Part shown: positions 1 through 5,196 of the stretch, in pieces | Layout of the letters: each line of letters starts with the position of its first letter | Position numbering within the stretch: the stretch's first letter is position 1 | From: Escherichia coli | GTDB lineage: Bacteria; Pseudomonadota; Gammaproteobacteria; Enterobacterales; Enterobacteriaceae | Length of the DNA stretch: 5,196 bases | Direction: 5' to 3' (one strand) | Assembly: GCF_003334335.1 (NCBI RefSeq) | Contig: NZ_QOWQ01000077.1 | Notes under the pieces: model-generated | Database searches by the model: none | The model's input: the letters and a program-made list of their open reading frames with translations, nothing else | Told to the model about the DNA's origin: nothing | Program-made: the position numbers and the translations under genes

Positions 1-167
1 AAGCGTGTCTGGATGCTGTTCTGGAGTTCTTCTGCGAGTTCGTGCAGCTTCTCACACATGGTAGCCTGTTCGTCAGCATCGAGGGCGTCCAGCTTTTCGA
101 GCAGCGTCAGGCTTTGGCTTTTTATGAATCCTGCCATGTTGAGTACGGCTTGCTGCTGCTTGTTCAT
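1..167 (-). CDS. rom: Rom/Rop (RNA one modulator), 5-prime portion; the gene wraps the window boundary of the circular plasmid (start codon at 167, stop at 5092..5094)
   Basis: Reverse-complement translation from ATG (complement of 165..167) gives MNKQQQAVLNMAGFIKSQSLTLLEKLDALDADEQATMCEKLHELAEELQNSIQTR..., continuing across the junction to ...FEVENSTER* (64 aa). This matches the recalled ColE1/pBR322 Rop (63 aa; ...ALNMARFIRSQTLTLLEKLNELDADEQADICESLHDHADELY...). An in-frame stop lies 14 codons upstream of the ATG and a GGAG lies 11 nt upstream. Confidence 0.85.
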   Translation of the reverse strand, partial: MNKQQQAVLNMAGFIKSQSLTLLEKLDALDADEQATMCEKLHELAEELQNSIQTR

Positions 168-204
168 CTTTTCGTTTTCTCCGTTCTGTCTGTCATCTGC
201 GTTG

Positions 205-245
205 TGTGATTATATCGCGTACCACTTTTCGACTGTTTTACCGCC
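205..245 (-). promoter_or_regulatory. Putative rom promoter
   Basis: A perfect TATAAT on the - strand (complement of 209..214) lies about 45 nt upstream of the rom start. The -35 element is weak (AACAGT-like). Position is consistent with a rom promoter but is untested. Confidence 0.35.
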
Positions 246-299
246 GGTATTCTGCCGTCTGACGCTTTGACGGGTATTTCTGCCTGACAATACTGTCAC

Positions 300-420
300 T
301 GCCAAAAAACTGCCGTGCCTTTGTCGGTAATTCGAACTTGCTGACAGGACAGGATGTGTAATTGTTATACCGCGCATACATGCACGCTATTACAATTACC
401 CTGGTCAGGGCTTTGCCCCG
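300..420. other. bom/oriT-like region (basis of mobility)
   Basis: Lies between rom and the mbeC-like gene as in ColE1/pBR322. The segment gggctttgccccgacaccc (401..419) resembles the recalled pBR322 bom sequence ggctgcgccccgacacccgcc. An imperfect inverted repeat lies adjacent (358..399). The nic position is not determined. Confidence 0.5.
358..399. repeat. Imperfect inverted repeat (12-bp arms, 11/12 match, 18-bp spacer) within the oriT-like region
   Basis: Left arm gtaattgttata (358..369); right arm tattacaattac (388..399), whose reverse complement is gtaattgtaata. Read directly from the sequence. Confidence 0.6.
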
Positions 421-426
421 ACACCC

Positions 427-774
427 ATGTCAGATACGGAGCCATGTTTTATGACAAAACGAAGTGGAAGTAATACGCGCAGGCGGGCTATCAGTCGCCC
501 TGTTCGTCTGACGGCAGAAGAAGACCAGGAAATCAGAAAAAGGGCTGCTGAATGCGGCAAGACCGTTTCCGGTTTTTTACGGGCGGCAGCTCTCGGTAAG
601 AAAGTTAACTCACTGACTGATGATCGGGTACTGAAAGAAGTTATGAGACTGGGGGCGTTACAGAAAAAACTCTTTATCGACGGCAAGCGTGTCGGGGACA
701 GGGAGTATGCGGAGGTGCTGATCGCTATTACGGAGTATCACCGTGCCCTGTTATCCAGGCTTATGGCAGATTAG
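427..774 (+). CDS. MbeC/MobC-like mobilization accessory protein (ribbon-helix-helix nicking accessory factor)
   Basis: ORF of 115 aa immediately downstream of the bom/oriT-like sequence. The N-terminal region has the pattern RPVRLTAEEDQEIRKRAAECGKTVSGFLRAAAL, typical of RHH mobilization accessory proteins. A more likely start is the in-frame ATG at 451 (107 aa), which has GGAG at 438..441, 9 nt upstream. The C-terminal half does not show the motif I expect for the relaxase-interacting domain, so the family assignment is tentative. Confidence 0.6.
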   Translation: MSDTEPCFMTKRSGSNTRRRAISRPVRLTAEEDQEIRKRAAECGKTVSGFLRAAALGKKVNSLTDDRVLKEVMRLGALQKKLFIDGKRVGDREYAEVLIAITEYHRALLSRLMAD

Positions 775-848
775 CTTCCCGGAGAGAAAACTGTCGAAAA
801 CTGACGGTATGAACACCGTAAGCTCCCAAAGTGATCACCATTCGCTTT

Positions 849-866
849 CATGCATAGCTATGCAGC
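849..866. promoter_or_regulatory. Putative ArgR (ARG box) site within the cer accessory region
   Basis: Palindrome tgcatagctatgca (851..864) fits the TGnAT...ATnCA ARG-box half-site symmetry and sits about 110 bp upstream of the crossover core, where ArgR binds in ColE1 cer. Confidence 0.45.
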
Positions 867-964
867 GAGCTGAAAACGATCCTGACGCATCCTTCCTGTT
901 TTTCCGGGGTAAAACATCTCTTTTTGCGGTGTCTGCGTCAGAATCGCGTTCAGCGCGTTTCAGT

Positions 965-994
965 GGTGCGTACAATTAAGGGATTATGGTAAAT
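965..994. other. XerC/XerD recombination core site of cer
   Basis: ggtgcgtacaa (965..975), ttaaggga (976..983), ttatggtaaat (984..994), read directly. Confidence 0.85.
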
Positions 995-997
995 CCC

Positions 998-1426
998 TTA
1001 CTGTCTGCCCTCGTATCCATCGAGATAAACCGCAGAAATGGTGTCTGCCATTAGTTTCATTTTTTTCGGCGAAGGCATATCGCTGTTTGTGTATTTTCTG
1101 CCAGCAAAGGTTGTTGTGCTCCGGAGTGAGTGAAAAAATTTTTCTGAGTGGAATTCTTTTACACGTTGCTGTGCCGTTTCTGCTGATACTCCGGCTGCTT
1201 TGTCTTTCATCCCCATATCCCGGAACTGCTGAAAGAACGGGAGCATCATACGTATGGTGTCTGCTTTCTGGGTGTAGAAGTTAGGATCAAATCCATCATC
1301 TGAAGCATAAACATAATGCCGGGTATGTCGTTCCAGGCTGGTCTTTGGTGTGCATCCTGTAAGAGCTATTGTTGCTGTTATCAGAGGTATCAGAAGCAGC
1401 CTGGCAGCGGCAGATCTCATAAACAT
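998..1426 (-). CDS. Hypothetical lipoprotein (142 aa), function unknown
   Basis: The N-terminus MFMRSAAARLLLIPLITATIALTGC has a positively charged n-region, a hydrophobic core and an LTGC lipobox, indicating a signal peptidase II substrate. The mature part is hydrophilic. I recognise no family. The stop codon lies 3 bp from the cer XerD arm. Confidence 0.6.
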   Translation of the reverse strand: MFMRSAAARLLLIPLITATIALTGCTPKTSLERHTRHYVYASDDGFDPNFYTQKADTIRMMLPFFQQFRDMGMKDKAAGVSAETAQQRVKEFHSEKFFHSLRSTTTFAGRKYTNSDMPSPKKMKLMADTISAVYLDGYEGRQ

Positions 1427-1541
1427 CTCCTTGCGTTTTTAATCTTGATACTCAGGGAGTTATATCTCCGAAGAGTATCTCTTATCATACGTCGGTTTAC
1501 TCCCAATGTGATTTGATGGTCAATGAGTCAGGAATAATCCC

Positions 1542-1820
1542 GTGAAAAAATGTGTGCCAGTCCTGCTTTTTAGTGTTCTTTCTGCTTCGGTTGCCAGTCA
1601 TGCGGACAGCAATGTTTTTCAACAAAAGGCCGAGAAGACAAAAAACGGCATTGTTGCGGATGTTAATGCCAGACAGAAAATGTTCAGTAACAGACTGAAG
1701 ATACAACTTCAGATCGATGAGTTGAGAGCAGAGCTGGCTGGCACCAGAGATGCCCAAAAAAGAGAGGATTTGCGTAAAAAACTGGAGTCTCTGGAGCGGC
1801 AAAAGAAATCCTTACGCTGA
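1542..1820 (+). CDS. Hypothetical secreted or periplasmic small protein (92 aa), charged and probably helical
   Basis: GTG start with AGGA about 7 nt upstream. Signal peptide MKKCVPVLLFSVLSASVASHA with an AxA-like cleavage site (SHA|D). The mature ~71 aa are K/E/R/Q-rich with heptad-like spacing (QLQIDELRAELAGTRDAQKREDLRKKLESLERQKK). Divergently arranged with the lipoprotein gene across a 115-bp intergenic region. Confidence 0.5.
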   Translation: MKKCVPVLLFSVLSASVASHADSNVFQQKAEKTKNGIVADVNARQKMFSNRLKIQLQIDELRAELAGTRDAQKREDLRKKLESLERQKKSLR

Positions 1821-2129
1821 TGGGGGCGTATTTTCCCCGGTTTCTTCCATAACCTTTTTACCGTTCAGATATTTACGGGCGAGGCGAATGCGTCTTGCCT
1901 GGTATACCGCCGAGTAAGCCTGGGTGGGATTCACACCATTACTGATTTCACTGACCACATGACGCTGATCTGCCAGTGTCAGCGTGTAAACCTGTTTCTG
2001 GATGAGGTCACGGGCTTTGTCATGCTCATATCCGGCAGCAACAAGGGTGTCGAGAAGTCGTTTGTCTGTTTTGTTCAGTTTATGGCGGGGTGATTTGCTC
2101 ACATCGTTCTCCGTTTTTTCATGATCCAA
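1812..2129 (-). CDS. Hypothetical basic protein (105 aa), putative DNA-binding (HTH-like)
   Basis: ORF convergent with the 1542..1820 gene (9-bp overlap) and divergent from the colicin promoter. The segment DKRLLDTLVAAGYEHDKARDLIQ looks like a helix-turn-helix. An alternative start is GTG at 2102, preceded by GGAG. No family recognised. Confidence 0.45.
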   Translation of the reverse strand: MDHEKTENDVSKSPRHKLNKTDKRLLDTLVAAGYEHDKARDLIQKQVYTLTLADQRHVVSEISNGVNPTQAYSAVYQARRIRLARKYLNGKKVMEETGENTPPSA

Positions 2130-2199
2130 CAGTTTTATATCTCATCCTGATTTGCTCCGGTGTTCTGTTTCGACGTTCTCAATGCCTGCCTCCCCATAG

Positions 2200-2216
2200 T
2201 GTGATCCTTATTGCAA
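2200..2216. promoter_or_regulatory. Possible CRP-binding half-site upstream of the colicin promoter
   Basis: tgtgatccttattgcaa has TGTGA, a 6-nt spacer, then TTGCA (3/5 match to TCACA), centred about 60 nt upstream of the predicted transcription start. Colicin E1 expression is known to be catabolite-sensitive. The match is weak. Confidence 0.25.
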
Positions 2217-2234
2217 AAATGAAAATCCATGCTC

Positions 2235-2263
2235 TTGACATGGACAATGCTGAATAGTAGGTT
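2235..2263 (+). promoter_or_regulatory. Colicin operon promoter
   Basis: Perfect -35 TTGACA at 2235..2240, a 17-bp spacer, and a -10-like TAGGTT at 2258..2263, immediately upstream of the LexA boxes. Confidence 0.55.
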
Positions 2264-2267
2264 TTTG

Positions 2268-2298
2268 CTGTACATAAAACCAGTGGTTATATGTACAG
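2268..2298. promoter_or_regulatory. Tandem overlapping LexA (SOS) boxes
   Basis: CTGTACATAAAACCAG (2268..2283) overlaps a second box read on the bottom strand, CTGTACATATAACCAC (2283..2298). This dual-box arrangement is characteristic of colicin promoters and nearly identical to the recalled colicin E1 operator. Confidence 0.85.
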
Positions 2299-2346
2299 TA
2301 TGTTGTTTTTAATTTATTGTTTTAATTATCAAAGAGGAATTTCTTT

Positions 2347-3819
2347 ATGGATAAAGTCACTGATAATTCTCCAGATGTGGAGAGCACAGAATCTACTGAG
2401 GGGTCATTCCCAACTGTTGGGGTTGATACTGGCGATACGATTACAGCGACGCTTGCAACTGGAACTGAAAATGTTGGTGGAGGCGGTGGAGCATTTGGTG
2501 GGGCCAGTGAAAGTTCTGCTGCGATACATGCAACCGCTAAATGGTCTACCGCGCAGTTGAAAAAACATCAGGCTGAACAGGCTGCCCGTGCTGCTGCGGC
2601 TGAGGCAGCATTGGCAAAAGCGAAATCTCAGCGTGATGCCCTGACTCAACGTCTCAAGGATATTGTTAATGACGCTTTACGTGCTAATGCCGCTCGTAGT
2701 CCATCAGTAACTGACCTTGCTCATGCCAATAATATGGCAATGCAGGCAGAGGCTGAGCGTTTGCGCCTTGCGAAGGCAGAGCAAAAAGCCCGTGAAGAAG
2801 CTGAAGCAGCAGAAAAAGCGCTCCGGGAAGCAGAACGCCAACGTGATGAGATTGCCCGCCAACAGGCTGAAACCGCGCATTTGTTAGCAATGGCGGAGGC
2901 AGCAGAGGCTGAGAAAAATCGACAGGATTCTCTTGATGAAGAGCATCGGGCTGTGGAAGTGGCAGAGAAGAAGCTGGCTGAGGCTAAAGCTGAACTGGCG
3001 AAGGCCGAAAGCGATGTACAGAGTAAGCAAGCGATTGTTTCCAGAGTTGCAGGGGAGCTTGAAAACGCTCAAAAAAGTGTTGATGTGAAGGTTACTGGAT
3101 TTCCTGGATGGCGTGATGTTCAGAAAAAACTGGAGAGACAATTGCAGGATAAGAAGAATGAATATTCGTCAGTGACGAATGCTCTTAATTCTGCGGTTAG
3201 CATTAGAGATGCTAAAAAAACAGATGTTCAGAATGCTGAGATAAAATTAAAAGAAGCTAAGGATGCTCTTGAGAAGAGTCAGGTAAAAGACTCTGTTGAT
3301 ACTATGGTTGGGTTTTATCAATATATAACCGAACAATATGGGGAAAAATATTCCAGAATAGCTCAGGATTTAGCTGAAAAGGCGAAGGGTAGTAAATTTA
3401 GTAGTGTTGATGAAGCTCTTGCTGCATTTGAAAAGTATAAAAATGTACTGGATAAGAAAATCAGTAAGGTTGATCGGGATGCTATTTTTAATGCGTTAGA
3501 GTCTGTTAATTATGATGAGTTATCTAAGAATTTAACGAAGATATCAAAGTCGCTTAAAATCACTAGTCGAGTATCTTTTCTATATGATGTTGGTTCTGAT
3601 TTTAAAAATGCAATAGAAACTGGTAACTGGCGACCTTTGTTTGTCACGCTGGAGAAAAGTGCGGTCGATGTAGGTGTGGCAAAAATTGTGGCATTAATGT
3701 TTAGTTTTATTGTTGGTGTGCCTCTTGGTTTCTGGGGGATTGCAATTGTCACAGGTATTGTTTCTTCTTACATAGGGGATGATGAGTTGAACAAACTTAA
3801 TGAGTTGTTAGGGATTTAA
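2347..3819 (+). CDS. cta: Pore-forming colicin, colicin E1 family (490 aa); best recalled match is colicin 10
   Basis: AGAGGA lies 9 nt upstream of the ATG. Residues ~55-130 ([29 protein letters not shown]...[16 protein letters not shown]...[31 protein letters not shown]) and the C-terminal channel domain (YGEKYS...[28 protein letters not shown]...LKIT..VSF.YDV.SD...TG.W.PLF.TLEK.A.D.GV...VAL.FS...[15 protein letters not shown]....LN..NE.LGI) closely parallel the recalled colicin E1 sequence. The N-terminal ~50 aa and the central region differ. The 490-aa length, the 96-aa immunity protein and the 43-aa lysis protein fit my recollection of colicin 10, but colicin 5 or a close relative cannot be excluded without a search. 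Confidence 0.85.
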
Positions 3820-4106
3820 TTTCTCTTTAGAGTGTAATATATGAAACTTGGCAATCCTACTGGGATTGCCATTAATAAATAAAACAATGCAGATAACTTG
3901 CATAAGTACCAGGGTTCTTTTTTTAACTTTGTATTTTCTTTGATATATCTAGATATGGTTAATTTAGAGTATGGATATAGCAATACATGTATTGATGATA
4001 TAAATATAAATAACAAAGGAGTGTTATCATTGTCGTTAAATATTAAAATAAGAATCCATGGTATAAGTGATTCAGGTAAATTATGTAGGTAGTATTTTAA
4101 ATGCAT
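3816..4106 (-). CDS. cti: Pore-forming colicin immunity protein, E1 type (96 aa, integral membrane)
   Basis: Convergent with the colicin gene; the two stop codons overlap at 3816..3819. The protein is very hydrophobic and AT-rich in codon usage, with about three predicted transmembrane segments. Motifs [15 protein letters not shown] and [14 protein letters not shown] resemble the recalled colicin E1 immunity protein (...CPYSKYAIEHIF..., ...LAIPFGLLGLVY...). Confidence 0.8.
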
Positions 4107-4135
4107 AAGTATTTTTACTTTTGTTGGAAAGAAAT

Positions 4136-4267
4136 ATGAAAATAATAATTTTTCTAATTACAATATTATTCTTGTCAGGATGTCAAGCAAACTATATTCG
4201 TGATGTGCAAGGAGGAACCGTTGCACCATCTTCGTCTTCTGAACTGACGGGGATCGCGGTTCAGTAG
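4136..4267 (+). CDS. ctl: Colicin lysis (release) lipoprotein, 43 aa
   Basis: Not in the supplied ORF track (too short). Hand translation gives [43 protein letters not shown], with GGAAAG 5-10 nt upstream of the ATG. Signal peptide plus LSGC lipobox and a short mature peptide are typical of colicin lysis proteins. It sits downstream of the immunity gene on the colicin strand, as kil does in ColE1. Confidence 0.8.
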
Positions 4268-4275
4268 AAAAGATC

Positions 4276-4302
4276 AAAGGATCTTCTTGAGATCCTTTTT
4301 TT
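4276..4302 (+). terminator. Rho-independent terminator of the colicin-lysis operon
   Basis: Hairpin aaaggatct / agatccttt with a 5-nt loop, followed by a T7 run (4295..4302), immediately after the lysis gene stop. Confidence 0.65.
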
Positions 4303-4316
4303 CTGCGCGTAATCTG
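4287..4316 (+). promoter_or_regulatory. RNA II (replication primer) promoter
   Basis: -35 TTGAGA (4287..4292), 17-bp spacer, -10 TAATCT (4310..4315). The segment tcttgagatcctttttttctgcgcgtaatctgctgc is essentially identical to the recalled pMB1/ColE1 sequence upstream of the RNA II start. Confidence 0.65.
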
Positions 4317-4321
4317 CTGCC

Positions 4322-4429
4322 TGTAAACGAAAAAACCGCCTGGGGAGGCGGTTTAGTCGAAGGTTAAGTCAGTTGGGGACTGCTTAACCGGGTAACTGGC
4401 TTTAGTGGAGCACAGATACCAAATGCTGT
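4322..4429 (-). ncRNA. RNA I antisense copy-number control RNA (about 108 nt)
   Basis: The 5-prime end ACAGCAUUUGGUAUCUGUGCUCC... is the complement of 4429 downward and is homologous to the pMB1 RNA I start ACAGUAUUUGGUAUCUGCGCUCUG. The 3-prime end is the hairpin plus U-run complementary to aaaaaaccgcctggggaggcggttt at 4327..4351. Confidence 0.75.
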
Positions 4430-4865
4430 CCTTCCAGTGTAGCCGCTATAAGGCTTCAACTTCAAGAGTTCTGCGTATCTAAATCCACTATCCAGTTACC
4501 AATGGCTGCTGCCAGTGGCGTTAAGTCGTGTCTTACCGGGTTGGACTCAAGACGATAGTTACCGGATAAGGCGCAGCGGTCGGGCTGAACGGGGGGTTCG
4601 TGCACACAGCCCAGCTTGGAGCGAACGACCTACACCGAACTGAGATACCAACAGCGTGAGCTATGAGAAAGCGCCACGCTTCCCGAAGGGAGAAAGGCGG
4701 ACAGGTATCCGGTAAGCGGCAGGGTCGGAACAGGAGAGCGCACGAGGGAGCTTCCGGGGGGAAACGCCTGGTATCTTTATAGTCCTGTCGGGTTTCGCCA
4801 CCTCTGGCTTGAGCGTCGATTTTTGTGATGCTCGTCAGGGGGGCGGAGCCTATGGAAAAACGCCT
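4323..4865 (+). ncRNA. RNA II pre-primer of the ColE1-type origin
   Basis: Starts at gtaaacgaaaaaacc..., homologous to the pMB1 RNA II start gcaaacaaaaaaacc.... The 5-prime ~110 nt are diverged from pMB1, then the sequence is near-identical to pBR322/pUC from about 4500 onward (ccagtggctgctgccagtggcg.taagtcgtgtcttaccgggttggactcaagacgatagttaccggataaggcgcagcggtcgggctgaacggggggttcgtgcacacagcccagcttggagcgaacgacctacaccgaactgagatacc...). The 3-prime end is approximate. Confidence 0.8.
4437..4465 (-). promoter_or_regulatory. RNA I promoter
   Basis: On the - strand: -35 TTGAAG (complement of 4460..4465), 17-bp spacer, -10 CTACAC (complement of 4437..4442), 7 nt before the RNA I start. Same architecture as the recalled pMB1 RNA I promoter. 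Confidence 0.6.
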
Positions 4866-4870
4866 GCGGC
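4850..4870 (+). other. Origin of replication (RNA II to DNA transition point, oriV)
   Basis: ggcggagcctatggaaaaacgcc is identical to the pBR322 sequence surrounding the mapped leading-strand start. The downstream 4900..5036 (tcacatgttctttcc...gcggaagagcgcc) is near-identical to the pBR322 region carrying the primosome assembly site. Confidence 0.7.
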
Positions 4871-5091
4871 GCGGGCTTCTTCCGGTGCTTTGCTTTTTGC
4901 TCACATGTTCTTTCCGGCTTTATCCCCTGATTCTGTGGATAACCGTATTACTGCTTTTGAGTGAGCTGACACCGCTCGCCGCAGTCGAACGTCCGAGCGT
5001 AGCGAGTCAGTGAGCGAGGAAGCGGAAGAGCGCCTTATGTGACATTTTCTCCTTACGCTCTGTTGTGCCGTTCGGCATCCTGTCCTGAGCG

Positions 5092-5196
5092 TTATCTCTC
5101 TGTGCTATTTTCTACTTCAAAGCGTGTCTGGATGCTGTTCTGGAGTTCTTCTGCGAGTTCGTGCAGCTTCTCACACATGGTAGCCTGTTCGTCAGC
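5092..5196 (-). CDS. rom: Rom/Rop, 3-prime portion (stop at 5092..5094); continues as feature 1..167 across the circular junction
   Basis: Same reading frame as feature 1..167; reverse-complement translation ends ...QTRFEVENSTER*. Positions 5120..5196 duplicate 1..77. Confidence 0.85.
   Translation of the reverse strand, partial: ADEQATMCEKLHELAEELQNSIQTRFEVENSTER
5120..5196. repeat. Terminal 77-bp exact duplicate of window positions 1..77 (circular-plasmid linearisation overlap, not a biological repeat)
   Basis: aagcgtgtctggatgctgttctggagttcttctgcgagttcgtgcagcttctcacacatggtagcctgttcgtcagc occurs at 1..77 and 5120..5196. Implied unit length is 5,119 bp. Confidence 0.9.

Follow-up and report, generated by a model that had tools for sequence, protein, structure and literature searches.

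The segment 347-994 of the plasmid analysed here is most likely the standard mobilization and resolution module of the NTP16 group, a reading to which we give a probability of about 0.87. According to this reading, the segment combines an oriT derived from the I-complex, its own NikA and a cer-type site, carries no relaxase, and works with the NikB of a helper plasmid. The discovery value is small, because the module, its missing relaxase and its dependence on an IncI-type helper were described in 2017, and plasmids with identical NikA have been tested. The group is also known as the pCERC7 family. As far as Moran & Hall 2017 (Plasmid) is relayed in PMC9282650, its members share the same NikA and a conserved oriT and have no NikB. 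The window (the whole stretch of 5,196 nucleotides that was analysed) carries the NikA of the group, a conserved R64-related oriT directly upstream of nikA and no relaxase. A multimer-resolution site lies downstream of nikA, and the variable cargo begins there. The rop-oriT-nikA-cer block, the lack of a relaxase and the variable cargo are common to NTP16, pU302S, pCRP3, pAnkS (NC_010896) and pCERC7, whereas the window differs from them in that its cargo is a colicin operon with exc2 and most of its ori comes from a ColE1-type colicin plasmid.

The plasmid and its missing relaxase

The window represents a circle of 5,119 bp, in which an overlap of 77 bp was read twice (1-77 = 5120-5196). Two E. 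coli plasmids, CP125069.1 and NZ_CP049851.1, are 99.9% identical to it over the whole length; coordinates in CP125069.1 are those of the window with an offset of +2142. The replicon is of the ColE1 type with RNA priming, as the Rfam RNAI model matched 4327-4427 on the minus strand with 77.4 bits (gathering score 47), and the ori is 87% identical to that of ColE1. The colicin operon is of colicin 5/K type according to the annotation. For two neighbouring ORFs without known function (1542-1820 and 1812-2129), Pfam gave nothing significant. A promoter scan of 150-1050 was uninformative, returning a single weak site (267-294) where shuffled sequences gave as much. The features of the segment and its surroundings are as follows.

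1-167, continuing at 5093-5119 across the circle junction, minus strand: rop (Rom), flanking the module; a Rop family protein is annotated at CP125069.1 2115-2309
1-994, unstranded: main part of the block attributed to import from the NTP16 group (5' part of rop, oriT, nikA, left arm and core of cer); pCRP3 838-1831, 99.9%, 1 mismatch in 994
347-358, plus strand: left conserved block GGACAGGATGTG, invariant across five aligned I-complex-type oriTs
358-377, plus strand: left arm (20 nt) of the inverted repeat, 85% complementary to 380-399 with a 2-nt loop (repeat search)
380-399, plus strand: right arm of the inverted repeat and presumed NikA-binding site, by homology to 'repeat A' of R64
401-426, plus strand: conserved nick region CTGGTCAGGGCTTTGCCCCGACACCC, presumed NikB target; includes an 8-bp inverted repeat, 404-411/415-422
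438-441, plus strand: Shine-Dalgarno sequence GGAG of nikA, aligning with the GGAG before the R64 nikA start
451-774, plus strand: nikA (annotated as mobA), encoding a 107-aa RHH relaxosome accessory protein, by PF21983, NF041264 and homology to R64 NikA
775-964, unstranded: putative accessory (left) arm of a cer-like multimer-resolution site of NTP16-group type, 100% identical to pCRP3
965-994, plus strand: 30-bp XerC/XerD core of cer, GGTGCGTACAATTAAGGGATTATGGTAAAT, identical to the ColE1 cer core; probable crossover point of the mosaic
4807-5196, unstranded: remainder of the block (3' end of the ColE1-type ori, 3' end of rop), from informative sites

The plasmid contains neither a relaxase gene nor a remnant of one. 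MbeA and MbeB of a 6,822-bp sibling plasmid (NZ_CP010159) and NikB of R64 gave no tblastn match at E<=10 on the doubled circle; the search with MbeA had been suggested in the initial annotation. The MbeD and MobC proteins of the sibling matched the doubled circle at chance level only (E of 2.1 and 1.1, respectively), and the MbeD match falls inside the colicin gene. Apart from the colicin gene, the longest stop-free frame is of 147 codons. A hidden or frameshifted relaxase was thus rejected, since neither the tblastn searches (including the 541-aa MbeA) nor the frame scan gave a candidate. Given its gene content, this plasmid can transfer only if a relaxase is provided in trans, as had been proposed. 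The earlier description of an oriT with one RHH accessory gene and no relaxase was likewise confirmed by Pfam, NCBIfam and PDB matches together with the searches above, and so was the cer region directly after the stop at 774.

The origin of transfer and NikA

The window oriT aligned with the R64 oriT just upstream of nikA, and the comparison indicates that 347-426 is an oriT of IncI1 (R64) type, derived from the I-complex, and not the bom of ColE1. Of the earlier label 'bom/oriT-like', the oriT part holds. The bom part does not, as the nic context TAAGCCAGTATA, found at ColE1 1462 and at 3119 of the sibling, is absent from the window and from pCRP3, and the ColE1 bom region was without BLAST match in the window. 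For the oriT alignment, five sequences were used, namely the window, pU302S, R64, an IncK2/Z plasmid and pE17EC0076-2, a second plasmid with the type IncI1/B/O. Every base of the nick region but one is invariant in these five oriTs (the nick coordinate itself is approximate). The inverted repeat varies among them while the flanking block and the nick region stay nearly invariant. In addition, the right arm, ACGCTATTACAATT(A/G)C, equals the nick-proximal arm of the 17-bp repeat of R64 except for one base.

The repeat 358-377/380-399 folds as a DNA hairpin with a predicted energy of -15.4 kcal/mol (z=-3.2), which was equalled in 0 of 200 shuffles. Compensatory changes were found at 8 of the 20 repeat pairs across the five oriTs, with 86% of the cells paired as compared to 23-44% in slid controls. 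The repeat and the nick region lie 2 bp closer together in the window than in R64, where, as Furuya and Komano reportedly described in 1997, the precise location of the NikA site is required. Sequence-specific binding of NikA at the right (nick-proximal) arm, with bending of the DNA, is presumed from homology and from the covariation of the repeat. In previous work, the 17-bp repeats were described as part of the NikA binding site and as differing between plasmids together with their NikA, and the 8-bp repeats as identical in R64 and in the IncI-type plasmids pO26-CRL125 and pO111-CRL115 (PMC3817090).

The maximal ORF of the accessory gene extends over 427-774 on the plus strand (115 aa), and the annotation of the depositors starts at the in-frame ATG at 451 (107 aa). 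We have taken 451-774 as the gene because this ATG sits 9 nt past the GGAG and gives an N-terminal length that matches R64 NikA. The protein matched the Pfam family NikA-like PF21983 (E=5e-18), the NCBIfam family MobA NF041264 (112.7 bits, cut-off 80) and the NikA RHH domain in PDB 2BA3 (E=2e-5). It is 53% identical to R64 NikA (54 of 102 residues, E=4e-38) and 52% identical to NikA of the co-resident IncK2/Z plasmid. It is identical to pU302S NikA at 107 of 107 residues (WP_000166966.1, also encoded by pCRP3), and NTP16 NikA shows a one-residue deletion relative to it. An N-terminal RHH domain is present, and the oriT next to the gene contains both an inverted repeat and a nick region of I-complex type. 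With cer following nikA and no match for NikB, the locus falls short of a full nikAB module, although its protein belongs to the NikA family.

The initial annotation described a 115-aa MbeC-like RHH gene. The reading frame and the RHH assignment were verified, and the likeness to MbeC failed: PF05713 was not detected at E<=10, no BLASTP alignment to ColE1 MobC was obtained at E<=100, and the alignment with the sibling MobC (9 of 26 identities, E=0.012, BLASTP) is marginal. At family level the protein thus lies outside MobC/MbeC, a result that the initial annotation itself had set against its reading; both are families of RHH accessory proteins.

The order of conserved block, inverted repeat, nick region, Shine-Dalgarno sequence and nikA is that of the oriT-nikA-nikB region of R64 (IncI1), and the nick regions are near-identical. 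In contrast to R64, the window has no nikB, its repeat is of 20 nt instead of 17 nt with other bases, and the module sits on a 5-kb ColE1-type replicon. The oriT is the most conserved non-coding stretch within the block. At 340-430, only 1 of 91 nt differs from pU302S, as compared to 10 of 160 and 23 of 188 in the flanks (6-12%), and nikA differs from that of pU302S by 11 synonymous and 0 non-synonymous changes. This pattern of apparent selection on nikA and oriT supports a working module.

Helper plasmids and alternative explanations

The mechanism we propose is as follows. NikA, an RHH protein, would bind the nick-proximal arm of its own inverted repeat (380-399). The bound NikA would then recruit or position NikB, the relaxase of an I-complex conjugative plasmid in the same cell (an IncI1 plasmid, and probably IncK/B/O/Z plasmids as well). 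NikB would recognise and nick the region 401-426, in which I-complex plasmids hardly differ, and the strand would be exported by the coupling protein and the I-type T4SS of the helper. The small plasmid would keep nikA because the repeat and NikA co-vary by lineage, so that the NikA of the helper need not fit the repeat, while nikB would be dispensable because the nick region is common to the complex. This may explain why an accessory gene is kept without a relaxase. NikA is less conserved than NikB when R64 is compared with the IncK2/Z plasmid (59% against 72% identity). Against the explanation, NikA is only 52-53% identical to that of any helper, the oriT is at most about 87% identical to that of any conjugative plasmid, the spacer in R64 is the longer one, and the authors of PMC9282650 consider that a better helper may exist.

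Published helpers agree with this mechanism. NTP16 is mobilised by R64, according to Moran & Hall 2017 as cited in PMC9282650. The plasmid pU302S is mobilised by IncI1 plasmids and not by IncX1 or IncX4 (PMC8623487); it was not mobilised by IncP, and F did so only at about 1e-6 (PMC9282650). The ColE1-type relaxase that the initial annotation had named as helper is therefore the wrong one, as the published helpers are IncI1 plasmids. In both natural hosts of the identical plasmid, an IncK2/Z plasmid of the I-complex, pKFS-B24_1 or pEcoUTI1f, is co-resident; it is conjugative and of MOBP/MPF_I type, and we infer that it may be used as a helper. As the two hosts have several plasmids in common and are possibly related, the co-residence with IncK2/Z does not amount to two independent observations. 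One of the two also has an IncF conjugative plasmid. A relaxase in trans is also needed by oriT-only plasmids (pOriT), such as pBR322 with its bom and pEC156; the window module differs from them in keeping an accessory gene, so that 'oriT only' does not strictly describe it. The oriT of pEC156, which is of ColE1 type, resembles that of R64, and R64 mobilises this plasmid (PMC4743918; PMC10123127).

The segment is present in 434 plasmid records, nearly all of 1.6-10 kb. Among the 72,556 plasmids of PLSDB, NikA was found at at least 95% identity in 380 records, and full-length matches on conjugative plasmids reached at most 55% (tblastn). The oriT was found at at least 95% identity over 335-432 in 375 plasmid records, and the best oriT of a conjugative plasmid was at most about 87% identical (blastn, PLSDB). 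Neither PLSDB nor a search of 5.8 billion proteins yielded a conjugative plasmid whose NikA or oriT is closer; in the latter, NikA intermediates at 64-67% identity were on small contigs only.

A different view of the same protein is that NikA of the small plasmids serves as a dedicated 'adaptor' for hijacking, which through one private site recruits the NikBs of I1, K2/Z and B/O plasmids, and to a weak extent those of other systems, whatever the specificity of the helper's own NikA, while Xer recombination at the core of cer moves the whole cassette from one ColE1-like backbone to another. This is possible but, in our opinion, rather unlikely. It draws on the invariance of the NikA protein across hundreds of small plasmids and on the lack of any conjugative counterpart above about 55% in the 72,556 records. 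If it were true, NikA would be the determinant of helper range and not a leftover.

The same identity gap bears on a second possibility, that the module is functional and its natural helper lies outside the I-complex, either in an unsampled conjugative family with closer NikA and NikB or among F-type plasmids. No conjugative plasmid fills the gap from at least 95% to at most 55%. Low-level F-dependent transfer of pU302S, the IncF plasmid in one host and the suggestion of the PMC9282650 authors that a better, unidentified helper may exist would also fit. Against this stand the single-base variation of the nick region in the I-complex, the mobilization of pU302S and NTP16 by IncI1, the I-complex plasmid in both hosts and the failure of PLSDB to yield a closer system, and we regard such a helper as improbable.

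Less probable again is that the NikA-like protein has been kept mainly as an RHH transcriptional regulator, either of itself or of neighbouring genes, beside an oriT that is a non-functional relic. RHH proteins are often transcriptional repressors, the RefSeq record of the protein has the GO term 'regulation of DNA-templated transcription', and the protein gave weak matches to the TraJ, TacA and antitoxin RHH families. A relic, however, would not account for the conservation of the oriT relative to its flanks or the covariation of the repeat; IncI1 helpers mobilise plasmids whose NikA is identical, and the block has no other gene to regulate. Regulation may be an extra role of NikA, but it is not needed to explain the conservation of the gene.

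Mosaic origin of the segment

Under the preferred reading of an NTP16-group module, its presence on this backbone is explained by recombination. The sibling NZ_CP010159 is a ColE1-type colicin plasmid with bom, MobC, a 541-aa relaxase ORF, MbeB and MbeD. The window equals pCRP3 through 994 and equals the sibling from 995 on, with different cargo from there. Over 180-994 it matches pCRP3 at 100% of the positions, and its identity to pU302S, NTP16 and pAnkS is 93-94%. At the other end, informative sites before 4807 were of sibling type in 91 cases and of pCRP3 type in 0, and between 4807 and 5063 of pCRP3 type in 35 and of sibling type in 1, which places the ori crossover between 4756 and 4807. 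Judged from these alignments, a pCRP3-like block of about 1.3 kb (3' ori, rop, oriT, nikA, left arm of cer) has replaced a sibling-type bom-rop-mobC-mbeA/B/D block, the crossovers having fallen within the 30-bp XerCD core of cer at one end and within the conserved ori at the other. In the same line, the oriT_pCERC7 within the ColE1-like PTU-E1 has been attributed to recombinational exchange of oriT (PMC10123127).

The window, ColE1, the sibling and pCRP3 have one and the same 30-bp core. It is thus of ColE1 type, whereas the NTP16/pU302S variant differs at 9 of 32 positions. Over 188 positions, the left arm differs at 23 from pU302S and at 19 from NTP16, and the accessory arm of ColE1 cer showed no BLAST similarity to it beyond about 25 nt next to the core. 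In cer-type sites an accessory arm of about 190 bp, associated with ArgR and PepA, lies upstream of the core, and a function of 775-964 in resolution is suggested by its position and by a literature title.

The view that a ColE1 mobilization region (bom, mbeC, mbeA/B/D) has eroded to bom and mbeC and needs a ColE1-type MbeA in trans may be dismissed, being already refuted at sequence level: although the nearest whole-plasmid relatives outside the segment carry bom-mobC-mbeA/B/D and oriT-only plasmids of ColE1-like PTUs commonly arise by deletion (PMC10123127), ColE1 has no similarity to the window at 152-942 (blastn, word size 7), its MobC does not align, its nic motif is absent, no remnants of mbeA or mbeB were found beside the chance-level mbeD match, and the block follows pCRP3 at 99.9% identity between sharply marked switch points. 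The alignment with ColE1 consequently gave no deletion endpoints, and what had been called a reduced module appears to be an import from the NTP16 group. The ColE1 gene order assumed in that account, with a MobC-family gene followed by a relaxase region containing MbeB and MbeD, agrees with the RefSeq ColE1 record. Both the window module and the mobilization region of ColE1 and the sibling lie between rop and cer, begin with an RHH-type accessory gene of about 107 aa and have Exc2 kept beside cer. The two differ in that their sequences are unrelated, the ColE1 oriT lies on the other side of rop, and the window has neither relaxase nor nested genes.

The plasmid may serve as a clean illustration of the way in which helper dependence shifts in small plasmids when an oriT and accessory-gene cassette is swapped, here with a crossover in the XerCD core. 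Among the records consulted, NC_006816 is pU302L. The label 'relaxase MOBF' is given by MOB-suite/PLSDB to these relaxase-less plasmids, a database pitfall by which they would be misclassified in mobility surveys.

A NikA-type gene and an I-complex-type oriT

The plasmid is a circle of 5,119 bp, and a repeat search showed that the ends of the window overlap by 77 bp (1-77 repeats 5120-5196). Because the circle was linearised with this overlap, rop is split in the window and was missing from the ORF list. Over its full length it is 99.9% identical to the E. coli plasmids pKFS-B24_5 (CP125069.1) and pEcoUTI1a (NZ_CP049851.1).

Features of the plasmid (window positions)
across the circle junction: rop (annotation)
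347-426 (+): oriT
451-774 (+): nikA
965-994: XerCD core of a cer-type site
998-1426 (-): Exc2-family entry-exclusion lipoprotein gene (179.5 bits)
1542-1820 (+): small ORF between exc2 and the colicin gene, 92 aa, signal-peptide-like N-terminus
1812-2129 (-): small ORF between exc2 and the colicin gene, 105 aa
2268-2298: palindrome CTGTACATAAAACCA/TGGTTATATGTACAG (15/15 nt), upstream of the colicin gene
2347-3819 (+): pore-forming colicin, 490 aa
3816-4106 (-): colicin K-type immunity gene, convergent to the colicin gene
4136-4267 (+): colicin lysis gene
4327-4427 (-): RNAI of the ColE1-type replicon
4462-4605 (-): 47-aa ORF inside the RNAII/ori region, 'replication initiation protein' in deposited records

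The two small ORFs had no significant match in Pfam or NCBIfam; they are conserved and labelled hypothetical across all relatives. The palindrome resembles the overlapping LexA boxes common at colicin operons, and the colicin, judged by its size and the K-type immunity gene, may be colicin 5. Since a ColE1-type replicon does not require a Rep protein, the 47-aa ORF is probably an annotation artefact.

The oriT-like site with a single ribbon-helix-helix accessory gene, as proposed in the initial annotation, was borne out: ORF 427-774 is real, and an inverted repeat lies upstream of it. In the deposited annotation, nikA starts at the in-frame ATG 451 and encodes 107 aa; this ATG follows GGAG (438-441) at a distance of 9 nt, and in Shine-Dalgarno position as well as N-terminal length the gene agrees with nikA of the IncI1 conjugative plasmid R64. 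The product is a ribbon-helix-helix relaxosome accessory protein. It matched Pfam NikA-like PF21983 (E=5e-18), NCBIfam 'MobA' NF041264 (112.7 bits, cut-off 80) and the N-terminal RHH domain structure determined for R64 NikA (PDB 2BA3, E=2e-5). The protein had been taken as MbeC-like, but BLASTP against the MobC-family protein of ColE1 returned no alignment with the threshold relaxed to E<=100, and against the closest colicin plasmid's MobC it matched at only 9 of 26 residues (E=0.012). It is 53% identical to R64 NikA over 102 residues (E=4e-38), 52% to NikA of an IncK2/Z plasmid, and identical to that of pU302S; by sequence similarity, we assign it to the NikA family.

Similarly, the site is not the ColE1 bom that had been supposed. 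The nic context TAAGCCAGTATA, which ColE1 shares with the 6,822-bp sibling colicin plasmid NZ_CP010159, was not found in the window, and 347-426 aligns with the R64 oriT directly upstream of nikA, with the spacer between repeat and nick region 2 bp shorter than in R64. The 20-nt inverted repeat (arms 358-377/380-399), folded as single-stranded DNA, was more stable than 200/200 shuffles (z=-3.2). Five oriTs were aligned, that of the window with those of pU302S, R64, an IncK2/Z plasmid and one further I-complex plasmid. Two stretches were essentially invariant, GGACAGGATGTG at 347-358 and, at 401-426, the nick region CTGGTCAGGGCTT(T/C)GCCCCGACACCC; the repeat between them varied by lineage. The repeat changes were compensatory: both partners had changed in 8/20 pairs, and 86% of cells were paired, versus 23-44% when the partner was slid by 1-3 columns. 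A C-C mismatch (window 370/387, alignment columns 48/65) was kept in all five oriTs, and such a conserved asymmetry might single out the arm that serves as the NikA site.

The plasmid has no relaxase gene, as first proposed. On the doubled circle, tblastn with ColE1-type MbeA, MbeB and R64 NikB gave no match at E<=10, MbeD gave a chance-level match only, inside the colicin gene, and no stop-free frame other than the colicin gene exceeded 147 codons.

Exchange of the mobilization block

The cer-type site expected after the nikA stop (774) was present, and its 30-bp core at 965-994 is identical to that of ColE1; NTP16 and pU302S carry a different core variant (9/32 positions differ). Across window 1-994, identity to pCRP3 of Citrobacter rodentium is 99.9%; across 180-994, pU302S, NTP16 and pAnkS match at 93-94%. 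The remainder of the circle shares 99% identity with the 6.8-kb colicin plasmid family (e.g. NZ_CP010159), whose members have the full ColE1-type set: a bom that includes the nic motif, together with rop, MobC, MbeB, MbeD and a relaxase ORF of 541 aa. Three-way alignments of the window, pCRP3 and the sibling placed one switch inside the XerCD core, where the window equals pCRP3 through 994 and the sibling from 995 on, and the other in the conserved ori between 4756 and 4807 (informative sites before 4807: 91 sibling-type, 0 pCRP3-type; after: 35 pCRP3-type, 1 sibling-type). These switch points indicate that a block of ~1.3 kb (3' ori, rop, oriT, nikA and the cer left arm) was swapped in for the bom-rop-mobC-mbeA/B/D block of ~2.7-3 kb.

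The crossover within the core is what would be expected if Xer recombination had joined cer sites of two heterologous plasmids; homologous recombination, acting in the stretch where the cores are identical, might instead have produced it. Reduction of a ColE1 mob region by deletion, as originally proposed, is ruled out by the pCRP3/NTP16-group identity and the sibling mosaic with its mapped switches, and comparison with ColE1 found no similarity over 152-942.

By its sequence the locus is placed in the NTP16/pCERC7 group, and it differs both from the complete nikAB module of R64 and from the ColE1 MobC/bom module. As summarised in PMC9282650, Moran & Hall (Plasmid 2017) described small plasmids with a common NikA and oriT and without NikB, in which variable segments adjoin the multimer-resolution site. 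Ares-Arroyo et al. ascribed a ColE1-like PTU-E1 subgroup with oriT_pCERC7 to recombinational oriT exchange (PMC10123127). The finding is therefore not new, and databases already contain the plasmid; it offers a clear case of such exchange with the crossovers mapped.

Exc2 genes usually accompany ColE1-type mob genes; here exc2 still adjoins cer despite their loss, and ColE1 exc1 is not annotated.

Mobilization, distribution and hosts

Mobilization in trans, as had been anticipated, agrees with published work on relatives, but the reported mobilisers are R64 and IncI1 plasmids and not the ColE1-type helper first suggested. R64 mobilised NTP16, as also stated in PMC9282650, and pU302S, with its identical NikA, was mobilised by two IncI1 plasmids and not by IncX1 or IncX4 (PMC8623487). 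IncP likewise failed to mobilise pU302S, and F did so at a frequency of only ~1e-6 (PMC9282650). In I-complex plasmids, 17-bp repeats form part of the NikA site and vary together with NikA, and the 8-bp repeats of the nick region remain identical (PMC3817090). Our measured repeat covariation agrees with this pattern, as does the faster divergence of NikA (59% identity between R64 and IncK2/Z) than of NikB (72%). Taken together, these most likely point to a mechanism in which the private repeat would be bound by the plasmid's own NikA, the shared nick region would be recognised and nicked by the NikB of a co-resident helper, and the strand would be exported via the helper coupling protein and I-type T4SS; beyond family membership, we infer these steps for the present plasmid.

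The 781-bp segment 180-960 occurred in 434 PLSDB records, nearly all plasmids of 1.6-10 kb. NikA was at least 95% identical in 380 records, and full-length matches on conjugative I-complex plasmids reached <=55%; oriT was at least 95% identical in 375 records, followed by IncI-type plasmids at <=87%. Intermediates of NikA (64-67%), from a collection of 5.8 billion proteins, likewise lay on small contigs. Relative to pU302S, 11 nikA codons differ and 11/11 are synonymous, and oriT (340-430) differs at 1/91 positions, with 10/160 and 23/188 in the flanks. Because random substitutions mostly alter the amino acid, this suggests purifying selection on both nikA and oriT.

PLSDB (MOB-suite typing) lists CP125069.1, NZ_CP049851.1, NC_003114.1, NC_006815.1, NC_002090.1 and NC_010896.1 as 'mobilizable; relaxase MOBF', yet they are relaxase-less. 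The label presumably arises from a NikA-like 'MobA' in the relaxase reference set, and mobility surveys that rely on it would place the whole group in the wrong class.

Each of the two strains in which this very plasmid occurs naturally also has a conjugative IncK2/Z plasmid, with MOBP/MPF_I as its type; the complete sequence of the one in KFS-B24 contains nikA and a 903-aa relaxase. The hosts, KFS-B24 (CP125065-CP125069; Uganda faecal sludge) and UPEC-245U/190328 (NZ_CP049846-NZ_CP049851; Mexico bladder biopsy), have in common the 5,119-bp plasmid, the IncK2/Z plasmid and a 5,631-bp ColE1-like plasmid typed MOBP, whose KFS-B24 copy has a MobC gene. This sharing suggests co-travelling sets or related strains, and because other plasmids are also shared, the two strains are perhaps not independent.

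Follow-up and report, generated by a model that had tools for sequence, protein, structure and literature searches.

The origin of transfer of plasmid R64 contains two pairs of inverted repeats, of 17 bp and 8 bp, which lie immediately upstream of nikA, and the NikA site includes the 17-bp repeat (PMC3817090). The R64 nick was mapped by Furuya and Komano in 1991 (as cited in PMC3817090). Two further papers by the same authors bear on the repeat through their titles: that of 1995 (cited in PMC9413875) reports that NikA binds one arm only, and that of 1997 (cited in PMC4743918) reports that a fixed location of the NikA arm relative to the nick is required. R64drd11 mobilises the small plasmid pEC156 (PMC4743918), and a review cites pCERC7 for having acquired the oriT region of R64 (PMC11389934). 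A family of small plasmids that carry only nikA was described by Moran and Hall in 2017 (Plasmid 89:42, as related in PMC9282650); its members share a highly conserved oriT, with up to 3 mismatches, and have "longer (20-bp) inverted repeats" (PMC9282650). R64 mobilises NTP16 (PMC9282650, citing Moran and Hall 2017). pU302S, which has nikA and oriT only, is mobilised by IncI1 but not by IncX plasmids (PMC8623487), and it is mobilised by F at ~1e-6 and not by IncP plasmids (PMC9282650).

In this study, we analysed a stretch of 5,196 nucleotides from Escherichia coli, referred to as a whole as the window, which is a circular plasmid of ~5.1 kb in which positions 1-97 recur at 5100-5196. A 99.9%-identical twin record of this plasmid is pEcoUTI1a, from uropathogenic E. 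coli. We are highly confident that positions 344-426 of the window are an IncI1/R64-type oriT, carried on a small colicin plasmid with a ColE1 replicon that encodes its own NikA and no relaxase. The features that make up this region are as follows.

345-357, minus strand: nick region, reading (C358)ACATCCTG|TCCTG
358-399, minus strand: large imperfect inverted repeat of oriT, with 20-nt arms at 358-377 and 380-399
377 to 358, minus strand: nick-proximal arm, by homology the equivalent of R64 "repeat A", the NikA-binding arm
399 to 380, minus strand: distal arm
401-426, minus strand: conserved block GGGTGTCGGGGCAAAGCCCTGACCAG, holding an 8-bp inverted repeat (404-411 and 415-422) with a 3-nt loop
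451-774, plus strand: nikA ("mobA" in PGAP), encoding a 107-aa ribbon-helix-helix (RHH) relaxosome accessory protein

The plus strand at 358-399 reads GTAATTGTTATACCGCGCATACATGCACGCTATTACAATTAC. The initial annotation had described arms of 12 nt in this sequence (358-369 and 388-399), complementary at 11 of 12 positions and separated by an 18-bp spacer. That description is exact, and it covers the outer part of a longer repeat whose 20-nt arms are complementary at 17 of 20 positions (85%), with a 2-nt gap between them. The three positions without Watson-Crick pairing are 366/391, 370/387 and 373/384, the last of which forms a G.T pair when the minus strand folds but not when the plus strand does. 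When 340-430 was folded as single-stranded DNA, the minus strand formed two adjacent hairpins with a z score of -5.0, compared with -2.4 for the plus strand; the stronger folding of the minus strand is due in part to the G.T pair at 373/384. Position 366 is the sole mismatch in the outer 12 bp, where the minus strand has an A opposite position 391.

On the minus strand, 8 nt past the repeat, we found CATCCTG|TCC, a nick motif of the IncI/IncP type, so the earlier statement that the repeat sits in an oriT next to a nick site holds, as it also does by the homologous oriTs described below. The minus strand from 356 to 345 is CATCCTGTCCTG. Within this region, CACATCCTGTCC is invariant in 9 of 9 aligned oriTs and near-invariant in 17, with a single T-to-C change. 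The aligned elements follow one another along the minus strand in the order GGGTGTCGGGGCAAAGCCCTGACCAG, large repeat, ACATCCTGTCCTG, and in both the 9- and the 17-oriT alignments the variable repeat is bounded on either side by invariant sequence, CACATCCTGTCC and GGGTGTCGGG..CCCTGACC. By homology with the mapped R64 and RP4 nick, the predicted nic site separates G350 from T349 on the minus strand, at 8 nt from the repeat; the exact bond is a presumed one. The 8-nt spacing between the repeat end at 358 and the predicted nick at 350|349 is constant across all aligned oriTs. With this polarity, transfer would proceed 5' to 3' toward lower coordinates, so that rom and ori would enter the recipient first and nikA last. 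On the other side of the repeat, the block at 401-426 is near-invariant in 17 oriTs of the I-complex type, and 98.5% of the cells of its 8-bp repeat are paired; this short repeat barely varies and is therefore uninformative on covariation.

A sensitive search with 300-440 identified 1,914 large conjugative plasmids that match 344-426 at 75-87% identity. These plasmids have a MOBP relaxase and an MPF_I transfer system and belong to the IncI-gamma/K1, I1/B/O and K2/Z groups or are untyped, and nikA-nikB lies directly downstream of the match in every conjugative plasmid examined. Plasmids of the IncI-gamma/K1, I1/B/O and K2/Z groups served as stand-ins for R64 in our comparisons. The window shares with the oriT-nikA-nikB region of R64 and the I-complex (IncI-gamma, B/O, K, Z) the succession of block, large repeat, 8 nt and CATCCTG|TCC beside nikA, a core of ~83 bp at the 75-87% identity given above, and a NikA of the same RHH fold family that is 53% identical. 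Among the hallmarks of an R64/I-complex oriT, the nick motif, the large repeat at 8 nt, the 8-bp repeat and the NikA gene are all present, and the one that is absent is a nikB gene following nikA in cis. No open reading frame (ORF) of relaxase size occurs in the 5.1-kb plasmid, and its twin pEcoUTI1a has no annotated relaxase, as the initial annotation had noted of the cis relaxase. Because it lacks a relaxase ORF, the window represents a dependent derivative and not a complete I-complex DNA-transfer module.

There are further differences from the I-complex. The IncI counterpart of the large repeat has 17-nt arms and a 6-nt loop, in contrast to the 20-nt arms and 2-nt gap of the window, and on the leading side, past the nick, the window is unrelated in sequence to I-complex plasmids. 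The proximal arm of the window reads TATAAC, in contrast to the TATTAC, or another complementary variant, of I-complex plasmids. This A366, where IncI has T, breaks one pair and counts against the R64-type reading; it is invariant in every member of the nikA family that was aligned and may be a specificity determinant for the diverged NikA of the family. The same I-complex-borrowed type of oriT is found in small oriT-only plasmids (pEC156, pKPN2 and "pOriT"), which lack nikA and rely on the NikA of the helper, unlike the window plasmid, which brings its own diverged NikA. Four further plasmids of 1.5-3.3 kb (L008, L009, L010 and L018) lack nikA as well, and each has an oriT of the R64 type in which the nick region is the same and the repeat covaries. 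Their replicons are varied (Col(MG828), ColpVC and rolling-circle Rep), and from their sequences they appear to be pure oriT hitchers on I-complex helpers.

The arms of the large repeat change from lineage to lineage and are still complementary to each other, as in GCAATTG/CAATTGC, GTAATCG/CGATTAC, GGGAATGTC/GACATTCCC and GTATTTG/CAAATAC. Covariation was counted on a fixed structure of 15 pairs in 17 oriTs. Changes on both sides were found at 8 of the 15 pairs, and 92.9% of the cells were paired, compared with 32-48% when the partner columns were slid by 1-3 positions. The observed covariation score was reached by 0 of 500 shuffles, a figure that is not a probability, as the 17 aligned sequences are related and the shuffle control overstates significance, while the slid-partner control is unaffected. 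A compensatory path can be followed within the nikA family, from GTAATTG/CAATTAC through GCAATTG/CAATTAC to GCAATTG/CAATTGC: the outermost variable pair is T359/A398 in the window, carries a one-sided C359 in pOSAK1, pU302S and L024, and is changed on both sides in the Serratia plasmid L023. Structural constraint on the arms is the best reading of these data, and it is favoured by the slid-partner control and by how many independent pair types there are. Symmetric binding of a protein to duplex DNA would also fit the covariation. Since R64 NikA is reported on one arm only, the co-evolution of the arms is best explained by pairing in the transferred single strand, where the paired arms would form a termination hairpin. 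The covariation provides independent comparative support for pairing of the arms and fits the termination-hairpin model proposed for R64.

A separate observation concerns which part of the arm NikA reads. Two conjugative I-complex plasmids, L006 and L016, encode the same NikA (WP_001291058.1), and the outer halves of their arms differ (..ACATTCCC versus ..ACAAATGC), while the inner half, CGGTCCGACA, is common to both. This suggests that NikA recognises the inner portion of the arm, with pairing as the sole constraint on the outer portion.

The gene downstream of the repeat encodes a NikA homologue. A Shine-Dalgarno sequence, GGAG, at 438-441 serves the start at 451; a longer ORF from 427 is without one. 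The product matches the Pfam NikA-like family PF21983 (E = 4.4e-18) and scores 113 bits, with a cut-off of 80, to the NCBIfam "MobA" equivalog NF041264. It is 53% identical to IncI1 NikA and 43-51% identical to other MPF_I NikAs, and its sole match of solved structure in the PDB is 2BA3, the RHH domain of R64 NikA. No NikA of a conjugative plasmid in PLSDB is more than 55% identical to that of the window plasmid (range 43-55%), which leaves the natural preferred helper uncertain. Another, better-matched helper has been suggested as a possibility (PMC9282650).

The position of the repeat, at 52 nt before the start of nikA and within any transcript begun farther upstream, could also suggest that it is not a transfer element and primarily regulates nikA, as an operator for NikA autorepression or as a hairpin in the 5' untranslated region. 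RHH accessory proteins commonly autoregulate, as does MobC of RA3 (PMC4175270), and one promoter-like site, at 267-294, points toward nikA. However, a single such site is at chance level (0.8 expected), and its -35 element is deleted in pOSAK1 and L024; we rejected it as the nikA promoter, as a chance-level match that is not conserved in the family. A regulatory element does not explain why, in about 1,900 conjugative plasmids, the repeat is conserved at a constant 8 nt from an invariant nick motif, nor why it is present in L008, L009, L010 and L018, which have no nikA to regulate. We regard a primarily regulatory repeat as quite improbable. Autoregulation could be an added role of the repeat, but it cannot be the main one.

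The initial annotation had assigned the region to the ColE1 superfamily (MOB-HEN/MOBP5), with the repeat as the recognition hairpin of a ColE1-type oriT and with an MbeC-like accessory protein; on that reading, MbeA-family relaxases of other ColE1-type plasmids would make the nick. There are real likenesses to ColE1 bom with its MbeA/MbeB/MbeC/MbeD system. A 26-bp block, GGGTGTCGGGGCnnAGCCCTGACC (GGGTGTCGGGGC..GCCCTGACC), is common to both, as are the general layout of block, spacer and nick, a ColE1-type replicon with RNAI and rom, and the direction of transfer with respect to ori; MbeC, like NikA, is an accessory protein of the RHH class (PMC4175270). The region looked "bom-like" because of this shared 26-bp block, and the block at 401-426, followed by a small accessory gene, is indeed there. 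The resemblance stops at its edge. In an alignment of the window with the oriTs of ColE1 and an IncI plasmid, ColE1 shares the block GGGTGTCGGGGCGCAGCCCTGACC and then diverges: it has neither the large repeat nor the CATCCTGTCC nick region, and conservation with the ColE1-type nick region was not seen beyond the 26-bp block in this alignment. We take the ColE1-type nick region to be ..GTATACTGG|CTTAAC... The oriT of ColE1 lies between ori and rom, whereas that of the window lies between rom and the accessory gene, and the ori-rom oriT that ColE1 shares with the colicin plasmid L011 is missing from the window plasmid. The accessory protein is likewise unrelated in sequence. BLASTP of the plasmid's NikA against ColE1 MobC/MbeC returned no alignment, the match to L011 MobC was marginal (E = 0.012 over 26 aa), and the Pfam family is NikA-like and not MobC; what remains of the "MbeC-like" label is the RHH fold class, within which the gene product is a NikA homologue. 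mbeA is not among the ORFs of the plasmid or the annotated genes of its twin.

Taken with a nick region and a repeat of the IncI1/R64 type (MOBP, NikA/NikB), these differences make a ColE1-superfamily origin very improbable. The proposal that this element decides which helper can act survives in part: it should determine the helper relaxase, but the family of that helper is not that of ColE1. Relaxases of the ColE1 family would probably not mobilise the fragment. The expected helper relaxase is an I-complex NikB, so failure with ColE1 relaxases would not refute oriT function. There is next to no chance that the repeat is a fortuitous palindrome or a non-functional intergenic relic, a reading that has nothing but the three imperfect positions in its favour and is opposed by randomisations that never reproduce the repeat (0 of 200 dinucleotide-preserving shuffles for the outer 8+8 pattern, and 0 of 60 first-order Markov plasmid simulations for inverted repeats that reach 17/20 and have a loop of at most 10 nt, versus one real case), by compensatory changes that keep complementarity across lineages, and by retention of the module, which we found in 389 plasmids of PLSDB and in 295 of 5,426 complete E. 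coli genomes.

The R64-type oriT of the window is that of the nikA-only family of small plasmids, which has already been described, and it is not a new discovery. Those 389 PLSDB plasmids, nearly all of them small and with the gene labelled "mobA" or "nikA", carry window positions 180-800 at 90-100% identity; pCRP3, pOSAK1, pU302S and NTP16 are examples. Like the family of pCERC7, NTP16, pU302S, pOSAK1 and pCRP3 (the "pEC34A-type" oriT of oriTDB), the window has nikA and no nikB, 20-nt arms, a ColE1-type RNAI/rom replicon and cargo joined at a multimer resolution site, and just the cargo, a colicin block, differs. The NikA of the window plasmid is 100% identical to that of pU302S (pEcoUTI1a and pU302S NikA share one accession, WP_000166966.1) and 99% identical to that of NTP16. 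Its oriT at 344-426 has one mismatch to pU302S, and NTP16 has the same repeat and nick region. All of the defining traits of the family, namely NikA, the oriT with 20-nt arms, RNAI/Rop, the lack of a relaxase and a cer-like cargo junction, are present in the window.

Several database labels for these plasmids deserve comment. The MOB-suite typing in PLSDB gives "relaxase MOBF" for pCRP3, pOSAK1, pU302S and NTP16 (3-8 kb), which are without an annotated relaxase gene, and in PGAP the NikA homologue appears as "MobA" and a small ORF within RNAII/ori as a "replication initiation protein." All three labels are probable annotation artefacts.

In the remainder of the plasmid, this module is combined with a colicin. 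The replicon is of the ColE1 type, with rom and with RNAI at 4327-4427 by Rfam, and the Rfam search of the window returned no other family. In pEcoUTI1a the annotated products are Rop, the 107-aa "MobA," an Exc2 lipoprotein and two hypothetical proteins, together with a 490-aa pore-forming colicin, a colicin K-type immunity protein and a lysis protein. The features of the cargo and of its junction are as follows.

965-994, plus strand: cer-like Xer core GGTGCGTACAA-TTAAGGGA-TTATGGTAAAT (that is, GGTGCGTACAATTAAGGGATTATGGTAAAT), the right-hand junction of backbone and cargo
2347-3819, plus strand: 490-aa pore-forming colicin
3816-4106, minus strand: colicin K-type immunity protein (Cki)
4136-4267, plus strand: lysis gene

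We take the core at 965-994 to be a XerC/XerD site of the cer type. The window is 100% identical to pCRP3 from inside ori through rom, oriT and nikA to this core, and just past it switches to a colicin-plasmid lineage, in which it is identical to L011. The plasmid is thus a mosaic of a backbone (~4800-5099/1-994, ori-rom-oriT-nikA) and a second part at about 995-4800, and its cargo of colicin, Cki-type immunity, lysis and exc2 genes is 99% identical to L011. This 6.8-kb colicin plasmid (NZ_CP010159) is the nearest relative of the cargo, with 99% identity over window positions 943-5063. It has a complete ColE1-type mobC-mbeA-mbeB-mbeD region and, between ori and rom, a ColE1-type oriT, neither of which is present in the window plasmid. 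The combination of nikA backbone and colicin cargo occurs in just two PLSDB records. At the DNA level, the nearest relatives of the colicin are colicin 10 and colicin K plasmids (91-94% identity), and these relatives, along with the length of the protein, suggest a mosaic of the 5/10/K group.

The mosaic contains one further element that resembles the nick region, located as follows.

5076-5087, plus strand: second exact copy of CATCCTGTCCTG, between ori and the 3' end of rom, inverted with respect to the oriT copy at 345-356 (minus strand)

The two matches to this 12-mer in the window, against 0.03 expected by chance, flank rom. The second copy stands where ColE1 and L011 have their ColE1-type oriT, and it is absent from both of those plasmids. 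It is present in pCRP3 and in the Serratia plasmid L023, and pOSAK1 and L024, of which the latter is the most diverged of the members examined, keep its CATCCTG core. We saw no repeat next to 5076-5087, and under the R64 model the site should therefore not initiate transfer. It could be a relic, a pseudo-nick site or a functional secondary site. We also considered the second 12-mer as the boundary of a swapped module and rejected this, since the window is already nikA-family-like within ori, ahead of the 12-mer, and has its other junction at the cer-like site.

By homology to R64, a mechanism for transfer of this plasmid can be proposed. NikA dimers or tetramers would bind the nick-proximal arm (minus strand, 377 to 358) and bend the DNA. 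The bend would position NikB, supplied by a co-resident I-complex plasmid (IncI1, B/O, K or Z), on the nick region 8 nt away. NikB would then cut the minus strand at CATCCTG|T (350/349) and remain on the 5' end, and the strand would be exported through the MPF_I type IV secretion system of the helper, with rom and ori first and the repeat and nikA last. In the recipient, the incoming single-stranded repeat would fold into a hairpin beside the regenerated nick, and NikB would terminate transfer and recircularise the strand. The nick bond, the NikA-bound arm and the termination hairpin are the predicted elements of this scheme. We consider it unlikely that the 20-nt arms, the unpaired A366, the private NikA and the second nick-like 12-mer together form a specialised hijacking device and not a passive R64-type copy; in such a device NikA would be an adaptor for the NikBs of several I-complex or other helpers, and the second motif would serve as a secondary site of cleavage, termination or recombination and would have shaped the mosaic backbone.

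The identification of an R64-type oriT corrects how this plasmid should be annotated. The colicin plasmid is neither "non-mobilisable" nor dependent on helpers of the ColE1 type, and it should be mobile in any cell shared with an IncI-complex plasmid, a group that includes major carriers of ESBL genes.

Follow-up and report, generated by a model that had tools for sequence, protein, structure and literature searches.

A predicted cer-type multimer-resolution site of mosaic composition in a small colicin plasmid of Escherichia coli

Location of the site and neighboring genes

The stretch of DNA analyzed here (the window) is 5196 bases in length and represents a circular plasmid of 5119 bp with a 77-bp overlap, i.e., positions 1–77 are repeated at 5120–5196. 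Over the region tested, the plasmid is 100% identical to pEcoUTI1a (NZ_CP049851.1) and to CP125069.1. A predicted cer-type resolution site is located between nikA and exc2 (Table 1). The left-hand gene, nikA, reads into the site and has its stop codon about 10 bp before the accessory arm. The right-hand gene, exc2, converges on the site from the other side.

Table 1. Positions of the features of the plasmid in the 5196-base window
Feature	Position	Strand	Basis
rom	wraps the origin	-	annotation of NZ_CP049851.1
oriT-like 20-nt inverted repeat	358-399
nikA ('mobA'), ribbon-helix-helix relaxase accessory protein	451-774	+	NCBIfam, PGAP
78-aa ORF, judged spurious	743-979	+	frame broken in relatives
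predicted cer-type resolution site	780-994	+
accessory arm, NTP16/pMUT1 class, presumed PepA/ArgR wrapping region	780-964	+	alignments
ArgR-box homologue; its core is the palindrome TGCATAGCTATGCA at 851-864	849-866	.	aligns with ColE1 box
Pcer-homologous position: ATGCAT (850-855), 15-bp spacer, TGAAAA (871-876)	850-876	+	PWM, -1.5 bits
long imperfect hairpin, arms 861-889 and 934-962, apical hairpin 897-916	861-962	+	RNA fold
conserved block CGCGTTCAGCGCG, then TTT, immediately left of the XerC arm	945-960	+	alignment
XerC-binding arm GGTGCGTACAA	965-975	+	identical to ColE1, ColK
central (crossover) region TTAAGGGA, 8 bp	976-983	+	identical to ColE1, ColK
XerD-binding arm TTATGGTAAAT	984-994	+	identical in 13 sites (mismatch-tolerant search)
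exc2 (Exc2 family lipoprotein)	998-1426	-	NCBIfam, PGAP
hypothetical gene	1542-1820	+
hypothetical gene	1812-2129	-
pore-forming colicin, 490 aa	2347-3819	+	annotation of NZ_CP049851.1
colicin K immunity protein	3816-4106	-	annotation of NZ_CP049851.1
lysis gene	4136-4267	+	annotation of NZ_CP049851.1
RNAI	4327-4427	-	Rfam, 77.4 bits

The nikA product matches the NCBIfam family NF041264 (MobA) with 113 bits against a cut-off of 80. It is protein WP_000166966.1 in the PGAP annotation of the identical record NZ_CP049851.1, and the same accession is found at three related loci (L010, L011 and L014). None of the eight annotated genes of the plasmid encodes a relaxase. The NikA group, described by Moran and Hall (2017) as cited in PMC9282650, consists of small ColE1-like plasmids such as pCERC7, NTP16 and pU302S. 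The traits given for the group are the same NikA, a conserved oriT with 20-bp inverted repeats, the lack of a relaxase gene and a variable segment adjoining the resolution site. The present plasmid has this NikA and a 20-nt inverted repeat, carries no relaxase gene, and its homology to the group stops at position 994.

The exc2 product matches NCBIfam NF033828 (Exc2 family lipoprotein) with 179.5 bits against a cut-off of 35, and a lipobox, LTGC, is present at residues 22–25 of the 142-aa open reading frame. PGAP places the gene at 998–1420, slightly shorter than the open reading frame. Its DNA is 98.6% identical to that of pColK-K235. The preliminary description stated that the gene for this 142-aa lipoprotein ends 3 bp from the XerD-binding arm, and this is correct, the stop codon being at 998–1000. 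The distance from the exc2 stop codon to the XerD arm is also 3 bp in ColK and in site L006; it is 4 bp in ColE1 and in sites L007 and L009, and 8 bp in L008.

It had further been proposed that dimer resolution or Rcd transcription could harm the 3' end of exc2. With distances of 3–8 bp in relatives, the location of exc2 beside the core is an ordinary arrangement and presents no special conflict. Xer exchange is conservative and is confined to the central region of the core. Since the exchange is confined to positions 976–983 and both partners in a dimer are identical, resolution cannot change exc2, whose stop codon is outside the core; damage to the 3' end by resolution was rejected as a possibility. 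Judged by homology to ColE1, an RNA of the Rcd type would be on the + strand and upstream of the core.

A 9-bp perfect inverted repeat (positions 977–985 and 992–1000) extends from the central region across the XerD arm to the exc2 stop codon. ColK has the identical repeat; the ColE1 copy is imperfect. Folded as exc2 mRNA, the repeat has a delta G of -19.8 kcal/mol (z = -5.3) and is not followed by a U tract.

The recombination core

The core, GGTGCGTACAA-TTAAGGGA-TTATGGTAAAT, is 30 bp in length and is found at positions 965–994 on the + strand with 0 mismatches; none of 200 shuffled sequences (0/200) has a match. The same sequence is present in ColE1 (L002, NC_001371, positions 3909–3938) and in pColK-K235, with identity at 30 of 30 positions. 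The earlier reading of these 30 bp as essentially an exact ColE1 cer core therefore stands. Cores of the cer type consist of an 11-bp XerC arm, a central region of 6–8 bp and an 11-bp XerD arm (PMC5357621, PMC2699498), and a central region of 8 bp is that of the cer type (PMC5357621). The XerD arm is identical in 13 sites that were obtained with a mismatch-tolerant search for the core; in the sites obtained otherwise the arm was a part of the search pattern.

The accessory arm

The accessory arm was aligned among 13 sites and among 57 sites. Over its 185 bp it displays 89% identity to NTP16, 57% to ColE1 and to ColK, and 56% to CloDF13. Positions 700–994 of the window are 100% identical to plasmids of the pMUT1 type, which E. 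coli Nissle 1917 and Citrobacter rodentium, among others, carry. This identity stops exactly at 994, the final base of the XerD arm. A 'Cer' element has been annotated on pMUT1 (PMC10859263). The part of the site that resembles ColE1 consists of the core and about 22 bp to the left of it, where 17 of 22 bp match ColE1. The designation of the site as a canonical cer is thus appropriate for the core and these approximately 22 bp, but not for the accessory arm, which is closer to NTP16 (89% identity) than to ColE1 (57%). Alignment with ColE1 and relatives, which had been proposed as a check, shows that the accessory region is present and is homologous to that of NTP16 over its whole length, with recognizable homology also to ColE1, ColK and CloDF13.

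The accessory arm precedes the core on the + strand. The presence of RNAI on the - strand places RNAII on the + strand, so that RNAII transcription meets the accessory side of the site first. In ColE1-like plasmids this orientation is reported to be invariant, and RNAII transcription and replication enter the site from the accessory side (PMC2831885). Sites of the cer type carry about 180 bp of accessory DNA immediately ahead of the XerC arm, an ARG box some 100 bp before the core, and PepA contacts flanking this box. PepA sites are not recognizable by sequence and are described as 'less clearly defined' (PMC2831885).

A mosaic junction at the core

Comparison by blastn reveals two different parents on the two sides of the core. 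NTP16 matches the window at 4391–5119 and 1–994 with 94% identity. pColK-K235 matches at 943–2356 with 98–99.8% identity, and has a second match at 2922–5063 with 93% identity. The homology to ColK and to ColE1 starts at position 943. The two parents overlap only in 943–994, and this segment, located at the core, represents the junction. The end points of megablast matches cluster at 994, 970, 943 and 991, as seen in 60 evenly spaced rows of 901 plasmid records.

Other plasmids show different joinings at the same place. The pSS046_spB group (5153 bp) combines this left half with the exc2 protein of ColE1 itself and with an E1-like colicin. A further natural site (L015) has an XerC arm of the NTP16 type fused to a central region of the cer type.

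As judged by these alignments, the site is a natural mix in which an NTP16/pMUT1-type accessory arm is followed by ColK-like DNA, comprising the core and all that lies to the right of it (exc2 and the colicin module). The pattern is as expected if the modules were joined by recombination at or next to the core and if exchange has occurred there repeatedly. The present junction could have arisen by either XerCD recombination or homologous recombination in the shared 50 bp, between which the sequence does not distinguish. The mosaic fits the published NikA plasmid group, with its varied segments beside the resolution site. The seam between a NikA-type backbone and a ColK-type exc2-colicin segment illustrates Xer sites as points of exchange between small plasmids.

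Related cer-like sites

A scan with an ArgR-box-to-XerD pattern, using one genome per species, gave 56 loci. These loci together with the plasmid loci, ColE1 and ColK represent 57 distinct sites, which fall into the classes of Table 2. Three properties are given for each class: a -10 promoter hexamer, a 15-nt motif (GGGTGGTTTGTTGCC) and a hairpin. Among the 57 distinct sites, good Pcer-like hexamers and the Rcd motif are found together only in the ColE1/ColK/CloDF13 class.

Table 2. Promoter hexamer, motif GGGTGGTTTGTTGCC and hairpin in classes of cer-like sites
Class	-10 hexamer	Motif	Hairpin
ColE1/ColK/CloDF13	good (TAAAAT or TACAAT)	13-15/15	mostly strong
NTP16 class proper, 16 sites including the window	<= -0.1	<= 9/15	mostly strong, z to -5.7
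four related TAAAAA sites (L040, L059, L060, L068)	intermediate, 3.4	8-11/15	mixed, z +0.2 to -3.1
Enterobacter/Pantoea/Serratia	poor to intermediate	none	not significant

A hairpin in the accessory arm

Sites of the Rcd class encode a stem-loop RNA in the segment from the ARG box to the XerC arm, and the window has a long imperfect hairpin there. The two arms are 29 nt each and are 79% complementary. The + strand RNA folds with a delta G of -42.2 kcal/mol (z = -3.4; the ColE1 equivalent has z = -4.8), and the - strand folds about equally (z = -3.5). Comparable long hairpins occupy the same place in the ColE1, CloDF13 and NTP16 classes with stem sequences that are unrelated.

Modeling of an alignment of mixed classes with RNAalifold recovered only a small 3' hairpin, since the long stems are out of register from one class to another. 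Sites were folded one by one, and base pairs were counted within one class. Covariation in the NTP16 class is weak, with 83.7% of the cells paired. Pairs changed on both sides number 6, compared with 3.3 +/- 1.3 in shuffles (21 of 500 shuffles reach 6), and the covariation score is 0.118, compared with 0.099 in shuffles (8 of 500). These values are within the range of related sequences that have no structure.

One explanation for the hairpin region is that it makes a different RNA, or that it acts on a transcript reading through from nikA. The hairpin and the CGCG...CGCG-TTT block at 945–960 would then attenuate or terminate the nikA transcript before the core, a role that may coexist with resolution. 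We consider this unlikely. It is consistent with the strong + strand hairpin (z = -3.4), with the fact that no terminator is predicted from the nikA stop codon (774) to the hairpin (860), with a small GC hairpin followed by TTT or TTTT before the XerC arm in both the ColE1 and NTP16 classes, and with a covariation signal that is weak but positive (6 pairs where 3.3 are expected). However, the run of T residues is limited to 3 nt, the comparable folding of the - strand (z = -3.5) suggests a symmetry that could act at the DNA level, and the covariation is explicable without any structure. In addition, hairpins are not significant in a third class of such sites (Enterobacter/Pantoea/Serratia, Table 2), so that a cer-like site can do without one. 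The hairpin is perhaps a property of an RNA, perhaps by way of nikA read-through, or else a DNA-level feature of the accessory arm.

Promoter and Rcd sequences

The preliminary description regarded Pcer, the promoter of the Rcd checkpoint RNA, as probably embedded in the site. Rcd is approximately 70 nt in length; a 15-nt sequence within it is conserved, with 86.7% identity of CloDF13 to ColE1 (PMC5935869). Pcer has a 15-bp spacer (PMC5935869), and rcd transcription runs in the same direction as that of RNAII (PMC2831885). A promoter scan with spacers of 16–18 bp, which is blind to 15-bp spacers, gave none in the window or in ColE1 cer; it was replaced by a position weight matrix (PWM) scan with spacers of 15–19 bp.

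By the PWM scan, the best + strand promoter in ColE1 cer is TTGCAT-15-TAAAAT (8.8 bits), which overlaps the ArgR box. From the published spacer, the published direction and the PWM scan, we infer that this is the ColE1 Pcer. The position agrees with an overlap of the Pcer -35 hexamer and the ArgR site, which we take to be a property of ColE1. The promoter is kept in ColK (7.7 bits) and in CloDF13 (6.1 bits). Only two stretches of ColE1 have 13 of 15 positions identical to CloDF13, one around the -10 hexamer and the other at the hairpin apex, GGGTGGTTTGTTGCC. The latter is presumably the conserved Rcd motif, as deduced from the published percentage identity. Its match is 15/15 in ColK and 13/15 (86.7%) in CloDF13, and 13–15/15 in the ColE1 class.

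The window differs from ColE1 in both of these elements, and the proposal of an embedded Pcer was not upheld. The homologous hexamers, ATGCAT-15-TGAAAA, score -1.5 bits versus 8.8 bits in ColE1, the -10 hexamer TGAAAA having neither A at position 2 nor T at position 6. The PWM scan with spacers of 15–19 bp reveals no alternative + strand promoter upstream of the hairpin in the window. The Rcd motif GGGTGGTTTGTTGCC is matched at 4/15 positions at the aligned location and at no more than 7/15 anywhere in the window. An Rfam search of the whole window at E <= 1 finds only RNAI and has no match in 780–1000, a result that cannot settle the Rcd question. As far as the sequence can indicate, an Rcd checkpoint is not supported for this site, and the ColE1 Rcd promoter does not appear to be present in the NTP16/pMUT1 class of site.

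That this is a canonical ColE1 cer with Pcer, expressing the Rcd checkpoint RNA from plasmid dimers, is on these grounds improbable. It would be in keeping with the long stable hairpin that takes the place of the ColE1 Rcd stem loop, with an orientation to RNAII that is the one tied to Rcd control (PMC2831885), and with a few stem variants in relatives that can pair only as G.U on the + strand (L010, L012, L013 and L015). These points are to be weighed against the low score of the homologous hexamers, also relative to ColK and CloDF13, the lack of another + strand promoter upstream of the hairpin, the poor match to the motif and the Rfam result for 780–1000.

A tentative proposal, possible though not one we would favor outright, is that the NTP16/pMUT1 class either lost or never had Pcer and the Rcd loop motif while the hairpin was kept. 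The widespread small plasmids of this class would then be maintained without a cell-division checkpoint of the Rcd type, or their hairpin would represent a different RNA, e.g., one formed by nikA read-through. If true, the Rcd checkpoint would belong to one sub-lineage of ColE1-like plasmids and would not be general among cer-like sites. Labeling every cer-like core 'cer with Rcd' is unsafe, given the distribution of the hexamers and the motif among the 57 sites (Table 2).

The ArgR-box homologue and function of the site

The sequence TGCATAGCTATGCA is a perfect 14-bp palindrome; shuffled windows have 0.33 such palindromes on average. In alignments it coincides with the ColE1 ArgR box TGCATAGGTATTCA, and its center is 107.5 bp from the first base of the XerC arm, compared with 106.5 bp in ColE1. 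The palindromic ARG-box-like element that had been noticed about 110 bp upstream of the core is thus confirmed. Against the classical ARG consensus the box scores 10/16 (the ColE1 box scores 12/16), a measure that does not separate it from background, as 175 other positions in the window score at least 10/16. Because the consensus score is at background level, assignment as an ArgR box rests on positional homology and on conservation. Among 55 distinct sites from many Enterobacterales, the box is 141–144 nt away from the XerD arm in 54 and 131 nt away in one; the pattern of the genome scan included TGCATAG..ATGCA, so that presence of the motif in those matches is by construction. On this basis the palindrome is an ArgR-box homologue and a predicted ArgR site at the correct position.

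A weak ARG box lowers resolution in the related site mwr (PMC2699498), and it might be argued that the present site is likewise inefficient, a poorly functional site or a relic whose intact core was acquired by recent recombination. The mwr precedent and the background-level consensus match (10/16) would agree with such a view, but we regard it as very improbable. The TGCATAG..ATGCA box is present at the conserved distance from XerD noted above, CloDF13 included, and many small plasmids (pMUT1 and relatives) carry the exact 215-bp sequence unchanged, which argues for purifying selection.

A real small protein encoded by the 78-aa open reading frame that overlaps the site can be dismissed almost with certainty: the frame is open in this plasmid and short hypothetical proteins are annotated hereabouts in some records, but it has a GTG start inside nikA, has no NCBIfam family match, and is broken by stop codons or a frameshift in 7 of 8 relatives (NTP16, L010, L011, L012, L006, L007 and L009). 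It had been called most likely spurious at the outset, and the broken frame was the basis for rejecting it as a gene.

From the observed sequence identity, spacing and orientation, the segment 780–994 is in all likelihood a cer-type plasmid multimer-resolution site at which dimers would be resolved in an XerCD/ArgR/PepA-dependent manner. We infer the binding of these proteins, and the dependence of resolution on them, by homology. Points against this reading are the background-level match to the ARG consensus, PepA sites that have no recognizable sequence, and transcription of both flanking genes into the site, with no intrinsic terminator predicted within 780–1000 on either strand. The host recombinases XerC and XerD would bind the 30-bp core, and the arm of approximately 185 bp with its ArgR-box homologue would be wrapped by ArgR and PepA. 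Such wrapping would restrict recombination to two directly repeated sites on a dimer and convert it to monomers, and monomerization would keep a high-copy, partition-less colicin plasmid of the ColE1 type stable. In this way the site would explain how a 5.1-kb colicin plasmid stays monomeric. Both the exact sequence of the site and the plasmid group are already present in the literature and in databases. This is an ordinary, already described type of cer site, and beyond correct annotation the site itself matters little.

Comparison with known systems

The closest likeness is to NTP16 and pMUT1. Positions 700–994 are those of pMUT1-type plasmids at 100%, and the arm is 89% identical to that of NTP16. 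Resemblance to the NikA group includes the same left neighbor, nikA (WP_000166966.1), the same upstream oriT-like 20-nt inverted repeat, and DNA to the right of the site that represents a variable module. NTP16 differs in its core, in which the XerC arm is GGTGCGCGTAA and the central region, TGAGACG, is shorter. pMUT1 diverges right after the XerD arm (994), whereas the present plasmid runs into exc2 and the colicin module.

The site shares with ColE1 cer the 30-bp core, the position of the ArgR box within 1 bp, the end of exc2 beside the XerD arm and the orientation to the origin. It differs from ColE1 cer in the accessory arm (57% identity), in the ArgR box (TGCAT..ATGCA here, TGCAT..ATTCA in ColE1) and in that the Pcer hexamers and the 15-nt Rcd motif of ColE1 are absent here. 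pColK-K235 has the same core, the same 3-bp gap to the exc2 stop codon and the same 9-bp inverted repeat across that codon; to the right of 943 the identity is 98.6–99.8%. Its accessory arm is unlike that of the present site, being of the ColE1 class with TAAAAT and a 15/15 match to the motif, and pColK-K235 has a full mbe mobilization region and an IS2 element, both of which are absent here.

CloDF13 has an ArgR box of the same type (TGCATAGGCATGCA) and with the same spacing; as in the present site, a long hairpin lies between this box and the XerC arm. Its core is different (GGTACCGATAA-GGGATG), it keeps TAAAAT and a 13/15 match to the motif, and its stem sequence is unrelated to that of the site described here.

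Conserved elements around the recombination core

The block CGCG(T/C)T(C/G)A(G/A)(C/G)GCG is 8–20 bp to the left of the XerC arm (positions 945–957 in the window). Site alignments show that its sequence is kept across accessory classes that otherwise differ, and it may serve as a binding element for a protein or form the RNA's 3' hairpin. The top plus-strand promoter-like match in the site, TTCAGC-16-TACAAT (positions 949–976, 6.5 bits), has its -10 element within the XerC arm. ColE1 and ColK display an equivalent match, CTGAAC-16-TACAAT, at 7.2 bits. Transcription from this match would run through the core and antisense into the lipoprotein gene exc2, and XerC binding would cover the match. 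Likewise in pMB1, the -35 element of the EcoRI promoter is located in the cer central region (PMC7315355).

Secondary structure modeling of the 3' end of the exc2 mRNA (minus-strand RNA, positions 968–1006) predicts a 13-bp hairpin (-19.8 kcal/mol, z = -5.3). It is composed of the last two codons and the stop codon of exc2, together with the XerD arm and the central region. There is no U tract at this hairpin. The hairpin is identical in ColK, but the ColE1 version is bulged.

Comparison with other cer-like sites

A natural hybrid core, GGTGCGCGTAA-TTAAGGGA-TTATGGTAAAT, is found at positions 380–523 of locus L015; an NTP16-type XerC arm is joined to a cer-type central region, with the junction at the boundary between the two. 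The assembly containing this contig is labelled Pseudovibrio stylochi.

The genome scan also revealed sites identical or nearly identical to that of the window on L046, L049, L050 and other short contigs. These contigs are often of low coverage, and the assemblies they belong to are labelled Hymenobacter, Streptomyces, Bacillus, Streptococcus, Cutibacterium and others. Such sites most likely represent contaminating enterobacterial small plasmids and not true hosts.

A third class of cer-like sites, from Enterobacter, Pantoea, Serratia, Kosakonia and others, is present within the alignment of loci L021–L067. Its members keep the spacing and carry both the ArgR box and a conserved CGCGCTGAGGGCG block, and ...CAGAAATCATCAGGG... 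replaces the -10 hexamer. In this alignment the class is without the Rcd motif, and folding of its sites shows no significant hairpin (z ~0).

Plasmid structure and gene content

Comparison of the ends shows a 77-bp overlap, positions 1–77 being the same as positions 5120–5196; the window covers an entire 5119-bp circular plasmid. Plasmids pEcoUTI1a (NZ_CP049851.1) and CP125069.1 have 100% identity to the window over the region tested. The source of pEcoUTI1a is a bladder biopsy from Mexico.

Features outside the resolution site
Feature	Positions	Strand	Remarks
20-nt inverted repeat, GTAATTGTTATACCGCGCAT / ATGCACGCTATTACAATTAC	358–399		upstream of nikA; 85% complementary, 2 nt between arms
Hypothetical gene	1542–1820	+	signal-peptide-like N-terminus; overlaps 1812–2129 gene
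Hypothetical gene	1812–2129	-	overlaps 1542–1820 gene
Colicin gene	2347–3819	+	490-aa product
Immunity gene	3816–4106	-	WP_011264161.1

No relaxase gene is present on the plasmid. The inverted repeat fits a pEC34A-type oriT, with 20-bp repeats, as described for NikA plasmids (PMC9282650). Neither hypothetical gene has a match to an NCBIfam family.

Compared with colicin K, the protein is a chimera: residues 163–490 of the colicin have 80% identity to colicin K, rising to near identity over the final ~100, and the first ~160 residues at the N-terminus are unrelated to it. Its size and pattern are reminiscent of colicin 5. The immunity protein and Cki of pColK-K235 share one accession, WP_011264161.1. 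When window positions 1152–2356 are compared with positions 1–868 and 2199–2536 of pColK-K235 (L004), an IS2 at positions 959–2187 is seen to split, in pColK-K235, a region that is continuous in the window, and the window, with both of its overlapping hypothetical genes, therefore represents the uninterrupted form.

Follow-up and report, generated by a model that had tools for sequence, protein, structure and literature searches.

Which genes occupy the approximately 1.1 kb between the cer site and the colicin promoter of this small Escherichia coli plasmid, and do they form one system? The window, that is, the whole 5,196-bp stretch of DNA that was analysed, opens and closes with the same 77 bases, so it represents a 5,119-bp circle. 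It is a circular ColE1-type colicin plasmid, 99.9-100% identical to the E. coli plasmid pEcoUTI1a (NZ_CP049851), and its positions 1152-2020 share 99.8% identity with the published pColK-K235. RefSeq annotates pEcoUTI1a with rop, a lone relaxosome gene labelled MobA, an Exc2 family lipoprotein, two hypothetical proteins, a 490-aa pore-forming colicin, a colicin K-type immunity gene and a lysis gene. RNAI lies at 4327-4427 of the window (Rfam).

The locus has already been sequenced, annotated and published in close relatives, as one gene of a named family and two conserved hypothetical genes. Our analysis indicates that the stretch is probably the usual kind of accessory backbone found on ColE1-family colicin plasmids, with three genes that were inherited separately and no single system.

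The three genes and their products

The left boundary of the stretch is the cer XerCD core site (965-994), which matches GGTGCGTACAATTAAGGGATTATGGTAAAT exactly. On the right we read a colicin promoter from the sequence, with its -35 element at 2235-2240 and two overlapping LexA boxes at 2268-2298. The initial annotation had placed three open reading frames between the cer core and this SOS-controlled promoter, and all three are found there on the strands given. Their placement stands, whereas two of the start codons have to be moved, that of exc2 to 1420 and that of ORF3 to 2102.

The first gene, exc2 (ORF1; 998-1420, minus strand), encodes 140 aa when read from its second ATG; translation from the ATG at 1426 would give 142 aa. 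An AAGGAG sequence sits 6 nt ahead of the ATG at 1420 and directly against the first ATG, and RefSeq also calls the 140-aa form, so the start is most likely at 1420. The stop codon at 998 adjoins the cer core in the same gene order as in ColE1, and positions 3887-4426 of ColE1, which comprise the end of cer and exc2, align with window positions 943-1488. A consensus scan, the sole source for this feature, gives a sigma-70-like promoter candidate for exc2 at 1484-1512 on the minus strand (ATCACA-17-TATGAT); the scan returned no candidate for ORF2 or for ORF3.

Judged by its sequence, ORF1 clearly belongs to the Exc2 family. It scores 179.5 bits against NCBIfam NF033828 (cut-off 35; profile positions 6-131 of 131) and is 67% identical to ColE1 Exc2. 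The initial annotation had not been able to match the lipoprotein to a known family, although it has one, and comparison with the ColE1 exc genes, suggested at the same time, was the right lead. The LTGC lipobox reported for it is present, with Thr at +2, and its Cys25 is invariant among 24 aligned members. ColE1 Exc2 has the same size, lipobox cysteine, position and orientation beside cer, and nothing essential differs between the two.

The AF2 model of Exc2 is mainly helical (mean pLDDT 79), and a fold search returned no informative neighbour in the PDB, nor does any Pfam model match the protein. In vesicles of Shigella sonnei, an Exc2 protein has been seen as an outer-membrane lipoprotein that makes up 0.42% of protein mass (PMC4820968; also PMC3368891), which indicates that the family is expressed and reaches the outer membrane. 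We picture Exc2 as a helical lipoprotein that is probably tethered to the outer membrane and faces the periplasm, a localization suggested by the lipobox and by the proteomics of this homologue.

The second gene, ORF2 (1542-1820, plus strand), encodes a 92-aa precursor, and the open reading frame agrees with the RefSeq coding sequence. We judged its signal peptide from the n-region, hydrophobic core and cleavage site read in the sequence: MKK is followed by CVPVLLFSVLSASVA and then by SHA, with cleavage predicted after SHA21, ahead of D, and a hydropathy peak of 2.7. Homologues retain a signal peptide despite sequence drift, for example MRKFVTALIIGGFSVSAHA ahead of E. Because such conservation of the signal through sequence change is typical of truly exported proteins, we infer that ORF2 is a Sec-type exported protein. 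The mature part (71 residues, pI 10.2) reads as a charged helical coiled coil, in agreement with the first description of an exported protein with a charged, heptad-patterned mature domain.

ORF2 would thus be a small, basic, Sec-exported coiled-coil protein that works in the periplasm. The periplasmic stress proteins Spy/CpxP/ZraP are likewise small and helical, but ORF2 has no Pfam match to them or to FlxA-like proteins (FlxA reaches only E 0.65), and it contains no LTXXQ motifs. No significant match to ORF2 was found in Pfam, NCBIfam or PHROG, and a Pfam scan of every member of the ORF2 alignment gave nothing significant either. PADLOC returned no match for Exc2, ORF2 or ORF3, even at E up to 1.

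The third gene, ORF3 (1812-2102, minus strand), overlaps ORF2 by 9 bp at its 3' end. It encodes 96 aa from a GTG at 2102, or 105 aa from a possible TTG at 2129. Each of the four plasmid classes that were aligned, pPCP1 and the ColZ-like plasmids among them, retains the GTG and a GGAG Shine-Dalgarno sequence, the stretch upstream that holds the TTG extension is deleted in pPCP1 and the ColZ-like plasmids, and RefSeq gives 96 aa, so translation most likely begins at 2102 rather than at 2129.

ORF3 and its neighbours

ORF3 is modelled as a basic four-helix cytoplasmic protein. Its pI of 9.9 (family range 9.6-10.9) bears out the basic character that the initial annotation had given it, and the AF2 model (mean pLDDT 81) contains helices at residues 20-31, 36-48, 52-63 and 68-88. 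Between two helices lies a loop, S-N-G-V-G/N, with an invariant glycine, which resembles a helix-hairpin-helix (HhH) motif. The N-terminal HhH domain of RadC gives sub-threshold matches in 3 of 12 ORF3 members, with a best E of 8e-3.

The clearest database match is phrog_36305 (function unknown; E 9.9e-39, profile positions 4-86 of 101), although a tblastn search of phage genomes (INPHARED) found no match to ORF3. Nothing significant emerged from a Pfam scan of ORF3 and of every member of its alignment, and a sequence-profile search of the PDB gave chance matches only (E > 0.4). Foldseek against AFDB50 retrieved only family members and uncharacterised small Vibrionaceae proteins. Two candidate relationships were tried and rejected because profile comparison was negative: a Hha/YmoA-type H-NS modulator, considered for a local ‘L-x-K-T-D’ resemblance, and a relative of Rop.

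The family is tiny and restricted to ColE1-like plasmids, including pPCP1 of Yersinia pestis. When 1.84 billion representative proteins were searched exhaustively with an ORF3 profile, 19 matches emerged, one of them a spurious repeat protein, and a scan of 100,044 GTDB species genomes yielded 5 loci. Three of these five come from assemblies of Streptococcus, Paramuribaculum and Amphibacillus, which plasmid contigs appear to have entered as contaminants.

The pPCP1 orthologue is the hypothetical protein WP_002221218, encoded between pst and pla and 76% identical to ORF3 over 82 residues. It shares the divergent placement relative to a bacteriocin promoter with SOS boxes, and the intergenic region is homologous. 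Its C-terminal tail differs from that of ORF3, and pPCP1 has neither exc2 nor ORF2. A literature search with the pPCP1 locus tags returned nothing relevant, and the pColZ paper concerns another plasmid.

In the window, ORF3 and the colicin gene diverge from a 244-bp control region (2103-2346) that is common to pst of pPCP1 and to the ColZ-like plasmids, and a four-way alignment of this region has a mean column identity of 75%. A half-conserved CRP-like site can be read from the sequence at 2200-2215. ORF3 stands head-to-head with a toxin operon in the window, in the related plasmid L007, in pPCP1, in the 5.2-kb ColZ-like plasmids and in the PAAR-Pyocin_S plasmids. The toxins of these unrelated operons belong to five classes: a colicin 5/10/K-type colicin, a ColA-like colicin, pesticin, a protein like the C-terminal part of ColZ, and a PAAR-Pyocin_S protein. 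The whole intergenic region is homologous in the first four, with LexA boxes, -35 element and CRP-like site, and that of the Pyocin_S plasmids is approximately 77-115 bp long and unrelated to the others.

Other relatives lie beside replication and maintenance functions. In the Lelliottia-type plasmids (L010-L013) and in a metagenomic plasmid (L009) whose ORF3 homologue is only 44% identical, the ATG of ORF3, preceded by a GGAGG, shares bases with the stop codon of rop (ATGA). This arrangement joins rop and ORF3 in an apparent operon directed towards ori, and the lineages that have it are the two most divergent that we found. In L004 and L014, which represent the ColZ-like and Pyocin_S plasmids, the 3' end of ORF3 abuts cer.

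We favour the reading, tentatively and as a possibility rather than an expectation, that ORF3 is a nucleic-acid-binding factor linked to the rop/ori/cer core. It draws on the ATGA overlap with rop, on the 3' end that abuts cer elsewhere and on the HhH-like G-V-G/N hairpin. ORF3 would be a small backbone factor tied to this replication-maintenance core and lying back-to-back with an SOS/CRP-controlled toxin promoter, with differing toxin cargos having been inserted beside it. Three observations weigh against such a role. The HhH resemblance is sub-threshold; the ORF3 of the window itself has no linkage to rop, and its conserved 244-bp region shared with the toxin gene fits regulation of the toxin equally well; and in pColK-K235 an IS2 element is inserted inside ORF3 while exc2 is retained. 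This last arrangement suggests that, in the laboratory at least, the plasmid can survive without ORF3.

The main rival casts ORF3 as a transcription regulator devoted to the divergent bacteriocin or toxin operon, acting with LexA and CRP on the intergenic region. The head-to-head placement of homologues with toxin operons of five classes is what such a regulator would predict, as is the joint conservation of ORF3 and the entire promoter region in the window, pPCP1 and the ColZ-like plasmids. However, the intergenic regions of the different classes have no motif in common, and our search for an operator upstream of ORF3 or rop across plasmid classes revealed no shared motif apart from the LexA and CRP-like sites that the colicin/pesticin class has. 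In the rop-coupled lineages rop lies immediately upstream, and one of them (L011) has no toxin adjacent to ORF3 at all. ColE1 has a homologous promoter without ORF3. pColK-K235, with its interrupted ORF3, is nevertheless a classic colicin K producer. Given these points, we regard a dedicated toxin regulator as unlikely.

Returning to the backbone factor, we can extend it to a broader proposal, which is speculative and on balance rather doubtful. ORF3 may found an undescribed family of small basic four-helix proteins, specific to ColE1-type replicons, whose gene originally followed rop as the second cistron of its operon. Through nucleic-acid binding, its members would adjust copy number and maintenance, or else the neighbouring SOS/CRP-controlled toxin promoter, including the pesticin promoter of pPCP1.

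Exc2 and entry exclusion

The ‘entry exclusion’ in the name of Exc2 is historical. As far as PMC2831885 relays the work of Chan (1985), exc1 and exc2 were assigned to the exclusion region of ColE1. According to PMC2831885 and PMC11493245, which cite Yamada (1995), ColE1 exclusion was later moved to mbeD. ExcI is therefore without known function according to PMC2831885, and PMC11493245 doubts that real exclusion operates at all.

MbeD, the ColE1 protein actually tied to exclusion, is missing from the window plasmid. A tblastn search with ColE1 MbeD found no match in the near-identical plasmid L001 (the whole circle except the ori stretch at record positions 1-224), and the RefSeq annotation of that record contains no MbeD.

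Exc2, possibly together with ORF2, could still be a true surface or entry-exclusion factor that lowers the uptake of related mobilizable plasmids in the manner of TraT. The original assignment in ColE1 points in this direction. Exc2 would, moreover, be an outer-membrane lipoprotein (PMC4820968) like TraT, and 733 of the 930 plasmids with an Exc2 relative are typed as mobilizable. Against this stand the reattribution to mbeD and the published doubt about true exclusion. TraT-type lipoproteins resemble Exc2 in being plasmid-encoded envelope lipoproteins, but homology was not detected, and in neither sequence nor fold does Exc2 resemble known exclusion proteins. The window plasmid, in addition, keeps exc2 though its relaxase gene and mbeD are gone. 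A true exclusion factor of this kind therefore seems to us quite unlikely. The initial annotation had offered entry exclusion as a possible role for the envelope-targeted small proteins; the role is doubtful even for the exc genes, since exclusion in ColE1 belongs to a gene that this plasmid lacks.

Distribution and coding status of the trio

The three genes differ widely in how far they have spread. In PLSDB, tblastn found relatives of Exc2 in 930 plasmids from Escherichia, Klebsiella, Cronobacter, Salmonella and other genera, and relatives of ORF3 and ORF2 occur in 200 and 114 plasmid records, respectively. Nearly all of the ORF2 relatives are at least 92% identical, with a handful of divergent members besides. 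The trio is intact in approximately 93 plasmids, and of 5,426 complete E. coli genomes 81 (~1.5%) carry it. It precedes genes for colicins of the 5, 10 and K types and, in L007, a ColA-like colicin gene. Its copies are 92-100% identical, so the co-occurrence of the three genes is largely clonal.

Presence and absence by tblastn separate the genes. ColE1 carries Exc2 and Exc1 without ORF2 or ORF3. ORF3 occurs alone in pPCP1 and in the ColZ-like, Pyocin_S and rop-coupled plasmids. ORF2 occurs alone in L006, a contig without exc2 or ORF3 on which the gene for a 63%-identical homologue follows that for a BaeS/AdeS-like sensor kinase; no annotated plasmid was matched to this context. The copies of ORF2 on large plasmids are remnants, and one of them (L022) has a premature stop. 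In the plasmid database ORF2 nearly always accompanies Exc2 and ORF3; this near-constant co-occurrence, in a sample that is clonal, leaves room for a functional link of ORF2 with Exc2 and ORF3.

ColE1 shows what else can stand beside exc2, as its exc1 takes the place that ORF2 and ORF3 have in the window plasmid. ColE1 Exc1 (145 aa; an N-terminal HTH and a coiled coil) is likewise encoded with exc2 on one side and the colicin promoter on the other, in divergent orientation to the colicin gene (PMC2831885), and has a weak match to the plasmid replication DNA-binding protein NF038291. Exc1 and ORF3 are alike in that both would be small backbone proteins that bind DNA. We nevertheless rejected ORF2 and ORF3 as Exc1 homologues because hhalign gave probabilities below 1% (0.1% for ORF2 and 0.7% for ORF3) and tblastn found nothing. 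Clear homology of all three proteins to well-characterised ones, such as ColE1 Exc1 or Exc2, had been named beforehand as a sign against the cluster; it was found for Exc2, one of the three, and not for ORF2 or ORF3.

Could the three genes nonetheless make up one envelope/regulator unit, in which ORF3 regulates two envelope proteins that act in exclusion, receptor masking or envelope stress? The compact divergent and convergent layout is kept intact wherever the trio was counted above, and in L007 the same trio precedes a different colicin. We consider a unit of this kind very unlikely, as the ‘one functional unit’ of the initial annotation is contradicted by the differing distributions and by the near-clonality of the trio. 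More divergent plasmids carry each gene without the others, and ColE1 couples Exc2 with the unrelated Exc1. Disruption of a reading frame in a close relative had been named beforehand as a sign against the cluster, and the IS2 insertion in pColK-K235 is such a case: ORF3 is broken and exc2 remains. The simplest reading is that three accessory genes would have been acquired separately, piling up between cer and the cargo promoter.

By their substitution patterns, Exc2, ORF2 and ORF3 are all real coding genes and more than chance open reading frames. In Nei-Gojobori comparisons with divergent homologues, dN/dS lies between 0.18 and 0.29 across the three. The value for Exc2 against ColE1 is 0.25; for ORF2 it is 0.19-0.29 (against homologues 63-76% identical); and for ORF3 it ranges from 0.18 to 0.26, with 0.24 against pPCP1 and 0.26 against the ColZ-like plasmid. 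Third codon positions carry an excess of substitutions in all three alike. A long antisense open reading frame over ORF2 does not survive in the most divergent homologue, in which the sense frame is open.

That ORF2 and ORF3 are chance open reading frames within a non-coding spacer, as their small size, their lack of family annotation and the absence of a clear sigma-70 promoter for ORF3 in the consensus scan might suggest, has almost nothing left to recommend it: the substitution patterns already refute it, the frames are unbroken in homologues down to 44% (ORF3) and 63% (ORF2) identity, Shine-Dalgarno sequences and start codons are kept among homologues, and the AF2 model is confident.

Taken together, these observations correct the annotation of the locus. 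The lipoprotein that counted as ‘unknown’ is Exc2, and the three genes are part of a backbone module, common and nearly clonal, that colicin 5/10/K-type plasmids carry. The Exc2 family is widespread, and one of its members occurs in quantity in outer-membrane vesicles, yet the family is named after an assignment that was later moved to mbeD. The ORF3 family offers a modest lead, as it is coupled to rop in some ColE1-like plasmids and stands beside pesticin on the plague plasmid pPCP1. Both the point about the Exc2 name and that about the ORF3 family are leads at most. Should ORF3 prove to influence copy number or the expression of the toxin, a replicon that is deemed fully understood would gain an extra protein factor.

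Form of the plasmid and its colicin operon

The two ends of the window were compared, and positions 1-77 are identical to 5120-5196. The window is therefore a circular plasmid of 5,119 bp whose ends repeat each other, and the junction of the circle falls within rop (minus strand, about 5092 to 167). The mobilisation region is reduced to a single small relaxosome accessory gene (427-774), which RefSeq calls 'MobA' and which is of the MobC/MbeC type in relatives. Set against relatives that have MbeB and MbeD, such as pACN001-E (6,822 bp), this lone gene suggests that the plasmid is a mob-deleted derivative, although PLSDB typing still returns 'mobilizable' despite the reduction.

The colicin operon occupies 2347-4267. 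From 2922 onward, which takes in the pore domain, immunity, lysis and ori, the window is 92.9% identical to the colicin K plasmid pColK-K235. The immunity protein shares its RefSeq accession with Cki. Positions 2357-2921, which encode the N-terminal third of the colicin, gave no alignment to pColK-K235. Compared with colicin K, the operon appears to be a chimera. The colicin is 490 aa long, a length that would fit colicin 5/10-type proteins.

The convergent ORF2 and ORF3 in the window and their relatives

The 3' ends of ORF2, a predicted exported small protein, and of the convergent ORF3 share 9 bp (1812-1820), and positions 1821-1839 contain a small GC-rich hairpin with a T-rich run after it. 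L007 keeps this 9-bp overlap; there the gene set stands upstream of a ColA-like colicin gene. In the classic pColK-K235, IS2 sits within the ORF3 homologue (L005, NC_006881, 869-2198), at a point corresponding to about 2015-2020 of the window, and the ORF2 homologue as read there has a one-base frameshift; apart from these differences, the region matches the window at 99.8% identity.

An ORF3 orthologue, 76% identical, is also found on the Y. pestis pPCP1-type plasmid (L003, 4992-5297), flanked by the divergent pesticin gene and by pla. On this plague plasmid, the pst promoter region has a LexA box and a CRP site close to consensus (TGTGATCTGAATCACT), and it is homologous to the region around the colicin promoter in the window.

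ORF3 beside rop and further afield

On Lelliottia-type and metagenomic ColE1-like plasmids, the ATG of the ORF3 homologue overlaps the rop stop codon as ATGA (L010, 5822-6246; L009, 218-744; also L011-L013), with GGAGG shortly 5' of the overlap. This arrangement suggests that rop and ORF3 form an operon with coupled translation, reading towards ori. Type VI secretion-style toxin cargo adjoins rop or ORF3 in the small ColE1-type plasmids L010-L017 (among others PAAR-Pyocin_S-CdiI_5, a VgrG3-like C-terminal domain with TsiV3, and PAAR-DUF3289-DUF943), whereas E. coli plasmids carry colicins in this slot.

Homologues about 76-78% identical to ORF3 occur on short contigs from assemblies labelled Streptococcus parasanguinis, Paramuribaculum intestinale and Amphibacillus jilinensis (L023, L024 and L026); contamination with plasmid DNA from enterobacteria is the most likely origin. 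Searching AFDB50 with the ORF3 model returned remote structural matches (TM 0.6-0.7, about 20% identity; A0A510URK5, A0A2T3MWD2 and others) among proteins of 80-110 aa from Aliivibrio, Photobacterium and Vibrio that are uncharacterised. These predicted similarities hint that ORF3 may belong to a wider superfamily.

Follow-up and report, generated by a model that had tools for sequence, protein, structure and literature searches.

The window analysed here (the whole stretch of DNA, 5196 nt) represents a circular plasmid of approximately 5119 bp that is overrun past its start; positions 1-76 are repeated at 5121-5196. The plasmid is a ColE1-type replicon with 99.9% identity to the Escherichia coli plasmid pEcoUTI1a (NZ_CP049851.1). 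A search with Rfam gave no match in the promoter and leader described below, and located only RNAI, in the origin (4327-4427, minus strand). The open reading frame at 2347..3819 on the plus strand (490 aa) is an exact match to the UniProt entry CE05_ECOLX, 'Colicin-5', and is the structural gene cfa. The immunity gene (3816..4106, minus strand, 96 aa) is an exact match to IMMK_ECOLX, the colicin K immunity protein, and its counterpart in NZ_CP049851.1 is annotated as cki; the gene at 4136..4267 on the plus strand (43 aa) encodes the colicin release (lysis) lipoprotein, according to its annotation and a sequence match. Since the reading frame 2347-3819 encodes Colicin-5 and is accompanied by the immunity and lysis genes, the segment 2200-2298 belongs to the promoter region of this colicin 5 operon; it is the colicin 5 promoter-operator, and it precedes first the colicin gene and then that for lysis, the immunity gene being encoded on the other strand.

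The 5' untranslated leader (2299..2346, plus strand) contains the block TTATTGTTTTAA and the Shine-Dalgarno sequence GAGG at 2334-2337. In the alignment this block is kept across the promoters of pore-former colicins, pesticin and nuclease colicins. On the other side of the promoter, a divergent gene for a 96-aa four-helix protein is annotated at 1812..2102 on the minus strand; its likely start is the GTG at 2102, which is preceded by GGAG, and the 105-aa reading frame described earlier at this place is the longer version, 1812-2129, that reaches the TTG at 2129. This exact promoter type occurs on plasmids of 87 among 5426 complete E. coli genomes, the plasmid being of a common kind, and colicin promoters with dual LexA boxes are textbook knowledge.

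Core promoter and LexA operator

The − 35 hexamer, TTGACA (2235..2240, plus strand), is read directly from the sequence as the consensus, and after a 17-bp spacer it is followed by the − 10 hexamer TAGGTT (2258..2263), which is weak, with 3/6 matches to TATAAT. From this geometry the transcription start would be 6-8 nt past the − 10 region, at 2269..2271. Neither hexamer has a variable column (0/6 each) among 20 distinct promoter sequences of the colicin K/5/10 group, to which the window belongs; the invariance of TTGACA in all the promoters collected in this work follows from its use as the alignment anchor. A generic sigma-70 promoter scan of the region 1800-2500 called nothing on either strand; with a − 10 region of only 3/6 the cfa promoter is missed by such a scan, which is therefore uninformative for either strand.

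Upstream of the − 35 region there is an A-tract, AAAAATGAAAAT (2215..2226, plus strand, approximately − 55 to − 44), that resembles an UP element and includes the last base of the CRP-like core described below. Its AAAAA run is invariant in the four promoter groups compared in this work, including the nuclease-colicin promoters that carry no CRP-like site, and the A-tract is the only upstream feature common to all four. We infer for it a role as an UP-like element, and it is more likely that the A-tract, rather than the CRP-like element, is the upstream part that matters. The palindrome CCATG-N7-CATGG (2227..2243), read from the sequence and also flagged by a terminator-like scan, spans the − 35 hexamer; speculatively, the spacing of its CC...GG is compatible with the IscR type-2 motif.

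The operator is formed by two LexA boxes on the plus strand: box 1, CTGTACATAAAACCAG, with the pattern CTG-N10-CAG (2268..2283; 20-mer 2266-2285), and box 2, GTGGTTATATGTACAG, with the pattern GTG-N10-CAG (2283..2298; 20-mer 2281-2300). The boxes overlap by one base, the shared G at 2283, and jointly form a 15-nt inverted repeat; box 1 has a single mismatch to CTGT-N8-ACAG. It begins 4 nt past TAGGTT, and the operator covers the inferred start, which falls inside box 1. Using a heterology-index matrix derived from 27 chromosomal SOS boxes, boxes 1 and 2 are the best and second best sites of the plasmid, with indices of 6.6 and 8.5, values that real boxes also take (1.4-10.4); the site that ranks third in the plasmid has an index of 14.6, and in 200 random sequences of matching composition no site was as good as 8.5. 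Within the 20 distinct K/5/10 sequences only 2 of 31 columns of the boxes are variable. The pair also fits the pattern common to 137 colicin and pesticin promoters, and a scan of viral contigs with the dual-box pattern gave 0 matches.

The consensus operator of colicin genes consists of two SOS boxes that overlap, the distal one being nearer to the consensus (PMC11332147), and the near-identical cka promoter has been shown to be DNA-damage-inducible and LexA-repressed in vivo (PMC2655658, PMC4482635). On sequence grounds, the region is a member of the class of SOS-regulated colicin promoters with dual overlapping LexA boxes. The original prediction, a colicin promoter in which tandem overlapping LexA boxes follow a consensus − 35 and a weak − 10, was thus correct in each of its elements, the downstream gene being that of colicin 5, and the matrix scores for LexA that it proposed to obtain agree with it.

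A CRP-like element at a fixed position in bacteriocin promoters

The element that was proposed as a CRP site, TGTGATCCTTATTGCA, has the form TGTGA-N6-TTGCA (2200..2215, plus strand). Its left half is the consensus and its right half retains 3 of 5 positions, that is, 8/10 positions of the core match. Its centre (2207.5) is placed at approximately − 62; as the start may be anywhere from 6 to 8 nt past the − 10 region, the centre would be found at − 61.5 to − 63.5, the canonical class I position and the correct face of the helix, in good accordance with the distance of about 60 nt originally given. On inspection by eye, an FNR reading (TTGAT-N4-ATCAA) was discarded, as the right half of the element matches it at only 2/5.

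The bare consensus TGTGA-N6-TCACA is matched with up to 2 mismatches five times in the window, against 2.4 expected, and at least five matches occurred in 25 of 200 shuffles; as this count is at chance level, a weight matrix and homology were used instead. The matrix was built from 19 classical CRP sites, with the ColE1 sites excluded. The outcome of the two scorings is mixed: with the matrix the element is the top match of the plasmid, with 12.1 bits using the plasmid's own background and 13.2 bits using a uniform one, above the leave-one-out medians of the 19 true sites (11.0 and 11.7 bits), and approximately 0.27 matches as good are expected per random 5.1 kb; the bare consensus did not set the element apart.

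Homology with other bacteriocin promoters starts at this same point. When the intergenic region was compared with plasmids using blastn, similarity to the promoters of colicins E1, B and R, klebicin and pesticin started at 2198-2202, exactly the left edge of the CRP-like element, which places the element at the edge of a mobile promoter module. In an alignment of 15 annotated bacteriocin promoters, TGTGATCCTTATTGCA falls, ungapped to the − 35 region, on TTTGATCGTTTTCACA of ColE1 and on AGTGATTCAGATCACA of pesticin. The comparison was extended with 120 metagenomic loci that carry the dual LexA boxes, and 137 promoters were anchored on TTGACA, the core beginning 35 nt upstream of the − 35 region. 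At this fixed offset, the ColE1-like promoters (n=65) carry TTTGA-N6-TCACA with 14.5-15.4 bits, and the pesticin-like promoters (n=3) carry GTGA-N6-TCACA with 15-16 bits. The colicin K/5/10 promoters (n=30) carry TGTGATCCTTATTGCA or close variants of it, with 10.3-14.1 bits, and in the nuclease colicin promoters (n=39) nothing CRP-like is present at this offset (− 3 to − 11 bits). The geometry of the window and that of ColE1 are identical (core, 19 nt, − 35, 17-bp spacer); the element of the window scores 13.2 bits, that of ColE1 15.0 and that of pesticin 15-16, and within the K/5/10 group variants go down to 10.3.

Control of colicin E1 by CRP has been known since the 1980s. The ColE1 element is the proximal site ('site 61') of the entry 'ce1cg' of the classical CRP training set, which lists sites 17 and 61; the 105-nt sequence of this entry matches a real ColE1 plasmid exactly, with the cores at 20 and 64. 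Published work describes a stimulation of ColE1 cea by CRP-cAMP, which binds on the upstream side of the SOS operator, and a comparable site at the same location in colicin N (PMC2994835); expression of pesticin in Yersinia pestis is likewise reported to be CRP-dependent (PMC2738681, PMC3521224). Given that it occupies the same position as the known ColE1 and pesticin CRP sites, the element of the window is neither a product of chance nor a new idea. The proposal of a CRP site as in colicin E1 therefore stands as far as positional homology is concerned, and an actual dependence on cAMP-CRP is doubtful in view of the loss in the right half and the variable half-sites, as described in the following section.

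A probable inherited CRP site in decay and the alternative readings

The probable ancestral state of the element is GTGA-N6-TCACA. From it, the promoter-proximal half has changed from TCACA to TTGCA (TAGCA in some relatives), so that position 16 no longer has its C and position 17 no longer its A. Position 16 belongs to a G:C pair that is contacted by CRP in the CRP-DNA complex.

Variation within the promoter groups was examined in groups set by the spacer and the − 35-proximal sequence and not by the CRP-like element itself. Among 15 distinct E1-like promoters, no column of the half-sites is variable (0/10), and of the 28 columns next to them 12 are (one-sided Fisher test, p=0.011), which has the signature of constraint on the E1-like half-sites. 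For 8 distinct K/5/10 promoters, a shallow group in which the test has low power, the half-sites show 2 variable columns out of 10 versus 3 out of 28 in the flank (p=0.9), the variants being CGTGA for TGTGA and TAGCA for TTGCA. With 20 distinct K/5/10 sequences, 4 of the 22 columns of the CRP-like 22-mer are variable, versus 5 of 97 in the upstream region. The variable-column test hence gives no support for purifying selection on the K/5/10 half-sites, in a group that is only a few percent divergent and where, for this reason, such a test has little statistical power.

The reading that we favour, with a probability of about 0.7, is that of a colicin 5 SOS promoter-operator with an inherited, partly decayed class I CRP site, a promoter that would be largely CRP-independent. 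We think that in the K/5/10 promoters the element is at most a weak CRP site; in the window it most likely persists as a decaying remnant that has little effect or none. According to this reading, sigma-70 RNA polymerase would use the perfect − 35 together with a deliberately weak − 10, and two LexA dimers would occupy the overlapping SOS boxes that lie 4 nt past the − 10 region; placed over the transcription start, LexA would keep the promoter shut until DNA damage brings about its self-cleavage. This LexA mechanism is established for the promoter family, and for the window it is predicted from the sequence. The CRP-like element would have been inherited as the class I site (approximately − 62) of an ancestral promoter module shared by pore-former colicins and pesticin; this site works in colicin E1 and pesticin, and the proximal half of the K/5/10 promoters, having lost two positions including the critical C:G pair, would be drifting.

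The alternative that survives best is a class I CRP site that still works, at approximately − 61.5, so that colicin 5 requires carbon limitation in addition to the SOS response, as colicin E1 does. In that case cAMP-CRP would recruit RNA polymerase via the alpha C-terminal domain and so offset the weak − 10 region, a feature that in itself suggests the need for an activator. The perfect TGTGA half at a canonical class I position speaks for such a site, as do its rank as the plasmid's top match (12-13 bits, against a median of 11-12 for true sites), the exact positional homology to the sites of ColE1 and pesticin, both reported to be CRP-dependent, and the fact that the homology across colicins starts exactly at the element. 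In addition, CGTGATGTTGCTTGCA, a real CRP site of the malK region, shares the TTGCA right half. Against it stand the absence of C and A at positions 16 and 17, the natural variants CGTGA and TAGCA in half-sites that are not depleted of variation, and the lack of a distal site: ColE1 has a second, distal CRP site, and neither the alignment nor the CRP matrix revealed one in the colicin 5 promoter. Moreover, the colicin K promoter has the identical 16-mer, TGTGATCCTTATTGCA, and its induction was reported in 1999 to be independent of cAMP-CRP and insensitive to the carbon source, unlike that of catabolite-repressed colicin E1; that work reportedly used multicopy fusions and dealt with colicin K and not with colicin 5. 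Among the papers searched for this analysis, none states that colicin K is CRP-independent. Altogether, we regard a working site as unlikely, and it is the score typical of a real site together with the canonical class I position that leaves a small but appreciable chance of some remaining CRP dependence.

A second alternative would have the element or its surrounding DNA control the divergent 96-aa gene, or form part of an operator for IscR, IHF or the 96-aa protein itself. The element is approximately 105 nt upstream of the start of this gene, in the 244-bp intergenic region that the two transcription units share, and a homologue of the 96-aa gene is found divergently upstream of all the K/5/10-type (30/30) and pesticin-type (2/2) promoters and of none of the E1-type (0/62) or nuclease-type (0/30) promoters; the linkage is therefore 32/32 for this promoter type against 0/92 for the others. 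The 96-aa protein is 76% identical to the product of the reading frame located divergently beside pesticin on pPCP1. Linkage of the gene to the promoter across two unrelated toxins could equally represent the common descent of one inherited block of DNA. A further reading seems to us improbable, in which the gene and the promoter, including the CRP-like element, move as a unit between unrelated bacteriocins (the pore-forming colicins K, 5 and 10 and the muramidase pesticin), and either the protein would be an unrecognised small regulator of bacteriocin expression or the decayed site would have been kept for the sake of the divergent gene.

The protein had been described as HTH-like, which is not supported: it matched no Pfam family (best E=0.16, to an unrelated family) and no NCBIfam family, and had no relative among the sequences of the PDB, and fold searches returned no significant relative of known character. 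The only family matched was an unannotated PHROG, and the protein family is tiny, with 19 representatives among 1.84 billion proteins. The predicted structure of the 96-aa protein is a confident model of four helices (mean pLDDT 82); the fold searches with it gave weak matches only, a few of them to sigma factors, and the only significant relatives were uncharacterised small proteins of Vibrio and Aliivibrio. A protein with no recognisable DNA-binding domain argues against an operator of its own in this region, as does, for a promoter of the divergent gene, the lack of a sigma-70-like minus-strand promoter in the scan, which also missed the cfa promoter.

Regarding IscR, it binds the cka promoter region, where it delays induction and acts as co-repressor with LexA (PMC4482635). 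The IscR type-2 motif, AxxxCCxxAxxxxxxxTAxGGxxxT (PMC4169559), has a match with 2 mismatches that overlaps 2181-2205, and the CC...GG palindrome spans the − 35 region; nevertheless, such matches number 13 in the plasmid, and if up to 3 mismatches are allowed there are 111, and the motif is consequently too degenerate to place a site. We consider this whole set of other roles quite improbable. Finally, that the element resembles a CRP site purely by chance, with no evolutionary or functional meaning, is extremely improbable and already largely refuted, judging from the sequences, by positional homology: matches to the consensus with 2 mismatches are indeed common, as noted above, yet across all the pore-former and pesticin promoters assembled here the element lines up ungapped, at one distance from the − 35 region, with the sites of ColE1 and pesticin, its counterpart position in the nuclease colicins scores negatively, and the expectation of 0.27 matches per 5.1 kb becomes far smaller at one fixed position.

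Comparison with known colicin and pesticin promoters

Among the promoters related to that of colicin 5, the closest is that of colicin K (cka, of pColK-K235 and its relatives), with approximately 97% identity across the intergenic region; it shares with the window the CRP-like 16-mer, the − 35 and − 10 regions, the divergent 96-aa gene and the immunity protein. The LexA boxes of both promoters are one base apart, in box 2 (ATATATACAG versus ATATGTACAG). The differences are the structural gene, which in the window is that of colicin 5 (490 aa), and a few point changes in the spacer and just upstream of box 1. By analogy, the regulation described for cka, namely co-repression by LexA and IscR (PMC4482635), should carry over to the colicin 5 promoter; other inputs of cka are ppGpp and nutrient depletion (PMC4675545).

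The promoter of colicin E1 (cea) has the same layout as the window, i.e. the 16-mer, 19 nt, TTGACA, 17 nt, the − 10 region and dual overlapping SOS boxes. In contrast with the window, which has TTGCA and no distal site, it carries TTTGA-N6-TCACA with a perfect proximal half, and in addition the distal site TGTGGCATCGGGCGAG. The half-sites of the 15 distinct E1-like promoters are invariant whereas those of the K/5/10 group vary, and the upstream neighbour of cea is exc1 instead of the 96-aa gene. From the CRP-like element onwards, the pesticin gene of Y. pestis pPCP1 (pst) has its promoter module in common with the window, and it also has the divergent 96-aa gene (76% identity); it differs in having a near-perfect CRP site, AGTGATTCAGATCACA, of 15-16 bits, and in its toxin, which is a muramidase and not a pore-former. 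The nuclease colicins (E2-E9 type) have in common with the window the − 35, a similar weak − 10, the dual LexA boxes, the leader and the A-tract; in contrast, the place that corresponds to the element holds nothing CRP-like (− 3 to − 11 bits), and these colicins are co-repressed by AsnC rather than IscR (PMC4482635).

The comparative value of the locus is modest. It adds one more state to a single module in which the position of the CRP site is fixed, and where the site is under constraint in E1, near-perfect in pesticin and, in our reading, decaying in K/5/10. The strict linkage of the 96-aa gene across unrelated toxins is the one point that is mildly intriguing. The promoter could also be of use as a test system, given that repair of TTGCA to TCACA should turn a CRP-independent colicin promoter into a CRP-dependent one. 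In general terms, the observations fit the published picture in which the colicins have rewired their nutritional input, E1 responding through CRP, K through IscR and ppGpp, and the nuclease colicins through AsnC.

The gene divergent from the colicin promoter

Upstream of the colicin 5 promoter, and transcribed divergently from it, lies a gene on the minus strand (window 1812-2102) whose product is a 96-aa protein predicted from a structure model to form four helices. In the promoters collected, this gene was divergently upstream in all 30 of the colicin K/5/10 type and in both of the pesticin type, whereas the 92 promoters of the ColE1 and nuclease types all lacked it at that place; in pPCP1, the Yersinia pestis plasmid that carries pesticin, the homologue occupies positions 1117-1422 of the plasmid sequence (L004), also on the minus strand. 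The protein family is tiny, with 19 representatives among 1.84 billion proteins, and the fold has relatives only among small, uncharacterised proteins of Vibrio and Aliivibrio.

An exact 10-nt direct repeat, TGATTTGCTC, is found near this gene, with starts 57 nt apart; one copy (2091-2100) is placed just within the start of the gene, and the other (2148-2157) is intergenic and conserved in part in pPCP1. The repeat could have arisen by chance (roughly p = 0.03 for that region), or it could serve the divergent 96-aa gene as part of its promoter or as an operator. At its 3' end the 96-aa gene overlaps by 9 nt (1812-1820) the 3' end of a 92-aa ORF on the plus strand (1542-1820), annotated as hypothetical. 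The N-terminus of the 92-aa product, MKKCVPVLLFSVLSASVASHA, is signal-peptide-like, the rest is charged and coiled-coil-like, and it gave no family match.

Conserved elements of the promoter and the leader

The A-tract AAAAATGAAAAT (window 2215-2226) precedes the inferred transcription start by approximately 44-55 nt and resembles an UP element. The AAAAA within it is the only upstream block that is invariant across the ColE1-like, pesticin-like, colicin K/5/10 and nuclease colicin promoter groups, and this invariance extends to the groups without the CRP-like site. Across the -35 hexamer lies the palindrome CCATG-N7-CATGG (2227-2243), which may have a connection with the IscR operator described for colicin K; the pore-former promoters retain CC...GG at the same spacing, and visual comparison suggests that it is absent from the nuclease-colicin promoters. 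Downstream, the 5' leader (2299-2346) carries the block TTATTGTTTTAA ... AAAGAGG, common to pore-former, pesticin and nuclease bacteriocin promoters. Conservation of this block is greater than a ribosome-binding site alone requires, and Rfam contained no family matching it.

Colicin genes and plasmid form

The product of window 2347-3819 (plus strand) is exactly colicin 5, but that of 3816-4106 (minus strand) matches the immunity protein of colicin K exactly; the two genes overlap tail-to-tail by 4 nt. Cross-immunity between colicins 5 and K is known, and this pairing is consistent with it.

Positions 1-76 are identical to 5121-5196, which indicates a circular plasmid of ~5119 bp read past its origin; rop is missing from the ORF list because it spans the circular junction. 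A complete mobilisation region (MbeB, MobC, relaxase) is present in close relatives of 6.8 kb, whereas the 5.1-kb plasmid retains only a small MobA/MobC-like gene (427-774), and its first ~940 nt (1-942) do not align with these relatives. The 5.1-kb plasmid appears to have arisen by deletion or rearrangement.

Follow-up and report, generated by a model that had tools for sequence, protein, structure and literature searches.

The colicin operon studied here raises the question of why base composition changes so abruptly inside a single gene, with a GC content of about 0.52 at 2347-3058 and of 0.34-0.36 at 3059-4267. The window, which is the whole 5,196-nucleotide stretch of Escherichia coli DNA that was analysed, corresponds to a complete 5119-bp circular plasmid plus a terminal overlap of 77 nt, and the operon span (2347-4267) begins with the start codon of the colicin gene and finishes with the stop codon of the lysis gene. 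A preliminary description of this DNA had recognised a colicin-immunity-lysis operon, which is confirmed by the matches of the Pfam profiles Colicin, CKI and Lysis_col, and had explained the change by domain shuffling and a pore, immunity and lysis cassette acquired from a lower-GC donor. We consider it very probable that 2347-4267 is the already described colicin 5 operon cfa-cfi-cfl on a 5.1-kb ColE1-type plasmid. This is one joint judgement, which covers the colicin 5 identity, a GC step explained by protein composition and a recombinant structure between colicin 10 and colicin K.

The colicin 5 operon and its plasmid

The first gene, cfa (2347..3819, + strand), encodes a protein of 490 aa that is, residue for residue, the colicin 5 reference in an exact-sequence look-up (Colicin-5, CE05_ECOLX). 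The Pfam Colicin profile (PF01024) matches aa 306-487 with E=7.5e-32, and the PDB matches include the ColE1 pore domain (2i88, E=1.6e-69) and the ColE1 T-domain (6wxh, E=5e-56). These matches at the C-terminus, where the family has a channel domain of about 185 aa with a hydrophobic helical hairpin, and a hydrophobic stretch of 29 residues read in the sequence place the protein among the pore-forming colicins. Matches to SMC and JetC in NCBIfam and PADLOC were discarded as spurious coiled-coil similarities, far under any cut-off.

Concerning its domains, the N-terminal unstructured region (aa 1-55; 2347..2511, +) is unrelated to E1 and contains a Gly run and the TonB-box-like motif DTITA at aa 30-34. 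This region is the same as in colicin 10 (100%), whereas its identity to E1 and K is 19-44%; in the E1 comparison, aa 1-28 are not alignable (19%) and aa 29-55 present only a Gly-rich similarity (44%). Colicins 5 and 10 reportedly have a TonB box and depend on TonB (PMC11658791), and DTITA is, in our own assignment, the candidate for it. It is followed by an Ala/Glu/Arg-rich helical hairpin (aa 56-190; 2512..2916, +) that resembles the TolC-binding translocation domain of ColE1, with 77% aa and 75% nt identity. Among known structures, query aa 29-204 match the ColE1 chain 6wxh and query aa 54-222 match klebicin C (7nna/7ng8). A tblastn search with the hairpin, in which the low-complexity filter shortened the matches, retrieved no klebicin locus. 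The central segment (aa 191-300; 2917..3246, +) is common to colicins 10 and K and is not E1-like according to the identity profile: it is 98-100% identical to colicin 10 versus 25-34% to E1, and against colicin K the figure falls from 83% at aa 191-260 to 55% at aa 261-300. Tsx is given as the receptor of colicins 5, 10 and K (PMC9558359). Finally, the pore-forming domain (aa 301-490; 3247..3816, +; PF01024) is 60-63% identical to E1, with a GC content of 0.356 and a GC3 of 0.284. The colicin is therefore chimeric relative to E1, as had been proposed, with E1-like sequence at aa 56-190 and 301-490 and unlike sequence at aa 1-55 and 191-300.

The immunity gene cfi, or cki (3816-4106, - strand), encodes a 96-aa membrane protein whose sequence is that of IMMK_ECOLX, the immunity protein of colicin K, without any difference (Pfam CKI, PF17500, E=1e-56). 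It is convergent on cfa and both stop codons overlap in TTAA (3816-3819). The lysis gene cfl (4136-4267, +) encodes a colicin release lipoprotein of 43 aa with the lipobox LSGC and a match to Pfam Lysis_col (PF02402, E=4e-24); an exact-sequence look-up gives it the name colicin release lysis protein, and the colicin K plasmid encodes the same protein. A mechanical list of open reading frames puts the start of this gene at a TTG at 4121 instead of the 4136 used here. Directly 3' of cfl, a motif scan found a terminator-like hairpin with a T-run (4276..4298, +).

Upstream of cfa, a putative colicin promoter (2235..2263, +) was read from the sequence, with the -35 hexamer TTGACA (2235-2240), a 17-nt spacer and the -10 hexamer TAGGTT (2258-2263). 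A simple consensus scan left it unlisted because the -10 hexamer is weak, and the plasmids of colicins 10 and K have almost the same sequence here (1 difference). A double overlapping LexA (SOS) operator is predicted just after it (2268..2298, +), formed by CTGTACATAAAACCAG and then GTGGTTATATGTACAG. The pattern CTGT-N9-CAG gave one match, CTGTACATAAAACCAG at 2268-2283, and this pattern by itself is not rare by chance. In the alignment all four colicins (5, 10, K and E1) have the same second box (2283-2298), and colicins 5, 10 and K also have the same first box, the aligned ColE1 stretch having stopped short of the latter. SOS control of colicin promoters via LexA is established. By homology with those promoters, the predicted operators between the promoter and the colicin start codon are probably functional, and the operon would be one of the SOS-regulated colicin operons.

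According to what is known of the family, DNA damage would remove LexA from the double SOS box, allowing the transcription of cfa and of the downstream lysis gene. The product of the convergently transcribed immunity gene would protect the inner membrane of the producer, and the lysis lipoprotein would release the toxin. Homology and published work (PMC9558359, PMC11658791) suggest that colicin 5 would bind Tsx, enter through TolC with energy from TonB and kill by forming a pore.

Regarding the plasmid, a ColE1-type RNAI (RF00106) is found at 4327-4427 on the - strand (77 bits), Rop is annotated in the record of an identical plasmid, and a 30-nt query taken as the core of cer, the multimer-resolution site of ColE1, is present exactly (30/30) at 965-994. 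The backbone that carries the operon here is the 5119-bp one with rop-mobA. Two small conserved open reading frames (1542-1820, +, and 1812-2102, -) had no match in NCBIfam or PADLOC. The operon is 99.8-99.9% identical to copies on plasmids of 5119, 6822 and 7769 bp; among 5426 complete E. coli genomes, 16 records match it at 99% or more, all of them plasmid-borne, and the database matches found were all enterobacterial. With the colicin 5 operon reference (UniProt CE05_ECOLX) it shares the gene order, the convergent immunity gene and the SOS promoter, the plasmid backbone alone being different. Near-identical plasmids are already in the databases, and the operon is a known and ordinary one. 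The colicin 5 operon cfa-cfi-cfl was reportedly the subject of papers by Pilsl and Braun in 1995 (J Bacteriol 177:6966 and 6973).

Base composition and codon positions

The best two-segment split of 2347-4267 falls at nt 3059 (GC 0.518 vs 0.336, LLR 30.8), and none of 500 permutations rose above an LLR of 9.1 (p<=0.003). In 200-nt windows the GC content is 0.50-0.545 at 2401-3000, 0.32-0.395 at 3101-3900 and 0.23-0.285 at 3801-4200, and it is about 0.5 again from 4201 onwards. The GC step and the non-uniform profile are therefore real, and other details of the preliminary description were found as well: the quoted GC-rich run gctgcggctgaggcagca lies at 2593-2610, there are 56 Ala and 30 Glu among the first 250 aa, and the immunity gene is extremely AT-rich, with a GC content of 0.261 overall and 0.26 at each of the three codon positions. 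AT-rich DNA had been described from about 3150 to the end of the lysis gene; the drop holds, with its change point at nt 3059. An origin of the shift in promoter or terminator sequences was rejected, as consensus scans gave just the terminator-like hairpin after cfl.

To locate the step among codon positions, cfa was divided into an N part (aa 1-250) and a C part (aa 251-490). GC1 is 0.692 in the N part vs 0.475 in the C part (p=1e-6) and GC2 is 0.476 vs 0.321 (p=5e-4), whereas GC3 (0.360 vs 0.287) does not differ significantly between the two parts (Fisher p=0.1). The first, second and third codon positions account for 0.49, 0.35 and 0.16 of the step, so that positions 1 and 2 together carry 84% of it. 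Change points are significant for position 1 (nt 3124) and for position 2 (nt 2911), and none was found for GC3 (p=0.39; scan statistic p=0.46). Codon usage stratified by amino acid did not differ significantly between the N and C parts of cfa (p=0.35), nor was a further synonymous test within cfa significant (p=0.13). A GC3 "hump" at codons ~130-229 (GC3 0.45) was considered as a segment of separate origin and rejected by the permutation scan (p=0.46). The hairpin (2512..2916), which is the core of the GC-rich stretch, has a GC1 of 0.66-0.82 with a GC3 of just 0.28-0.40, and 37 of the 56 Ala codons in the Ala-rich part of cfa end in A or T.

The amino acid sequence combined with one gene-wide codon table reproduces the windowed GC content (r=0.981, R2=0.96, residuals from -0.03 to +0.045), and the cfa table predicts a GC content of 0.290 for cfi (observed 0.260) and of 0.385 for cfl (observed 0.389). 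The GC step is mostly the result of the amino acid usage of each domain over a single, uniformly AT-biased codon usage. The hairpin is GC-rich because an Ala/Glu/Arg/Gly-rich domain needs GCN, GAR, CGN and GGN codons. The 3' DNA is AT-rich because A/T-rich codons are needed by the Lys/Ile/Asn/Ser/Leu-rich receptor and pore parts and by the Leu/Ile/Tyr/Lys-rich immunity protein (19 Leu, 11 Ile, 9 Tyr and 8 Lys in 96 aa). Amino acid composition may itself drift with the mutational bias of a donor, and ancient, differing origins of the domains are formally compatible with these results.

A weak synonymous trend was also observed. GC3 is 0.360 in the N part vs 0.283 in a pool of the C part with cfi and cfl (Fisher p=0.044); relative to this pool the N part has 13.4 extra G+C at synonymous choices (permutation p=0.017). 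The trend reaches nominal significance only if both small genes are added to the C part in this way, and no more than about a fifth of the step can be ascribed to it. The codons ATA, TTA and AGA are commoner in the 3' part and cfi; rare codons of the ATA/TTA/AGA/CTA type make up 22/240 in the C part and 24/96 in cfi. The codon-usage comparison that had been proposed as a check thus gave a weak pooled trend but no significant shift within cfa.

The step is not unique to this operon. ColE1 shows the same raw-GC step without a GC3 step, and colicin 10 has the same step as colicin 5. Colicin K, without the Ala-rich N-terminus, has no overall GC step and presents a GC bump on the Ala/Glu-rich segment that it shares. 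Since ColE1 has the raw step and the colicin K bump moves with the Ala/Glu-rich segment, the pattern is a property of the domain and not of the history of the operon.

Recombination between colicin 10 and colicin K types

Diagnostic sites and dS place a crossover between colicin-10-like 5' DNA and colicin-K-like 3' DNA at 3442..3474 (+), codons 366-376. The last site at which the window agrees with colicin 10 and not with colicin K is 3441, and the first with the opposite agreement is 3475. The dS to colicin 10 is 0.016 upstream of the crossover and 0.96 downstream, and to colicin K it is 0.52 upstream and 0.012 downstream, which are 40- to 60-fold jumps; a 60-nt identity profile agrees with this position. 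As judged from these comparisons, the operon is a recombinant, of colicin 10 type to codon ~366 and of colicin K type from codon ~376 through cfi and cfl. The flanks are identical in the three plasmids (colicin 5, 10 and K), and a second exchange point is hidden there.

The colicin 10 operon (cta-cti-ctl) is about 99.6% identical at nt 2347-3441, with identical plasmid DNA upstream, and its N-terminal region, TolC-binding hairpin and receptor segment are the same as those of colicin 5. It differs in the pore domain (codons 372-450 at 67% aa identity, with the downstream dS given above), in the immunity gene (55-92% nt identity in 60-nt windows) and its specificity, and in the lysis gene (73-87%, same windows). 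With the colicin K operon (cka-cki-ckl), on the other hand, 60-nt windows give 98-100% identity from nt ~3461 onwards, across cfi and cfl and into the ori region, and the last 375 nt of cfa match cka at 99%. Colicins K and 5 have the same immunity and lysis proteins and resemble each other in part of the receptor segment (83% at aa 191-260), but the first ~250 aa of colicin K are unrelated (19-41% identity) and lack the Ala richness. Colicin K has been reported to be Tol-dependent via OmpF, in contrast to the TonB/TolC dependence of colicin 5 (PMC9558359). ColE1 shares the hairpin (aa 56-190, 77%), the pore domain (~61%), the second LexA box, the gene order and the overlapping convergent stop codons; it differs in the first ~55 aa, in the receptor domain and in its immunity protein, which belongs to another family (113 aa). 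E1 binds BtuB and uses Tol (PMC9558359).

The domain comparison with colicins E1, 10 and K that had been suggested did locate breakpoints, at ~2500, at 2860-2920 (where E1-like sequence ends), at 3250-3280 (where it resumes) and at 3442-3474. The raw-GC change point matches none of the four: nt 3059 falls within the central segment, in sequence 98-100% identical to colicin 10. The crossover is confined to 33 nt inside the pore domain, about 400 nt from the GC step, and the recombinant junction is unrelated to that step. Domain mosaicism is real and already described, and a recombinant of colicin 10 and colicin K types is a standard example of how colicins evolve by modules. Modular recombination has shaped the operon as had been proposed, but a lower-GC donor is not supported, given that the step lies mainly at codon positions 1 and 2.

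The AT bias of synonymous sites

Beneath the step, the whole operon is AT-biased at synonymous sites. GC3 is 0.26-0.36 in the parts of the operon versus 0.43-0.60 in the genes of the plasmid backbone and 0.563 +/- 0.035 in a host sample of 42 E. coli K-12 CDS, so that even the GC-rich N part (0.36) is 5.8 sd under that sample. Low GC3 with AT-rich pore and immunity genes was found in 8/8 colicin operons (E1, K, 10, Ia, B, N, S4 and M). Synonymous sites are saturated between colicin 5 and E1 (dS 1.3-2.6), and a GC3 near 0.3 is kept in both.

This uniformity despite saturated divergence fits a selection that maintains AT-rich, rare-codon usage along the operon, with the GC step still a protein-composition effect on top of it. 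We hold this explanation as a tentative possibility. It may act through tRNA availability, coupling toxin synthesis to stress or starvation, or through silencing of AT-rich DNA by nucleoid proteins. The rare-codon load of the C part and cfi points in the same direction, as does the near identity of the 3' end of cfa to cka: a coupling of colicin K synthesis to stress or starvation via tRNA availability has reportedly been found (work from 2001, cited in PMC2790905), and a positive effect of ppGpp on cka expression has been described (PMC4675545). However, a plasmid-specific or mutational bias gives the same pattern.

It is somewhat more doubtful that the whole operon came from a low-GC lineage and kept its signature, with no shift toward E. 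coli composition. The contrast in GC3 with K-12 and the backbone is in line with such an origin, as is the extent of the AT-rich operon DNA, which begins at the promoter and ends at the cfl stop, where the ColE1-type replication region then starts. A similar argument has been made for colicin Z (39% vs 45%, PMC6668396), and Pseudomonas PmnH lies in a low-GC stretch (48% vs 61%, PMC5358913). Nevertheless, the persistence of the bias in colicin 5 and E1 at saturated dS, and its presence in all eight operons on different plasmid types, argue against it, no low-GC donor is known and the matches found are all enterobacterial. The picture is closer to an AT bias held at equilibrium than to a foreign signature on its way out, even if the divergence may be older than any transfer.

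Very unlikely, since the tests of GC3 and codon usage have refuted it for the most part, is the lower-GC donor cassette of the preliminary description, in which the receptor/pore part, cfi and cfl were fused to a higher-GC 5' part: the raw GC step, the weak pooled synonymous trend and the A/T-rich rare codons of the 3' part and cfi speak for it, but no synonymous test within cfa is significant, the 5' part has a very low GC3 too, nt 3059 is not a breakpoint, ColE1 shows the same pattern, the GC bump of colicin K goes with the Ala/Glu-rich segment, and all the colicins compared have an AT-rich 3' block.

The explanation by protein composition therefore has a simple consequence: a raw GC step inside a gene is no evidence of foreign origin unless synonymous sites shift too. 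An Ala/Glu-rich helical domain beside Lys/Ile/Leu-rich domains gives a GC swing of 0.15-0.25 under one codon usage. These results also touch the broader question of why colicin operons in general keep AT-rich synonymous sites. If selection on the synonymous AT bias is true, the enrichment of ATA, TTA and AGA in the pore domain and the immunity gene would be part of a rare-codon, ppGpp-linked control, and the composition of these operons would carry regulatory information instead of a record of their origin.

Identity and arrangement of the colicin 5 operon

The segment 2347-4267 begins precisely at the start codon of the colicin gene and ends at the stop codon of the lysis gene. It comprises the colicin gene cfa (2347-3819, plus strand), whose 490-aa product is exactly colicin 5 (CE05_ECOLX), the immunity gene cfi (3816-4106, minus strand), whose 96-aa product is identical to the colicin K immunity protein, and the lysis gene cfl (4136-4267, plus strand), which encodes a known colicin release lysis protein of 43 aa. 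The Pfam matches are the Colicin pore domain (aa 306-487), CKI and Lysis_col. Upstream of cfa lie a putative promoter, TTGACA-N17-TAGGTT (2235-2263), and a putative double LexA operator (2268-2298), whose box 2 does not vary among colicins 5, 10, K and E1 and whose box 1 is the same in colicins 5, 10 and K. Among 5426 complete E. coli genomes, 16 records hold the operon at 99% identity or more, plasmid-borne in all of them and on at least three backbones.

Considering homology and the literature, LexA on the double SOS box would repress the promoter, and DNA damage would lead to the transcription of cfa and the downstream lysis gene. The convergent immunity gene would protect the producer through a membrane protein that blocks the pore, the lysis lipoprotein would allow colicin release, and the C-terminal domain would form the channel. 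Uptake of colicin 5 is reported to involve binding to Tsx, passage through TolC and a need for TonB via an N-terminal TonB box (PMC9558359, PMC11658791). DTITA (aa 30-34) is a candidate for this box, and TolC passage could proceed by a helical hairpin resembling those of E1 and klebicin C.

At 3816-3819 the stop codons of the convergent colicin and immunity genes overlap in the palindrome TTAA; this 4-nt overlap is also present in ColE1 (colicin end at 2708 and immunity gene at 2705-3046 in a rotated record). A hairpin with a 9-bp stem (TGGCAATCC...GGATTGCCA, 3849-3871) is located 30 nt past the colicin stop, in the 3'-terminal part of the immunity gene. On the colicin strand it has no proper T-run, and attenuation of read-through into the lysis gene is a possible role.

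Amino acid composition and the GC step

The preliminary description had claimed a change from GC-rich to AT-rich DNA inside the operon, and this compositional observation is confirmed. GC is 0.50-0.545 at 2401-3000, 0.32-0.395 at 3101-3900 and 0.23-0.285 over the immunity gene, returning to about 0.5 past 4200. The best two-segment split falls at nt 3059 (0.518 versus 0.336-0.360), far outside all permutations. The GC-rich run quoted at that time was located at 2593-2610, and the immunity gene is indeed extremely AT-rich (0.260).

Regarding the cause, GC at each codon position was compared for aa 1-250 and aa 251-490 of cfa. It dropped from 0.692 to 0.475 at the first position (p = 1e-6), from 0.476 to 0.321 at the second (p = 5e-4) and from 0.360 to 0.287 at the third (p = 0.1), so that the first two positions, which set the amino acid, account for 84% of the step. 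Significant change points were found at nt 3124 (position 1) and nt 2911 (position 2); for position 3 there was none within cfa (p = 0.39), and scanning GC3 for local anomalies revealed none that was significant (p = 0.46). The high GC of the 5' part stems from its abundance of Ala (56 of 250 residues) and Glu (30), which the preliminary description had noticed; even so, 37 of the 56 codons for Ala have A or T at the third position.

When the amino acid sequence is combined with one codon table for the whole gene, the windowed GC profile is recovered (r = 0.981, R2 = 0.96, residuals from -0.03 to +0.045). The cfa table also predicts a GC of 0.385 for the lysis gene (observed 0.389) and 0.290 for the immunity gene (observed 0.260), which encodes a membrane protein whose 96 residues include 19 Leu, 11 Ile, 9 Tyr and 8 Lys; the AT-richness of the latter is therefore what its residues would give under the codon usage of the operon. 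Since there is no significant GC3 step within cfa and one codon table fits the profile, a pore/immunity/lysis cassette from a lower-GC donor, as initially proposed, is not supported. A weak synonymous trend exists, the 5' part having 13.4 G+C bases above expectation versus the 3' part, cfi and cfl pooled (p = 0.017; raw GC3, p = 0.044), with ATA, TTA and AGA codons commoner in the 3' part and cfi. It explains no more than about one fifth of the step, could have other causes and is not significant within cfa alone, being a minor caveat.

Mosaic structure of the colicin and its plasmid

The other half of the initial interpretation, a mosaic protein, stands. Identity to E1 reaches 77% over aa 56-190 and about 61% over aa 301-490 but is only 25-34% in the central receptor segment (aa 191-300); aa 1-28 are unrelated and aa 29-55 present Gly-rich similarity only. 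Boundaries were obtained from a codon-aligned comparison and a 60-nt identity profile. The upstream DNA (about 1000-2320) shows 97-100% identity in 60-nt windows among the colicin 5, 10 and K plasmids. The operon then equals colicin 10 over nt 2347-3441 save for 6 differences, and colicin K from about 3461 through cfi and cfl into the ori region. Sites informative between colicins 10 and K switch between 3441 and 3475 (codons 366-376), dS to colicin 10 rising from 0.016 (aa 1-371) to 0.96 (aa 372-450) and dS to colicin K falling from 0.52 (aa 191-371) to 0.012 (aa 372-490). Judging from these alignments, the switch is the signature of one homologous exchange within the pore domain, which would carry the immunity-determining pore part along with its immunity gene. 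A single private substitution lies at 3460, inside the crossover interval, giving Ile368 where colicins 10 and K both have Phe (KKISKVD versus KKFSKVD); Ile368 is part of the colicin 5 reference protein. Older boundaries are seen against E1, with E1-like DNA at about 2500-2860 and again from about 3280, and the resemblance to colicin K starts at about 2920. The GC step at 3059 coincides with none of the boundaries found and sits within a stretch 98-100% identical to colicin 10.

The first 77 bases of the window equal its last 77, and it is therefore a single 5119-bp circle read with overlap; at full length it is 99.9% identical to the E. coli plasmids pEcoUTI1a (NZ_CP049851) and CP125069. It carries rop (across both window ends), a small MobA/NikA-type gene (427-774), an Exc2 lipoprotein gene (998-1426, minus strand) and, downstream of the operon, a ColE1-type replication region with RNAI (4327-4427, minus strand). 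The relaxase gene is absent from the plasmid, which a database nonetheless types as mobilizable (MOBF). The 30-nt query GGTGCGTACAATTAAGGGATTATGGTAAAT, which we take to be the XerC/XerD core of ColE1 cer, matches exactly at 965-994, the point where likeness to other colicin 5/10/K backbones starts (match edges 943 or 968). Whereas the 6.8-7.8-kb colicin 5/10/K plasmids carry MobC/MbeB/MbeD, positions 1-945 and 5064-5196 hold a different rop-mobA(nikA) segment, which shares 99.8-99.9% identity with 3172-bp cryptic plasmids (among them one from Citrobacter rodentium) and with 5153/5159-bp plasmids bearing a different E1-like colicin. Hence, the backbone itself is mosaic. The position of the cer core suggests that the colicin module may have moved between backbones via Xer-mediated or cer-adjacent recombination.

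Two small conserved ORFs, one of 92 aa with a signal-peptide-like N-terminus (1542-1820, plus strand) and an overlapping one of 96 aa (1812-2102, minus strand), take the place of entry exclusion protein 1 of ColE1 and the colicin N plasmid, and had zero matches in NCBIfam or PADLOC. Their DNA is almost identical among the plasmids of colicins 5, 10 and K (with a single difference in that of colicin K), and they are also annotated in a colicin S4 plasmid.

AT bias across the operon and the colicin family

Compared with 42 K-12 genes (GC3 0.563 +/- 0.035) and the plasmid backbone genes (0.43-0.60), GC3 is low in the N part of the colicin (0.360, 5.8 sd under the K-12 sample), the C part (0.287), cfi (0.258) and cfl (0.318). 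Should any part be compositionally foreign, it would be the operon as a whole and not its 3' three-fifths. This bias could be kept by selection; colicin K reportedly has codon-usage-based, ppGpp-dependent control. Between colicin 5 and E1, synonymous divergence is saturated and GC3 nonetheless remains near 0.3 in both; the comparison leans towards a maintained bias without being proof of it. The bias could also be a relic of a low-GC ancestor, as argued by the authors of the colicin Z report (PMC6668396), and PmnH in Pseudomonas lies in a similar low-GC stretch (PMC5358913).

Regarding the step, ColE1 presents the same raw change (0.48 to 0.36) without a GC3 step. The N-terminus of colicin K, in contrast, is Gly/Asn/Ser-rich instead of Ala-rich, and the colicin K gene has no significant GC step but a single bump (0.48-0.49, codons 251-350) on the Ala/Glu-rich segment that it has in common with colicins 5 and 10. 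Low GC3 (0.26-0.48) is found in colicins E1, K, 10, Ia, B, N, S4 and M, whose immunity genes have a GC of 0.26-0.38. Hence, the pattern is a property of the domains and of the colicin family, not of the history of this operon.

Follow-up and report, generated by a model that had tools for sequence, protein, structure and literature searches.

The window analysed here, the whole 5,196-nucleotide stretch of Escherichia coli DNA, carries a colicin operon with its upstream control block. Over window positions 2200-4300 the operon region is 99.9% identical to plasmid pEcoUTI1a. The genes and control elements are the following:

2235..2240, plus strand: TTGACA, a hexamer resembling a -35 element, in the colicin promoter, read from the sequence
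2268..2298, plus strand: two LexA-box-like sites with a one-base overlap, CTGTACATAAAACCAG (2268-2283) and GTGGTTATATGTACAG (2283-2298), found by pattern search
2332..2337, plus strand: ribosome-binding site AAGAGG, 9 nt 5' of the ATG, read from the sequence
2347..3819, plus strand: colicin 5 structural gene, 490 amino acids plus stop, from the open reading frame list and an exact-sequence look-up
3816..4106, minus strand: immunity gene of 96 amino acids, its product 100% identical to Cki, the immunity protein of colicin K
4136..4267, plus strand: colicin release (lysis) lipoprotein gene of 43 amino acids, from the open reading frame list and the pEcoUTI1a annotation mapped to the window

The promoter and ribosome-binding site block upstream of the gene is common to colicins K, 10 and E1. 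The TTGACA hexamer belongs to a block that the plasmids of colicins 10 and K carry in near-identical form and the colicin E1 plasmid in similar form; a consensus promoter scan did not report a full promoter upstream of the colicin gene. The LexA-box-like block, detected with a pattern that allowed 1 and 2 mismatches, is kept in the colicin 10, K and E1 plasmids. Paired overlapping LexA boxes are the usual SOS operator arrangement of colicin operons. The AAGAGG ribosome-binding site is kept in all four of the colicin plasmids compared. Two overlapping open reading frames, 2291..2560 (+) and 2404..2649 (-), were considered as genes and set aside for want of any evidence; a frameshifted database fragment, P0006, reads into the first of them.

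The encoded protein is colicin 5, not colicin 10. An earlier note on this DNA, made from the sequence alone, had named it colicin 10, but the 490-residue product corresponds exactly to 'colicin 5 [Escherichia coli]' and to UniRef entry CE05_ECOLX. Compared with colicin 10 (Cta), it shows 32 differences, 26 of which fall in residues 391-490 and 6 before residue 391. This C-terminal portion of the pore region is 98% identical to colicin K and 74% identical to colicin 10, and the immunity protein, of the colicin 5/colicin K type, is only 67% identical to Cti; the Cta pore domain and its cognate Cti are thus absent from the window. The RefSeq immunity protein WP_011264161.1 is annotated on pEcoUTI1a as well as on pVR50C, a colicin K plasmid. 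The gene hence combines a colicin K-type C-terminal pore region and a Cki-type immunity protein with a colicin 10-type uptake region. Residues 1-292, including the 100% identical residues 1-195 and within them the first 58, do not differ at all between colicins 5 and 10, so what the earlier note had argued about the N-terminus carries over to colicin 5. RefSeq gives the gene a generic label, and many copies from this protein family appear in databases under the name colicin 10.

Within the product, the following segments can be delimited, all on the plus strand:

2347..2388: residues 1-14, an acidic polar N-terminal extension without detectable relatives
2395..2463: residues 17-39, a putative TonB-box cassette of the colicin B/D type, P-T-x-G-x3-G-D-T-[ILM]-x-[VA], from alignments
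2434..2448: the proposed TonB box, D30-T31-I32-T33-A34, from alignment, a TonB-box matrix and a fusion model
2464..2505: residues 40-53, a glycine-rich and probably flexible spacer that links the box to the TolC-binding domain, from composition and alignment
2506..3012: residues 54-222, a TolC-binding helical-hairpin domain common to colicin E1 and klebicin C, from PDB matches
2932..3246: residues 196-300, a colicin K-like region, 76% identical to colicin K
3262..3807: residues 306-487, the pore-forming domain, Pfam PF01024 (E = 7.5e-32)

The pore-forming domain is the only part of colicin 5 that Pfam recognises, and in the PDB it matches the colicin E1 pore domain 2i88 with E = 1.6e-69. An NCBIfam match to a coiled-coil SMC family, far below the cut-off, was discarded as spurious. 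Residues 54-222 are homologous to structurally defined TolC-binding fragments, those of colicin E1 (6wxh_D, E = 5e-56) and klebicin C (7nna/7ng8, E ~2e-15), and the first five codons of this domain are the only ones that lie within nt 2347-2520. By blastn, DNA homology to the colicin E1 gene cea begins exactly at window nt 2506, that is, at codon 54. Between the hairpin and the pore domain, identity to colicin K rises from 18% over residues 54-195 to 76% over residues 196-300. Use of Tsx is common to colicins K, 5 and 10 (PMC9558359), and residues 196-300 are presumably the Tsx-binding domain.

Upstream of the hairpin lies the N-terminal tail. Nucleotides 2347-2520 encode residues 1-58 of the colicin, their translation matching exactly the residues quoted in the earlier note. 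The composition of this segment is strongly biased, with 19% Gly, 29% Ser plus Thr and 10 Asp/Glu against a single Lys, and the 53 residues of the tail carry a net charge of -8. The glycines are clustered: the densest 18-residue window contains 8 of them, a density matched in 0 of 5000 whole-protein shuffles, and residues 59-200 contain none. The 18-residue glycine-rich string quoted in the earlier note corresponds to residues 40-57 (nt 2464-2517), and its likeness to the glycine run of colicin E1 is borne out by an alignment of the spacer to the colicin E1 segment GSGSGGGGGKGGSK at the protein level. At the DNA level, blastn detects no homology between the spacer and colicin E1, nor any before codon 54, and by these comparisons the glycine cluster of residues 40-53 resembles that of colicin E1 in composition only.

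The tail has a very narrow distribution. An exhaustive search with residues 1-57 against 1.84 billion representative proteins returned nothing beyond colicins 5 and 10 and copies of them that are truncated or frameshifted, the 'variant' database fragments of the tail being frameshifted or truncated calls. Weak tblastn matches (H52-H54, E = 4-10) to unannotated DNA of Proteus and Klebsiella were taken as chance. All 26 of the 26 plasmid copies compared are 98-100% identical and their tails are invariant; since the tail is unchanged in these plasmids and has relatives nowhere else, conservation cannot discriminate between its residues.

It has been reported that colicins 5 and 10 require TonB (PMC11658791, PMC9558359) and that they contain a TonB box (PMC11658791). 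The earlier note had put forward two candidate boxes, TVGVD and DTITA, without assigning either. Several lines of evidence now favour the second. In the PDB, residues 2-45 match only colicin B (1rh1_A, residues 4-26), with 12 of 23 positions identical, although the PDB-wide E-value is only 0.74. In this alignment DTITA falls on colicin B D17-V21 (DTMVV), and it has been demonstrated that residues 17-21 are the colicin B TonB box and that their deletion abolishes translocation (PMC8546555). Pairwise Smith-Waterman comparison with colicin B residues 1-56 yields a score of 67, reached by 0 of 5000 composition-matched shuffles; the scores with an Enterobacter tRNase bacteriocin, the F765 variant and a K. 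michiganensis TolC-domain bacteriocin are likewise significant, being reached in 0, 1 and 2 of 5000 shuffles, respectively. In the K. michiganensis protein, the sequence GDTLTVT lies 34 residues before a junction motif that is also present in colicin 5. In addition, a profile built without colicin 5 matches its residues 18-52 with the GDT in the same register as in the colicin B alignment (1 of 3000 shuffles reach the score). The tail is thus significantly similar, in register, to other TonB-box cassettes. Residues 1-14 fall outside every stretch that aligns to colicin B/D or to the Klebsiella relative.

The pentapeptide itself is also of the expected kind. Documented TonB boxes include DTMVV in pesticin and ETLTV in colicin M, and DTITA, embedded in a tail rich in Gly, Ser, Thr and Asp that is probably disordered, follows the [DE]-T-hydrophobic-x-V pattern up to its fifth and last position, where Ala takes the place of the usual Val. 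In colicin M the corresponding residue is Val6, and its mutation leads to an inactive toxin. A similar peptide is found in FhuA, whose mature N-terminus contains DTITV at residues 7-11, the TonB box of FhuA. Its context, EDTITVTAA, compares with GDTITATLA in colicin 5; the FhuA peptide belongs to the plug domain of a transporter, whereas that of colicin 5 would sit on a free, disordered toxin tail. On a TonB-box matrix, DTITA ranks first within residues 1-70 with 8.2 bits, the next best pentapeptide reaching 2.1. The pentapeptide alone carries little information, as DTMVG at residues 318-322 outscores it on the same matrix, and a text search of the literature for 'DTITA' retrieved only irrelevant papers.

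Modelling with AlphaFold2 points in the same direction at low confidence. In a fusion of colicin 5 residues 1-60 to TonB through a linker, the peptide was unstructured and formed no strand (mean pLDDT 52). A shorter redesigned construct with a trimmed alignment, Col5(15-45)-linker-TonB(151-239), placed a strand at T31-T35 as the only secondary structure of the peptide, with pLDDT 50-70; the mean pLDDT of this model was 53 and its pTM 0.42, and within colicin 5 pLDDT was at least 50 in residues 24-35 only. Taken together, the alignments, the independent profile and the TonB-fusion model point to D30-A34, so that the box left unassigned in the earlier note can be assigned: DTITA is probably the TonB box of the N-terminal tail.

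Three other readings have to be weighed against this assignment. One is that the whole tail descends from the colicin E1 N-terminus (GQVIITLLNG), with a switch from Tol to Ton by point mutation, and not from a separate cassette. With both HMMER and MAFFT, the alignment to colicin E1 reaches back as far as residue 29 of colicin 5, opposite G-QVIITLLNG, and the TolA box of colicin E1 lies within its first 40 residues, that is, in the same slot (PMC9020818). However, the similarity between colicin 5 residues 1-41 and colicin E1 residues 1-30 is not significant, its score being reached by 789 of 5000 shuffles, and that between residues 1-53 and 1-45 (190 of 5000) derives mainly from the glycine run. 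DNA homology to colicin E1 begins only at codon 54, and the tail is far more similar to colicin B/D than to colicin E1. A Tol-dependent N-terminus of the colicin E1 type was not found over the first ~40 residues, in agreement with the earlier view that these differ from colicin E1, and the colicin E1 'QVIITLL' was rejected as a homologue of the box on the basis of the shuffles. Descent from colicin E1 is therefore unlikely.

The second is that TVGVD (residues 23-27, nt 2413-2427), or the neighbouring PTVGV, constitutes the TonB box, which we consider very unlikely. PTVGV is the second-best pentapeptide on the matrix with its 2.1 bits, the segment lies inside the cassette common to colicin B/D and the Klebsiella relative, with its P-T-x-G, and the raised pLDDT in the fusion model covers residues 24-35 as a whole. 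Nevertheless, TVGVD aligns to colicin B T10-D14 (TEGID), outside the colicin B box, the matrix score lies 6 bits below that of DTITA, the predicted strand comprises T31-T35 and not residues 23-27, and TVGVD has a glycine in mid-motif and lacks the [DE]-T-hydrophobic signature. TVGVD is thus part of the conserved upstream flank and not the box. The third, that TonB dependence stems from another element such as DTMVG or from a diffuse property of the tail without any discrete box, is highly improbable: DTMVG has the top matrix score of the whole protein (9.95 bits) and the klebicin C box MVSLG, unlike DTITA, shows that functional boxes can be non-canonical, but DTMVG lies inside the folded pore-forming domain and is identical in the Tol-dependent colicin K (PMC9558359), so it cannot determine TonB use, and colicins 5 and K, which differ in their import routes, differ in sequence precisely in residues 1-195.

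With DTITA as the preferred box, the tail of colicin 5 can be placed among those of related toxins. Colicins B and D have in common with it the cassette EGS-x-PT-x-G-[VI]-D-x-G-D-T-[IM], followed by a Gly/Pro-rich disordered stretch, but at its N-terminus colicin 5 is 13 residues longer, and its box has T-A at the end instead of V-V. Furthermore, colicins B and D enter via FepA, a TonB-dependent transporter itself equipped with a TonB box, so that two steps depend on TonB, while the Tsx and TolC used by colicin 5 both lack such a box. Klebicin C and a K. michiganensis bacteriocin with an S-type pyocin domain (L013) resemble colicin 5 in the architecture of a disordered tail with a TonB box, a glycine-rich spacer, the junction motif and a TolC-binding hairpin. 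Unlike it, they are toxins of the nuclease or pyocin-S type with no need for a separate receptor, and their tails are longer, with ~70 residues before the junction against 53 in colicin 5; the MVSLG box of klebicin C occupies residues 16-20. Colicin E1 shares the TolC-binding domain from colicin 5 residue 54 onwards, has a glycine run before the same junction motif and carries its import epitope in the same N-terminal slot (the TolA box within residues 1-40), but it is Tol-dependent, binds BtuB, and over its first ~30 residues is not significantly similar to colicin 5.

Import of colicins 5 and 10 depends on Tsx, TolC and TonB, and it has been proposed that the klebicin C model probably applies to them (PMC11658791). 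The earlier note had read the segment as a colicin N-terminal translocation region and had cited this combination of partners for colicin 10. The analysis supports the translocation region of a pore-forming colicin dependent on the three proteins, in agreement with the literature (PMC11658791, PMC9558359). In klebicin C, the disordered N-terminus passes the TolC iris and the TonB box is essential (PMC8324772), and in the FhuA-TonB co-crystal the strand of the box pairs in parallel with the TonB beta-sheet (PMC2533080). Applied to colicin 5, nt 2347-2520 would encode a disordered import tail made up of the acidic extension, the cassette with the TonB box and the glycine-rich spacer, joining the hairpin at S54. 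The colicin K-like central domain would dock on Tsx, and the helical hairpin would go into the TolC channel with the N-terminus leading. The flexible tail of ~53 residues would then come out of the periplasmic end of TolC, where the C-terminal domain of TonB may gain a beta-strand from the DTITA(T) segment, and the toxin would be pulled in by the proton-motive force acting through ExbB-ExbD-TonB. The order of these threading and pulling steps is suggested by analogy with klebicin C. As a whole, a three-part tail with a DTITA box and a klebicin C-like import via Tsx, TolC and TonB is probably the best explanation of this segment.

Colicins 5 and 10, their Tsx/TolC/TonB route and a TonB box were reportedly described by Pilsl and Braun in two papers of 1995. 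The N-terminal import tail is to that extent an ordinary, already described feature, also covered in recent reviews. What is gained here is that the gene is correctly named colicin 5. In addition, the location of the candidate box at nt 2434-2448 and of the junction at codon 54 can help in the design of chimeric bacteriocins directed at TolC, or of TolC efflux blockers.

A more speculative and rather doubtful idea is that the TonB-recruiting element is longer than a pentapeptide, and that the P-T-x-G-x3-G-D-T-[ILM]-x-[VA] cassette and its glycine-rich spacer form a mobile unit grafted across outer-membrane gateways. If so, these gateways would be unrelated, with FepA admitting colicins B and D and TolC admitting colicins 5 and 10 as well as the Klebsiella toxin, and the upstream flank, TVGVD included, would play a separate part, for example as a second contact with TonB or an aid to threading. 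In a related vein, the tail is strongly acidic but would need to get past the periplasmic end of TolC, which is acidic too, and this would argue against the electrostatic-steering idea put forward for klebicin C. Apart from these speculations, the same extended cassette occurs on both FepA- and TolC-entering toxins, which is consistent with a modular shuffling of import epitopes.

The pore-forming colicin encoded in the window, which the earlier note had named colicin 10, is colicin 5. This is the name returned for its exact sequence (UniRef CE05_ECOLX), and nucleotide comparison of the operon region (2200-4300) gives 99.8-99.9% identity to small E. coli plasmids annotated with a colicin-like pore-forming protein, the colicin K immunity protein cki and a lysis protein, versus only 91.5% to colicin 10 (cta/cti/ctl) plasmids. 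The immunity gene is of the Cki type, and the C-terminal residues resemble colicin K:

Identity of colicin 5 and its immunity protein to their colicin 10 and colicin K counterparts
Residues 1-195: colicin 10, 100% identical; colicin K, unrelated (18-34%)
Residues 196-300: colicin K, 76%
Residues 391-490: colicin K, 98%; colicin 10, 74%
Immunity protein: Cki, 100%; Cti, 67%

As colicins 5 and 10 are the same over their first 292 residues, the misnaming is harmless for the N-terminal region. RefSeq labels the colicin only "colicin-like pore-forming protein" and the immunity gene "cki colicin K immunity protein" (2347-4267; plasmid records H1-H11), and the 90% cluster contains sequences of both colicin 5 and colicin 10, its other members being named "colicin-10". 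Pfam recognises the pore domain only (residues 306-487). The same RefSeq immunity protein, WP_011264161.1, is found on the colicin 5 plasmid and on the colicin K plasmid pVR50C, and therefore producers of the two colicins would be expected to be cross-immune.

The window is a complete circular plasmid of 5119 bp with a 77-bp terminal overlap (1-77 = 5120-5196), and it differs from pEcoUTI1a (NZ_CP049851.1) at four positions (2254, 2572, 4756 and 4873). Apart from these genes, the plasmid has a backbone of the ColE1-like kind. Comparison with pEcoUTI1a, the list of open reading frames and a pattern search for LexA-like boxes place the following features:

427-774, 998-1426, 1542-1820 and 1812-2129, a MobA-like gene, an Exc2-family lipoprotein gene and two small hypothetical genes upstream of the colicin promoter
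2268-2283, LexA-like box upstream of the colicin gene
2283-2298, second LexA-like box upstream of the colicin gene
2347-3819, plus strand, colicin 5 open reading frame, 490 aa

On pEcoUTI1a, rop is annotated at a position spanning the start of the window; the 5.1-kb plasmid shows no sign of a relaxase gene.

By alignment, codons 1-53 of the colicin gene are a cassette of their own, because a shared promoter block ends at the ATG and a shared TolC-binding domain begins at codon 54. In the colicin 10 and K plasmids the promoter, the LexA-like boxes and the AAGAGG ribosome-binding site recur almost unchanged, and colicin E1 has similar ones; from the ATG onward the sequences diverge. Similarity to colicin E1 cea starts in blastn exactly at nt 2506, i.e., codon 54, and PDB searches match the colicin E1 TolC-binding fragment (6wxh_D, E = 5e-56) from residue 54 on and the klebicin C TolC-binding structures 7nna and 7ng8 at residues 54-222. 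A search of 1.84 billion representative proteins gave no relative of residues 1-57 beyond colicins 5 and 10, and the 26 plasmid copies are all 98-100% identical. A third member carrying the colicin 5/10 uptake region, with residues 1-300 identical, is encoded on p2_ST865 (NZ_CP077651.1, 448-2207). Over its residues 391-490, identity is 67% with colicin 5 and 72% with colicin 10; for its immunity protein the values are 61% (Cfi/Cki) and 76% (Cti). This member may be an immunity type of the group that has not been described before.

Translation of nt 2347-2520 gives residues 1-58 exactly as quoted in the earlier note. The glycine-rich segment described there is also borne out: it spans residues 40-57, and the 8 Gly of the protein's densest 18-residue window were equalled in 0/5000 shuffles, with zero glycine in residues 59-200. 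Gly makes up 19% of the tail and Ser+Thr 29%, and the tail is strongly acidic (10 Asp/Glu versus 1 Lys); by a simple charge-hydropathy calculation it counts as disordered by a narrow margin (0.461 vs 0.469), weak evidence taken alone. Residues 1-53 (2347-2505), which would have to thread through TolC, carry a net charge of -8.

Two motifs had been proposed as possible TonB boxes, neither assigned: TVGVD (residues 23-27) and DTITA (residues 30-34, nt 2434-2448). The box is now assignable to D30-A34 as a candidate. The single PDB match for residues 2-45 is colicin B (1rh1_A; 12/23 identical, E = 0.74), in which T17-G39 align to N4-G26 (NEGSVPTEGIDYGDTMVVWPSTG) and D30-A34 stand opposite colicin B residues 17-21, the TonB box whose deletion abolishes translocation (PMC8546555). 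TVGVD aligns with colicin B TEGID (residues 10-14), a conserved upstream flank outside the box. Since the database-wide E-value is weak, pairs were tested directly by Smith-Waterman alignment:

Smith-Waterman scores against composition-matched shuffles of the colicin 5 tail (n=5000)
Residues 1-53 with colicin B 1-56: score 67, 0/5000
Residues 1-53 with an Enterobacter colicin D-like tRNase bacteriocin: score 52, 0/5000
Residues 1-53 with the colicin B-like variant of plasmid pF765_2: score 55, 1/5000
Residues 1-53 with colicin K: score 35, 854/5000
Residues 1-53 with colicin E1 1-45: score 41, mostly from the glycine run, 190/5000
Residues 1-41 with colicin E1 1-30: score 22, 789/5000

A profile made from four proteins other than colicin 5 (colicin B, the Enterobacter protein, a Klebsiella protein and the pF765_2 variant) matches residues 18-52 of colicin 5 with the register unchanged, a score attained by 1/3000 shuffles. 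Documented TonB boxes include DTMVV of pesticin and ETLTV of colicin M, and the FhuA mature N-terminus was verified as AVEPKEDTITVTAAPA. On a small TonB-box matrix, DTITA is the top pentapeptide of residues 1-70 (8.2 bits; PTVGV next at 2.1), pentapeptide matches carrying little information content; its fifth position is Ala in place of the usual Val. DTMVG (residues 318-322; 3298-3312), inside the pore-forming domain, outscores it, and is most likely a chance match because the Tol-dependent colicin K has the identical pentapeptide.

Structure prediction lends DTITA weak support. When colicin 5 residues 1-60 were joined in one chain through a Gly-Ser linker to TonB 151-239 (TonB sequence identical to PDB 9ddo_F), the prediction was uninformative and left the peptide without structure (mean pLDDT 52). 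With residues 15-45, a 20-residue linker, TonB 151-239 and the alignment trimmed to the C-terminal domain, the sole structured peptide element is a low-confidence predicted strand at construct residues 17-21, i.e., T31-T35 (mean pLDDT 53, pTM 0.42), and pLDDT reaches at least 50 in colicin 5 residues 24-35 only.

The Klebsiella protein of the profile is an S-type-pyocin-domain bacteriocin of a K. michiganensis plasmid (L013, NZ_CP029143.1, 685-1314) that shares the colicin E1/klebicin C-type TolC-binding junction of colicin 5, at residue 73. In its tail (...PTSGSWNGDTLTVTPSGG...), residues 40-44 are a canonical DTLTV, whereas the box published for klebicin C is MVSLG; against the colicin 5 tail GDT falls in register (score 58, 2/5000 shuffles). 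A comparable match is present in K. oxytoca CP056420.1. The 6.7-kb E. coli plasmid pF765_2 (NZ_AP026084.1) encodes at 151-318 a colicin B/D-like N-terminus that lacks annotation; at the box position it reads HSMVV rather than DTMVV (MSDYEGSGPTEGIDYGHSMVVWPSTG), a naturally occurring change at both of the most conserved positions of the box.

The import tail of colicin 5 is an already known feature. According to reviews, both colicins 5 and 10 carry a TonB box, use Tsx for binding and depend on TolC and TonB (PMC11658791). Tsx and TolC themselves lack a TonB box, and both colicins probably follow the klebicin C model (PMC11658791). In klebicin C the disordered N-terminus goes through the iris of TolC, and the TonB box, M16VSLG20, is indispensable (PMC8324772). 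Colicin 5 has been listed with Cfi, Tsx, TolC and TonB-ExbBD, colicin K with Tsx, OmpF and TolABQR, and colicin E1 with BtuB, TolC and the Tol proteins (PMC9558359). We infer that the colicin K-like domain of colicin 5 would dock on Tsx, that the hairpin from residue 54 on would open into the TolC channel, and that residues 1-53 would then emerge into the periplasm, where DTITA(T) would pair as a strand with TonB and the proton-motive force would power import. The glycine run would serve as a thin flexible connector of ~20 residues joining the box to the first helix. The interpretation of the earlier note was largely right, apart from the gene name and the unassigned box. Colicin E1 has its TolA box in the corresponding part of its N-terminus (residues 1-40; PMC9020818), in keeping with the idea that exchangeable import epitopes occupy this slot.

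Follow-up and report, generated by a model that had tools for sequence, protein, structure and literature searches.

The window analysed here, the whole stretch of 5,196 nucleotides, is a complete ColE1-type plasmid of 5119 bp, read over slightly more than one turn of the circle, with the first 77 bases repeated at its end. Its stretch 2200..4330 is 99.9% identical to pEcoUTI1a (NZ_CP049851.1), a complete plasmid of 5119 bp from uropathogenic Escherichia coli, on which RefSeq annotates a Rop-family protein, a small MobA, an Exc2 lipoprotein and two hypothetical proteins, along with colicin, immunity, and lysis genes. In the window, Rfam places RNAI at 4327..4427 on the minus strand. The region under study is the 3' half of the colicin 5 operon of this 5.1-kb ColE1-type plasmid, and its features, with those found upstream of the colicin gene, are as follows.

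2235..2240, plus strand: TTGACA, a perfect -35 element of the presumed SOS-regulated colicin promoter, read from the sequence
2268..2298, plus strand: two LexA boxes, CTGTACATAAAACCAG (2268..2283) and GTGGTTATATGTACAG (2283..2298), overlapping by one base; match to the LexA consensus pattern
2347..3819, plus strand: cfa, the colicin 5 structural gene, 490 aa; open reading frame (ORF), Pfam, and exact-sequence name
3816..3819, both strands: TTAA palindrome, the shared end of the convergent cfa and immunity genes, read from the sequence
3816..4106, minus strand: immunity gene cfi (identical to cki), 96 aa, convergent with cfa; translation, Pfam, and exact-sequence name
3849..3871, both strands: GC-rich stem-loop, TGGCAATCC-TACTG-GGATTGCCA, a "T1" candidate lying 30 nt after the colicin stop, in immunity codons 79-86 (MAIPVGLP)
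3898..4092, plus strand: spurious 64-aa ORF with a TTG start, antisense to the immunity gene; mechanical ORF finder
4136..4267, plus strand: cfl, the colicin lysis (release) lipoprotein gene, 43 aa; translation, Pfam, and RefSeq
4157..4186, minus strand: candidate immunity promoter inside cfl; relaxed hexamer scan, 11/12 matches
4276..4305, plus strand: intrinsic terminator "T2", AAAGGATCTTCTTGAGATCCTTT followed by TTTTTCT, 9 nt after the lysis stop; terminator scan

The identity of the locus is settled by exact matches in curated collections. The cfa product carries the Pfam Colicin domain (PF01024, 7.5e-32) at residues 306-487, that is, the C-terminal pore-forming domain, and an exact-sequence look-up returns the names "colicin 5" and CE05_ECOLX. 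Colicin 5 is listed with Cfi, Tsx, TolC, and TonB in a published compilation (PMC9558359, Table 2). The immunity protein matches Pfam CKI over its full length (PF17500, 1e-56) and is, by exact sequence, the colicin K immunity protein (IMMK_ECOLX; RefSeq name cki). The product of cfl matches Pfam Lysis_col (PF02402, 4.2e-24) at residues 4-43 and has a signal peptide with a lipobox, LSG/C, at Cys16; LSGC fits the pattern [LVI][ASTVI][GAS]C, and the match to the LPAM_1 profile is weak (0.062). RefSeq places a "colicin release lysis protein" at the coordinates of cfl, and the exact sequence occurs on ~990 contigs. The NCBIfam HMMs matched neither the immunity protein nor the cfl product, and their sole match to the cfa product was a coiled-coil SMC artefact; it was Pfam that gave CKI and Lysis_col and resolved the toxin. 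A preliminary description of this DNA had proposed, from the letters alone, a convergent immunity gene after the colicin gene and a 43-aa lysis lipoprotein at 4136..4267. Both proposals are borne out, the former in identity and orientation by the Pfam domain, the exact-sequence name, RefSeq, and the related loci, the latter by translation, lipobox, Pfam, and RefSeq.

Compared with the published colicin 5 determinant cfa-cfi-cfl, the toxin sequence is exact, gene order and orientation are the same, and nothing of substance differs, save that the carrier is shorter: the other colicin 5 carrier plasmids found are mostly of 6.8-7.8 kb, and the 5119-bp carrier represents a short version. The locus is present at a coverage of at least 80% in 61 of 5426 complete E. 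coli genomes, nearly always on a plasmid, and all three genes, colicin, immunity, and lysis, are annotated in the records listed for the genomes that carry it. By sequence comparison the toxin is chimeric, with a colicin 10 front end (residues 1-350, ~100% identical) and a colicin K back end (residues 351-490, 94-100% identical). Pilsl and Braun reportedly described in 1995 the same chimeric make-up for the determinant cfa-cfi-cfl, and are also said to have found cross-immunity of colicin 5 with colicin K. The two parental systems resemble the present one in complementary ways. In colicin K (cka-cki-ckl) the immunity and lysis proteins are identical to those found here (WP_011264161.1, WP_077521118.1), the last 140 toxin residues are those shared with colicin 5, and the junction between toxin and immunity genes is the same; the N-terminal uptake region, on the other hand, is unrelated (10-30% identity over residues 1-200), in a toxin of 548 aa. 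In colicin 10 (cta-cti-ctl) it is the front of the toxin that is shared, along with gene layout, TTAA junction, and the stem of the hairpin, whereas identity to colicin 5 falls to 60% in residues 401-450, the part of the pore domain that specifies immunity, and the immunity protein has diverged.

Being so short, the lysis gene deserves a separate comment. It had been described as absent from the ORF list, which is correct, and as likely to be missed by length-filtered annotation, which holds in part. Mechanically the frame appears only as a 48-aa ORF starting with TTG (4121..4267), under the default cut-off of 60 aa. A naive length filter would miss the gene, but the NCBI pipeline annotates it in every record examined. 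The start given in RefSeq is ATG 4136. We rejected TTG 4121 as the lysis start: in colicin 10 a 2-nt indel disrupts the longer frame, and the codon is not preceded by a purine-rich stretch for ribosome binding. Also set aside was a CsrA-type GGA site, UUGGAAAG, at the lysis ribosome-binding site, which is present here and not kept in colicin 10.

The colicin and immunity genes end on one another. The cfa stop, TAA, occupies 3817..3819 on the plus strand, and the immunity stop, also TAA, is the complement of 3816..3818; the genes overlap by 4 nt, of which 2 nt are common to both stop codons. The overlap of the two stops, as put forward in the preliminary description, is exact to the base, 3816..3819 reading TTAA. 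The junction recurs in 8 of the 8 colicin 5, K, 10, and E1-type loci compared, namely colicins 5, K, and 10, a colicin 10-like variant, ColE1, and three E1-like loci. Elsewhere the convergent layout is retained with the stops set apart, by 8 nt in colicin N, 17 nt in Ia-type loci and in colicin B, and, in relatives outside E. coli, 17 nt in Mixta and 29 nt in Arsenophonus. Since the junction is present in all eight colicin 5/K/10/E1-type loci, the overlap is inherited rather than due to chance, a clade trait of the E1/K/5/10 group. It was already implicit in long-published sequences and is explicit in current annotation.

Upstream of cfa, the pair of LexA boxes lies 49 nt from the start codon, and such a tandem, overlapping pair is the typical arrangement of colicin promoters. 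The TTGACA at 2235..2240 is assigned as the putative -35 of the colicin promoter because it sits just upstream of these boxes; the presumed promoter has a weak -10, with TAGGTT (2258..2263) as the candidate at a spacing of 17 nt, and a scan with consensus promoters did not list the site because its -10 is poor. At the other end of the operon, the T2 terminator is a stem-loop with a stem of 10 bp (-18.2 kcal/mol, z = -3.9) and a U-tract behind it, and is kept in the ColE1 and ColN plasmids. Between the two, on the plus strand from the colicin stop to cfl, the terminator scan found no hairpin with a T-run. The locus thus displays the features of a pore-forming colicin operon: a pore domain, an immunity gene downstream on the opposite strand, LexA boxes upstream, and a lysis gene in last position. 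In operons of this kind the immunity gene is described as lying on the opposite strand with its own promoter, the lysis gene being the last (PMC9517006).

We read the locus as a colicin 5 operon in which LexA-controlled transcription would run through, antisense across the immunity gene, to cfl, and we give this reading a probability of about 90%. Upon DNA damage, LexA would leave its pair of SOS boxes ahead of cfa, after which RNA polymerase would transcribe cfa, cross the TTAA junction, and continue antisense through the whole 291-nt immunity gene, so that cfa and cfl would be co-transcribed. The hairpin at 3849..3871, which has no U-tract, probably pauses or stops a fraction of the polymerases, and the remaining transcripts would enter cfl and end at the terminator 4276..4305. 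The 43-aa lipoprotein Cfl would in turn bring about quasi-lysis and the release of the colicin. The immunity gene, for its part, would be transcribed convergently and constitutively from its own promoter, within cfl, so that the cell is protected before induction. For ColE1 and ColA, antisense read-through into the lysis gene is the accepted model; the preliminary description had proposed it for this locus, and what is seen of the anatomy here agrees with it. ColE1 (cea-imm-kil) shares with our locus the convergent immunity gene, the TTAA overlap, a homologous hairpin at the 3' end of the immunity coding sequence, a lysis lipoprotein gene in final position, and the same terminator beside the replication origin; it differs in its immunity protein of 113 aa, in the gap between the imm and kil starts (47 nt vs. 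29 nt here), and in a longer hairpin stem (13-14 bp vs. 9-10 bp here). ColA (caa-cai-cal) and the A- and Ia-type loci (N, B, Ia/Ib) likewise have a convergent immunity gene and a hairpin right after the colicin stop, and effects of convergent transcription are documented among them; in the ColA, N, B, and Ia-type loci, however, 8-17 nt lie between the two stops, and the hairpin spans this gap. No lysis gene is annotated downstream in the colicin B and Ia-type loci examined. For ColA, PMC5001618, citing Lloubes et al. 1986, states that when LexA represses the colicin operon, the convergent immunity gene is freed from transcriptional interference. Interference between the two convergent transcripts may occur here as well.

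Where the immunity gene would be transcribed from is constrained by the packing of the locus. The starts of the immunity gene (4106) and the lysis gene (4136) are just 29 nt apart, and therefore the immunity promoter must overlap cfl. The best candidate, on prediction, is the minus-strand site at 4157..4186: it would combine a -35 TTGACA (4186..4181, in the cfl codons for Cys16-Gln17), a spacer of 18 nt, and a -10 TGTAAT (4162..4157), the latter without the conserved A at the second position. Both hexamers are invariant in four loci, a conservation for which coding constraint on cfl could also account.

Could the lysis gene instead be served by a promoter of its own, inside or just after the immunity gene, so that read-through from the colicin promoter is not needed? 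The region 3820..4135 is A+T-rich and does contain weak plus-strand hexamer pairs (e.g. TTGATA-19-TAGAGT and TTGGCA-17-ATTAAT, at 9/12 matches); moreover, the ColE1 lysis gene kil is expressible by any upstream read-through, that is, it is not bound to one specific promoter (PMC6234761). Yet none of the plus-strand candidates in 3820..4135 has an acceptable -10 or spacing, neither the consensus nor the relaxed hexamer scan giving a promoter-like site of at least 9/12 with a usable -10 there, and promoter-like sites in the scanned region are no commoner than in shuffled sequence (4 found vs. 6.2 expected). The experimental precedent of ColE1 also points away from this alternative, the promoter region of the cea-kil operon, upstream of cea, being described as indispensable for kil expression (PMC6234761), and a lethal lysis gene left unregulated on a multicopy plasmid would presumably be strongly counter-selected. 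A separate lysis promoter is, on these grounds, very improbable. The same plus-strand region holds the 64-aa ORF at 3898..4092, and, if LexA-controlled read-through operates as we propose, its 64 open codons would lie within RNA made in the plus direction. As a real overlapping gene it is nevertheless effectively refuted. It begins with TTG, has no NCBIfam family match, and is unannotated in every record examined, including the RefSeq record of pEcoUTI1a and those of colicin 10, colicin K, and other related loci. Above all, stop codons interrupt the frame twice in colicin 10 and three times in the variant locus, whereas the immunity frame on the minus strand stays open at 96 aa in all. These stops uphold the preliminary description, which had called the ORF spurious. 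A codon-position substitution test cannot separate the ORF from the immunity frame because the two have their third codon positions in common.

The hairpin inside the immunity gene leaves more room for interpretation. It folds strongly in both directions (-15.1 kcal/mol, z = -3.7 on the plus strand; -16.1 kcal/mol, z = -3.9 on the minus strand), the loop varies among colicins 5, K, and 10 and the variant but the stem does not, and ColE1 has its homologous hairpin at the same place; in all the other pore-forming colicin loci sampled, a hairpin begins 6-18 nt after the colicin stop. On the plus strand, it does not qualify as a Rho-independent terminator, its 3' tail, AUUAAUAAAUAAAA, having no U-tract. 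Across the 9 locus types sampled, the post-colicin hairpin has no clean T-run in the loci with a lysis gene (5, K, 10, E1, and N), while it is a textbook terminator with a T-run in the lysis-less Arsenophonus and Mixta, the T-run being weaker in the Ia-type loci and in B. T1 terminators have been described in other colicin operons, E2 among them; a further source, to go by its title, is Lloubes 1988. On the plus strand of our locus, the element is at most an attenuator or pause hairpin, stabilization of an RNA 3' end being another candidate role; it probably acts as an attenuator that lets some polymerases reach the lysis gene. Neither of two tests for selection on the hairpin at the nucleotide level reached significance: covariation amounted to 1 compensatory pair, a G-C of colicins 5, K, and 10 that is A-U in E1, and 52 of 500 shuffles did as well, and 5 of 5 synonymous codons in the stem were identical vs. 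20 of 32 gene-wide. The conserved peptide AIPxGL could by itself explain the invariant stem.

A stronger role can be imagined for the element, in which most SOS transcripts would stop at 3849..3871, the immunity transcript would pair with the rare read-through RNA, and antisense pairing and polymerase collision, rather than plain read-through, would set the delay and the level of lysis. The strength of the hairpin, and its conserved placement just behind the colicin stop throughout the pore-forming colicin loci sampled, speak for this role; so does the fact that the two convergent transcripts, given the gene overlap, would be complementary along 291 nt or more, and the interference documented for ColA (PMC5001618) agrees with it. 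Against this, intrinsic termination should be inefficient at a plus-strand hairpin lacking a U-tract, and the covariation is not significant. We regard this as a tentative possibility, somewhat short of an even chance, and one that refines LexA-controlled read-through rather than opposing it. Going further, the hairpin may be a selected, dual-use element: on the plus strand an attenuator setting the ratio of colicin to lysis transcripts, on the minus strand a terminator masked by translation and acting on untranslated immunity RNA. If so, the pore-forming colicin loci with a lysis gene downstream would be those that have lost the U-tract, and the TTAA overlap would have arisen as a side effect of joining this element with the immunity-specificity module in a unit that recombination cannot split. 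We put this forward as a speculative and, on balance, unlikely proposal.

Overall, this locus belongs among systems whose layout is already known, its essentials dating from the 1980s and 1990s and being part of routine annotation. Overlapping stops and a very small lysis gene do exist here, but they are nothing unusual, being common to colicins E1, K, and 10, and they matter little beyond correct annotation. The locus is useful for teaching and as a test of ORF callers, since the usual length cut-off drops a genuine gene of 43 aa and retains a spurious ORF of 64 aa. It is also a textbook case of convergent, overlapping genes, in which a lethal lysis gene stands behind a protective gene of antisense orientation. 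Such tight gene packing has a plausible evolutionary role, visible in the colicin 10 front end and the colicin K back end of colicin 5.

The 77 bases at 1..77 are repeated identically at 5120..5196, at both ends of the window, which therefore represents a whole circular plasmid of 5119 bp with the sequence continuing beyond its start. Identity to the 5119-bp E. coli plasmid pEcoUTI1a (NZ_CP049851.1) is 99.9% for the stretch queried (2200..4330). Besides the colicin, immunity and lysis genes, the circle displays the following features.

427..774 (+), small MobA-type accessory protein
998..1426 (-), Exc2 entry-exclusion lipoprotein
1542..1820 (+), conserved hypothetical gene, 92 aa, signal-peptide-like N-terminus
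1812..2129 (-), conserved hypothetical gene, 96/105 aa, WP_000047032.1
3849..3871, conserved GC-rich hairpin within the immunity coding sequence, 30 nt past the colicin stop
4157..4186 (-), best candidate immunity promoter (predicted)
4327..4427 (-), RNAI

Judged by sequence identity, colicin 5 (gene 2347..3819) is a clean chimera: residues 1-350 share ~100% identity with colicin 10, and residues 351-490 share 94-100% with colicin K. Recombination joined these two parts within the pore domain, at a point upstream of the segment specifying immunity. Plasmids of colicins 5, 10, and K all carry the gene for WP_000047032.1 right next to the colicin promoter, on its upstream side; in ColE1-like and ColN plasmids this position is taken by exc1 or another hypothetical gene. 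Neither this protein nor the one encoded at 1542..1820 (+) has a match in NCBIfam. The MobA-type accessory protein and Exc2, on the other hand, match NF041264 (8.6e-33) and NF033828 (3.8e-53), respectively. PLSDB types the plasmid as "mobilizable, MOBF", even though no relaxase gene is annotated across its 5119 bp. Given that related colicin 5 plasmids span 6.8-7.8 kb, this smaller plasmid may be a deletion derivative.

Since the immunity and lysis starts are only 29 nt apart, the immunity promoter must overlap the lysis gene; TTGACA, the best candidate for its -35, is what the Cys-Gln codons of the lysis-gene lipobox read on the complementary strand. Regarding the immunity gene of ColE1, several RefSeq records present 228 nt and 75 aa from an internal start. 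In the ColE1 plasmid pSN38_s1 (1315..1656), the frame is open up to an ATG at 1656, yielding 113 aa, and 113 aa is also the length of the classical ColE1 immunity protein. The 75-aa annotation is probably a start-site error in public records.

The hairpin past the colicin stop has a longer homologue in ColE1, and the N, Ia-type, B, Arsenophonus, and Mixta loci (pore-forming colicins) have analogous hairpins behind their colicin stops; among the loci sampled, a clean T-run behind the hairpin occurs only where a lysis gene is lacking. Behind the lysis gene, the terminator hairpin (region 4276..4330) contains TTGAGA. Going by the general layout of ColE1 replicons, this and the location of RNAI place the operon terminator over the -35 region of the promoter for the RNAII primer. 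Upon induction, the colicin operon could read through into the replication control region.

Follow-up and report, generated by a model that had tools for sequence, protein, structure and literature searches.

The RNA I gene at 4322–4429 belongs to a replicon that is very probably a mosaic of at least three modules, brought together by homologous recombination, in which an RNA I of the pColK-K235 type would confer a specificity different from that of ColE1. In the arrangement that we propose, the first module (B, 4321–4403) would supply hairpins I and II, of CloDF13 type, and the second (C, 4404–4499) would supply hairpin III together with the RNA I promoter and ~70 nt beyond, of a third type that also occurs in colicin S4 plasmids, in the colicin Z-like pU13A_C and in some Salmonella plasmids. 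The third (D, 4500–4873) would run from ~4500 to the origin and be of ColE1/pMB1 type. Such a mosaic would result from homologous recombination between co-resident ColE1-family plasmids across conserved flanks.

A known RNA I on a widespread colicin plasmid

The window, i.e., the whole stretch of DNA analyzed here (5196 bases), holds a single circular plasmid (5119 bp) in full, its ends overlapping by 77 bases: bases 5120–5196 were verified to repeat bases 1–77. Two E. coli records, CP125069.1 and NZ_CP049851.1, match it at 99.9% over its whole length, and the plasmid is an already sequenced GenBank entry and a widespread colicin plasmid. The annotation of the identical record comprises a colicin K immunity gene, a lysis gene, Rop, a MobA/MobC-like protein, and an Exc2 lipoprotein. 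On the minus strand, rop (rom) crosses the window ends of the circular plasmid, with its 5′ part at 1–167, taken from the Rop family annotation in the identical record, and its 3′ part at 5092–5196, taken from the same annotation and the terminal overlap; the gene is intact, and its 64-aa translation was checked.

Colicin K and colicin 10 plasmids are bigger relatives of this plasmid (6.8–8.3 kb) and, like pColK-K235 (NC_006881.1), share with it the gene order of colicin, immunity, lysis and then origin, with rop present. Compared to pColK-K235, the window plasmid has a length of 5119 bp, no annotated relaxase, and an E1-like N-terminal part of the colicin. The relaxase gene is absent from its annotated features in contrast to the 6.8-kb relatives. 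The colicin gene (2347–3819) is itself chimeric: residues 58 to ~200 resemble colicin E1, while residues 163–490 are 80% identical to colicin K and near-identical to it at the pore-forming end.

Positions 4322–4429 on the minus strand are the RNA I of a ColE1-family replicon, a 108-nt antisense RNA predicted to inhibit primer formation, as assigned from Rfam, the fold, and identity to pColK-K235. On this strand, the Rfam family RNAI (RF00106) scores 77.4 bits over 4327–4427 (gathering score 47, E = 1.4e-13). This match to RNA I is full-length (model positions 1–102), and RF00106 is the only Rfam family in the window at or above its gathering score. The interval singled out in the original prediction is indeed the full-length RNA I, its limits coinciding in the alignment with the two termini of ColE1 RNA I. 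When folded, as the prediction had suggested, the RNA gives three stem-loops, which follow a 9-nt single-stranded 5′ tail; the fold has an energy of −39.6 kcal/mol (z = −6.9, 0 of 200 shuffles as stable), and the minimum-energy and centroid structures are identical.

All three hairpins lie on the minus strand and are taken from this fold. The 3′ hairpin (I′, 4328–4359), which would double as the intrinsic terminator of RNA I and was called as terminator-like, has an inner stem at 4333–4354 and a CCCC loop (UCCCCA) at 4342–4345, followed by a U-run. The middle hairpin (II′, 4362–4389) carries the loop (U)CCCCA(A) at 4374–4378, and the 5′ hairpin (III′, 4391–4420), whose stem is mostly conserved across the ColE1 family, carries the loop CCACUAA at 4402–4408. 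In an RNAalifold analysis of 18 diverse RNA I sequences from the family, compensatory pairs back hairpins I′ and III′. The middle hairpin is missing from the consensus, its sequence being replaced so completely that MAFFT cannot align it; it is folded individually by every RNA I sequence tested.

Along its full length, RNA I is complementary to the 5′ end of RNA II, and the replicon is homologous to ColE1 in the 3′ part of RNA II and in the origin. RNA II, the primer precursor of ~538 nt, would span 4323–4860 on the plus strand, with ends placed by homology from the alignment to ColE1, pMB1, p15A, and CloDF13: its start is homologous to that of ColE1, and its end lies at the A-run of the RNA/DNA switch point (switch-point motif GGAAAAACGCC at 4854–4864, origin A-run at 4856–4860). 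It is ~17 nt shorter than the RNA II of ColE1/pMB1, by deletions at 4336 and 4477. The PGAP “replication initiation protein” at 4462–4605 (minus strand) falls inside RNA II; ColE1-type replicons are not known to require a plasmid-encoded initiator.

The RNA II promoter (4287–4315, plus strand) consists of a −35 hexamer TTGAGA at 4287–4292, a 17-nt spacer, and a −10 hexamer TAATCT at 4310–4315, the two hexamers being identical to those of ColE1/pMB1 in the alignment. For RNA I (promoter at 4436–4465, minus strand), the −35 hexamer TTGAAG at 4465–4460 and the −10 hexamer TACACT at 4441–4436 are both conserved with ColE1/pMB1. A generic sigma-70 consensus scan called neither the RNA I nor the RNA II promoter, the latter having been missed because its −10 hexamer fits the consensus at only 3 of 6 positions. 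The RNA I and RNA II promoters of ColE1 have been mapped, and since the scan made no calls, both assignments here rest on homology to those mapped promoters.

The replicon is of the pColK-K235 type, and its RNA I is an already known one rather than a new variant. Across 4322–4499, all 178 of 178 bases are identical to pColK-K235 (NC_006881.1) at 4676–4853; over 4264–4873, the two plasmids are 98% identical, with differences at ~3.5% of module D positions. In PLSDB, the same 178-base stretch is found in 52 records at ≥99% identity, 53 at 95–99%, and 77 at 90–95%, and 52 records among complete E. coli genomes carry it at ≥99%. For 4520–4873, by comparison, the PLSDB plasmids at ≥95% number at least 1451. 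This origin module must therefore occur alongside many different control modules.

These records also bear on whether the mosaic could be an assembly or cloning artefact, in which a chimeric contig would join two co-resident ColE1-like plasmids. Short-read assemblers can join plasmids across conserved flanks in this way, and some matching records carry two to three copies of the region, which may be multimers or misassemblies. However, the same B/C/D order with a 100% identical RNA I module recurs in ~50 independent records from varied hosts and countries, and the same arrangement is seen in pColK-K235 and in the two records matching the whole window at 99.9%. We give an artefact virtually no chance of being the explanation.

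Divergence from ColE1/pMB1 and likeness to CloDF13

We compared the replicon to ColE1 (NC_001371.1), CloDF13 (NC_002119.1), a pMB1-type vector origin, and p15A from a pACYC184-sized record, the pMB1-type and p15A references having been located by sequence searches that both matched public records at 100%. The original prediction had described a diverged RNA I next to a near-identical remainder of the replicon, and the alignments bear this out. In a five-way alignment, RNA I is 65.5% identical to ColE1 and 66.4% to pMB1 (68.4% to each in pairwise global alignment), whereas 4520–4806 matches ColE1 at 283 of 287 positions (98.6%) and pMB1 at 284 of 287 (99.0%). On the upstream side, 4264–4321 is 96.6% identical to ColE1 and 98.3% to pMB1. 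Specifically, the sequence that had been quoted as replacing its ColE1/pMB1 equivalent, ccgcctggggaggcgg, sits at 4336–4351, and the ColE1/pMB1 counterpart is ccaccgctacca(a/g)cggtgg.

The boundary between diverged and conserved sequence had been called sharp, and in sliding-window analysis the edges are abrupt on both sides, at ~4321 and ~4500. The extent of the divergence had been set too short, however: RNA I is diverged, but the block covers 4321–4499 rather than 4322–4429. Its remaining portion (4430–4499, plus strand, from the alignment), which belongs to module C and comprises the RNA I promoter and RNA II nt ~108–177, is just 55–60% identical to ColE1/pMB1 and unlike all four classical references (48–60% to ColE1, pMB1, p15A, and CloDF13). 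Beyond it, module D (4500–4873, plus strand) holds the conserved 3′ part of RNA II and the origin, which align as ColE1/pMB1 type.

Judged by their sequence, hairpins I and II (4321–4403) are of the CloDF13 type, a likeness that the original prediction had missed. CloDF13, the origin of the pCDF vectors, is 92.9% identical to the window over 4322–4403, compared to 63.6% for ColE1/pMB1. Its loop I′ is identical (UCCCCA), its loop II′ is different by one U, and its hairpin I′ stem reads CCACC/GGTGG against CCGCC/GGCGG in the window, a compensated change. The RNA II promoter region of CloDF13 is also 95% identical to that of the window. Its loop III′ (CUGCGAA) differs from CCACUAA at 3 of 7 positions, and identity falls to 48% over 4430–4499 and to 76–86% over the 3′ part of RNA II and the origin, where CloDF13 has a 41-nt insertion.

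ColE1 and pMB1/pBR322/pUC have in common with the window the RNA II promoter region (97–100%), the origin, rop, and the overall mechanism, as well as the conserved stem of hairpin III′ and a near-identical RNA I 5′ tail (8 of 9 bases). The p15A origin of pACYC184 is of the same family and architecture, with the same hairpin I stem (CCGCC/GGCGG), and its RNA I and module D are 74% and 78–80% identical to those of the window. Its loops are unlike those of the window, with CUGCAA as loop I′ and the ColE1-type UUGGUAG as loop II′, and p15A in turn combines hairpins of different types.

Recombination versus in-place divergence

That recombination within the replicon had produced this pattern, as first suggested from the sharp boundary, is backed by a breakpoint test, by quartet-informative sites, and by complete plasmids in which the modules are reassorted. 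In the triplet of window, ColE1, and CloDF13, 27 of 28 informative sites within 4321–4403 join the window to CloDF13, while 90 of 105 outside this interval place it with ColE1. With two breakpoints, the maximum chi-square comes to 69.0, a value matched by none of 500 permutations.

Such three-taxon site patterns could also stem from a mutational burst along the ColE1 lineage, and they would then fit another account, namely divergence in place: a ColE1/pMB1-like RNA I region would have been point-mutated under diversifying selection, without recombination, while purifying selection held the rest of RNA II fixed. Compatible origins can indeed arise from loop changes alone (PMC9458437), and no part of the replicon varies more across the family than the RNA I region, with 105 plasmids at ≥95% identity against at least 1451 for module D. 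On the other side, this account needs ~35–40 substitutions or indels in 108 nt against 3–4 in the adjoining 287 nt, and the supposedly new hairpins I and II are 93% identical to CloDF13, i.e., closer to it than the slow module D (76–86%). Such closeness of a hypervariable block, set against the lower identity of a slow module, contradicts a single shared history.

Quartet sites were chosen with a two-plus-two pattern, which is not produced by such a burst. Seven sites supporting the split of window and CloDF13 from pMB1 and p15A are clustered at 4366–4378, and for the split of window and pMB1 from CloDF13 and p15A, 15 of 18 sites lie at or past 4523. Since the ColE1 allele of hairpin II is also found in p15A and the window allele in CloDF13, both alleles must be old, which again argues against divergence in place. 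The case against a single-lineage burst comes from just these seven clustered quartet sites and from the panel of reassorted plasmids.

In this panel of complete plasmids, other combinations of the same modules exist (identities are given relative to the window). Plasmid pZ1323 has a module B at 93% (95% to CloDF13) and a module D at 97%, with a module C at 62% that is instead 94% identical to ColE1. In pU13A_C, modules C and D are at 94% and 98% and module B at 75%. The 7665-bp Salmonella plasmid Sal_ColV_7665 combines B at 98% and C at 97% with D at 73%, and a 3282-bp Salmonella plasmid has B at 98%, C at 82%, and D at 98%. In pF7508-2 from E. coli O157, module D is at 99%, with a module B at 56% (76% to p15A) and a module C at 50% (91% to p15A). 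Seen from the individual modules, 4430–4499 is 94–97% identical to pU13A_C, a colicin S4 plasmid, and a Salmonella plasmid, the flanking modules differing in each, and module D is 97–99% identical to ColE1, pMB1, pRHB07-C22_3, and pF7508-2, compared to 76% for CloDF13. Weighed against all of this, divergence in place appears very unlikely, and we retain recombination as the origin of the mosaic.

We also scanned genomes and metagenomes, once each, for a conserved pattern and obtained 108 replicons. They sort into 35 combinations of 12 B, 13 C, and 12 D clusters, with all four “gametes” present for several pairs of types; the B type of the window is paired with 8 D types, and its D type with 5 B types. 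Because metagenome contigs may be chimeric at conserved flanks, this sample is supporting only, and the complete plasmids weigh most. Overall, intra-replicon recombination is well supported as a general property of the family, not one peculiar to the window plasmid. A 2021 survey of ColE1-like plasmids in PLoS Genetics discusses recombination only for co-integrates and the rop/relaxase region (PMC8683028), and module exchange within the replicon, or a mosaic structure of it, was not described in the literature searched, the scope of which left older subscription papers outside.

Control specificity and its meaning for the ColE1 family

Following the ColE1 paradigm, RNA I would be transcribed from the minus strand, and its three loops would kiss the complementary loops of nascent RNA II in a complex that the plasmid-encoded Rop would stabilize. 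The 5′ tail would then zip the duplex, and RNA II would be unable to form the RNA–DNA hybrid at the origin (~4856–4860). The outcome would be ColE1-like origin mechanics with an altered control specificity. Work by Tomizawa and Itoh (1981) and by Lacatena and Cesareni (1981) is said to have found that single loop changes alter ColE1 specificity. RNA I has long been recognized as the variable, specificity-setting part of these replicons, related plasmids being placed in separate incompatibility groups (PMC9458437; PMC8683028).

On alignment, the RNA I loops are not identical to those of ColE1/pMB1: the window has CCACUAA, UCCCCAA, and UCCCCA against CUGCUGA, UUGGUAG, and UUGGUAG, with differences at 3 of 7, 5 of 7, and all positions, respectively. 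The first difference sets loop III′ apart from that of ColE1, and loop II′ is unrelated to the UUGGUAG common to ColE1, pMB1, and p15A. As all three loops differ, the replicon falls, by loop sequence, outside the ColE1/pMB1 incompatibility group.

As a proxy for specificity, we summed the duplex energies of the three loop pairs, a crude measure that ignores kissing-complex geometry, stems, 5′ tail, and Rop. For calibration, assignments from the literature place ColE1 and pMB1 in the same incompatibility group and p15A in another (PMC9458437). The ColE1–pMB1 pair yields −28 to −30 kcal/mol, with a within-group range of −28 to −33, and ColE1 with p15A, i.e., a pair from different groups, yields −8 to −11 kcal/mol. 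The window RNA I reaches −32 kcal/mol with its own RNA II, compared to about +5.4 kcal/mol with ColE1 or pMB1 and about 0 kcal/mol with p15A. With CloDF13, the value is −24 to −27 kcal/mol, against −35 for the cognate pair. Based on these loop comparisons, we predict that the replicon is likely, with high confidence, to be compatible with ColE1/pMB1 and with p15A, and a partial or full cross-reaction with CloDF13 (pCDF) origins is possible.

Both replicon types have been found in a single isolate, E. coli B1172 (GCF_029536615.1), as separate circular plasmids. One, pB1172_6988, is a colicin K plasmid with the exact RNA I module of the window, and the other, pB1172_11599, is a colicin E1/Tn3 plasmid with the exact ColE1 module; between them, the upstream region is 100%, module D 96%, and RNA I 65.5% identical. 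This was the one co-resident isolate among the matches listed, with ~52 and ~134 carrier records of the two types in 5426 genomes. About one co-occurrence would be expected by chance, so that B1172 demonstrates that the two types can coexist, but not that they do so stably. Our literature search for ColK/ColE1 compatibility data found nothing relevant.

A mosaic replicon could nonetheless carry an RNA I that is not orthogonal to ColE1/pMB1 and be at least partially incompatible with them, through cross-inhibition via the common hairpin III′ stem, the near-identical 5′ tail, and Rop. This stem and the tail are conserved, the co-residence is known from a single isolate, and loop divergence has been reported to be an unreliable predictor of compatibility, which is graded along a continuum (PMC9458437). 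Against this, the three loops all differ, and the energies of the window with ColE1/pMB1 are zero or positive. Moreover, p15A has a whole loop in common with ColE1 (−8 to −11 kcal/mol), yet it belongs to a separate group and served as a compatible control (PMC9458437), and the colicin K and colicin E1 plasmids of the one isolate were assembled as separate circles. We consider such incompatibility unlikely and keep to the prediction of compatibility with ColE1/pMB1. With a ColE1/pMB1-like origin and a CloDF13-like control, the plasmid should then coexist with pUC, pBR322, and pACYC, and it may disturb pCDF.

In the replicons sampled, a plasmid usually has one motif in both loop I and loop II, and from type to type this motif switches in the two hairpins at once. 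The motifs present in both hairpins, six to seven and unrelated to one another, are CTACCAA, TGGGGA, CTGGCA, CAGCAA, CGGCAA, and TTCTCAG, and TTGGC nearly so, while p15A and a few others are hybrids for the loop I and loop II motifs. A 6-mer common to two random heptamers is very rare, and the match between loops I and II is therefore not due to chance. We tentatively put forward, as an idea with rather low odds, that the control region is made of hairpin-sized modules that are exchanged independently, with loops I and II kept identical within a plasmid. The units may be hairpins I and II together, hairpin III with the RNA I promoter, and the 3′ part of RNA II with the origin. If true and undescribed, this would mean that new specificities come mainly from loop copying within the RNA and from module shuffling, not from stepwise point mutation, and it would provide a design rule for orthogonal origins.

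Taken by itself, the window adds little, being a widespread and sequenced colicin plasmid with the RNA I of pColK-K235, and the mosaic RNA I swap is real but ordinary, i.e., common in this plasmid family. For the family, typing by the conserved origin hides the determinant of incompatibility: rep_cluster_2350 of PLSDB lumps the window plasmid, ColE1, and a pMB1 vector. As control and origin modules reassort freely, ColE1 trees built from whole origins mix different histories.

Paired loop motifs in RNA II

A given plasmid usually has one motif in common between the loops of RNA II hairpins I and II, as seen in the window (positions 4341-4346 and 4372-4378) and in L002, L003, L010, L029, L118 and other loci that matched the conserved ColE1 control-region pattern in our genome and metagenome scans. 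Between plasmid types, the two motifs switch as a pair: both loops carry TGGGGA in the window and in CloDF13, CTACCAA in ColE1/pMB1, CTGGCA in pU13A_C and TTCTCAG in Y. pestis pPCP1, and the motif is likewise doubled across the two hairpins in the CAGCAA and CGGCAA types. The exceptions, p15A and a few other plasmids, are hybrids.

Predicted features overlapping the replication promoters

Just 3' of the lysis gene, we predicted a terminator-like element on the plus strand (4276-4298) that consists of a 10-bp inverted repeat without mismatches and a trailing T-run; its span includes the RNA II promoter -35 box (4287-4292). Given this overlap, read-through from the colicin operon would end within the replication promoter. 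An identical sequence was found by alignment at the equivalent position in ColE1, pMB1 and CloDF13. Within RNA II, PGAP annotates a 47-amino acid "replication initiation protein" with a GTG start (4462-4605, minus strand), overlapping the RNA I promoter region, and makes the same call in many ColE1-like plasmids. Since ColE1-type replication does not need a plasmid-encoded initiator, this call is probably an annotation artefact.

Control-region matches on chromosomes and in unrelated organisms

When complete E. coli genomes were searched with the RNA I module (4322-4499), 55 of the 511 matches had a chromosomal rather than a plasmid location; these may reflect either chromosomal integration of ColE1-like replicons or problems with the assemblies. 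Many matches to the ColE1 control-region pattern in the genome-contig scan (L018-L050) came from unrelated organisms, including Streptomyces, a Mycoplasma synthetic chromosome, a Nitrospira MAG and Streptococcus. Because RNA I in these matches was identical to pMB1-type, ColE1 or p15A references, they most likely represent cloning-vector contamination of the assemblies.

Colicin gene and mobilisation region

Although the colicin (2347-3819, plus strand) is labelled in RefSeq only as a "colicin-like pore-forming protein", alignment identifies it as a chimera of an E1-like N-terminal part and a colicin K-like remainder. Residues ~58-200 closely resemble the colicin E1 N-terminal region, while colicin K, which does not align with the first ~160 residues, shares 80% identity over residues 163-490 and is near-identical in the pore-forming, immunity-specifying end; a colicin K immunity gene adjoins. 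The sole remnant of the mobilisation region is a small MobC/MobA-like accessory gene (443-775, with the region downstream to ~940). The relatives of 6.8-7 kb carry the relaxase gene mbeA together with mbeB/mbeD. None of these is among the annotated features of the 5119-bp plasmid, which therefore looks like a deletion derivative and may be incapable of autonomous mobilisation.

Follow-up and report, generated by a model that had tools for sequence, protein, structure and literature searches.

The working of the replicon considered here is established for ColE1 and pMB1. By analogy with these plasmids, the primer precursor RNAII would be transcribed toward the origin, where it would form a persistent hybrid whose cleavage by RNase H would prime DNA synthesis; the antisense RNAI would meet the 5′ part of RNAII by loop-loop “kissing” contacts, and the hybrid would be blocked. 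Rom (Rop), by homology a small helical dimer, would bind and stabilise the transient RNAI-RNAII kissing complex; once stabilised in this way, the complex would make RNAI a better inhibitor of primer formation, leading to a lower copy number. According to the textbook view, what Rom recognises in the kissing complex is its shape and not its sequence. In the pBR322 layout, rom follows the origin and is convergent with RNAII. The known role of a cer core is the resolution of multimers to monomers.

A group of small ColE1-like plasmids bearing nikA has also been described; these plasmids have 20-bp inverted repeats in their oriT and no homologue of the NikB relaxase, and are thought to borrow the relaxase of I-complex conjugative plasmids in trans (PMC9282650). 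The window, i.e., the whole 5,196-nt stretch of DNA analysed here, combines features of both systems, which are collected in Table 1. It is almost certainly one linearised 5,119-bp circular ColE1-type colicin 5 plasmid, written with a 77-base overlap at its ends and cut within rom. The plasmid, the Rom protein, all the modules and the artefact are already known, present in public databases and well understood.

Table 1. Features of the 5,196-nt window; positions are those of the linear record.
Feature	Coordinates	Strand	Basis
rom 5′ part, nt 1-167 (codons 1-55 and two bases of codon 56)	1..167	-	Circular ORF scan, Pfam, PDB
Antisense 85-aa shadow ORF	13..270	+	Linear ORF list; on the circle 116 aa from GTG 5039
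oriT-type inverted repeat with 20-nt arms, upstream of nikA/mobA	358..399	+	Arms 358-377 and 380-399, 85% complementary
mobA/nikA, 107-aa ribbon-helix-helix relaxosome accessory protein	451..774	+	NCBIfam NF041264 MobA
cer core, XerC/XerD multimer resolution	965..994	+	Exact match to GGTGCGTACAA-TTAAGGGA-TTATGGTAAAT
Exc2-family lipoprotein gene	998..1426	-	NCBIfam NF033828, E 3.8e-53
Colicin 5 structural gene, pore-forming, 490 aa	2347..3819	+	Exact sequence named colicin 5 / Colicin-5 CE05_ECOLX
Colicin 5/K-type immunity gene, 96 aa	3816..4106	-	Exact sequence named colicin K immunity protein; Pfam CKI
Colicin release (lysis) lipoprotein gene, 43 aa	4136..4267	+	Exact sequence named colicin release lysis protein
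Putative RNAII primer precursor and origin	4325..4890, approximate	+	Placed from RNAI position and strand and from ColE1 geometry
RNAI antisense copy-number control RNA	4327..4427	-	Rfam RF00106, 77.4 bits (gathering score 47), E 1.4e-13
rom 3′ part, nt 168-195 including the stop	5092..5119	-	Circular ORF scan
Redundant copy of bases 1-77	5120..5196		Exact direct repeat; from a circle written as a line

The two ends of the window are the same sequence. A repeat search of the window found bases 1-77 and 5120-5196 to be 100% identical (77/77 bases), with a start-to-start spacing of 5119, and no other long repeats; the probability of such a match for a random 77-mer is ~4e-47. In a direct test on the window, 77 was also the longest exact prefix equal to a suffix, and the unit is therefore 5,119 bp, present in 1.015 copies and accompanied by no foreign sequence. 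The terminal duplication described in the first-pass annotation is thus exact at all 77 positions and maximal at this length. Runs of MEGAHIT and SPAdes use 77 as a standard value of k, and adjacent contigs in de Bruijn graphs share an overlap of k (PMC9104695). Since graph contigs overlap by k, a self-closing contig ends with a k-long copy of its own start, and the 77-base overlap is probably the k-mer signature of a circular de Bruijn-graph path with k = 77; in the literature on the assembler overlap convention, an explicit statement on self-overlapping circular contigs was not found. The second copy is most likely a terminal overlap rather than a biological repeat, and is to be trimmed.

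Two finished plasmids carry the same unit. When the plasmid collection was searched with the unit by megablast, two records were returned with 100% coverage and 99.9% identity: CP125069.1 (pKFS-B24_5, from faecal sludge in Uganda) and NZ_CP049851.1 (pEcoUTI1a, from a Mexican bladder biopsy isolate), both from E. coli, circular, complete and 5,119 bp long. They have length, circularity and gene order in common with the window, the segment 5041-5196 of which is contiguous in both, and an intact 195-nt rom CDS is annotated in each; after rotation, they differ from the window only by five (CP125069.1) and four (NZ_CP049851.1) substitutions, with no indels, and by the position and strand chosen to begin the record. 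For practical purposes, the window represents one more isolate of the pKFS-B24_5/pEcoUTI1a plasmid. Comparison of these sequences argues for circular closure of the 5,119-bp unit, and the proposal that coordinates be read modulo 5,119 agrees with two finished records of this length that are collinear with the window across the junction.

For ORF calling, the 77 redundant bases were trimmed, as had been proposed in the first-pass annotation, and the 5,119-bp unit was doubled. Two ORFs were found to cross the junction, one of 64 aa on the minus strand and one of 116 aa on the plus strand. The first runs from 167 to 5092 (195 nt) and codes for MNKQQQAVLNMAGFIKSQSLTLLEKLDALDADEQATMCEKLHELAEELQNSIQTRFEVENSTER; on the circle, rom is complement(join(5092..5119,1..167)), with an ATG that is the complement of 165-167 and a TAA stop that is the complement of 5092-5094, so that position 5092, at which the earlier feature had been started, is the first base of the TTA. 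The opening point falls inside codon 56 (Phe). The 5′ copy contains rom nt 1-167 and the 3′ copy nt 91-195, neither end containing both start and stop, and 5092..5119 is contiguous with 5120-5196 (equal to 1-77) in the window and in the loci L001 and L002. No minus-strand ORF over 1-167 or 5092-5196 is present in the linear ORF list, because the tool omits ORFs that run off an end. Rom is thus invisible to a linear scan and appears once the unit is circularised, as had been claimed; the accompanying claim, that a circular molecule had been opened inside rom, is borne out by the wrapped full-length Rop together with the two 5,119-bp circular records.

The identity of the wrapped ORF is supported at several levels. 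It matches the whole Pfam Rop model (PF01815, 1-57 of 57, E 5e-31, 106.8 bits) and the Rop chains of the PDB (1rop, E 5e-17); its product is identical to that of the 195-nt CDS of CP125069.1 and NZ_CP049851.1, annotated as “Rop family plasmid primer RNA-binding protein”, and the exact sequence is found in at least 1000 contigs of the protein collection under the same Rop-family name. Thus the family model of ColE1/pMB1 Rop is covered fully and the solved 63-aa Rop aligns over residues 1-57, whereas the protein encoded here has 64 aa and its C-terminal tail after residue 56 (EVENSTER) is unrelated to that of the 1rop-type Rop (GDDGENL). Homology to the solved Rop would imply a helix-turn-helix monomer and an antiparallel four-helix-bundle dimer. 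In the alignment with the Rop chain, Lys3, Asn10, Phe14, Gln18 and Lys25 are all unchanged; these are the residues that we take, from the mutagenesis literature, to contact RNA. The helices differ by many substitutions from the pMB1-like 63-aa Rop of locus L003: 41 of the 57 codons are changed, 18 synonymously and 23 non-synonymously, a pattern that fits purifying selection in the rom frame. A simple scan of the intact copy in L001 and of the whole window revealed no promoter-like site for rom, an absence of consensus that is uninformative. Located on the minus strand with its end at 5092, the gene follows the origin and is convergent with RNAII, a position that it has in common with the gene for ColE1/pMB1 Rop.

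Contigs encoding an identical colicin were looked up, and apparent multimers or cointegrates of this and related plasmids, which may be real or concatemers of the assembly, were found among them. The metagenomic contig L025 (ENA ERZ1024489 NODE_1_length_12317, positions 1-12317) contains a head-to-tail pair of perfectly identical 5,119-bp copies and, after them, a pCRP3-like plasmid with the same backbone; the copies differ from the window by 13 substitutions, and the joint, at unit position 994, coincides with the point where the cer core ends. This contig could be a true heteromultimer or a concatemer made during assembly. In L018 (ENA ERZ1310506 NODE_1170_length_22622, positions 7133-12739), a 22.6-kb metagenome contig, 5.6 kb comprise unit 1418-5119 followed by 1-1906, i.e., more than one unit, with 1418-1906 at both ends; the flanks carry Tn3-family transposase/resolvase genes and Fic/Phd genes, and the insert could be an integrated or cointegrated copy or belong to a chimeric contig. 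Three tandem copies of a related 6,822-bp colicin 5 plasmid are present in L017 (a GCA_974498795.1 contig of 20,459 bp). AP027214.1 (15,094 bp, deposited as “plasmid”) links a colicin 5 plasmid with one of the colicin D type and contains two Rop/MobC backbones; L020 covers the first 13,789 bp of this record. In the sampled cells, the form could also be a multimer or cointegrate instead of the monomer.

These public examples (L025, L017, AP027214.1 and L018) give some ground to the possibility, raised already in the first-pass annotation as a tandem repeat within a larger replicon, that the window represents part of a tandem multimer or of a larger cointegrate which happened to be broken 77 bases past the start of the following copy. 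The window itself gives no support to it, as it contains little more than one copy, with no foreign DNA; that a random break should match a standard assembly k-mer length would be a coincidence, two independent finished records close the identical unit order as a 5,119-bp circle, and the plasmid carries an exact cer core, the known role of which is multimer resolution. This reading is very unlikely and was set aside, also considering that the unit is unaffected by it: even as a multimer, the unit, the modulo-5,119 coordinates and an intact rom all hold. Exact direct terminal repeats also mark some linear phage genomes, and the 77-bp repeat could in principle be a true terminal repeat of a linear molecule, phage-like or a linear plasmid; yet no phage or linear-replicon genes are present among the identified genes of the window, and the parts identified (RNAI, rom, cer, nikA/oriT and the colicin operon) are all of the ColE1-type circular kind. 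A terminal repeat located inside rom would moreover leave the linear molecule without any intact copy of the gene, and the same sequence is deposited as circular in CP125069.1 and NZ_CP049851.1. A linear molecule with true terminal repeats was rejected on the gene content and on the circular database records, and its probability is very small.

A different objection concerns the strand opposite rom, where, as the first-pass annotation had stated, the linear track lists an 85-aa ORF. This plus-strand frame is longer than rom on the circle and is the one reported by the linear scan, so that it might be taken as the real gene and the minus-strand reading as incidental. Its product, however, has no family match in the NCBIfam scan and is rich in Ser, Cys, Phe and Leu, a composition that suggests a non-coding frame; no annotation of it is found in CP125069.1 or NZ_CP049851.1, and the minus-strand frame is a full-length Rop at the E-value given above. 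Opposite the diverged rom of L003, the same plus-strand frame contains two stop codons, and therefore 13..270 is regarded as a shadow ORF. The antisense 85/116-aa ORF was excluded as a gene by the absent family match together with these stops, and we give practically no credence to the reverse assignment. The preferred reading is thus a 5,119-bp circle opened within a genuine rom. For the record, this means that the 77 bases need to be trimmed and the molecule treated as circular before annotation, a point that is practical and not scientific; annotation of the untreated linear record overlooks the real 64-aa regulator Rom and lists a spurious antisense ORF instead.

The rest of the replicon is consistent with the ColE1 model. 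The minimum-free-energy fold of RNAI has three stem-loops (z = -5.8), and a terminator scan of the whole window located a terminator-like hairpin of this RNA at 4354..4333 on the minus strand. By analogy, RNAII would start opposite the 3′ end of RNAI, with the origin ~555 nt downstream. No Rep-family match was found by NCBIfam among the ten ORFs. The replicon is predicted to be a ColE1-type RNA-primed theta replicon, in which RNAI, with its three stem-loops, lies opposite the 5′ end of RNAII. Inside the RNAII/origin region, a 47-aa ORF (4462-4605, minus strand) is called “replication initiation protein” in both database records; it has no NCBIfam match, and the annotation is probably spurious.

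The mobilisation module resembles that of the nikA-bearing plasmids. The product of 451..774 scored 113 bits against the NF041264 MobA model (cut-off 80), the exact protein is named MobA or nikA protein, and Pfam assigns identical genes as NikA-like. No relaxase gene was found on the plasmid, either in the linear and circular ORF lists or in the NCBIfam scan. The database records are typed by PLSDB/MOB-suite as “mobilizable; relaxase MOBF”, despite the relaxase-less module. As to the cer core, the number of chance matches expected is 0; the ColE1 cer reference sequence is tabulated in PMC2410131.

The cargo of the plasmid is the colicin 5 operon. The NCBIfam library, searched with the ten ORFs, returned no matches for the Rop, colicin, immunity and lysis families, because it names such proteins by other rules; these genes were therefore named via Pfam, PDB and exact-sequence names, Pfam assigning Colicin to a gene identical to 2347..3819 and Lysis_col to one identical to 4136..4267. 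Directly upstream of the colicin 5 gene, at 2268-2298, there is a near-perfect palindrome, CTGTACATAAAACCA/TGGTTATATGTACAG, presumably similar to the overlapping LexA (SOS) boxes that colicin promoters typically carry. The terminator scan of the whole window also placed a terminator-like hairpin at 4276-4298, after the lysis gene. Two small convergent and overlapping ORFs were also observed, 1542-1820 (plus strand, 92 aa) and 1812-2129 (minus strand, 105 aa, given as 96 aa in the records); neither has a family match, the N-terminus of the 92-aa product is signal-peptide-like, and both are found alongside exc2 and the colicin gene, in larger contigs as well as in colicin 5, 10 and K plasmids.

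Comparison by module revealed two overlapping stretches of identity with different relatives. From 943 to ~4780 the plasmid is essentially identical to the 6,822-bp colicin 5 plasmids, with no mismatches in 4178-4777; between ~4580 and ~960, across the junction, the backbone of pSS046_spB and pCRP3 is matched almost perfectly, with 0-1 mismatch per 100 nt. These two stretches place the crossovers in the 3′ half of the origin region and at cer. Overall, window 943-5063 is 99.1% identical to the 6,822-bp plasmids (e.g., NZ_CP010159.1), a segment that comprises exc2, the two small ORFs, the colicin 5 operon, RNAI and most of the origin; where the plasmid studied here has the nikA module, those plasmids have MobC/MbeA/MbeB/MbeD genes, and their Rop is a different one, of 63 aa. 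With the nikA-bearing ColE1-like plasmids of the pCERC7 group, reportedly the subject of work by Moran and Hall in 2017, and including pU302S, NTP16, pCRP3 and pSS046_spB, the rom-oriT-nikA-cer segment (~1.07 kb) is 99.7-100% identical. The plasmid studied here has in common with this group the absence of a relaxase, the 20-nt oriT inverted repeat and a variable cargo that directly adjoins the cer core, and differs from it in that the cargo is the colicin 5 operon with exc2, and that RNAI, together with 5′ RNAII, belongs to another lineage.

The plasmid is, on these identities, a mosaic: colicin 5 cargo, RNAI and 5′ RNAII would derive from the 6,822-bp MbeA-type lineage, and the relaxase-less nikA backbone would have supplied the segment that extends from the 3′ origin over rom, oriT and nikA as far as cer. 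The match to pSS046_spB, as well as that to the pCRP3-like portion of L025, stops at ~960-994, where the cer core lies, and the breakpoint with respect to the colicin 5/10/K plasmids is at 943-991, just upstream of or within it, which suggests that cargo is exchanged at or beside cer.

As a consequence of the mosaic structure, one RNAI region occurs with two Rom proteins, of 64 and 63 aa, a finding that agrees with the view that Rom recognises shape and not sequence. It is also conceivable, but we consider it unlikely, that the plasmid is a natural hybrid with a distinct interaction, in which RNAI/RNAII of the colicin 5 lineage, usually found with a 63-aa pMB1-like Rop, have been brought together with the nikA backbone's diverged 64-aa Rom; exchanges at cer and inside the origin would have produced such a hybrid. 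Should Rom interact differently with RNAI-RNAII in it, the result would be a distinct copy number or compatibility behaviour, and the hybrid would represent a natural test of the sequence-independence of Rom action.
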